Made by a program: the position numbers and the translations under genes. A stretch of 62,787 bases of DNA, counting the filler, from Choristocarpus tenellus KU-1152 (Eukaryota; Protista; Phaeophyceae), in assembly GCA_964200185.2 (NCBI GenBank). It is 10 parts of 10 records of this genome, joined end to end, with 100 filler letters (N's around TTAATTAATTAA, not from the genome) between each part and the next. Parts side by side here need not be neighbours in the genome. Positions count along the whole stretch, not along the records: positions 41,408 to 51,035 come from CAXNAD020003520.1; 9 more parts are not named here. One strand, 5' to 3'. Below, in pieces: positions 1 to 62,787 of the stretch. Every line of letters starts with the position of its first letter. The stretch's first letter is position 1. The notes beneath the pieces were generated by a model, which saw only the letters and a list, made by a program, of their open reading frames with translations, did not search any database and was not told where the DNA came from.

Positions 1-91
1 CCCCCCTCCACCCCCCAAATCCCCCCCCCCCCCCCCCCCCCCATCCCCCATACTGCCCACCAGCCCTCCTGTCCAAACTACCAACACTTGC

Positions 92-3000
92 CTGCTTCTC
101 CACATCAATGGACTTGGAGTGCCTTCCAATCTCTACTCCACATCCTCCTCCTCCGCCGTCATGATCCTCTCCTGTGATCCCCCTCCCAACACAGGCAAAT
201 CTGTACTTGTAGTGAATCTCATAAGAATGGCAAGTTGTGACTGGCACTCCCGGGTGAGTGGCCTTGGATTTCTTGGCCCATGACCAGAAGCGCTCCCCAT
301 GTGGGGGCTTGGCAGTGTGGTCTACTATCCATGCCGCAGCATGGCATAGCTCGTGGAGCAATGTCTGGTTTCACAGAAGGGGAGGATGAGATTTGAGTAC
401 TGTAGTCCACGGTGTGCTAGAGAACAGGATAGCCATGGGGGGTTGCTACTAAACGTTACATTGTCGATTCAAATCGAGTACATCTGAATGAGTAGGTGGG
501 GCTAGCAAAGAGGTGTGTGCTGGCGAGGAGTGAGCCGCAGTTCAAGGAGATTATCAGGGACTGAGGATGGGCGGCATCATCAAGGTGGTACTCTTACATA
601 GTGACTTTTTTTTCTTTCTTTCTTACTCCTCTCCGGTGAGAGGCAGAGCTCATAGGAGTCAATAATTCTTAGTGAACATTCATCCTCGTTGGTAAGTGAC
701 GGTTGCTGTGGAAGAGGAACATATGGAGTTCATATGGAGTTGAGGGGAAGGAGGATGTACACACGCGTGTCAGCTTCTCTCTGTACTGTGTATGCCTCAC
801 CTACTCCTTAAAGAGCATCCTCTCACCTCCCTCAGCTTGGCCTCACTATCAACCACCTTGGATGAAAGCTCTACCACCGATGTATACACATACGGAGGCT
901 GAGAACCGTGCAGGGTTGCCTCCATTTCCGCACCAGGAAGGCGTCGCCGGGAAGAACGGGTTAAACCAGCGGTCCGAAGAAGGCGTTTGCTCCACTCCAC
1001 ACGAACCGAGGACAGGGCTCCCTCAAAAACGCCTGCGTTGAACTCCTCAAAGTACTTTGCGGTGAGGCTGAGAAACGGAAAGGAGGGAAGAGAACAAGGG
1101 AAGGTAACGAGAATATCAACACATTTCAGTGTTTTGAAGAAAACCCAGGGATGGTGGATTAATGAGCTACCTCGAAGATGCCTCCCGCAGGGGCACATCA
1201 TTTTTCAGAACCTACATCAGGATTCCCATGGAAGGGGAAATGATTTCGTTCCATGAGGAAGGCTACAGGAAAGGCGAGGAGTACAAACTGATATAAGCCA
1301 AGAGAGAAATGAGTTTACTCAGGAACCTCTTACCTGTCCCTCCTCTTGCGGAAGCCAATCCCGCTCACATTGCTCAGCTCATGGACAGGTACTGTCATCG
1401 GTGAAGTTGTGCCTTCTGAGGTCTTGAAAGCAGTGGTAGAAGAACGGTTGCTTTTTTTTTTGGTTCCCTCTGCTGTGGCATTTCTTTGGCCACCGTTCGA
1501 AAGAGCAAGGGGCTTGGACGTAGGAGTCTTCGTCATAGTAGGCTGAGGATTTTTCAGTGGCGGAGTAACTATCAGGCAGTCATCAGAGCTTTCGCCATTG
1601 CACCTGCCGATGCCGTCTTCATAATCTCCGTCACTGTCATCCGTTTCGTAGTTTGACTCTGAGCCTGAATCTACAGACCTTGACTCATCTGTGAGGGTGT
1701 CAGCATCTGTGGGCTCAGGACTAGTAACCATCTCGGAATCAATCTCGGAATCTGCTGCGCAAGCAAAGGGATTGAAGACGTCACAGAAACCATAAATCAG
1801 ACGTTACCCCTGTGATATGTAACAAGGAGATCTAGGATTAGTATTTGTTGGGCGTAAAAATATACTTGTGGGTTGCTTGTGTTGGGACAGGATGAACATG
1901 AAGCATGATTATTACATACCAAGAACATGTATCCGCCTCTAACATTCAGGGTCAATTGAAGAGTTCAATGGATGCCTAAATGCAGGGTGTGTATTATGTC
2001 TTTCGATTCTGTGCAGATAGTGATCGTGTGGGGTAAAGTATGAAATTCCAGGCACACACAAACAGCTTCCTTGGATGTTGTCCAAAAGGTGTGCGCGTAT
2101 ACCACACCTTCTCCAATTTCGCTATCGCTCTCCTGCTCAAGACTGGCAGCAGTGGAATATGACGCTTCTCGCTCCAGTTTTCTGTGGACGGTGGTGCTGA
2201 CTTCAGCTTCAGAGGATTGAGAAGCATAATCTGCTCAGCACACAAGGCGAGACGAAAATATTCGAGGTGAGAGATAACGGCGTCAAACAGCAATTTTCTC
2301 GTGAGGATCAAAGTGGACTTGCGGGTGAGACGAAGGCCAGTCTGGGAGGTCGGACGACATGCCTAACCTTCTAAGCAATCCCCATGACTGCTGCTTCCCT
2401 TTTTAGAATCAGATTGATGACCTTGGGTGCTCGAGGGGCAAGGCCGTCGGCACGAACGCCTCCTGCCGCTGAAGTGCAATTGTGCTTTTGAGTTATCCTT
2501 GTCCCAATCCGAACCCGATGAATCTACAGAGGACCGATTTCTTTGTCCTACACTGGGCTTCCGATGATTTCTATTCCGAATGGATACCTCGCTTGAAGTA
2601 TGACTTCCATCCGAATTACGGCGTCGGTAGAGCAAGAATTTCATGTCTGAAGCGGCGTGGACTGATTGCTCTGTAGAGTTGTCATCCATTGTCTGTGTCT
2701 GTCGCCTCCTGGGTCTTGTGATAACGATTGCCGAAGACCCATCGCTATCATCGCTCTCGACTAGCACCCTTCGACGAACGGATTTCACACTATGAATACC
2801 ACTCTTGGTCGAGAGATTGCCTTTTTCCACCTTACTGATGACACTGGCAATGGTGGATGTCCTCGCGACAGGGGATGACATGGTCAAGACATCAACACTC
2901 TCATCACTCTCCTCTAAGATCCTGCGACGACTAGAAATGTGTGTGAGATTATTTCTGGGGGGTTGTTGACAAGGTCTATGTGGATTGACCCATGCATACA

Positions 3001-3166
3001 CCAGATTAAGAGCGTTAAACCGAGCCTTCAAGGTGGCAAATTCATCCATGGTTCCATGGAGAGTCCCCTTTCGGTCAACAGAAGGAGTCTTAGAGACTAA
3101 GTTGAGCCTGTCGAAGCAATCTACCAACGTATCGACTGAATTCTTGTGTCCAGTAACAGTCGCCAT
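92..3166 (-). CDS. GCNA: GCNA/ACRC-like SprT-domain metalloprotease (spliced, 3' end runs off the window)
   Basis: Exons ~3166-2368, 2230-2108, ~1754-1334, 1067-827, 364-92 with consistent phases. A long S/D/E/R-rich disordered N-terminus is followed by the SprT core: YFEEFNAGVF..VRVEWSKRLLRTAG..VELSSKVVDSEAKLRE|TLLHELCHAAAW..PPHGERFWSWA..TTCHSYEIHYKYRFAC..C..IGRHSKSIDVEKQ (HExxH motif). Confidence 0.9.
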
Positions 3167-3659
3167 TTGATCAATGGGGGGAGAGTGGTGGAGGTAGTTA
3201 CCCAAGGACGTTATCCTTCCCCGACAAAAAATATCAACGGTCGTCGTCTAATATCCCAACAACTAACACTTGTTATAAAGGTGAAGTTTACAAAGGATTC
3301 AAAGAAGATTTAAAAATGTTGAACGGTCAATGACAAAAATATATATCCAACCAAAGGTATACCTCATATATTGAGGACTACTTATATACTGTATATAAAC
3401 ACAATAAAAACAGTTGGTTGGACGAAGATTGTGAGGAAGATCCCATCCTCACAATCAATATCCTGATCACGAGGAATTCATGTTGTATTAGTAGTATCAT
3501 ATTTCCCCCCCCCCCCACTCCCTTTCTTTTTGTTTTTTGTTTACGTTCGTTTNNNNNNNNNCCCCCCCCCCCCACTCCCCTCCTGTTTAACTACTCTTAA
3601 TGTACTACTTTTTTTTTTGCCTGCTTAGTAGTATCATGCTTGCTGTTGGAATGTTGGCT

Positions 3660-5180
3660 ACCTAGAACGAGATACTCTATTGCGTTTCATGTGTCTCCAT
3701 ATGATATGGGTCACCCATATCTTACTCGTTGTACTCCAGTTGTGGTGTAGTCGTGCACATTGAGTGGCAGACTATCGCCGCAAGATACCAAAGAGGGCGA
3801 GCCCATGGTGTGATAGTCTAGAAATTGGTTGTGGTAGTACCAGGCTTCCTCCCAATTGGAATTGGACCAGTCCCAGGATCGGCAGAGCCAGATACCTGAG
3901 AAAGTCTGGGGGCATTGAGTGATAGTGGAAGATTTTGAGATAATAGTACGCATCCATGGAGACCAAGCACTATGCGACAAAGTGAACGAGGACATTTTTC
4001 CACTCCTATGAAATACCCTAGTCAATGTTCTCAAAATCTAATCCTATTGAACCCTGACGAGTCCCTTTTCCATTTAAAAACATATTTGACAGTTCGAGCG
4101 CTGAGAGGATTAATTTTCTCTGTTCAAGTTTCTCCTCAAGTGGAGGACAAGTCTATGGAGCACGCTGATCGAGGGCGGGCTGATCGAAGGGTATAGACAC
4201 GTCCCGCGGATGGGGAGGGTATCCGAACAGAAGAATAGCCCTGCTGGATTTCGATGAGGGTGAGGTGAGAGGCTTGTTATTCAGGTGAGACCGGTCGCCT
4301 AGGTTATCGACCAAATTATAGATTCCACTCAAGATCGAAGATTGGTAGTCGAGTTTCAGTATCACTGGGTAAATGGTGAATACAACCGTCCCACTCATTT
4401 GAATACTGGAACTAGAAAGATAGATACGTTTCATGCCATTAGAAAATATCGACCACGACTTCTTTCATGAACTTACCTTACCCATTGCTGCCGTCTGACG
4501 TCGGTCTGAGCTTGGGATTTGACTCGTGCTTCAAAATTTGAGAGTGGCAGCTCTGCGTCACCCTCCTAGTACATTCCTTCGACTACTGTCTTATTTACAC
4601 AGTTTCTGGTACTTCTGCACGGCTGACCAGGGAGGGCAACCTATATTTCAATACAAGGTCTCTCTACAGGCCACAGGTTCTGAGGAAATTTGATCACGTT
4701 GCTCGATGGATGTACCTCACTGTATGTGGCATGGTGTCCAATACTTGTTTGGTGGAATACTGAATGAACATCATGCAGGTACCTTCCCATTCGAAGTGGA
4801 AATCTCTGCATAGCTATGTTCATCCCCACTTGAATAATACCGCCTCTTCGGCATTCTATAACCCCAGACTCCTGATCATCAATCACTGCGACCAACCACC
4901 TTGACAAATCACACCAACCTTGTTTCAAACTTAACTCCATTTTCCTCTCCTCATACACTCCTAACTGATGATGGAGCTTTGTCTGCGTCACCCCTGTCCA
5001 CAGATCCCTCCATGCAAGGAAACATCGATGCTCGAGTGTGTATGGATCGAAGCATTTGACATGGCCTGCCCAGGTGACCATGGGCTGTCTCAGTGACAAT
5101 TCCACTCCCGGTTGGTGACCTCAGCGGGTCACTACACAACCATGGGGTAAACCTAACACACTGTGCAATCCTGGTGAGTA
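3660..5180. repeat. Left arm of a diverged ~1.5-kb inverted repeat (unclassified TE-like sequence)
   Basis: The reverse complement aligns by eye with 5403-7165, e.g. CCTGGGACTGGTCCAATTCCA and GAGTGGAATTGTCAC shared. Both arms contain many stop codons. Confidence 0.8.
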
Positions 5181-5402
5181 TGGGTCAAGCACTTTATTCT
5201 GCATGCATACCTCATCTACAATCTGCTCTTACTCAATATGCAGCAAATTGTAGAATGGATGCTCTATTCTTGTACATCAATCATTTCTGGAGCTCAGTCG
5301 GGGTAGAAATCCTCCCTCCCTCGAAGCATCTGTACGTTCAGCTATTGCTCTTGACTGATAAGAATCACCATGTGCCCCACGGTGTTTGTTTGATTTACAG
5401 GG

Positions 5403-7165
5403 TACTCACCAGGCTTGAACAGTGTGTGAGTTTTACCCTGTGGTTGTGTAGTGACCTGCTGAGGTCACCCACCAGGAGTGGAATTGTCACAGAAGACATT
5501 GGATGGTTGCCTGTGCAGGCTGTGTCAAACACTCCAATCCGTACATACTCGGGCATCGATTTGTCCTTGCACGGAGGGGATCTGTGGACAGGTGATGCAG
5601 ACAAGGCCGCATCATCAGTTCATGTGATTTGTTGAGGCAGTTGGTCACAGCAGTTGATGATCACAAGCCTGGAGTTATCGAATGCTGGAGGCAAGATAGT
5701 ATTCATATGGAGATGAGTGCAGGGAACAGCTGAAATCTCCACCTCAAGTGGAAAAGTGCCTGCTTGGTATCCCTTAAGTATTCATCAGACAAATGAGTGA
5801 AGGGTACGAATTTTGTCCTGTTTTGTCCATGCGGGGCTTGGCTCCCCATGGGTTTTTATTGACATTTTACCTACTCCAAAATGTTTCGGAGTAGGGTAAA
5901 ACGTAGACATTATGAAAAGGAGTGTCCAGACAAGGATATTGACATCTCCTAACAAACTTGATAGTCAAAATTACAAAAAAATGTTCAACATCGGATTTGG
6001 GTCCCCAAATGGACGCGACTGTACCCTCTAAGATGCTTTGGCTCAAATGTCAGATACCATGCCCGTGCAGTGAGCAATTTTCACCAAGTCAAGTGAATCA
6101 AATTTCCTTCCAAACCTGTGGCCCACAAGGGGCTTTGCAATGATAGATAGGGTGCCCTCCCTGGTCAGCTGTGCAGTAGTATCAGAAGACTGCAAAAAAT
6201 AGTACACAGTTCGAGGATAGACTGGGAGCATTGCCTCTCTTAATATTTGAATCATGAGTATATTTCCGTGCTCAGATCAATGTCCAACTGGAGCAATGGT
6301 GTACGTTCATAAAAAAAAATCGTAATAGTTATTTTCGGAAATGAAATGTGTGGATATTTCTACCTTCCAGTATTCAAACGGTGTGAACAGATACCCTCTA
6401 TCATTCACCCAATGATACGGACATCTCAACTGCCAATAGTGTTCGATCTTAAGTGGAGTCTATGATTTGGTCGATAACCCAGAGGTGTCTCACCTGAATC
6501 ACAATCCTATCATATTTCCCCCATCGAAATCCGGCAGAGTTAGCTCTTGGTTCGGATACCCTCTACATCCCTGGGATGTGTCAATACCCTTACGTATACC
6601 TCGATCAGGCCACCCTCACCCTTGATCAACTTGTTCTGTAGACTTGGACTCCACATGGGGGGAACTTGGACGAAGATATTTGAACCTTTCCGGGCTCAAA
6701 CTGTCAAACATGGTCGAAGGTTGGAAAGGTACTCGTCAGGGTTAAGAATAGGGAAATATTTCAGGACATTGACTTGGACATGCCCATAGGACTGGAAATC
6801 ATACTTGTTCTATTCATTTTGCACATGATGCTTTGCCCCCATGATTGCATACTGCGATCTCAAAGTTTTCCGCCGTCACGGACATACCCCTTACTTCCTC
6901 TTGTTCCTGGTGCTGTCAGTCCTGGGACTGGTCCAATTCCACTTGGGAGGACACCTGGGGATGCAACCGATTTCTGGACTGTCGTACCATGGTCTCCCTC
7001 TCCTTGGTATTCTTGCAATGATGATCTGCTTACGGTCAGTCCAGCAATGGTTGGCCCCAGCGCCCAGGACAACAGTACATGCACCAACTGGAGCACAAAG
7101 AGGAAGTTGTGGGGGACCGATATCTTACGGAGCGACATGATGCGCAGTAGATTATCTTGTTTTAG
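5403..7165. repeat. Right arm of the inverted repeat, interrupted by a MITE at 5795-6044
   Basis: Homologous to the reverse complement of 3660-5180. A third fragment of the same sequence lies at ~7370-7432. Confidence 0.8.
5795..6044 (+). mobile_element. MITE family A (Sola-like), TSD AAAT
   Basis: GAGTGAA...TTTGGCTC termini, flanked by aaat on both sides. Confidence 0.85.
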
Positions 7166-7432
7166 ATCAACTCACCGACAGCAAGCATGAGCTGCTGCTG
7201 GGGATATGAATACTGTGAACAAAGGGGGCCTTGACGGTTACGATGTTCAATCCAACAAGCATTTTTCCTATTTCTTTTGCCTGGCTCTCAAAATATGAGG
7301 TATACCTTTGGTTGGATGAGGAGTTATTTAATTTTGTGTTAAAAGTCTTTATCTCCATTCAAATACTATTTTCCCCCCAGCATTCTATAACCCCAGACTT
7401 CTGACCATCAATTGTTGTGACCGACCACCTTG

Positions 7433-7602
7433 GAGTGAAAGTATCTTAGAGGGTACGATTTTTTCCCTGTTTGTCCATTTGGGACTTGGCTTTCCACAGG
7501 TGTTTTATGACTTTTTCCTACTCCGATATGTTTCGGAGTAGGTAAAATTTGCACGTGATGAAAAGGTGTGTCCGGAACAAGGATATTGACACTTCCTCAA
7601 AA
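7433..7602 (+). mobile_element. MITE family A, truncated by gap
   Basis: Starts GAGTGAAAGTATCTTAGAGGGTACG. Confidence 0.85.
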
Positions 7603-7701
7603 NNNNNNNNNNNNNNNNNNNNNNNNNNNNNNNNNNNNNNNNNNNNTTAATTAATTAANNNNNNNNNNNNNNNNNNNNNNNNNNNNNNNNNNNNNNNNNN
7701 N
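7603..7701. other. Artificial contig linker N..TTAATTAATTAA..N (also 15434-15533, 18694-18793, 22588-22687, 36348-36447, 41308-41407, 51036-51135, 54825-54924, 58358-58457)
   Basis: Same ~100-bp N spacer, with stops in all six frames, repeated nine times. Confidence 0.97.
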
Positions 7702-8495
7702 NCCCCTCCCAGATACTTTGGGTCTATCCCCCTATATTTTGGGGCCTAACTTCTTGCCTTTGACAGCATTCCTCAAATACCATGTTTGCCACTCTTCCAC
7801 CCGAAGTTGAAGCTCAACCATGTTCTTGGTAAGATCTTCGTTTGCTCCAGCTCTCAGTATTCTTGGTGATGGTGGAGGGGGTATGCTGCTTTGGAGTATA
7901 TTGCACTCTTTTCAAAGTACTTGTAGTATGGCTTGCCACTCGGGCATTTCTTTCTCCTTGCCTGTTTTAATGGGGATAATAGGTCTTTGGAACTTTGATG
8001 GTGGTCACAGTGTTACCTACACCTTGTTGCAATTTGCAAACTCCATACTTGAAATCAAACAATCTGGAGCAGAGTGACCATGGTAACTTCATTCTTCTCT
8101 TCCAGTGAGAGAGGGAGAAAGAGAGACAAACAGACAGACAAACAGAGAGACACACAGACAGATAGAGAAGAGAGAGAGAGAAAGGGTAATGTCTCCCAGT
8201 GACTGGCCATCGGGAATCACTATAAATGTGTTGTTATTCAATGGTACAAGCCGTTGTCATTTGAAGTGTGTACTTGCCCTGCCTATGAATACGATCAAGA
8301 ATAGCGTCTTTGCAAATATCAACTGAGTACTACAAAGTACACTGCACTACTCTGCTGGCACAAACCACAACAACTCGGTCTTTCGGTAGCTTTCCTGCAT
8401 AATGTGTTTTGACTGTGTGTGTGACGAGGGATAGCACGAAGAGGGGGGGGGGGGAGCTGTGGGAGATTAAGTTCCTTCACCACTTTTCCTGCTAG

Positions 8496-11400
8496 GTTGA
8501 GATCAGAAGGGTTGAACAGGGAGGGAGAAGTAGCGACTGCCAAGGCGGAGATGCATCGTGCAAAATCGCAGCAGGAGGTACTTGCCGACAAAGTCAAGAC
8601 CTTGCAGGTGCTTTGCATGATATGTGGATTTATGTTTCATTCCTCCCACAATCTCAACCACTGTTGCAATTAGTCAGTAGCTTACCCTCATTTTGAATGT
8701 TTAGAATAGAGCAATCTCAGGTGGACCACTTTTCTGAAGACAATGGCATGAGCCCAGTCAAGGAAGGGGCACTACAGGGTCAGTGCATAGCAATTTTCAA
8801 ATTATAGTATTATCATGTGAACGAGAGTTGAGGTTCAACTTCAACTTCAACTTCATGGTCAGACCAGGAAGAAAATAAATTGTCGCAGTGTTGTCTATGG
8901 GTTCATTGCTTCAGGTTGATTTTGTGGTTTACGATTGACCAAGGGAAATTAACTGGAAGATGGTGAAGGGCAGCTGCAGAAACGATTTTGACATAGTCAG
9001 AATAACCTACTTCTTTCATGCAGATGGATGGGAGTTGTAGTGTATATCAGGTGTTCACCCCTACCTCTGTTGTGCGCTCTTACTACGCCTAGCATCTACT
9101 CTGTGAGGCCAGAATTGTGTTCACTGTTGTGAAGCACAGAGTTGGCAGTAGTGGACCCATGAACGTGTCATGGGAGTAAAGCCTTGACTAATGTTATGCC
9201 TGATATCAAATAGTCTCAATCGCAAGGGTATGACTTTAGGTAGTCAAACGTTTATACAAATATTTACTGAAGGCTAATGTTTTTGCTAATTACGGAAATG
9301 GGCTAGGTTCCTGGACTGTATTATGCAGAACAGCCCTCATCGAGTACCTTATCAACAATAGAGTGAAAGTATCTTAGAGTGTATGAATTTTGCCCTGTTT
9401 GTCCATTTGGGGTTTGGCTTCCTATGAGCTTTTATATGACATTTTCCTACTCCAAAATGTTGAGGAGTAGGTAAAATGTATATGCTATGAAAAGTTGTGT
9501 CCGAAACATAGATATTGACACTTCCTAACAAACAGGATAGCCAAAATTACATCAAAATCGCAACATTGAATTTTGACCCTCAAATGGACGCTGCTCTACC
9601 CTCTAAGACACTTTGACTCATATTGTATTGCATAACATCCTGATGTATAAATCTATTTTTTGACGAATCGACTGTTGCACTTCCATTCCGCATTTTTTAC
9701 AAACAAAGGCTGTCTATCTTCGCTTCCCACGTTGCTCTCAACGAGACATATAACCTACACTGAATTCTATTGCTCTTGACAAAGAAATAATTGTGTCACC
9801 TTAGAGCTGAGTTTTTCTTTCTGACCACAGAAGAAACTATGAGTATGCTTAGTGGGTCAAACGTTTTGACCTATTTCCTTGTCAAGATGAATAAATACAA
9901 GCATTAATCTCAGCTCTGGTCAATGTCCCGAAAATACTTTCTCATGCCTCAACCTAGGCAGGACCAGCTGGGCAGTGAACGCAGCTCATATGAGTCGGTT
10001 GCAAACCAGTTTAGACGTCGAAATAGTGAACTTGATGCGGCAAATTGCGCACTGAAGCGGGAGCTGGCAAGCAATAATGACGACACTTTATCAAGGTTTG
10101 TGTGATATTTTTTAGGGAGGGGGAAGGGAAAGCTCACACTATGGTGGACCAGCATGGCCTTTGTTTTGGATGATAGAAGAGTAGAGCACATGAGGCATTA
10201 TCACTTGACCTATTCCTGCCACAACCTCATCCTAATATATCACCACTATCGACCTGAGAACAAACTTCCTTACCTCGGCTCCCAATCATCCATGCAATCT
10301 TATCGTCTCAAGGCTTCGAGAAGTAGAAGGTGAAAGGGATGGGGCAGTCTATGAAGGCAAGAGGGCAGCTGAAAAAGCAGCAATGGCAGAGCACTGGAGA
10401 AAGAAAGAGCAAGAGCGGGCTAACAGGTGATGGTAGACTTTTGAAAGAACCCTTGAAGCAGCCAGAAAAAAATTGATTAATGTTGACTACAGCTCCAGTG
10501 GGAGATATCAGTATTTCCTTCCAGAGGCTATTCGTCAATCACCTTCTATACATCTTCCTCTCATATTTCATTGCTCCATTCCTCTCCATCCACATTTCTG
10601 TCTGTTCAATGTCACCCTCTGGTGAGCTCCATCCAACACTAGCAAGTCACCTAAGGAAATTTCAATTTCCTGGTATTTGTTCCAATGCAGGTCCTGGCAT
10701 AATTCCCACTTGATTTTGCATTTGGACAAATAGAACTGGGATACAGCTTTTTTGTAACCTGCGACTATTGCTCAAAGCTCACCTGTTCTGCAATCAGTTC
10801 TTGAGCATATATATGCTGCTACACGCACTCAAACATACATCCCACATTTGCACTTGAGCCTATTTCTACAATGCTTCCCTTTACCTCTTACCCTTGTCCA
10901 ACGCCTTCAGTGCAGAGGCCAAGCTGGAGGAGAGTAGGGTAGAAGCAGCAGAGCTTCAATCAGAGGTTGCACGACTCAGGGGGAACACTGATGCAGCCAT
11001 GGCCCCTCATCTTCAAGCAAAGGCAAGAATAATGGACTGGTCAGAGATGGATATAGCCTTAAGACAAGAGAGGGGGCTAGGGCTGAGGATGGGTCCAAGG
11101 CAGGGGCTATTATGAGTTTTTACGATCAGTAGAAGAAGCAGTTCAGGGGAAAATTAATGTGTTTGGGCTTGCACTACTATTGGGCCAGCAACACACTGTA
11201 TGGGTAGGGGGGAGGGAGGAGGGGCTGATACTGTAGTCATTTAGCATTTATTGCAAGGCGATTATTTTCGGTTCAGAAAAATAGGACCCGAAAGATGGGG
11301 TGTAGATTAGGGTGGATACGAATTACGGTACCTGCAAGGGGAAGTTGTTTGAGCACAAAACTTGTACTTGATTTGATGGTTACTTGGAAGCTCTGATAGA

Positions 11401-14400
11401 TGGTGACTAGGGAGTGAAAGTATCTTAGAGGGTACAAGTTTAGCCCTGTTTGTCCATTTGGGGCTTGGCTTCCCATGGGGTTTTTATGATATTTTGCCTA
11501 CTCCAAAATGTTTCGGAGTAGGTAATATGTTTATGTTATGAAATATTGTGTCCGGAACAAGGATACTGATACTTCCTAACAAATACGACAGATAAAATTA
11601 CATAGAAATCGGAACATTGGATTTTCCCCCTCAAATGGACGCGGCCCTACCCTCGAAGATATTTTGATGCTAGGGTTAGTCAGGGTTAGGTTCAAAGCAA
11701 TAGTACTGACAAGTGTTTTTTGACTCCTCTCTGTAAGTTTCAGGTGGGGGAGTACTCAATTTAGAATGTAACGCCTAAATTCGAGAGGTGAGTCAGTTCA
11801 ATTCGATGAGATCAAAGATATCCCAATGAAGGTATCTTAGGGTTAAGGTACGAGTTTTGCCCTGTTTGTCCGTTTGGGGCTTGACTTCCCACGGGTTTTA
11901 ATGACATTTTTCCTACTCCGAAATGTTTCGGGTTAGGTAAAAGGTATACCTTATGAAAAAGTGTTTCGGGAACAAGGATATTGACACTTCCTAACAAACA
12001 TGTTAGCCAAAATTACATCAAAATCGCAACATTGGATTTTGGCCCCCAAACGGACGCGGCTCTACCCTCTAAGATACTTCGACTCGTCCAGCACAATCCA
12101 AAACTTGGCTGAAGGTACTTCACTCTCTTGGGCAATTCTTGCACCTCACTGAAAGCAAGCTGAACGCATCCTGCTACAAGTTCTGTTTACTTTTTTTTAT
12201 GTATGGAGCATTTAGTACACAACACTACAATATTGTAGCAACACCACAATTTGTCACTCCACATAATATCTAAGACCTGGGTGTGTGCCAGGCACCGAGT
12301 GCAAAGCATTAACTACACCAATAATATTAATAATAATCATTGTACTACAGTTTACATGGAGGGAGCATCTATCTTCTAGATCCTCCATCAGGTATGGAAA
12401 CGCCCGATATACTACAAAGGGAAAATTTCAGGTCCCTGCAAACACCCATGCCATTCTGCAACACTTGCCCTGCACAGTCAACAATGTCACATGCCTAGGG
12501 AGTAACAAATGCATGTGGATACCTACATAAATATATACCCCTTACCACCACAATCCCCTTCCTCTCTTACCTAGTCTTCATTTTCCTCTCCAACTTTTAT
12601 GTGTTAGGGCGAGCTTCAACTGGCCCTCAATGAGGCACGGCGTGATATGGAGGCAATCCAGGAGGACAGAAAGCGGACTGAGGTGCGAATTGAACAACAG
12701 CACCAATTGAAGGGGAGAAAAATTGTGGTACACTAGCACAACTTCCTGTACTCCTTATCAGGCACATACAATGACCTAGATGTTGGCATGCCCTTCAATG
12801 GCCTGGTGAAGTCATAAATTTCACGACTTTGGGTACTCAGATGCGAACACCTGCTTCTCCATACTTTCTACAGGTTAAAAAGATTGCGGCTTAACCAGCA
12901 TCTCTCTGCTGCAAAGTCAATGTTCTCATTTTTCTCCTCCCTCCCTCTCTTCGATTGTACAATTCAATGGCACACAAGGTCAAGCACAAGGCTGAAGTGG
13001 CATCACTCCGTGATGAGATATCCTCCAAGCTCCCAGGACTAGCAGAAGCAGCATCACTGAGGGCAGCTGAGCAGTGGCAACTTCGTGCAGCGGCAGAGGT
13101 GGCAGAAGCTAAAGTGGAGGGGAGTCGCAAGGTTGAAGAGGCGGTGGCAAGAGTGGCTGCTGTCAAGGTATGCCATGCAGGACTGCTGTCAAGGTCACAG
13201 CACCTTCACCACGAGTTAGGGGGTAGGGACAAACCTAGAAGAGCACTTCCAAGTGATGAGAAAGGATTGGGAATGGATCCGGCCCCTCCAGTGTAAAACT
13301 AGTAGGTGTACGACGTCTTTGCCCATTCTCTGCATCTAAAATATGATCAAGAAGATGCGACAAGAGTGAAAGTATTTTAGGGTTAGGGTACGAGTTTTGC
13401 CCTGTTAGTCCGTTTGGGGCTTAGCTTCCCTCGGGTTTTTTTTTACATCTTCCTACTCCAAAATATTTTGGAGTAGGTAAAATGTGTACGTTGTGAAAAG
13501 GTGTGTCCGGAACAAGGATATCGACACTTCTTAACAAAAAACAAAAATTACATCAAAATCACAACATTGGATTGTGACCCCCAAATGGACGCGTCTCTAC
13601 CCTTTAAGATACTTTGGCTCACAAACTTGCTTTTATTGGGGGGCAGAAGATGTTGCTAATGTATGGTGAGTGATCAGTTGTGTTCTATATTAGTAGTGGC
13701 TCCGAGGAGATGAGGGGGGAAACGTTGTACATTAACATGGCCTAACTCAGGAGCGTTTCCTCTTTTAAATATTTCTATCAACCTGTGCAACAATAGAAAT
13801 TCCAGGCTCAAAGTATCTGGGGTTGGGGGGATTTACACCAGGGTGTCCATTTTGGCCCTGACCAGGAGAAGTGCACTTACATTACCCATCTGATGCATGC
13901 AACCGAATCACACAAAAACCGCGACAAGGAAAAATGGACCCCAAATGGACAGTCACCGCCCCCCCCCCCCCAGATACTTTGAGCCTCCACCAGATTTTGA
14001 GGATAGTCACAGTAATCATATCCTCTCTCTTTAGAGTGGGACCAAGTGCATCTCTTATTGTGTGAACTTCTGGATAGGCAAAAGCAACATCAGAAATAAA
14101 TCTAACTGCAAGAGTTACCACGTACAAAAACAATGGGTCTGGTACTGGGGAAGCTTGTTTTGTTTATAAAGTGCCTCTGGATCAGTTTCATTTCTCACTG
14201 TTCGATCCCTTTTGGGGCCTCAAGTGTGCTGAGATCATTCGATGTTATTTATTTATTTTATTATTGAACCTGCTTTTTTTGTATTTTTTATAGGCAGAAC
14301 TGAGTATAATAAGTGTGCAAAATTCTTGTGGGAATTGTAAAGACATTCGATGAGAAAGAAAGACACAGATTCATGCTTTGCCCTTGAGTTTTTGTCACAC

Positions 14401-14907
14401 CTAGGACTTGAAACCTAGTATCAGTAAGCCCCTCACCTGCAGAGGGGTTGCTCTGCAAGATGACTCCCCTGCCATTCCATCTATCTTGCAGGTGGAAGTC
14501 TCACTTTCCTACCTCGTGATGTACAGGGGAGGCAACCTTGCAAACTTTTTCACCTAGGACTAGCAAAGACCAGGGTAGCTGTGGGTGGCACGTTTCTGAT
14601 TGCCACCAGGTTCTCATAATTCTGGATGAATATGTCAGCTAGAGCAGGTCACTATAACAGTAATGGCATTTCACTTTGAGTGAGTAGGCAGTGCCTGAAT
14701 GTGGTAGGAACGACATTACAGAGGGGTATTCAACAATGATGGAAGGCATATGGGTATGCACAGTGGCTGACATTACACTAATAGGCTCAAAAGCCTGCCA
14801 TGACCACCGGCTGTACTTTCCGTTTCTCTCAGGCAGCTCTTGTTGAGGTGGAGGCAAGGAAGCACTCTGAGCTTGCGGATGCACGTGTAGAAAAGGAGAA
14901 ACTCAGG
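8496..14907 (+). CDS. Coiled-coil protein of unknown function, internal exons
   Basis: Phase-compatible exons 8496-8607, 9962-10095, 10911-11022, 12608-12682, 12979-13167, 14833-14907 encode A/E/K/R-rich heptads (e.g. AEAKLEESRVEAAELQSEVARLR). Confidence 0.75.
9361..9619 (+). mobile_element. MITE family A (intronic)
   Basis: Full-length copy with TIRs GAGTGAAAGTATCTTAGAG / CTCTAAGACACTTTGACTC. Confidence 0.85.
11412..11670 (+). mobile_element. MITE family A, TSD TAGG
   Basis: Full-length copy flanked by tagg on both sides. Confidence 0.85.
11824..12085 (+). mobile_element. MITE family A
   Basis: Full-length copy with a decayed left TIR. Confidence 0.8.
13364..13620 (+). mobile_element. MITE family A, TSD ACAA
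   Basis: acaa-GAGTGAAAG...CTTTGGCTC-acaa. Confidence 0.9.
13805..13985 (+). mobile_element. MITE family B (~180 bp), TSD TCCA
   Basis: tcca-GGCTCAAAGTATCTGGGG...CCCCAGATACTTTGAGCC-tcca. Confidence 0.9.
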
Positions 14908-15217
14908 GTGAGAGATGTGCTCTCACACAAATCGAGATAAAATTTGCGTTTTGAACCATATTGATTACAAACGCAGTGCTCCTTTTTCTGGGATCATATT
15001 GTACCTGTATATATTTGGTCGTGGGATGAGGTTCTTGTTGACCTCCATTGCAATCGTAGGCGCATGAGCTTTCCCTGACCTCCGATCTCAACTCTGATTA
15101 TAGGTTGTATTCCTTAGTACGAAGTGGTGTGTACATACATTTTCAGAAGTAGGCTCACTGGCTACAACAGTGATTGAATACCACAGAGTAGTAAGGGAGA
15201 GAGGGGTTTGTTCGGCA

Positions 15218-15433
15218 GAGTGAAAGTATCTTAGAGGGTACGAGTTTTGCCCTGTTTGTCCATTTGGGGCTTGGCTTCCCATGGGTTATTTTATGACATC
15301 TTCCCAATTAAAAAGTTTAGGAGTAGTTAAAATGTATACGTTATGAAACGTGTGTCCAGAGTAAGGATATTGACACTTCCTAACCAACACGATAGGCAAA
15401 ATAACATCAAAATAGTAACATTGACTTTTGGCC
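15218..15433 (+). mobile_element. MITE family A, truncated by gap
   Basis: Consensus left TIR and body. Confidence 0.85.
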
Positions 15434-15717
15434 NNNNNNNNNNNNNNNNNNNNNNNNNNNNNNNNNNNNNNNNNNNNTTAATTAATTAANNNNNNNNNNN
15501 NNNNNNNNNNNNNNNNNNNNNNNNNNNNNNNNNGAAAAGAAGGGGTTTTGTGGGGGTTTGGGGGGGGGGGGGGGGGGAGGTTTTTTTTTTTTTTTTGTAT
15601 TACTAGTACTCTCTTTGTTTGCATGTATCTGTGATGCTAATTCGGTGCTATATCGATCAACCGTTTGTCCATACGTGGTCGGTTTGTGTCTTCCCGTTGT
15701 TGTCCGCAAACGCCTCC

Positions 15718-15758
<41 letters not shown>

Positions 15759-15771
15759 TGTTTGTGTTTAG

Positions 15772-16801
15772 GGTGAGTTTCCAGGCTTGATTCCGCTTGT
15801 CCATGCTTATCTCGAGTACATCGCAGCAGACCCCGCGACAATCAAACGTGTTGAGGGGTACCTGGAGCACCTTCGTCGCCGGGCTGCCGGCGAAGTCATG
15901 ACCACAGCTGCGTGGATACGAAAGTTTGTGGTGAGTCACCCATCTTATGGAGGTGACTCGAGGATCACAGAGGAGATAGCCTACGATTTGATGGTGGTTT
16001 GCCAGGAGATCGGACTTGGGAGGCGGGAGTGTCCTGAGCTCTTGGGGGGGCAGAAGATCAGGGAGGTGACGACAGATGAGGCGTGGGACGTTGTGCTGGA
16101 CTCGTCCAAGATGAACGTGCAATACAGGAACAGACTGATTCGCAAGTGAGCGCGGTTAGGGGTTAGGGGTTAGGGGTTAGGGTTAGGGTTGAGTGAACAG
16201 AAGAAGAGATGGAGAGTGGGGGCTTGAGGTGGGATGGGCTTGGTTTTTTCTTTTTTTGGGGGATGTGTGTGTTGAGAGGGAAGTATATATAGATTGGGTT
16301 GTTTTTTATAATGGTTTTTTGGAGGGTAGGCAGGAGTGTGATGATATTGTGGGGTTTAGGGTTTGCACTTTTGTTACGGTGGCGTTGTGTTGCCTCTGAC
16401 TGGACATTAGTGCGTGTCTGCAAATGTTTTGTAATATATATGTGTGTGTGTATGTATCAGTTCATGTGGAGATATCAAGCATTTGTTGTTCGTGAGTGGA
16501 CAGACCCATCTCTCTTTGTTGAGTGTTAAGGAAATACTATGCTACTGTTGGTAGCTCTGATATTGAGAGTATTTTTTAATACTGAGCTTGATGTTTCCCC
16601 TGTAACACTCCTCTCCTCACCGGGAATTGATGAACTAGATTTGTAAAGAAGGCGGCTGATAAGAAAAAGGAGAGGGAAAAGAAGAAGTTGGAAGCGTCAA
16701 TGACAACAGCGACAAACTCGTCGTCTTCATCTTTGTCTTCCAAGGCATGGGGGCCGGCGGAAGGAGAGGGGAGCTCGATGGAAACTTCTTTTTTTTCATA
16801 G
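15772..16801 (+). CDS. GCLC: Glutamate-cysteine ligase catalytic subunit, last two exons (15772-16145, 16639-16801)
   Basis: GEFPGLIPLVHAYL..YLEHLRRRAAGEVMTTAAWIRKFVVSHPSYGGDSRITEEIAYDL..CPELLG matches the C-terminus of animal/fungal-type GCL. Canonical splice sites, in-frame TAG at 16799-16801. Confidence 0.9.
16155..16190 (+). repeat. Interstitial telomeric (TTAGGG)n tract in an intron
   Basis: ttagggg/ttaggg units. Similar tracts at ~37815, 38160, 40226, 40283, 40630, 41008. Confidence 0.85.
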
Positions 16802-17084
16802 GTTTAGAAGAAAAAGATAGTGTAGAATGTGCACGCCTTATATTTCTTTTGCATGAGATGTGGTGATTGGTGATTGGTGTGATGGAGAGGAAGTGCACTG
16901 CTGCAGACTTGATTGAATTACTCTCTTGTCTGACAATTGCAGCTTGAGGTGTGCTTTAAACCAGGGCCTTGGGAGAAGGCAATCTGTACAGGGGGTAGAC
17001 TACAGTCATGTCATTTGGGTTGAGATGTTTTTCTCGGGGGCGAGGGGGAGGGGCAGAGGGGAGATTGCTGAAAGTGTGTGTGTA

Positions 17085-17130
<46 letters not shown>

Positions 17131-18793
17131 TTTGTTTGCCTTTTCTTATTACTAGGTTATTTGGTTAGACTTATCTTGCCCTCTCAAGAAACACAAGTCT
17201 GAGTGACTCTTGGAGTGTGGTGGGGGGGGAGAGGAGTTCTGTTTTGTTGAGAATAGCCCTGGGTCGTTTGCTGGGTTTTGTTTGTCTGCTCGTCATTGTT
17301 GATTCAGCACTGCCGGCTGAATTGCATGCAATATGTGGTAGATGGTTATACCTACCATCACGGGAGGATGCGATTTTCGTATGGATGGATGGATGTATTC
17401 ATAGCTTGATGCAGTCGCTGCTTATTTCTCATTTACGTGCCTTTTATTGGGCAGTCAAAGCATCCTACCGGATAGTACACTAGGCTCTAGTATCTGTTAT
17501 TGAAAATAGAAAGATTCATCAATACATGGAGGATTATTATTGTCATTTTCACCGTTCGGAACAAGTGATGAGATTCTACCGCTATTTTTAAGACCAAGTA
17601 CAGTTACCTGGGTTAAGTCTACTGTTTTTCATGAATGTCTTGTTCTCCAGGAAGAATCAGTGGGTGGGGGGTGGTACCTGTTGGGTTCCTTGTGAAAAAT
17701 GAGACTATGAAATAAAGGTTTCAATCTGCACGATTCGTCTGCCAAGACTATGGGGAGAAGAAAATCTACAAAGATATCTACAAGAGTCATCTCTTCCAGG
17801 AAGGTAGAGGGGCAGCTTGTGTTCTGCATACGTATAATAATATGTTCCATTCTCTTGTTCATAGTTTTACTATCGTAGCAAATCGGCAATTATTTATATA
17901 TTTAAAAATTCAGAAAATTACCCATTAGATTTTTAATATCGTTATGGGTGTGTATGTGTATGTATGATGGTCAAGCAATGCACACATGCATGGGGGTCCA
18001 TGTCCGACGGTTGTACTCTCCACACCAAGACAGGCGCTTGCAATTTTTGTAGAAGAAATCTACTGACATGCTAGCTGGATGCGTCCACTTCTTCAATTCT
18101 TCGCGTTAAACCTATTGCTAGATACTGTAGCAGTAGGTCTCGTCATGTTCACCATGCAATCCACATTGCCATTCGGATGTTAATGTTGCCCTTGATACGG
18201 AAGTGCGAGATTATTAATGTAAGCTGAGTTTGCTGGGCGGGGGAGATCCAATTCGTTGTGGTTGATTAGGGAATACGTGTGTGTACGATTGTGAAAAAAA
18301 TATGTCCGAGTGGTGGATGGAAGGAGTTGAATAGATTAAACCAAAGATTTGGAGTTCAGGAACAGTTAGTAAAAGAAATGACTGGCCTAGGTTACAGAGT
18401 AGTGAGTTGAGAAAGGAATCAGTGTGGGAGTTTGTTTGAGGTAGGGTTAGAGGGCCTGGATGAGGTGACTTTGAGCGATCTGTCCCACCCTCTCACCCTA
18501 CAGATTGTTCGCCATTGAGTGGGATGATGAGGCAGGGGAGAGGTCAAGCTCAGGTGGGGTAGTAGATAACTTCTAGTTCAAAGGTATGGTGAGGGAGTGG
18601 ATGGTGATGGAGTGTTTGGAGAATTGTACAGTGTATTGAACAGCAGATTTCAAAAATTGAGGATGGAGCTTTTCATTGAGGATGGGCTTGACCNNNNNNN
18701 NNNNNNNNNNNNNNNNNNNNNNNNNNNNNNNNNNNNNTTAATTAATTAANNNNNNNNNNNNNNNNNNNNNNNNNNNNNNNNNNNNNNNNNNNN

Positions 18794-21700
18794 CAAGGGT
18801 GAAGTAACTTCCGATTCGGACCATCAGTACTCTCATGTGGCCTATGGACTAGAACTTGATCACCAGGTAAGAAAACGAGGAACACGAGACGTTGGTTGAC
18901 ACGCTCCTGATTTTTTTACGTGTTCATGGAGATTACGACGTGCCAACTCAAAAGCAAGCTGCAAATAATCTTTGGTTTGCTTGAGTAGACTCTTCAGTAG
19001 TAACATCTGAATCAGGATTAGACGACCAAGGTAATATCAACAGGTAAACGAGCTTGTCTTCCGAACAGAAGGAAAAACGGAGTTTCATGCAACTTTGCAC
19101 TGAATGCTGCGTTGTGGGCTAACTGTGCGAATGGCAATAGCGATGCCCAGTTATCCTCAGCAACAGAGACATAAATTCCTAGCATAGAATACAACGTAGC
19201 ATGTACTTTCTCTAACACAGAACTGCTTTGGGGTTGATTCGGTGTGGTTTTGGTTTTCTTGTAACCAAAAACAGATTATAACCCTACAACAACACTGTTT
19301 TCAATTTCGGTACCTTAATCGGAGTGTAACAAATTCAGGTGGACCAAAAATTGAAAATACACGTTCTACCGGCGTACAAGTATATATTTATTTGGAACAG
19401 GGCTCAGTACAACAAAACTAGTGAGGTGATCAATGGCAGACAATGCGCACGAGCACATGACACCATTTGCTGCTGGGGTGGGTGTTTTATACTCTACCAA
19501 ATCAATAGCAACACGTTGAAATGGTCCGTCACCAGGCATATGGCCCATGGGAAGTGTAGCTCTGTTACAGGCAGTCTTACACGTTTGGCATGCTTGACAA
19601 TCACGACACCACGTACGAACGTCGTTGTTGAATGTTGACCACCAATACGAGTCTCTAACCTTATCGAACGTGGATTTGAAACCTAAGTGGCCTCCAGACA
19701 ATGCATGGTCATGGCAACCGTGGAGTACACGACGGACTAACGACCGAGGAACGACCAACTGGTCTCTAAACGTGCTTCTCTTAAGAAGATGACCTGGTAA
19801 ATACGAACGATACAGTAAGTCATTACGAAGGAACAAATACGACATTGGCGTTGTTGATTCCTTATCAGGTGGTGGGGCGACGTTGGGGGACTGCAAATAC
19901 CTGAAATATGGTCCGAACTCGGATTCCTGCTCCTTGTGCAATTGCTCAGGGTCCACTGCAGGAAACACAGTAATGGAACTAGCAAATAGTGTACGATCAC
20001 TTTGGACAGGCGTTGCTTGGTCAAGGTTAGAATCAGATAACTCATATTCCTTTTGAACACGTGTGGTAAATGCACGACTACCTTCAGGCACATTACAACA
20101 GGCTGGTGCCAGCATTGGAGCAATGGATTTCTCCTGTTCCTCAAACTTAAAAATACCAGATAGAGTGTCAGGTATAACATTGAGCTTACCGTGCTTGTGT
20201 CAATAAAAACATAAGCTCGAAGAGCTTTTGCCCAACGAGTAAGCATGTTACTGGTATCCTGGATTCTATACAAGTAACACAATGCAGCATGATCTGTGAT
20301 GCAGGTAAAGTGTCTACCCCAAAGATACGGTCGCCAATGTGTGATAGCTGTAACCACTGCATAACATTATCTTAATGTAGCTGAATAGTCACCTTGGGTT
20401 TTATTAATTTTCTTGTTCAAGTATGCAATGATACCTACGTCTTTAGGATTATCGGATCGGAACTGTGCTAAAAACCCTCCAGCGCCGCTCTCACTGCCAT
20501 CAACGTGGACGACGAATTCTTTGGTAAAGTCACGGAATACGAGAACCGGAGCTGCGGTGTGTAATTGTTTTACTTTAAAAAATGCCACGACCTGGTCCAA
20601 TCCCCATTCTTTATCAACTTTCATACTGACACCTTTTTTAGTGAGACGAACTAACGGTTCGATTACTGTGACTAAGTTGGGTATAAATTTACGCACAAAA
20701 TTAACCATACCTAGGAAAGATCGAAGTTCTTTGATGGTGGTGGGTATGGGCAACACAGTGACTGAACGAACCCGATTTTCACCGATACGAATCCCTTCAG
20801 ACGATAAAATGTGACCCAGATAGCATACTTATTTAGGTCCAAATTGGATCTTTGACCGTTTCAAGGTTATATCTGCTGCTTGCAAAGCTTTGAATTGCTA
20901 CTCTACTAAGTATAGATGTCCCTCCCATGTGGGAGAACGAGCAATCAAATCGTCCATGTAAACTAGTAAACCACTAAGTGGTCTTATAACTTCAAAGGCT
21001 AGGGACACGATTCTTTGAAATTGCCAGGGAGCATTTGATATCTCAAAAGGTATCCTCTTAAAGACATATTTGCCTCTGGACGTGACAACAGTTTGATCAA
21101 TGTCATATTCAGCAACAGGAATTTGCCAGTATGCACTATATCACAAACGGTGAAGAATTTTGCACCCCCAACGGTATCAATATGAGACTCCATATCAGGT
21201 ATAGGCCAAGTCTGTCGAACCAGGAGTTTGTTAACAGTTGACCTATAGTCTACACAGAATCGTGGGGGGGAGGCATCAGATTTGGCCACAATGGTAACAG
21301 GACTACCCCAAGGGCTGGCAGTTTTTTCAATGATGCCTTGCTGTTCCATAGTATTAACACACAAGTCAATTACTTGTTGAGTATGGGGGTTTGCTCTGTA
21401 TGGGTTACTATTAACAGGCTTGGTACCGGACTCTATAGGAATTTCTGCCTCAGCTAGAGTATATCTGCCTAGTTCTGCTGCATTCAACGAAAATACCGAT
21501 CTATAACGAGCACAGAGGTCTAAGCGTTGAGACACTTGTGACTGATTGAATGTGATATCTTTGAACGCATTTGTCTTACTGAAGGCTTGATGTAACTCTT
21601 CTCTAGCTTTACTGAACGGTGCAGAATCGGTATTTAGAGCACTAACAGTGGTTGGTATTTGATCAGAAATTGGGGTTATTTGGCTTATCACAAGAGAGCC

Positions 21701-22530
21701 AAAGTATCTTCGAGGGTAGAGCCGTGTCCATTTAGGGGTCGAAATCCAATGTTGTGATTTTGATCTAATTTTACCTATCGTGTTTGTTAGGAAGTGTCAA
21801 TATCCTTCTTCCAGACACACCTTTTCATAACGTACACATTTTATATACTTCTAAATATTTTGGAGTAAGAAAATGTCATTAAAAAACCCATGGGAAGCCA
21901 AGCACCTAAGGGACAAACAGGGCAAAACTCGTACCCTCTAAGATACTTTCACTCAAGATGCTTCTTGATACAGACCCTTTGTGCTGTTGGATTTGCCATT
22001 TGAATCAATAATGATATATTACTTGCTGACCAAGTACTTGAGAGTGTGAGCAACTATGATACGATTCTATGGGTGTGTAGGCTCTGCAGTTTTATCTCCA
22101 GCAGGCATAGAATGCATGACTGGCTCCACTACAACAACAGTATCAAGAGACGGGCTAGTATCAGTTGTGCAACGTAGGATGATTTCATGACCAGGTGGTA
22201 TGTTGTACTGTTTATGTACGAGAATGGGTACAGGTTCAAAACCATGTTGCACACTTCACCACAGAGCACGAAGGAGTGGTACTTGTATCACGTACTTGCT
22301 GTGTGTGGCTCCTTGTCATGTGATGTCTTGCTGGAATAGTACACGAACTGATGTGGAACAAGAGACATTGTTCTTGCCAATCAAGGATTGCACCGAAGGC
22401 CTGCATAACACTACTATCAAGCAGAATTTTATCGGGACCAAGTTGGGGAATCACTAAAGCTTCAACTGGCAATGTGGTGTCACCAAGAGTAAGCACAAAA
22501 CGAATAAATCCACGAATATGCAATGACGAA
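18794..22530 (-). mobile_element. Decayed Ty3/Gypsy LTR retrotransposon pol (PR-RT-RNaseH-IN)
   Basis: SPWGSPVTIVAK..RFCVDYR, LVYMDD, ELRSFLGMVNFVRKFIP, VHVDGSESGAGGFL, HWRPYLWGRHF..TDHAAL, integrase HHCC (HDH..GGHLG..CRDCQAC), PFQRVAIDL. Multiple frameshifts and stops. Confidence 0.95.
21696..21954 (-). mobile_element. MITE family A nested in the Gypsy element, TSD AAGA
   Basis: aaga-GAGCCAAAG...CTTTCACTC-aaga. Confidence 0.9.
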
Positions 22531-22587
22531 GGCTCAAAGTATCTGGGGGGGGGGGTGGCAGCTGTCCATTTGGGGTCAATTTTTTCA
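22531..22587 (-). mobile_element. MITE family B, truncated by gap
   Basis: GGCTCAAAGTATCTGGGGG..GTCCATTTGGGG. Confidence 0.8.
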
Positions 22588-22687
22588 NNNNNNNNNNNNN
22601 NNNNNNNNNNNNNNNNNNNNNNNNNNNNNNNTTAATTAATTAANNNNNNNNNNNNNNNNNNNNNNNNNNNNNNNNNNNNNNNNNNNN

Positions 22688-22763
22688 GTGAAAGAGTCTC
22701 AGTCCGGTGATTGTGATTGCCCCCTTGAGCAAAAAAGAACTTGGCACCTTTGACACTTTCACA
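22688..22763 (+). mobile_element. 3' end of a Gypsy LTR (3' or solo LTR)
   Basis: 22707-22763 is identical to the reverse complement of 58301-58357 and ends in CA. Confidence 0.85.
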
Positions 22764-23899
22764 GTATCACTAATCTAATGAAAGGTGTACATATGATTTG
22801 GTGGTACAAATAAGTTAAATTGAATCCCTCCCTAATTTTTTTTAAATTGTGATCCCTAATCATTTTGTGGTTGTGAGGACTAATTGTACAAAAAGTAGAA
22901 ATCTCTGATTTGTCGTCATCTCGCCATATAATGTTTACTATTATGCCGTCGGACATTTTGGGGATGTGGCAGAGGAAAAAAAAATGAAAACCATTCAAAT
23001 GTCAGAATCAATAAAAAAGGAACTGTTGTCGTAAATGTGAAAGATATTTTCTATCGTCTATTCACTATTTTGCCGCCACGCATGCTACACCACTGACTTC
23101 CTGTCCCTCCAACCAAGTTAGTCCTGCACCCAGGGTGAAGAACTGGGGAAGCAAGTCACCATGAAAGACGTATCTCCTAAATCTTTGATCTGCTCGAGAA
23201 TGTCTCCCTACCTCCACAACTCAGATTAATCTTAGAAACAACATTTTTCTTATATATGAGGGAAATATTTGATTTGTCCAATGTATGAAAATGTTAGAGG
23301 GTATAGTAGTATGTATATATGTGTTAAAATGTTAGAACGATTCCTTACGTCATCATATATCTTCATTCAGACATATATTTGTAATGGGGACAGATTGGTA
23401 CAAAGACGTAAATGTAAATTAGATTAAGTTAATATGATTTTGTAGTGAGTTGGAAACCCATCCAGACCTGATGTATTTTGATTTCTTGTCTTGATCTCTC
23501 TGAGTGCAAGTACAAACTCTTCTCCGGTGGAAACGATCAAAAGGATAAAAAATACGTAGTGTATTTGGTATTAAATGCAGTCAATGCTTCACCAGATAGA
23601 TGATGTAGAGTATCTACATGAATGGGTGATGAAGGTTCAACTGCTGTAGACAGGCAGTTCCATTGGGGTTTCATTCGTTGTGGGAAATCCCTTAAGTCAA
23701 GAGGCCATAGAGCCAGCCAAGGATGTTTGGGGGTGAGTTCTACACTGTGTGTGATGCAGCAGATTTCCGCCCCCCACGATAACTTTTTGTTCTGAATGAT
23801 GCGAATGCTTGCACGTGAAAGAAATCTTAAGGGGGATCACGACACCTGAATTCTTGCGGAATATGGACGAGATGTGTTGAATGACAGTGAGTAGTGAGC

Positions 23900-24840
23900 G
23901 CCCATTGTTTATGTTTGCGCCAATGGACAGACTTGAACTTGACATTTTTTTTAGTGTACCCAAGGAGAAAGGGTCCTGTACATACTTTGGTGATGGAGGG
24001 GAAATGGCCTCTTTTAGCCTCGATTATTTCCTTGCATTTTAGGCTGATGGCTGGAGGGAACGTCAGGGTGAAATCGGTTTTGACAACGGAATAGGATCAC
24101 CGTATCGTATCAGTATCGTTCTGCCTCGTTTATCGTTCTGCTCCTAATCGTAAGATGTGTCCAGGTGGGAAGGTAAGAACATTCATCAACCGAAAAGCCT
24201 TGATGTATACACCACGCTTGAGGCCTGAACTAGTGAACATGACTGCTGGGAGAATCCTTACAGAAGCGAAGGCAGTGTCACCTAAAGATACAGTTGATGT
24301 ACCTGCCAATGTCGGCAATTTGACATCTTCATAGACAGCACATTTGCTGGACCCTGCTAAGAAGTGGAAGGACTTCTAAGTCAGCATCCACTATGTGCGC
24401 TGGCTAAAAAGATACCAAATTGTCGACATAGCAGGTACATGAGCTGTATCTTTGGGTGACACTGCCTTCTAAGCCAGCATCCAGCAAATGTGCTGTCTAC
24501 GAAGATGCCAAATTATTGACATTGCTAGGTACATCAGCTGTATCTTCGGGTGACACAGCCTTTGCTGCTATGAAGACTTTTTCAGCAGTCATGCTCAATA
24601 GTTCAAGCATCAAGCGTGGTGTATACATCAGACCACGTTGGTTGATGAGCATTCTTCCCTTCCCACCTAGCCACACCTTAAGATTGGGAGCAGAACGATC
24701 ACGAGGCAGATCGATACTGATACGATACGGCGATCCGATTCCGTTGTCAAAACCAACTTCTTCATGACGTTCTGAACGAGCTGGCCATCAGCCTGACGCG
24801 TAAGGATATAATCAAGACTAAAATAACGCATAACGTTCCA
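23900..24840. mobile_element. Two RTE-like LINE endonuclease fragments in inverted orientation
   Basis: The + copy (..KSVLTTE*DHRIVSV..) and the - copy (~24380-24840) are both homologous to 34660-35050. Confidence 0.75.
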
Positions 24841-27729
24841 GCACAGGTGATACTCCTGAGCATCCTATGCGCTGGGTGGGGATGTTTGGATGACCTGTAA
24901 GGTGAAGTACGGATTTTTTTTATTGCAGTAAACTATTCTGATTTATGGAATATCTCTGTACAGAAGTGTATTTTGAATCCCTTTTTTTTAGCAGTCTATG
25001 CAATCTATGTCCCCACCTTTCCTGCATCCAGCATTATTATCCATCAGAAAAGACTCCTTACAAAGTATTCCAACCATCACTTCAAACCTCATTGACAAAC
25101 GCACCACCAGCATTCCCAAACCTGATCTACATGAAACATCAGAGGAATAGATCGCATATATGTTAACAATACAATAGACAGGGCCTATTCCTGATCATTT
25201 CCATCAGCAGAGAGTCTGATCTAGACCTATGTACATCAATAGGACTACCAGTTAGTCAAACTGACGATCTATAACAATAATAGTGTATGTACCACAAAAA
25301 ATACTGGTCATCTACAGGTAACTGCAAGAGCAGAGAGGAACCTGATCTTCATTTACACAAGTATCAGAAAGTTAACATTGTGTGGTATTAATAGTAGTAT
25401 GAGAGAGTCCAATCAACCACATCAGCAATCATACCACCCAGCAGAGCGTAGTTGGGTCACTTCTTCACAGGTCTCAATAGACAGCATTCTTTACTCTAGA
25501 GATGGAGGAACCAAACGATCAAACTACAGTAAATCTATGTTGTGGTGAGCAAGACTGCGACCTCCCCTTCATAGTACTGAGGAGATAGTGTTGGACTTGT
25601 AATTAGTGTAGCAAAGAGTACCTAACGACGCCATGACCTCATTCATAGCACACACTCACTCACTTGGATGCCGGTGTGTCTGCTGCCACGAGGTTCTGCA
25701 GTGCTAACATCTTCACTAAGGATGTGGATATGACCAGACTTTTTCAGAGCCTTCTGCCTTCTATTCAAGGAGCTTCTCCAAAATTCCCCTGTCTGTATAT
25801 GAGGGCTCCGGGAAAAACAATATCCAACAGGGATAGAACTGTTGATGATTTCTAGGCCAATACAACAAGGTGAAACCAAAATACCTTAGAGAGGGGTGGG
25901 TTTTGACTATTTGATTGTATGGGTGCTTATAAATTTCTGCGCCTGACACCCTATTTCCATGATCCACAATAGTGGTAACCCCCGCAAGGAGTCTGTGAAT
26001 GTAGAAAGTACTTCCAGGCCAAGGAGATTGGCTCTTACCAAATGCATGATCCCACATATAATACCAAATCCAGAAGGCAGCAACAGAAGCCCCCACTAAT
26101 CAATGGCACCCCTCGGATATTTTGGCCCTGAATTGGGCACACCATATAGTAGTCATAGATCTAGAAATAAAATTTGAGTGTACGGGACTGGAGGTGGGTG
26201 GGGGAAGGTACCTTGCTGACCTAAATCTCTCTCGCATATATTTTTTCAAGTATTTCTAACATGCAATCTGTAACAGGACAAGACACAACATCACAAAAAA
26301 CACTTAATGGTTCATGCCCTAATACCTTGTCATGCCTGCCACTTCAGCGACCTCATAGCATGGGTGCGTCCTCCACTACAGGGAACATTGTCAGTCACCA
26401 AAGGAGAACAAAAAAAAAGAGAAATACGACCTTCTTGGCACAATCACCTCCCTGCGTGGCTCTGAAGAGGAGGTTTGGGTTTGTGATTATTCTACCTCAT
26501 CAAAGTTCGATGTCCTTAAATTTGGCATAGACGAGACCCAAGAATAATGACTTCATCTTGTGCTAAGAAAATGATAAAGGAAAAGCATACTTTCACGTGA
26601 TGGACTGGTTCCACTGAAAAACATGTTCATTATTATGCTTGCCCCTTTCCATAAAACCACAGCCAATAACATATAAAATCGAATAAATTCTTGGGGGAGA
26701 GATTGGGAAGCACCAAATAGCCTGTACCATAGGCATTCTTCATCTATCTCAAAACCTGCATGACTGGACTAGATGAACCAAAACAAGTGGTGCTACAGTC
26801 CAAGCTCATACCTTCAGTACCTACAATCTGAAGTACTTCACCAAGGTATCATTAGCACTCACTGCATCCTTCAAACAAACAATATACATGCCTCAGCAGG
26901 CGATTGAGGTGGAACATTCTGGACCGAATAAACAGTAATGACACATACCGTCAATACCTAGGCTACTCCTGTCAACACCTATTCCCTCTCAGGATTAGCT
27001 TCAATGGGGGGTCACTAACTCAACTCAATGCAAAAAAAAGACACTAACTACTGTAGACATCTGCTGCCGGAAACATTTGTCATTCAGGTAAACAAGACCG
27101 TTACTGTAAGCAAGAAGAAAATAATGAGAAATATACACAAATGTTTTCTATTGGGTGACATTACATACTACTACCGAAAAACACTGGTTATCAAAAAGAA
27201 GCCTGGCAGTTGCGATACTGCTTGTGGTAGCTGGTATTACAAGGCAGCAATAGGCCGCAACTTTGTGTGCACCAGTGCTACTTCATCCACTTAAAGCGTT
27301 GTCCAAATCTGAACCTATCTCTATGACACTACTGGCTTGTGTGATCATTGCACTTCTGTTCTAGCAATGTTCATACTATAATACAAATCAAATAATTTCA
27401 GAACAAAAACAAGACAAAAACACAAAAAAAGGATTTACATGGGTATAAGGTGTAGCAAAACTTGAGTATCTGCCGTAGTGCAAATAATCTGAACCAACAA
27501 AAAAAAAGTGTAAGCAACAAGTGATCCACTCATGGCAATCACCACTCATGAACCAAATTGAAAAGGTGGTGATATTAGCCTACAAAGTACCGTGTACTTT
27601 CATTTTACAGTCTAGCGTAGTTCTCTCTTCACCATTCCATCATCAGCACATGCTACAGCTGCAAATCTGCCATCCAAGAGGCATCAAGTCATTCCTAAAC
27701 AGCGTGTCAGGATCCTCAAAATACTACAC

Positions 27730-41861: not shown

Positions 41862-44800
41862 TTCCTCCAGAATTTGACGAAGCTCAACCTCTCTGTAGGG
41901 CAAAAATGAGACAATTGGGCATCTTTGACCTGGTTTGACATGCCCAAAAGAGAGTGCATAACCCTCATCGAGTGATGATATCTGGAAAGAGGTACGCATG
42001 GATGTGTGCAAGGGTGGGTGTGTTGTGGGAGTACAAGGGGCGTCAAAGTCACTCTTGTCCTGCAGAAGATAGTACTTGACATCAGTCAAATGAATGAAAG
42101 AGTCTTAGAGGGTACGAGTTTTTCCCTGCTTGTCCATTTGGGGCTTGGCTTCCCACGGATATTTAATGACACTTTACCTACTCCAAAATTGTTTGAAATA
42201 GATAAAATGTATACGTTATAAAAAGGAGTGTTCGGAACAAGGATATTGACATCTCCTAACAAACATGACAGACAAAATTACATCAAAATGCAACATTGGA
42301 TTTTGGCCCCAAATGGACACGGCTCTACCCTCTAAGATACTTTGAATCAAATCCAATGTGCAGCAGGGGATCTGGTTGGTGTGGGTGTGGATGATGAATG
42401 GGTTAGTGCTTTTGGAGAAATCACAGTAGTAGCATGTAGTACAACAACCTACTGTACACACCATGCCTATCACGACGAAAGGAGAGTAGCGCTTGAAGGA
42501 CAGGTCGAGGAGTCTAGTTCTCACTCCTACCTCAAGTTCTTCAAGGTCTTCCAAGCAGATCTGGCACGTACAGCAACAATAGGACGCAAACATAAATGTG
42601 AAAAGGTTCAGCAACAAAATGAGGGATATTACCTTAGAACAGATCGTGATTTCTTCATTTTGCAATATTTAAGTTTCTCCGGAATGTCCCATGGCTGATA
42701 TGCAGTCTATCCACTTACCCCCCACCAAGATGAGTGTTTCGCAATGGGAGAAGGCGCCGTGGAAGGAGATTATATTAAAGAGAGGATAATGTTGTTAGCT
42801 CAACGATATTAATACTAGCATACACTGTATGTCGTTTGTTGGATGTATCAGGGAGATTTGATCAAATAACAGGCTACTCCCAAAGATAATTTCCTCAATA
42901 GTCAAGTTAGGTAAGGTCACAAGTGCCCCTCTAAGTGGCATAGTGGCAGCATGGGGATTTGCTGAAGGCTGAGGCATGAGCTGTTCAATGCTTGACTATT
43001 ATAGGTGGGTGTGCACATGAATTTCAGTACATCAATACTTTGTGAGGTGAAGCATGTGCCCCTCATTGATCACTGTAGAAGTGAGCGGAACAGGAGGGAT
43101 GAGGATACGGCTGACTACTATGTAGTACAGACAATTGAAGCCCATTCGATGTGCACTCTGGAGCACAAGTAGAATACAAGGAGCCAAGAGAACCAGTCAT
43201 TAACACTCTGTGTTTGTTGTCGCTCTTGTTCTTCCCTGTTACAAATGCAGTCACCCCCATTTTACAAGTTGCCCATATTTTTACATTTCGATCTCTAATG
43301 CTACTGTACAAATGCCCAAGAAGCCTTTTCCATCCAGCCCTTTGACACAACTTACGACCCTCCTTGGACAATCAATACAACTAGATTTAAGAAAAGGTCA
43401 ATGTACCGACTCTTGCTGCCCGGTGTCTGGTCTACGAGCAAAGAACACTTTTGCATTAATACGCGAGCATACACTCACATGCGCTGTTTGTTGTGCCTCT
43501 CCTAAATGCCCTAAGAGAGGAGACTATTAATAACGGCACTCAACATTCACCTGGGTAGCACAGGACCAAAATCCAAAACAAAGCACTAATGTGTATATGA
43601 TCACCAACACTTGAGTACAACAAAACCTTCACCTACCACTTCCTGCAAACATTTATGGTATCACAAATGTACCCCCCTGTTCTCACCACAGACATGTGGG
43701 TGGTAGACCCAGTGACCCTCCCCAGAGCCTCCTCAGCACCCTGAGGATCAACTTCCTCCTCTACTCCCAACACTAGTGCCAGCGTCAGTGCGAACACGCG
43801 TTGACTGTTGCCCAAGTCACCACATTTTATGTGCTCAAAGCACAAGCAGTTGGAGTCACTTGCAGATGCTACAGCAGCAACCTGGGAGAGGGGTAGATGG
43901 GGAGACAAGGTTTCAGGACAGAAGAAGCATTTCTGGGCAGCATGGTGGGTAGGTACTTGCCCGTTGACCAAATCCTTACAAGACAACGTTGCAGGATGAT
44001 AGAGTCAGGTAGGGGTTGGAATCTTCTTGGGAAGGTCGGAGAGAGGTGGAGAGGGAAGAGGGATGTGAACCGTCCTACCCTGTGAGTGATCAACCAATGT
44101 GGAAGGAAGATGACGTAAGAATGCTCTCCTCTGCCACAAATTGCTTTACCTTTTCCAGAGCTTCCTGGTCCTTCCCGGTTACGATTTCAACATGATGTGC
44201 AACAGGGATATGCTTTCTCCTTCGAGCAATTCAAAACGACATCCCCCCGAGGATAACCTACCAAATCCCACCTGTTAGTCAACACCAATATCCCCTCCCC
44301 CCCCTACCCCTCTCTTTTGATCAGGAAGGATGCTTCAACAGCACATATCATTATTACTCCACGCCCTCACTAGAAAATGACAAGGTATACTGCTTTGAAG
44401 CAGCTTGCGCTGAGGACTGAGGAGGACATGTTTCAAAGCACTTTCACAGCAGAAATAATCGGGGTAAGTGTGACCTTACAGCCGGGGTCCCTTTGAGCCC
44501 TCCAATATGATGAACTCTTTGTTTCAAAAGCCCAAAGAGGCAGGGGATAACGAACATCATGCAAAAAAATTGTGACTGGAGAGAACGTTTGTGAGTCTCA
44601 GAAATTTATTACACGAACTTCTGCCAAATAGCTTCCACTCCACACCACACACCTGAGCTGCCCGGAGAGTGACAGCCTTACCACAGCCACTGGGTCCAGA
44701 CAATATCAATGGTCCTTTCTTTGACATGATGACTGATCTTGAGCCATTGTTCTAGGTGGAGGTGGCACACATGGAAAACAATTGACATGTCACCAGAATG

Positions 44801-47800
44801 TTGTTGTGGATTTGATTCAGGGAGGGGGTCTTATTTCTGGGACAATAAATGAGGTTTTTCTCCACCTTCCACAACTTGGTGGAACAACTATTTGAGTCTT
44901 CACTTACCAATGACTTCCATTGGAAGTATACCCTTTTCAAGTATTCCTTGATCAAATCCGTCTCATTGCTTCGGCCAACAATGTGAGATGTTGACCACAA
45001 AGCTGGTAATGATCCTGATGTGATCCGAGGCTTGAGAATTTCATCTAAGCGCCTCAACACCCTTGTAGCAAGTACCAGCTTCCTAGTGCTTATTTTGCCA
45101 CACAATGACACAGGTACAGCATAGGAAGGGTAGAAGGGGGGAGAGGGATAGTGTTGGTGAACAGATTGATCTGGCATGCTGAAGCTCTTGAGGGCAAAAA
45201 AACGCAATCAAGATGAGGGTGGGTAAAATAGTTGCAACGGAGGGCTGGGGAGAGAATGAGGGGAGATATTTGAAAGAATTGGCTTCTAGTTAATTGCTTT
45301 CTGACAACTGAAACTCTTCCTTTCTTCCAATGTTTTTTTTTGTGACGAAAATGAGGCGAAGTTACCACACTGATCAATCATGTTGTGCAGTATGTGCAAA
45401 AGGCCTCATGGCAGAGGGGGCACATACAGAGACGGCAACTCTCTCCACTGTTTAAGTTTTCAGTCACTATCTGGGAATATATCTGCATTTGAAACGGTAA
45501 CACTACAAAAACAAAGTTCCCCAGACAGCATCCTTTCCCTCCAAGGCAAAAGTGATGAGTAGCACGCACTGTGAACTATGTAGAATACTCTCACAAGTCT
45601 AGGCAATCATCATGAATTTCCGCAGAGAGAGTGGAGAGTAGGCGGGTGGTGGAAGCATTGTACTAGTCCCTATATCTTTCATATGCTATACCCAGAGAAA
45701 ATCCAACCCAAAATATATACCTGTCCATCCCTGAAGGAGCTGAAGCACTCCCACTGCTTGCCCCCTCTGATCTTCGCTCATTGTGAGCACGGTTGAAAAT
45801 GTTACGGTCCCTTGGACCTCGCCGGTGTTTACTCCAAGTGGAAGACCTGTCTGTGGCAGCCCTCTTCTTAGTGCCAGTTGCTCTTCCAGCACTTCCACCT
45901 TTTTCTTGAGTCACGGATGGACCCACTTCCCCTGTGGAATATCCAGCCCCTGCTACTGAACTCGCCTCAGTTCCAGTTCTTACTCCAGGCTCCACTCTAG
46001 CACGACAGAAGACATCAGGGCTCTGGGGTACTTGCGGGTGAACCTCCATCTGGTGGAAAGTAGGGCTCGGACTATCTCTAGACGGATGCAATCCAGTATG
46101 TGGGGAAGGCATTGCGCCTTGACTGGTACTATTGGGTAAGCCAGGTGAGGTGCCCATGCTGGTTTTGGTCACATCAGCCACAGAGCCAACGCATTTTGAT
46201 GTTTGTGACAACTGTGTGGATATCAGGGTGGAGTTTACAGATGGTAGATTTGTTAGGATTAGGGTATATTATTTTGTGGCAAGGCAGCACGTATAGGGTT
46301 AGTATTGGGCAGGGCAAAGCAAACGTCGTGATACCCACTTAGTTGCTGCAATGCTTGTTCATGGAAAAGATAGTGATGATGATGAAGAGGCAGTGGAGGC
46401 AGACGTGATGACAGCAGTTGCTGTACTGCCAAGGCACAGGTTTTCTCAGGACACATGGAATCTGGGTACTTGGCGTTCAAGGGGGAGTCTTCTATAGGTC
46501 AAGAATTGCATCAAAAAGTCATTGTGGGTCGTTTTCATAGCCATTGTTGCTGCTGTAGCAAAAGCGCTCGCTCATTTGGGTCGCAGGATGTGTGGGAGGT
46601 CACCCTCACATTCAACGCACTATGTCCAAACCCCCCACCTGCCTTGTCCAGTTGTCGATGAGGGGATGCTTGCAAGCTCTGGGAGATGGGTGGACGAGTC
46701 AAGTGTGGAATACGAGGAGAATAGGAGTGGGAGGGGGTAGCAGTGGAGAGGCAGTGGAAGAAGTGGGAGAAGGAGGGGGGGAGACTACCTTGTTCCTTAC
46801 TGGCAGCGGCTGAAACAGTGGCTGCGGCATCGGCAGTCCACTCTGCTGCATGAAATCAATGACCTCGTCGCTTGTTGCGAAGAAGTCTCTGCCCTCTTGC
46901 TTGAATCCTGTTTGATCCTCCTCAGGCCTCCAGAAATAGTAATTTGCCAATCCCTGCAATGGGGAAAATCCAATGACCACAACAAAAGAGAGCTGTACTT
47001 GGTCGGTGTGGCACAGAAAGGAAAAACACAGACCACTTTGAGTGTGGAGGAGCACAGGAACACGTTTTGGGGTCAAGAGTAAAGGGAGAGGAGTGTCACA
47101 GTGGAGCATGATAGCCCCCTCAGCCGTTGGACAGGAGGGTAATACAGGTACCCGTTCATCATGAGTCACCTCAACTTCCTCCCCCCTCATTATCAAGACC
47201 AGCTTCTAACACCATTGCATGGTATATCAATACCTCAATGTCAATTAGGATGTCAAAACCATACATGCAACACATTAGACTCCAATTCTGGGCCATGTGT
47301 ACGGGTTCAAGCCAAGAATACACATTTTGCTGACTTAATTATCTTCATGCCATAATGAAGAGCACCATGACCTTTTTGATACTCTGACATGTATTGCGGC
47401 ACCAAAACTGACCCAAAGTATCTGGGGGGGGAGGGGGGGGGGGGGTTCTACACCAGGGTGTCCATTTTGGGTCATTATCAGGAAAAGTGCAGTACATTAT
47501 CTATATCCGACGTGTGCAACCAAATCACCCAAAAATCGCGACATGAAAAAACTGGCCCCAAATGGACAGCTGCCACCCTCTCCCAGATACTTCGAGCCAA
47601 GTGTGAACGACAAACAGTCAGTGAAAGCAATTGTATGCATTCCGAATCAGGGCAGCCTGTTTTACTCCATGAGTTGATGTGAATGAACACTATAGAGCAC
47701 CCTGCAGAATGTGGAAGTAGTATATATGAAGCACAAACCATTCTCCATACTGACTAAGACTTAGGATAAGGTTTAGCAATCGCCACATTTGCAAATAGAA

Positions 47801-49507
47801 GAGAAATTTCTCTCTCCTAGTTGTTCGCCTTCTTTGGGTAAGCCCCAATCATGTTATCTTGGATGATATCAAATTGAGTGGGCTGTGCCTTTCTCGCCTA
47901 CTAACCACAACATTACCTGCACCTACAACTAGTCATTGAGTTCATCCCTAGTGACTGCTCTGAGTCCCCTGCAAATTCAGATTGTTCTTCATAGCACAGT
48001 CTCTAGAATACTCAGCAGAGTACAACAACAGACACCACAAACAACAATAGCTCATTGAAATGGTGATACCACATACAGTGGAAGTGTGATACGCTACTGC
48101 CTCTAGTATTTTATTGTCGGCTGCAACATTCCGTATGCTAAATGATGTTAATAGAATCAGCAGTACAAGTGCTGGTAGCTAAGGAAAATAACTTAATGAG
48201 ACCAATAGATCTAAAAATTGAAATGCTGAGAGAGTGTGAGAACAAGTCATCTGCTCTTGGAATTATCCAACCTTCCTTATCCACCTACCACTCTGAGGAC
48301 CAAAATGCCGCTTCCAACAACAACACCTTTTCGTGCCCTCCCCTCCCAACCCTCTCCACACAACGAGGAACTTCCCTCACCCTTCCTCTTGTTGACTTCC
48401 ACCCGTTGCTTGACAGATATCTCCATAGATCCTCAAAACCTTTGAAGGATATGTTGTTCCCAAAAACGAGCCGCCAAGGCTGTGATCTTCTGGAGGTAGG
48501 GGCTGCAGCCTCTTGGTCCGGCAACAGACTAAGTTTCCATTTTGAGCCTTTGGCGACGGCATCGTCGGCAATGGCGATGGCTCGGTCGAGCCCGTGTTTG
48601 CGGACTGCACCAAGCTGATAAGGGTGGTGAAGGAACAGAAAATGTCACAAGAGAGAGACGAAAGAGTCGCAGAGTGAGGCAAGACAGTGCGGTGGTGGTA
48701 TCGACAGAAGGGGAAAGAAGGAAAAAAAATTAGTAGATACGATACAGGAGGTAAATGAGTGCGTCGCACACAATCAGTGTATGCACTCCAGGCAGATGAG
48801 GTGGTCGTGTGGAGAGGGAGTGATTTACCGATCCCATATCCACCAAATACTGCAGCCGATCCAACAGCCTGCGCAGAGAGGCAAGGCCTTTCCACATACC
48901 TTTAAGTCTATTATTCACGAATTACGAGCGATATTTAGCTCTAAATGCACCCACCAGGAGAGACAAAGAAAAACCTAACGTGACCTCCTATTTCAGATCA
49001 CTCACATTCACAACGGACACCTTCCAGGACAAAACCGTCAATCATACATTCATTCTCACCTGTTGCCGCCTCATATAATCGCGTACTTCAGCGTATGGCT
49101 GCATCGTGTCTGGAGTATCGGATATAATATCCCAGTTATCATCGATCAACCTGTAGAAGGCATAAGGTAAGGGGGCGTGGAGAAGACGTAGATATCTTCG
49201 TAAAATGTATTTCCGAGTTCCCAAATCCTCCATCGAGGATCAAATCGGCGACCAATGTTGTAGCAGCAGTGCAGAATCCTCACTCTGCTTCAACTCACCA
49301 GGCCAAAAGAGTCCCCCGTGGAGGTTGAGCAGCCTCGTCTGAAACGCAAACTGCTCTCCCGATCGGGATCAAATGACCGATCCCATCTTCGACCAAGCCC
49401 GCCTCCTGGGCTGCAGACCAACTACGAAAAACCATAGCTGGCCACCATACCCTGCCTTTCTCCTGGCTAGGCCTGACCCAAGTTACGGACCCATTTGTAT
49501 ACTCCAT
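41862..49507 (-). CDS. PWWP-like domain + GW/MBD-like module + Cdc6/Orc1-type AAA+ domain with degenerate Walker motifs (3' end not resolved)
   Basis: Phase-consistent GT-AG exons: 49507-49299, 49150-49060, 48868-48829, 48604-48381, 46953-46801, (possible exon ~46680), 46211-45721, 45088-44908, 44751-44653, 43881-43687, 42560-42462, 41981-41862. Motifs: VTWVR..VWWPAMV; LWRYLSSNGWKSTRGRGLANYYFWRP..GRDFFATSDEVIDF; IVGRSNETDLIKEYL; LILSGPSGCGKA; FEHIKCGDL; SVICLEDLE; FVVIGMISSLD; VSFLPYREVELRQIL. Confidence 0.8.
42092..42348 (+). mobile_element. MITE family A in an intron, TSD AAAT
   Basis: Flanked by aaat on both sides. Confidence 0.85.
47410..47598 (+). mobile_element. MITE family B in an intron
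   Basis: aact-GACCCAAAGTATCTGGG...CCCAGATACTTCGAGCC-aagt. Confidence 0.85.
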
Positions 49508-50584
49508 TATGCTGGGATTAGGGCGCAAAAGATAGGTTACGACCTCGATTTCGCAAATTTGGGATGTCGTTTGGTCAACGTGTTGTAGGTTTTGGGTTTC
49601 GTTTTTCTCGAGTTGTGTGTGAAGAGGACGTAATAACCACCACCCCGCAGGTGCGCGATGCGCGCTTTTCCCTTATCGCACGAAATACTTTATATTCCTT
49701 GTATTTGATTTGCTTGGGTATAGTCTGATGTATTGGTATGTAAAATAAAAAAATTATAGAGTTTGAACCTCTTTCATCGTAAAATTCTTTTACGTACGGA
49801 TGTGGTTTTGATTGTCCCCTTGGTCACTTTCAGGTGGCGTGTCCAGAAAAGTCATTGTTCCCAGAGACGCCTTCCTAATCGAACTACTGTTGAGGTACAA
49901 ACAGCCGATTTTAATATATATATATATATATATTATATACATATCGACACTTTATACCAGTCAATTTGGAGTCAAGCCCATCCTCAATGAAAAGCTCCAT
50001 CCTCAATTTTTGAAATCGGCTGTTTACAGGTGTGGCCCAGAAGTTCAAGATGTAGACTGTACCTATTTTTTATCCAGTTAGTATTTGTTGCTACACCACA
50101 CCCACAACAGTCCGTCTAGGGAACTCCAAGCCAGGTCGAGACTGGAAGTGAGCATTTGTGACTCCCTCTTGTCCACCTGTACATAGATGTCTAGAACCCT
50201 CTACTACAAATAAATGTCAAAAAATATTCCCAAATAATCCTGTCTTATAGTTCAAACTCTAGAAACGTAGACATACTACGAAGATATAAAAACGTGCCTT
50301 CTTTCTGGAATGGACCGTATCTTATACAATCTTATTGTATATATTTTGGGGGGCAGGATGAAACGTACTACACAAAACGCCCCCTAATCTAGTCTGTAGA
50401 GAACCTCTCAAGACAAACACACCCCACTTTCTCTACAAGAAGCATGCTCTCCAAATGCCCTCTAGAATTGTTACTCCAAACAAAGAACAAGTTAAATTAT
50501 GCTAGAACATGCACTCTGATCCCTGGTTCACTGAAATCTCCCCCATTAATTATAGCTGTGTCCAAGTCAATACAAATGACTTCA

Positions 50585-50920
50585 AGTCCAATGCCTTGGT
50601 GAACGCATCAACATGCTAGTAGTGCTCTCACTCTTCACCTAGATGTGGACCCCTGTGTACCTGGATTACATCACGAATGAAACGATTCTTGGCATCAATA
50701 TACCTTGTCCTCTTACTGCGGTGAAAGCATTGCTTTCCAGTTTGATCAGCCCTTCATTATCCTCCATTATAGAGATGAAGTAGTTCACCATAGTAAGCGT
50801 GATTAAGTGTTACACTTGGTGCAGAAACATAACCTCCTTCACAACTTCCACCAGGGCAATGTACTGAGTTGAAGTATACAAGAGGTACCAAGAGCTGGAT
50901 TTTATCAATGCTTACAGGTA
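50585..50920 (-). mobile_element. Ty1/Copia RNase H relic
   Basis: IMEDNEGLIKLESN..VRTRYIDAKNRFIRD..VDAFTKALD, with stops. Confidence 0.75.
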
Positions 50921-51671
50921 TGTGCAAAATTCGTACTACCTCTGAGCCCAGAACTGGGCACGTTGAGGGTCAGAACATCGGCATGGCAACCCCCCTGTTG
51001 ACCCCCCACATAGGAAGGGTGTCCAAGTGTAAGATNNNNNNNNNNNNNNNNNNNNNNNNNNNNNNNNNNNNNNNNNNNNTTAATTAATTAANNNNNNNNN
51101 NNNNNNNNNNNNNNNNNNNNNNNNNNNNNNNNNNNACATCGGTGCTCAACCTTTGGCCAAAAGGGAAATGGGGGGGGGGGGGGTTACAGGATGCTTGCAA
51201 GGTGAAAGATTGATATGCTGACTTGAGAGTGACTTTCCTTGGGTGCTAGGCTGTTTGGACCCATCTCTTCTCGGTTATCTCACCACAGAGGCGTGTCACT
51301 AACCTCTATCCTTAACCCTAGCGCATCGGTGCGGAAATACCTTCGACAAGGAAGTTGTGGCAATATTAGTGGATGGGATATTAACATGCGGGATATTATT
51401 GAAACATCAACAAACCTATGTCTCGAACACTGCAGCATCCCCAGCAATTCATGACTGCTTTCATTTCTGCATTACGAATGATCATACCACCCCGAGCCTT
51501 CCATAGTAACAAGATAAAGGTCGTACTCTCGCTTCCTCCGATTGGTTAACCTCTCTCACATCAGCAAATTTTGTTACTTTCATGTTGCTAAGCGCGTATC
51601 GTTGCTCTCCATCTCAACTAAAGCAAACAAACTAGATAGAACAATTGCTGTGTGGGACACTATGGAAACAT

Positions 51672-51710
<39 letters not shown>

Positions 51711-51836
51711 GATGCTGACTCCTACATTATAGTTTTGAGCATGAAGTCCTACATATATTCTCCATCTGTCTCTGTTGAAATAGTGTGGGCAGATTACAAA
51801 TGCAACATGCTAAATGCACGAAAGAACATGCCAACA

Positions 51837-53496
51837 CCTGTTAGTAAGCTCTCCAGTCCGGGTGATATCAAAAAACCCCAGTTCTTGTGCCATTAGATTA
51901 GAGAAGAGGCGTTTGCGCAATGTGCGCCCGACCCTCTGCCCCACAATGTCCAGCAGAGAGACACGTAAAAATCCAGCCACCGAGCCTGCTGCCGTTACAC
52001 CTAGCATCATCATTCCAGCCTACAATAGGGGAGCAAAGTAGTCATGGATCGCTGTGCGTTTCTGGGCATTAACCTGTGTTATACTTTTTGTGGAAATATT
52101 TTATGTATGTTTTTTTCTTTATGTTTGTGTGTATGTATCCGTTGATTATATGCACTCCAGAACATATAGGAGGGGCATAACTGGTAGGAGAAGGGCATTG
52201 ATGGTGTTGAATCCCCTCCTGTATAATCACTGAGATTGAATACTGTTAATAGCAAAGGATGCCAAACTAGACCACCGATTTGGTTTCATAGACAAGTCAC
52301 AGAGCAACCGCCATCTTTGAAAGTGGAGAGAGCAAATCCTTCTTCACCTGCTCCAGAGTCTCACTAGCCTCCCCTGTCCATGGAGTGCTCAGAGAATCAA
52401 TCACCATGCCAAAAATGGTGGGAACTGCCATGGTTGCACCAGAAGACACCAAGATGGAAGCAGCGGCAAATACGAGCTTGTTTCGTTCAGGCCAAAGGAG
52501 CCTGCCAAGGTCTCTGAGTGTTACCTTATGGTGGTGAGCACGGGGAGGAGGAGGGATGATATACGATGGACATTTGCATCTTACAAATCACACTTTGCTT
52601 CAAGCTTCATGGCGGTGCGTGAGAGTCGGGCCTTCTCTAGTCAAAGATAACTTTCCCTCTTGGGCACGAGGGTCTGAATTGTCTTGTGATTGTCTACAGT
52701 CATCGTTCAAAGTGGAACTGCAACTCGCAAGACTCTCATAGGAGAGGGGTTCAGTGGATCGAACACGGGAGCTATAGGTAAGACTATTTGCATCGCCGAC
52801 GATGCATCATGCTTGCACACCCAATTATGATTATCCGATTTCGTAGCTGGAACAGGTCACAAGTTTGACTTACTACCCTGGCTGTTTCTCTCATATAAAG
52901 TTTTTTTTGTCCTTATGGAATATGAATGTTCACAGGACACCGTTTCACTTATGCATCAAACAGAAGATTGTTGGCAACCTTCAAGGACTATTCCTCAACG
53001 AAAGTCTCTCACCGTAGTACGCTCTACTCCATCATGACGGGAGACATGCTGCTCCTCATGCTTCTCCGGCAATCTAAAACCTCTGACAGCGCCTAGTCTC
53101 CCAAATGGCAATCGCGCAGGACCACGGAATTTGTTCACATATTCACAGTGAACACCCCACCGCACTCGGGACCCCTTCGATTGGAAGGGAAGTAAGGAAG
53201 GTCGGTAAGGGGGGTTGGGTTGGTGTTACTTTTGCCAAAGGGTGACGATTGATTCAATTGTCCCCCCACGACTCACGTTGATTGATGTGTGGCATAAAGT
53301 AGGAATAGTTCACCACGATGGTTAATACCTGGGCTTTGAATGGTGGATTGCACAGCCAGGGTTGATCCTTGCAATGGCATCGAACTTGTGAAGTTAACGA
53401 GGGGAGGAATGAATATCCCCTTACACTGAATGCACATTTCCGACCTATATGACGATGACGAATTGCATTAAATAACTCCTGATGTCCCTTTTGCAT
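51837..53496 (-). CDS. ABCB-family half transporter (ABCB10/MDL1-like), 5' exons
   Basis: LWPERNKLVFAAASILVSSGATMAVPTIFGMVID (~52349-52525) and GFLRVSLLDIVGQRVGRTLRKRLFSNLMAQELGFFDITRTGELTNR (~51837-52019). The R-rich upstream exons resemble an organellar presequence; the start is tentative. Confidence 0.8.
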
Positions 53497-54099
53497 GGTC
53501 CTGTTCCAGGGATGCCTATGGACCTCTATTTTCCCACCAATCTATGTCATCCATGATGGGAATAGATTATGATAGTAGCGATGTGAAAATATCTTGGTGT
53601 TGCACCAGCTCTATCTCGGTTCAGATGAAAAATCACAGGGCGGATACTCTCTTGAAAAATAGAAAAATAGAACACATAGAAAAATAGAAAATAGAAAGTG
53701 TCTTTCTATTACTTTTCCAGGAGTTGTTCTGACATTTGAATGGTTTTTCATTTTTTTCATGCTCTACGAAATGTCCTAAAGCATAATATGTAATGTGAGT
53801 TTTGGAAGAATTCTGGGAGGGATGACGTACCGGGAGTTAAGTTCTGGGTGGCTAGGAGGCAGAAGAGGTAGGAATGGAAGGAACAAAACAAAAAAAGGTA
53901 AACTTGAGGTTGGGGGGACAGCACAACAAGCAGGACTAGAACAAGGCAACCTCCGAGCAATCTTTCCCACCCACCCTTCCGATTGTTCACGAACAATTGG
54001 GATGCTGGGAAGAGGGGGGGAAGGTCAAGTTTGGGTGGTGAGGTAAATGTCTTCAGTTCAAAGTCACGGCATTGAAGTGGATGATGAAGGGATGTTCTT

Positions 54100-54630
54100 G
54101 GATGATTGTGGAGTGGTGTTGAGTGGTGTTGAGTGGTGTTGAGTGGTGTGGTGTAATGACAAGTGGTGTGGGGTTGAGTGGGGTTGAATGGTGGGTTGGA
54201 GTGGAAAGTGGTGAAAAGTGGTGTGGAGAAAGGTGGATTGATTCCAGGAATTTGGTCGCATTGTTGGTTGGTGATTGGGTTTTGATGCCGAAGATTGGTC
54301 GCACTGGTTGTTCATCGGATATGGTTGGTGACTGGAAATCAGTGGCAAGGGGGGGACGGATTGGTTGGTCATCGGATATGGTTGGTGACTGGAAATCAGT
54401 GGCGAAGGTGGATTGCACTGGTTTGTGGTTTGGTGACTGGAAATCAGTGGCGAAGAAGGTTGGTTACACTGGTTGGTCATTGGATGTGGTTGGTGCCGCA
54501 AATCAGGGGTGAGGGTTGGTTGCACTGGTTGGTCGCTGGATAGCCTGGTGGTTGGAAATCAGTTGTGAAGATTGGTCACATTGGGGATTGACTGGAAATC
54601 AGTGATGATGGAGGTGGTCGTACTGGTTTG
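54100..54630 (+). repeat. GT-rich degenerate minisatellite (GAGTGGTGTT; GGTGACTGGAAATCAGTGGC units)
   Basis: Recurrent 10-bp and ~40-55-bp units. Confidence 0.85.
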
Positions 54631-54924
54631 TCAATAGTGGGGGGGGAGGAGTAGAATGGGTGGAATGCTAACAGAAGAATAATGAAAGATAATCCAGAAT
54701 TTGTGAGTGAAACAAAATGAAATAATATAGGAATATCGACTACATAAATACATTTACTACTTGTGTGGAAAGCATGTTTGTCTGTTATTATACCGTTATT
54801 GCCGTATGCCATATACCGTTATACNNNNNNNNNNNNNNNNNNNNNNNNNNNNNNNNNNNNNNNNNNNNTTAATTAATTAANNNNNNNNNNNNNNNNNNNN
54901 NNNNNNNNNNNNNNNNNNNNNNNN

Positions 54925-57900
54925 CATCGTATGCAGCCACCGTAAGGCTGAATGATCAGTGATTACTGTGAAATGTTTACCCCAAATATATGGTCTCCAA
55001 TGTTGTATTGCCAGAATAACTGCAAGGCACTCTTTTTGTGTGGCAGAATATTTACGTTGGGAGGGGGAAAGTAAGGCACTATGGTATGCAATTATATCAA
55101 AATTGTCATCGTCATTTTTATGTGCTAAAAACGCCCCTGTCCCAACAATACTGGCATCTAAAAGAAAAAATTCCTTAGAAAAATCAGGAAAGTGTAGCAC
55201 TGGAGCCTTAGATAACAGTCGTTTGCATTCGTCAAAAGCAGTCTGCTGTGGTCGATTCCATCTAGATGAGATATCCTTGTGGTCTTTCTTTGTTCAATTT
55301 ACCGAAGTAGACTCTTTGTGTGACTTTATTTGTTGTGTATGGCGAATTAATTTAAACAACGGTTCTGTTGCTGTTGCTAGGTGGGGAATATACTTCCTAA
55401 CAAAGTTCATTGAACCTAAAAGCGATTGTAAGCCTTTCACAGTTTGAGGAGGGTGCATCTCTAATATAGCTTCAATGCGAGCTTGGGATACAGCAATTCT
55501 TTGTGGGCTAACATCATGTCCCAAATAATGGATTTTTTTGGAGCCAAATTGAGCCTTGGACGGCTTTAACGTAACCCCTACATCTTGTAGCATTGACAAA
55601 ACTGTAGTGATCAACTGTTTATGGTGTGTCCATGATGGAGAGGCTAAAACAATATCATCTAAATATACCAACAACCCTGAGCTAGGACCGATACTGGAAC
55701 TGGTTTCAGACATAAAGAGTTGGAAGATTCAAGGTGCATTTTGTACTCCAAATGGTAACATCTGAAACTCATAGTTCCCATCCGGCGTGAAGGCAGTTTT
55801 TTGTCGGTCGCATTAATCAGTTATCGGTGGTTGCCAGTAGGCTGATTGAATATCTAAACGAGATAAATATTTTGAACCCCCCAATGTGGATAAGCACTCA
55901 TCCATGGATGGCAACGGTCATGAATTACGTATCAGATGTTTAGTAATGGTCCCTCTAAAATCCATACAGAATCGAGGTGATCGATCTGGTTTGGCAACAA
56001 TGGTAGCAGGGGATGCCCATGGGCTAGATGAGTTTTTTATAATACCCTGATTCTCCGTATCAGTTACACATTGTCGGATAGTGTCGAGTATTTTTGGTGC
56101 CGCGCGATACGGTGGTCTACTAACAGGTTTAGTGCCTGGTTGTAGTGGAAATGTAACAGAAGTAGTGGTAGAGCAACCTAATTCTTTTTCAGACAATGAA
56201 AAGACTGGTCTGAATTGAGTGACTATATCTAGTAATTCCTCTCGTTCAGACAGTGTCAGTTGAGTATTTGTAAAAGCCTTCTTAGAAAAACCAACTTCAA
56301 TTCCTCCCTAGGCTGTTTCAGTCTTCAGGGGTAGATGGTGTGGCTGCAACTGCACTTACTGTGGTGTCTGACAAGGTATATGTTTTTGATACAGGGGAAA
56401 CATAACCAACTACAAACTCTGCTGGTAACTTGATCCCTTTTTGTGACAAATTGGCAATTTTGACTAGACATCCTCCATCTTCTTCCCAAACAGAGAGGGT
56501 ACAACTGACCATTATGTGTTGCCAGTGGGGATATATGTCGTCCTCATGATGGAGGTCCGTGCCAGTGTAAATGATAGGTTGCACTACTGCATCGGTAGCT
56601 GTTCCTCGCAGTGCCTGACAACACACTGGAACAAGTGTTTCCGTGCCAGGGGGAAGGAATATCTTTTTTACTGTGTGCACTGGTGTATTAAATTCAGATC
56701 TGATCACTGAAATTGAAACATGAGATGCATTTTCAGTCTGGCAAAAATCTTTTGGGGGGGAACAGATGGGAAGGGGTACGATTTTGTGTTTTGCTGGAAT
56801 GCATTGATCACTGTCTTTAAATGACATCTCTCTATCCCAATCTAGCACTGCCCCAAATGCCAACATAATGCTGTTATCCAAAAAAAAATTATCTACTCCG
56901 AGATTAGGTATGACCACTGCTTGGACAGGCATTGCTGTGTCACCAAGTTGTAATGTAAATTGAATGAAACCAGTTACATAGAGAGGTCTACCACCTGCTC
57001 CTTTATAATTCAGAGCACCTGCTGGAATCTCCCGAATTTGTGCCTTGCAAAGTGTTGGGTGGGCTTCAATGTATCTGAGAGATATTACTGGAATGTCAGT
57101 GGCAGTATCAACAGTAATGCTCATTAAAGGTTCATTTTCAACATACCCAGGAATTCGTACGCGGCGAGATGAAACATTTAGCACGCGAGGGGAGTTAGAA
57201 TAGTGTTGGATTGCTGATGTGTGCCAACAGTATGTTAAAATGGAACAACACATTTCAGACGTAACAGATATGCCACCCACATCCAAAATTGGTTGTGAGG
57301 AAAAAGAAAGAGCAGATGCAACAGTTGTTACATGTCCTGCTTGTGGCAACTTTTGGTGTGCTGACCTTGAGTATTTACAGTGTTGGATCTTAGTTGCTCT
57401 CTCACATCTGAGTCTGCCCAAAACACTAAGTCCCTAGTTTTCTTTGACTTCCTAACCTTAAAGATTCCAGGGAAACAGAATCAGTAGGGCATCTCTATAT
57501 TCATTCATTTCTCACTCTCTCCTCCTGTGGTTGGAGGAATAATAGAGATTTCTGACAGGCAGTGCCTGTTTTGATCACCAATAAAAGCTGACAAATTGAA
57601 CGCTTTTTGTGGGTGTTGTAGCTATACATGAGGGAAATGTCTAACCCATTTTTGAAATTCGGCAACAGGGGAATAGGACAAAGCCTGTGTTCCAGAACTC
57701 ATGGGATAAGTCTTTGTGAGAAAACATATCATGATCAAGGATCAAGTACTTAGCCCCAGTAAATATGGTCGAGGTAGGTAGGGTGGGACAACATACTCAT
57801 CTTCATATTTAAAGTTTGCATTGCCGCTGCCATCAAGCCTTGGTGGTGTGGAGTCCCCTCCGTAGCTTCATCGACGATTTTCTTGGCGAAGACCAGCTGG

Positions 57901-58357
57901 CGATTTAGGTACGCGTGGATATCGAACGTCACCTCCGCATTGTCTTCAATTTGTTCATGGTCGTTGCCCAGCACGCTGAACCGGCTGAGGCCCGACTTAC
58001 GAACAGGGCCTTCCCTCAGCCTTTGCGTCGCCATCCCGTCGTGCTCTAGCGAGCCACCAGGGATGCCTCTGTCCACCGCAATAGACGTGGGAGTCGGTGG
58101 AGGTTGGGTGTTTACACTACCCCCCCCATTACCTCCTTCAGTTGGCGTAGTATGGGTTGTCTTCTTCTTCCCCTTGCGAGTCGCAGACTTCTCTTTTGCA
58201 TTGCTGTTAGTGAGTGGCGTTGCAGCAGGTGTGGGGGTAGTAGTGTCCGACATAACGTGGGGTGAGTTAGCTCCCCTTGAACACGAGGCGTGAGTACCAC
58301 TGTGAAAGTGTCAAAGGTGCCAAGTTCTTTTTTGCTCAAGGGGGCAATCACAATCAC
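54925..58357 (-). mobile_element. Decayed Ty3/Gypsy element: 5' LTR end, PBS, gag, protease, RT, RNase H
   Basis: LTR end ..TTTCACA, then gTGGTACTCACGCC (PBS-like). gag ORF 58253-57750, protease TVDTAT, SPWASP..RFCMDFR, LVYLDD, LDASIVGTGAFL, HWRPYIWG..TDHSAL. Confidence 0.95.
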
Positions 58358-58457
58358 NNNNNNNNNNNNNNNNNNNNNNNNNNNNNNNNNNNNNNNNNNN
58401 NTTAATTAATTAANNNNNNNNNNNNNNNNNNNNNNNNNNNNNNNNNNNNNNNNNNNN

Positions 58458-58558
58458 AAACATTTTGGAGTAGAAAGATGTCATAAAAAAAAAACGGGAA
58501 GCCAAGCCCCAAATGGACAAACAGGGTAAAACTCGTACCCTCTAAGATACTTTCACTC
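58458..58558 (-). mobile_element. MITE family A, partial
   Basis: Ends TACCCTCTAAGATACTTTCACTC. Confidence 0.85.
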
Positions 58559-58652
58559 CGGGTTACAGGTGTTCCCTTTCCCTTGCAGTTGGGATGTGTT
58601 TCTCGGGACCCCAATCCCCATTTGGTCCCTTACAGTGAGTGAAAGTATCTCA

Positions 58653-58940
58653 GAGCCAAAGTATCTTAGAGGGTAGAGCCTTGTCCATTTGGGGGCCAAA
58701 GTCCGATGTTGCGATTTTGATGTAATTTTGGCTATTGTGCTAGATAGGAAGTGTCACTATCCATGTTCCCGACACACCTTTTCATAACGTATACAATTTA
58801 CCTACTCCGAAATATTTTGGAGTAGGTAAATTGTGTATGTTATGAAAATGTGTATCCGGAAAATGGATAATGACACTTCTTAACAAACATTGGATTTTGA
58901 TCCCCAAATGGACGTGGCTCTACCCCCTATACTTTGGCTC
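58653..58940. mobile_element. Symmetric (foldback) derivative of MITE family A
   Basis: Two right halves inverted about the internal CCTACTCC..GGAGTAGG hairpin. Confidence 0.75.
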
Positions 58941-59155
58941 CTTCATCACACCCGCTAAACTAAACTCTGAAGCTAACTCGCTTTGAATGACAGAGCTATC
59001 ACTATTGTATGATGTTGGAGTGGTGACCTGGACCGGCCTATCTGCATTCAGAGCGCTGCGGCGTCCCCCATCACCTTCCCCAATACACTTTAGTGCTTCC
59101 TCACACTCAGACCAAAATTTGGAGAGTTTCTTAGTGACGTGTGTGATGTAGACAT

Positions 59156-59394
59156 GGTTCATGACATTGAGGATGCTGTGAGTATGATGAAGAACGCTCA
59201 TACAAGTGCCGTTTCGAACCTCCTGGTCCAGCTGGGGGGCATTACTAATCTGTACTTTTCTGAGGTGTCGGGGACCTCCCATCCCCCTTTGAAAGATACA
59301 GATTAGTAATGCCCCCCGGCTGGACCAGAAGGTTCGAAATGGCACTTGTGTGAGTGTTCTTGATCTTACTCACAGCATCCTCGATGTCATGCAC
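59156..59394 (+). ncRNA. Long hairpin, candidate pre-miRNA/hpRNA
   Basis: ~105-bp arms (59156-59260, 59291-59394) and a ~30-nt loop. Most mismatches are G:U on the + strand. Confidence 0.5.
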
Positions 59395-59761
59395 CGGGGT
59401 TACGGTGCAGTCTGGTGCAATGATGATCCAGGTTGCATGCCTTGAGTCTGGAGCAATGGGAGCAATGGATGTCAGGACAAAGGATCGTCACGGACGGTTC
59501 CATGTGTAGGGACCTTGTGTTTCTGGTGTGTGTTTGTTACTGGGATGATGAGAACTCCCCTACATAAAATGAACTTAGAATTGCATTCATTTGGATTTTT
59601 TGCTTGTGCGCTAGATATATTTTCAAAAGGGTGTACACACAATTCGAATTCTTCCTCTCCACCATCATACCATTATCAGGCGTGGCACAGAGTCTCTTCA
59701 GCAACCTCTGAAGTTTCTTTCCCATTTCATATGGTTCTTGAACTGCATATCAATACACCAT

Positions 59762-60020
59762 GGGCGAAAGTATCTTAGAGGGTACGCGTTTTGCCCTGTT
59801 TGTCCATTTGGGGCTTGGGTTCCCATGTTTATTTTTATGACATTTTTGTACTCCAAAATGTTTCGGAGTAGGTAAATTGTGTATGTTACGAAACGTTGTG
59901 TCCGGAACAAGGATATTGACACTTCCTAGCAAACACGAGAGCCAAAATTACATCAATATCGCAACATTGAATTTTGACCTCCAAATGGACACGACTCTAC
60001 CCTCTAAGATACTTTGGCTC
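59762..60020 (+). mobile_element. MITE family A (further fragments at 60136-60198 and 60571-60629)
   Basis: Full-length consensus copy. Confidence 0.85.
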
Positions 60021-60793
60021 ATATTCTGAAGGTATGTTTCAGAAAGAACAAATGTATACTCAGACTAGGCCAGGGGCAATCTGACTCTAACGGTATTCTG
60101 TGACCCTTGGGGAAAGTTTTCCCAGNNNNNNNNNNATCGCAACATTGAATTTTGACCTCCAAATGGACACGGCTCTACCCTCTAAGATACTTTGGCTCCA
60201 TCATACTTACGACTGTAACCAATATGAACTAGAAAGTTTTTTCCTTCATTCTCAAAGAAACAAATCATTTATCGTTCCTCTATCATGTGTCCCCTCTATC
60301 ACATGTCATTATCAAACGAAATTTATACTTGCTTGCCTTCATCTTCATTGCTATTGTTGAGGGCAACACCCTTTGAGAATGGGACGATCTTCACGAAGAC
60401 ATTGCCCTTCTCCACATTCCTCAACAATAATCTCCTCCTCGCCTTCCAAGATATAGGGTTTGGGTGGACGTTTGAAGTGAAAAGGGGGTCGTTGTGATTC
60501 GAATGGAGTTAGAGTTGTTATTTAAGTCTGAATATGTTTCGAGTCAATGGAGGAGACTAGCTGTGTTTAGAGTCAAGCCCCAAACAGACAAACAGGAGTA
60601 AACCCATACCCTCTGATATACTTTCACTCAGTGGGAGAGGAGCAAGTCAGCTACCCCTACGAGGTGAAATGGGAGAATGGCGAGGTGCGAAATATCCTGC
60701 TTCTTCAAAAACGATACAGTACGGAGCAAGATGCTGAGCCAAGGTCCTGGTTCTGGACGAGGCTAACATTACCATAATATAGAAGGGAGGATG

Positions 60794-61033
60794 GAGTCAA
60801 AGCATATTTGGGGGCCAAAATTCAATGTTGCTATTTTGATGCAATTTTGGCTATATCATGCTTGTTAGGAAGTGTCAATGTCCTTGTTCGGACACACGTT
60901 TTTTTAACGTACATGTTTTACCTTCTCCAAAATATTTCGGAGTAGATAATATGTCATAAAACCCCCCCGAGGGAAGGCCAGCCCCAAACAGACAAACCGG
61001 GCAAAAATCGTACCCTCTAAGATACTTTCACTC
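60794..61033 (-). mobile_element. MITE family A
   Basis: GAGTCAAAG...GATACTTTCACTC. Confidence 0.85.
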
Positions 61034-62484
61034 AAATAAGTGTTTTAAAGTAGGTATTTTGTACTAGATGGAACCTTGATTTATTGGAAATATAGTGAAG
61101 CTTAGATTTGGGATTCGCGTTGCCCAATTTTAGTACTTACTTCATGCACTTCGAATTACTCCATTATATCTCAAGAATCATCTCAGTGGCCCTGGGGAAA
61201 GCGTATAGAAGAAGAGTAGTAACAGATATGCAGTCAGTCTTACTCAACTATTTTCTGTGAGTGAAGCAAGTACCGTTCAGTTCGAGGATTCCTATCATTG
61301 TGACTGTTTGACTAAGAAGTATCATACGTACAAAGACTTCAAAGGATTTGGGCAACTCTTTGGTAACTTGGAACACGCCACCTCAATGTTTCACAGATAC
61401 CACGTAAGATGGGGGGAGAGATGGGCATGTTCCAGTTTGAACAGGAGGTGCCCGACTAAGTAAAGAGAGACCTCACGCATACTTTCAGCAGTGGTATCTT
61501 ATCCAACTAAGAAAATGAAAATTGTCAAATTAAATTATATGTGAGACAACTAGTAGGGGAAAATTTAAGTCGGGATGTCAGGGCTACATATTTTGGGGTA
61601 GTCAGAGGTTAGAAGAGATGTGCGGGTACTTATTGGGTGAGTTTGCGATATCTCTCACTCATCTACACCATATTGAAGACAGTGAACAGTGGCGAGATGT
61701 TGCTGCAAGGTCTGATCCACCCATCCAGCTTGTTAGGGGAAGACCAAGGAGATGAACACCAGGCACGATCGAAGGCTTCTCCTTAACTCTTGAAGTACTG
61801 CCTTTGTTTTCTGAAGGTGCACGACCACTAGGTGGTTGAGGATATCAACAAATTATCTTGTCAGGATGGAAGGTATGGCATTCACCCCCGCTGCTGCTAA
61901 AATCAGAGGTTGTGAGATCAAATCCTGGCTGCACCGCTTTCCCGACTCCCTACGGCAGGATAATAAAATGTGGTCCTGAGATTGATGAAGGTGGAAAGGA
62001 GAAGATTGAGATGACCTCTGGGGGATTGTGCGTGATATTAGTAGGGGAATGGCCCCCGCATTATGCTGGGTTAGTTCCGCAGTCTCTGATTTTGCTTTTA
62101 ACGAGACTATCTGCCCCAGTGGAACAGCGGTATCTCAATGATTTGAGAGTGATCCTCGGTAGGGACCACGAACACGAGCTGGGGGAGGACAAGAGTCAGG
62201 ATTTGGCCCCACACTAGCGAATCTTGCGACACTTGTGTGAACCTTCCTCACTGTTCTCCGATATTTGTGTAAATTTGCCTTTTGCTTCGACCAGTCGCTT
62301 GATGTGGTATGCGTCCACAAGATCTCGGAGCAAAGCGATGCATTAAACATTTGATTGTGAGGAGGAGTAGGTAAGATAGGTGAGCAAAACGATATGCTTC
62401 TAATTATAATGTAAGCGAATGAAACAGTGGTTGGTGGGAAGTGTAGGATCCTTCTTCTGATTAAATCATGGCACCAATCTGTCA

Positions 62485-62787
62485 TTATGTGCCTGAAGGT
62501 AGTCGTGTATTTACCACAGGTGTTCGAAAGGAATAAGATGAGTTATCAGCTTCTAACCTTGACCAAAGTAACGCCCGTCCAAAGTGATCGTGAACTATTT
62601 ACTAGTTCCACCACTGTATTTCCTGCAGTGGACCTGGAGCAATTGTGCAAGGAGCAGGAATCTGAGTTCGGACCATATTTCAGGTATTTGCAGTCCCCCA
62701 ACATCGCCCCACCATCTGACAAGGAATCAACGACGTCCATATCGTATTTTTTCCTTCGTAATGGCTTACTGTATCGTTCGTATTTAC
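62485..62787 (+). mobile_element. Gypsy pol fragment, same family as 18794-22530
   Basis: Close homolog of the reverse complement of ~19795-20095 (EQESEFGPYFRYLQSP..FLRN.LLYRSYL). Confidence 0.9.

Follow-up and report, generated by a model that had tools for sequence, protein, structure and literature searches.

What does the minus strand encode between positions 49507 and 41862 of the window, by which we mean the whole 62,787-nucleotide stretch of DNA analyzed here, and does a chromatin-reading domain share one reading frame with an AAA+ ATPase module at this locus? A sequence-only reading had proposed a fusion of a PWWP domain with a Cdc6/Orc1 module whose ATPase motifs are degenerate. With moderate confidence, we favor a single-copy, intron-rich nuclear gene of a brown alga or a close relative that encodes a PWWP-like domain, a GW module, a basic linker and a divergent AAA+ module, and of which the analyzed piece holds the greater part.

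Gene model

Manual exon placement gave a chain of 10 exons on the minus strand, comprising 1866 nt or 622 codons without a stop (Table 1), and its outer ends coincide with those of the chain proposed earlier. All nine introns are of the GT..AG type and the phases fit across the chain. The introns start, in order, with GTGAGT, GTGAGA, GTGAGG, GTAAGG, GTATAT, GTAAGT, GTGTGT, GTGAGA and GTGTGT, and their AG acceptors are mostly preceded by a pyrimidine tract, a strong one in the case of the CAG acceptor of exon 2. Exon 10 ends at a further donor (GAA/GTGAGT). The exons are richer in GC (0.44-0.56) than the introns (0.45), and GC1 exceeds GC2 in the PWWP half and in the AAA+ half alike. The gene is single copy, as judged from a word depth of ~15-24 in run X1 once the bins that carry the repeat (47230-47629) are set aside.

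All strings quoted in the sequence-only reading were recovered from the minus strand, including WWPAMV (49447-49430), IVGRSNE in exon 6, GPSGCGKA, FEHIKC in exon 8 and FLPY..ELRQIL in exon 10, as well as V/ICLEDLE and VVIGM/ISSLD, which span the junctions of exons 8/9 and 9/10, respectively. The order that it had described, from a PWWP-like N-terminus through the GW module and a probably disordered linker to the P-loop/AAA+ module, is likewise borne out in the spliced frame. The 3' end of the gene is cut off by the edge of the piece at 41408. What follows should lie beyond it, namely the lid and then either a winged helix or the collar through which clamp loaders join their pentamer. The possible exon 11 found no support in the exon-wise profile test described below.

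Table 1. Features of the locus, with positions counted along the window and exons in the order of the coding strand
Feature	Position	Strand	Description
Exon 1	49299..49507	-	Start codon 49507-49505; first half of PWWP-like domain; donor CTG/GTGAGT, end in phase 2
Exon 2	49060..49150	-	Second half of PWWP-like barrel, LIDDNWDIIS..MQPY
Exon 3	48381..48614	-	PWWP-like C-terminal helix, short linker, first half of GW module (..FEDLWRYLSSNGW..)
Exon 4	46801..46953	-	Second half of GW module, GLANYYFWRP...GRDFFATSDEVIDFMQQSGL
Exon 5	45721..46211	-	Linker of ~163 codons, S/P/G/T-rich, with basic KKR..HRR..R patch
Exon 6	44908..45082	-	Helical lead-in to P-loop (..SHIVGRSNETDLIKEYLKR..)
Exon 7	44653..44751	-	Beta-1 strand and Walker A GPSGCGKA (44697-44674)
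Exon 8	43687..43881	-	Beta-2 strand CFEHIKC and helical stretch preceding Walker B
Exon 9	42462..42560	-	Walker B position ICLEDLEE (42560-42537), then strand PFVVIGM
Exon 10	41862..41981	-	Sensor-1 position ISS, GQRC, then IVSFLPYREVELRQILEE = lid-domain start
Possible exon 11 (uncertain)	41611..41697	-	VVLSAGFERY..NIGNDLSLSG; good acceptor
Antisense intron	43945..44324	+	Joint 43943/44324, GT..AG, pyrimidine tract; run X3
Second antisense intron	46145..46651	+	46140 and 46648 joined without mismatch in a 1048-nt X3 contig
Terminal-inverted-repeat (I1/I2) short element	47409..47599		In intron 3, non-coding

PWWP-like N-terminus and GW module

Independent support for the gene model is limited to exons 1-4. 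These exons are collinear with an annotated Choristocarpus tenellus protein, P0003, which has the same intron positions and is 41-51% identical to them (tblastn). Exon 1 shares the position of the start codon and is 51% identical to residues 1-68 of P0003 (tblastn), and exon 3 is matched along its whole length (E 3.7e-6, 46% identity in the representative search). At the Choristocarpus locus L001, tblastn identified the exon corresponding to exon 2 (E 9e-6), and the boundaries of exon 3 are identical. A second relative collinear with exons 1-4, P0006, was found on a Logan contig, and exon 4 could be aligned with both P0003 and P0006. In the GC-rich relative L002, a single ORF contains the counterparts of exons 3 and 4. 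All relatives that were found come from brown algae, in agreement with a stramenopile gene.

The claim of a PWWP-like N-terminus holds. The motif V-W-W-P-A-M-V is followed, in the expected order, by LLAW/LIDD, WDIIS and MQPY, and P0003 reaches 24.9 bits (E 2.9e-5) over positions 1-92 of the 93 positions of the Pfam PWWP profile PF00855, just under the cutoff of 25.6. No PF00855 match was obtained in Pfam from the exons of the window, each searched singly, and exon 1 weakly matched the PWWP domain of DNMT3B across GxxWWPAMV (E 0.063). In the column that we take, from DNMT3B structures, to contribute to the three-residue aromatic cage for methyl-lysine, the Phe of DNMT3B (G-F-S-W-W-P) faces an Arg (G-R-V-W-W-P) in exon 1 and a Lys or Glu in P0003, while both Trp residues of the motif are kept.

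The GW module comprises ~75 residues across exons 3-4, and its conservation extends to at least three stramenopile genomes. Its nearest Atlas clusters contain oomycete and diatom proteins (scores of 0.90, 0.85, and 0.84), and a likeness to the MBD appeared as weak Atlas leads (0.78 and 0.75). For this module, neither P0003 nor P0006 gave a Pfam match up to E 10, MBD (PF01429) included, and a three-species profile found no match in the PDB. Both structure models are of low confidence (pLDDT 45), the AF2 models being too poor for a fold search. MBD5 (MBD and PWWP) provides a precedent for a PWWP domain accompanied by another small module that binds DNA or chromatin, although MBD5 lacks an ATPase and has the reverse domain order. 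ATAD2, in turn, is a precedent for a histone reader (a bromodomain) joined to an AAA+ ATPase, but its AAA+ module belongs to the classical clade, its motifs are intact and its reader is C-terminal.

The AAA+ module between initiators and clamp loaders

The departures from the canonical motifs noted earlier were confirmed. The Walker A of exon 7 retains the Lys and has an Ala in the usual Thr/Ser place (GCGKA), the Walker B position of exon 9 reads ED instead of the usual DE (LEDLEE), and the sensor-1 position of exon 10 is ISS without the Asn, so that the canonical GK[TS], DE and sensor-1 Asn of active ORC1/CDC6 are all missing. An Arg is present in GQRC.

Exon-wise profiles of archaeal Orc1/Cdc6, the giant-virus RFC clamp loader, DnaC-like proteins and sigma-54 were used for the comparison, and collinearity was assessed by scoring the exon chain against shuffled exons and by windowed per-exon scores against 200 shuffles. 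The exon chain gave a z of 5.0 with Orc1/Cdc6 and 4.6 with RFC, and the windowed sums amounted to 77.4 bits (z 5.7) and 76.3 bits (z 5.6), respectively, and each motif fell at the place expected from the profiles. The AAA+ exons were not collinear with the DnaC-like and sigma-54 profiles (z 0.6 each). Since RFC scores the same as Orc1/Cdc6, the collinearity with Orc1/Cdc6 does not discriminate, and since clamp loaders share the motif order used for it, the Cdc6/Orc1 assignment is not supported as it was stated. The collinearity with both profiles, together with the Rad17/Rad24 matches of the P-loop, points to an AAA+ module of the initiator or clamp-loader kind, which is shared by Orc1/Cdc6 and RFC/Rad17.

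Exon by exon, searches of Pfam, NCBIfam and the PDB recognized the P-loop alone. Exon 9 rose above the shuffles with neither Orc1/Cdc6 nor RFC and had no match in these three databases. Relatives of the AAA+ exons were found in none of the databases searched, and the AAA+ half is therefore without conservation support.

One possible reading, though a rather unlikely one, is an RFC-like large subunit (Rad17/Rad24 or an alternative clamp loader) that gained an N-terminal chromatin-reader region, akin to the BRCT domain of RFC1, and that would act with RFC2-5 at marked chromatin. Exon 7 scored 23.6 bits with the RFC profile vs. 15.4 bits with Orc1/Cdc6, its top NCBIfam match is rad24 (TIGR00602), and in Pfam Rad17 (17.7 bits) is second behind T2SSE; such a grouping with Rad17/RFC is what the sequence-only reading had itself named as evidence against its proposal. 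Exon 6, at its expected place in both profiles, suits the RFC lead-in slightly better (12.6 bits, 11/200 shuffles as good) than that of Orc1/Cdc6 (11.3 bits, 37/200). In exon 10, GQRC-x4-F-x-P aligns with SRC-x4-F-x-P of RFC (14.2 bits, 3/200 shuffles as good), QRC standing against SRC and the R-C motif lying six residues ahead of F-x-P. The GPSGCGK P-loop, the IVG-type lead-in and the spacing from Walker B to sensor-1 also fit the family (RFC1-5, Rad17/Rad24, Ctf18, Elg1/ATAD5). N-terminal extensions that bind DNA or chromatin are typical of its large subunits, as with the BRCT domain of RFC1, but we know of no PWWP domain in the family. Human RAD17 carries GPPGCGKT, and its Walker B (..VEDLP..) resembles ICLEDLEE; the "degenerate" Walker B could on that view be a family trait.

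On the other hand, an Ala replaces the Thr/Ser of the P-loop, exon 8 did not match the RFC profile, the region from beta-2 to Walker B exceeds that of RFC small subunits by 17 residues, and exons 6, 8, 9, and 10 yielded no Rad17/rad24 match in Pfam or NCBIfam. Moreover, the SRC motif is absent from Rad24/RAD17 and Rfc1 (PMC9010301), so that the QRC match is no argument for a large subunit. Small subunits are marked by a short stretch between beta-2 (ELNASD) and Walker B, a DEAD-type Walker B and an SRC arginine finger; here QRC aligns with SRC, and exons 8 and 9 do not match the RFC profile.

An ATPase-dead, Sir3-like paralogue of Orc1/Cdc6, acting in silencing or origin targeting with a PWWP domain in place of the BAH domain, is an unlikely explanation, even though the best single match of all is that of exon 10 to the FpPY..L..IL block of Orc1/Cdc6 (profile positions 207-223, 22.8 bits, equalled by none of 200 shuffles; p ~0.001 from shuffles in hmmsearch). 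Exon 8 aligned to the VVYVNC..YRVLA..ELGEEV part (14.4 bits, equalled by 2/200 shuffles), the initiator-type beta-2/helical region, and does not match RFC. The spacings stay within 1-6 residues of those in the archaeal profile, with 50 vs. 51 from beta-2 to Walker B and 23 vs. 23 from sensor-1 to FxPY relative to the profile consensus. Likenesses to the archaeal proteins and to eukaryotic ORC1, CDC6, and ORC4/5 extend to the order of the elements, which are a lead-in helix with (V/P)-x-R, the P-loop, a beta-2 strand whose last residue is C, the long helical segment that precedes Walker B, and F-x-P-Y..L..IL where the lid starts. However, the total is no closer to Orc1/Cdc6 than to RFC, the P-loop exon prefers RFC/Rad17, and the spacing from Walker B to sensor-1 suits RFC better. 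The three catalytic positions differ as described above, and a 390-residue N-terminal extension (PWWP-like domain and GW module) is found where ORC1 has its BAH domain. Exon 10 holds no more than the initial 17 residues of the lid, and the defining Cdc6 lid and winged helix would lie past the edge of the piece; the archaeal controls clearly showed a Cdc6-type lid (PF22703/PF22606) and a C-terminal winged helix (PF09079). Sir3, a yeast Orc1 paralogue that arose from an ORC1 duplication in budding yeasts, combines a nucleosome-binding N-terminal domain with an AAA+-like module carrying non-canonical ATPase motifs, but the likeness is by analogy only, since Sir3 has a BAH domain rather than a PWWP domain and no BAH domain occurs here.

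We consider it highly unlikely that the module is a STAND-type (NACHT/NB-ARC-like) NTPase with an N-terminal effector-like region, as in brown-algal signaling or immunity NTPases. N-terminal adaptor domains followed by an NTPase would suit such a protein, the acidic EDLEEL after Walker B recalls the NACHT motif D-G-x-D-E, and exon 7 weakly matches AAA_16 and nSTAND3 in Pfam, but the exon order is already explained by the Orc1/Cdc6 and RFC profiles (z > 5) and C-terminal repeats were not seen within the piece.

One gene or two, and a possible function

Exon 5, of which no relatives were found, would alone connect the reader half physically to the AAA+ half, a junction suggested by the phase-compatible splice sites. 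Two genes, namely a short PWWP-GW protein made of exons 1-4 with a read-through end and a separate downstream NTPase gene, are quite unlikely. The annotated Choristocarpus protein stops just past the equivalent of exon 4, read-through at our locus reaches a stop 36 codons past the exon 4 donor, and no orthologue spanning exons 4-6 was found. However, only 640 nt of the Choristocarpus contig follow the annotated protein, so that the annotated model is truncated by the assembly. In addition, the exon 4 donor is usable, the acceptor of exon 5 is good and in the right phase, the two exons are just 589 nt apart, and exon 5 lies within a 201-codon ORF, the longest of the piece.

The spliced contigs that were found are antisense only and none supports the sense chain. 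Run X3 contains two plus-strand GT..AG introns, for the second of which only the plus-strand reading fits, with its donor inside exon 5, and it covers sense introns 5 and 6 in unspliced form. These contigs, the non-canonical catalytic motifs and the lack of AAA+ relatives would be consistent with a silent or decaying sense gene and an antisense spliced non-coding RNA as the product of the locus. This is highly unlikely, since all 10 exons are open in frame, 18/18 splice sites are kept, and the 41-51% identity of the N-terminal half across species (tblastn) implies purifying selection, while X3 is one sample and a weak ground for silence.

If the gene is a single one, as we prefer, its most likely mode of action would be for the PWWP-like domain and the GW module to tether the protein to nucleosomes or DNA. 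The AAA+ module may bind nucleotide, hydrolyze it poorly and dock onto other AAA+ subunits, either ORC/Cdc6 or RFC2-5, and the N-terminal modules could thereby bring the docked complex to marked chromatin. More speculatively, and by analogy, brown algae or a subgroup of them, a lineage largely without cytosine methylation, might have independently built a Sir3-like factor from an initiator- or clamp-loader-derived AAA+ module that no longer cycles ATP and from a PWWP-like domain with a stramenopile-specific GW anchor, marking origins, heterochromatin or damage sites; we regard this whole scenario as very unlikely.

We found no description of an AAA+ protein of the Orc/Cdc6 or clamp-loader type that combines a PWWP-like reader with a second conserved module. 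If the halves form one protein, it would show one means by which a multicellular stramenopile lineage ties its replication or checkpoint machinery to chromatin marks, and ChIP and genetic work in brown algae would gain a named candidate. Should the AAA+ module prove to be that of the RAD17 or an ORC subunit of this lineage, the protein would be an orthologue of the ordinary kind, unusual in its N-terminal extension, an outcome also useful for annotation because all that the databases contain at present is a truncated N-terminal fragment, known from one relative. As a separate observation, the short element in intron 3 is present at extremely high copy in the sequencing runs, where the word depth reaches 2e5 compared to ~17 elsewhere.

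Exon structure of the gene

The piece at 41408-51035 has a G+C content of ~45%, and its long open frames lie mainly on the minus strand. To place exons, this strand was read in three frames around every open frame used in the sequence-only reading, and the ten exons listed in the table were obtained. The introns of this chain all start with GT, chiefly as GTGAGN or GTAAGN, and all end with AG, usually preceded by a pyrimidine tract, while the splice phases are compatible at all junctions. Assembled by script with a frame check, the joined exons E1-E10 comprise 1866 nt or 622 codons with zero stops. The exon chain proposed earlier was therefore borne out: its outer ends match ours, all quoted strings are present, and V/ICLEDLE and VVIGM/ISSLD (slashes mark junctions) occur solely across splice junctions, as had been suggested. 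The G+C content is higher in exons than in introns, and GC1 exceeds GC2 in the N-terminal and AAA+ halves alike. A strong donor (GAA/GTGAGT) follows E10 and a possible exon 11 (E11c) starts from 41697; as the piece stops at 41408, it lacks the gene's 3' portion.

Features placed in the gene
Feature	Position	Strand	Remark
E1	49507-49299	-	
E2	49150-49060	-	
E3	48614-48381	-	
E4	46953-46801	-	
E5	46211-45721	-	S/P/G/T-rich basic linker
E6	45082-44908	-	
E7	44751-44653	-	P-loop
E8	43881-43687	-	
E9	42560-42462	-	Walker B
E10	41981-41862	-	
Inverted-repeat element	47409-47599		intron 3; ~190 nt; 23-nt terminal inverted repeats and a G-run

In the best-covered sequencing run, the word depth was ~15-24 along the gene, with the exception of two bins at 47230-47629 that contain the inverted-repeat element, and the gene is thus single-copy and not a repeat, which rules out that it is itself a transposon. 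Rfam and tRNA scans gave no matches. At 45472, in intron 5, the window carries a T where all three sequencing runs carry an A, which reflects an error in the assembly or else a difference between strains. A short TA-rich microsatellite, which reads as IYIY runs in several frames, is located at ~49880-49950, ~400 nt upstream of the start codon.

The N-terminal half and its probable connection to the AAA+ half

A HMMER search of the full library with E3 identified one true relative, P0003, a 241-residue 'unnamed protein product' of the brown alga Choristocarpus tenellus whose gene lies on a contig of 5 kb. E1-E4 and P0003 are collinear, with 41-51% identity by tblastn and 30-52% in a MAFFT alignment, and the start codon and all three introns of its locus are positioned as in the window gene. 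In a second relative (P0006), located on a GC-rich (57%) Logan contig (SRR23274493), the equivalents of E3 and E4 form a single ORF with an E1-like exon upstream. The intron between them, which measures 1427 nt in the window and contains the inverted-repeat element, is therefore absent from or was lost in that lineage. Judged from these alignments, exons 1-4 form a coding unit that is conserved, and the relatives place the source organism among the brown algae or close to them. No metagenome match was obtained when the N-terminal alignment or exon 8 served as query.

The top library matches of E3 were bacterial Kelch-repeat proteins. Since only the short motif RLxVFG..DLWxY..GW was matched, with scores adding up over many repeats, a Kelch assignment was rejected and the likeness judged to be due to chance or to the motif level. 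The stretch concerned, RLVFG..FEDLWRYLSSNGW at 48381-48470 (end of exon 3), resembles one bacterial Kelch blade, the E-value of 1e-8 being summed over 11 repeats.

A PWWP domain had been proposed for the N-terminus. P0003 matched the Pfam PWWP profile over positions 1-92 of 93 (E 2.9e-5), its 24.9 bits falling just short of the gathering score (25.6), and exon 1 of the window aligns to the PWWP domain of DNMT3B across G-x-x-W-W-P-A-M-V. However, PDB searches with residues 1-125 of P0003 and with a three-species profile returned zero PWWP chains, and the domain, which is probably of this kind, is accordingly labelled PWWP-like. In the exon 1 alignment, an Arg of the window protein lies opposite the first aromatic of the DNMT3B cage, so that recognition of methyl-lysine is uncertain.

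The GW module, encoded by the end of E3 and by E4, is well conserved in an alignment of three species, and zero Pfam or PDB matches were obtained with it. In the ESM Atlas, hypothetical proteins of oomycetes and diatoms make up its nearest clusters (0.90, 0.85, 0.84), followed by MBD-containing clusters (0.78 and 0.75), a likeness that we regard only as a lead. AlphaFold models of P0003 and of the GW module, each with its alignment of relatives, both had a pLDDT of 45. No relatives of E5 were found.

The E4 donor is usable, E5 has a good acceptor in the correct phase and lies within the longest ORF of the piece, and the gaps from E4 to E5 and from E5 to E6 are short (589 and 638 nt). These features argue that E1-E10 are one gene, a reading that we hold with considerable, though not full, confidence. 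Alternatively, the PWWP-GW and AAA+ parts could be separate genes, as read-through of the E4 donor leads to a stop 36 codons on and the model of P0003, the sole annotated relative, ends soon after its E4 equivalent. However, P0003 ends where its truncated contig ends, and the E4/E5 splice sites are usable and phase-compatible.

The AAA+ half

Protein homologue, metagenome and viral-contig searches gave no database relative for E6-E10. The protein homologue searches with the exon 6 ORF and exon 8 were empty, although their length window may hide longer relatives. Exons 6 and 8 had no matches among the viral contigs scanned, and together with the presence of nine introns this provides no sign of a phaeovirus origin. 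Nothing was found with exons 6, 8, 9 and 10 in exon-level Pfam, NCBIfam, PADLOC and PDB searches, and exon 8 returned nothing usable from the ESM Atlas. E7 was the sole AAA+ exon recognised in single-exon searches, by generic P-loop matches: T2SSE ranked first in Pfam, followed by Rad17 (17.7 bits) and AAA_22, while TIGR00602 rad24 was the top match in NCBIfam, with RFC subunits lower down.

The exons were then compared one by one, rather than as a joined protein, with profiles of 58 Pfam-checked archaeal Orc1/Cdc6 proteins and 29 giant-virus RFC small subunits, while small sets of DnaC/IstB-like proteins and sigma-54 activators served as controls. With hmmsearch, the matches of E10 to the Orc1/Cdc6 block F-p-P-Y..L..IL and of E7 to Walker A were equalled by 1 and 5 of 1000 shuffles, respectively, and E8 was placed at the expected position without significance. 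When E6 to E11c were scored as a collinear chain and compared with shuffled exons, z reached 5.0 for the Orc1/Cdc6 and 4.6 for the RFC profile, compared with 0.6 for both the DnaC-like and the sigma-54 profile. Similar scores for the two families were also obtained when matches were restricted to the expected profile windows.

Windowed profile scores in bits (in brackets, shuffles as high among 200 per exon)
Exon	Orc1/Cdc6	RFC
E6	11.3 (37/200)	12.6 (11/200)
E7	15.4 (1/200)	23.6 (0/200)
E8	14.4 (2/200)	nothing above shuffles
E10	22.8 (0/200)	14.2 (3/200), QRC aligned to SRC
Sum	77.4, z 5.7	76.3, z 5.6

The Walker B exon E9 matched neither profile. The spacings from beta-2 to Walker B and from sensor-1 to F-x-P are Orc1/Cdc6-like, while that from Walker B to sensor-1 is RFC-like. 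By these profile scores and mixed spacings, E6-E10 is a real AAA+ module of either the initiator or the clamp-loader kind. The Cdc6/Orc1 assignment made in the sequence-only reading holds as far as collinearity with that profile is concerned, but RFC scores equally and E7 favours rad24/Rad17, so that on profile evidence it is no better supported than an RFC/Rad17-like one. Rad24/RAD17 and Rfc1 are without an SRC motif (PMC9010301). An RFC small-subunit-like gene was also seen at 7000-7977 of a 335,593-nt IMG/VR giant-virus contig (L163); it is unrelated to the gene of the window.

In the P-loop, Ala replaces Thr/Ser, Walker B reads E-D instead of D-E, the sensor-1 position is a Ser, and GQRC carries an Arg. 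The motifs had been called degenerate, which applies to the P-loop, Walker B and sensor-1, all non-canonical, but the P-loop Lys is retained. These departures suggest weak or absent hydrolysis, while nucleotide binding may persist. Human RAD17 has a GPPGCGKT P-loop and a Walker B of the form ..VEDLP..; if this holds, the E-D order could be shared by the family and not be a sign of decay, which we treat as a lead and not as a result. A STAND-type NTPase would be a less likely alternative reading of this half. Taken as one gene, E1-E10 likely encodes a reader-like head fused to a motif-divergent AAA+ module, and no protein of this kind was found described in a literature search. The underlying observation is thus confirmed and its interpretation supported in part, the 'Sir3-like pseudo-ATPase' being a hypothesis.

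A possible antisense RNA and the repeat in intron 3

Three sequencing runs of unrecorded kind were compared with the window. One (X1) is DNA-like, with even cover and long contigs. Another (X3) has patchy cover and shows two joints, at 43943/44324 and 46140/46648, where its contigs skip 43945-44324 and 46145-46651. The skipped segments are GT..AG introns on the plus strand only, both with a good pyrimidine tract when checked on the sequence, and sense introns 5 and 6 are present unspliced in X3 contigs. A coding gene on the plus strand was ruled out, as its exons contain no ORF of more than ~75 codons. These contigs are most simply read as parts of a spliced antisense transcript that is non-coding and extends across the middle of the gene, over 43.9-47.3 kb or more.

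In the inverted-repeat element of intron 3, word depth rises to ~2e5, whereas the gene has ~17, and numerous contigs are interrupted there; the element is probably a MITE-like repeat that is very abundant in this genome.
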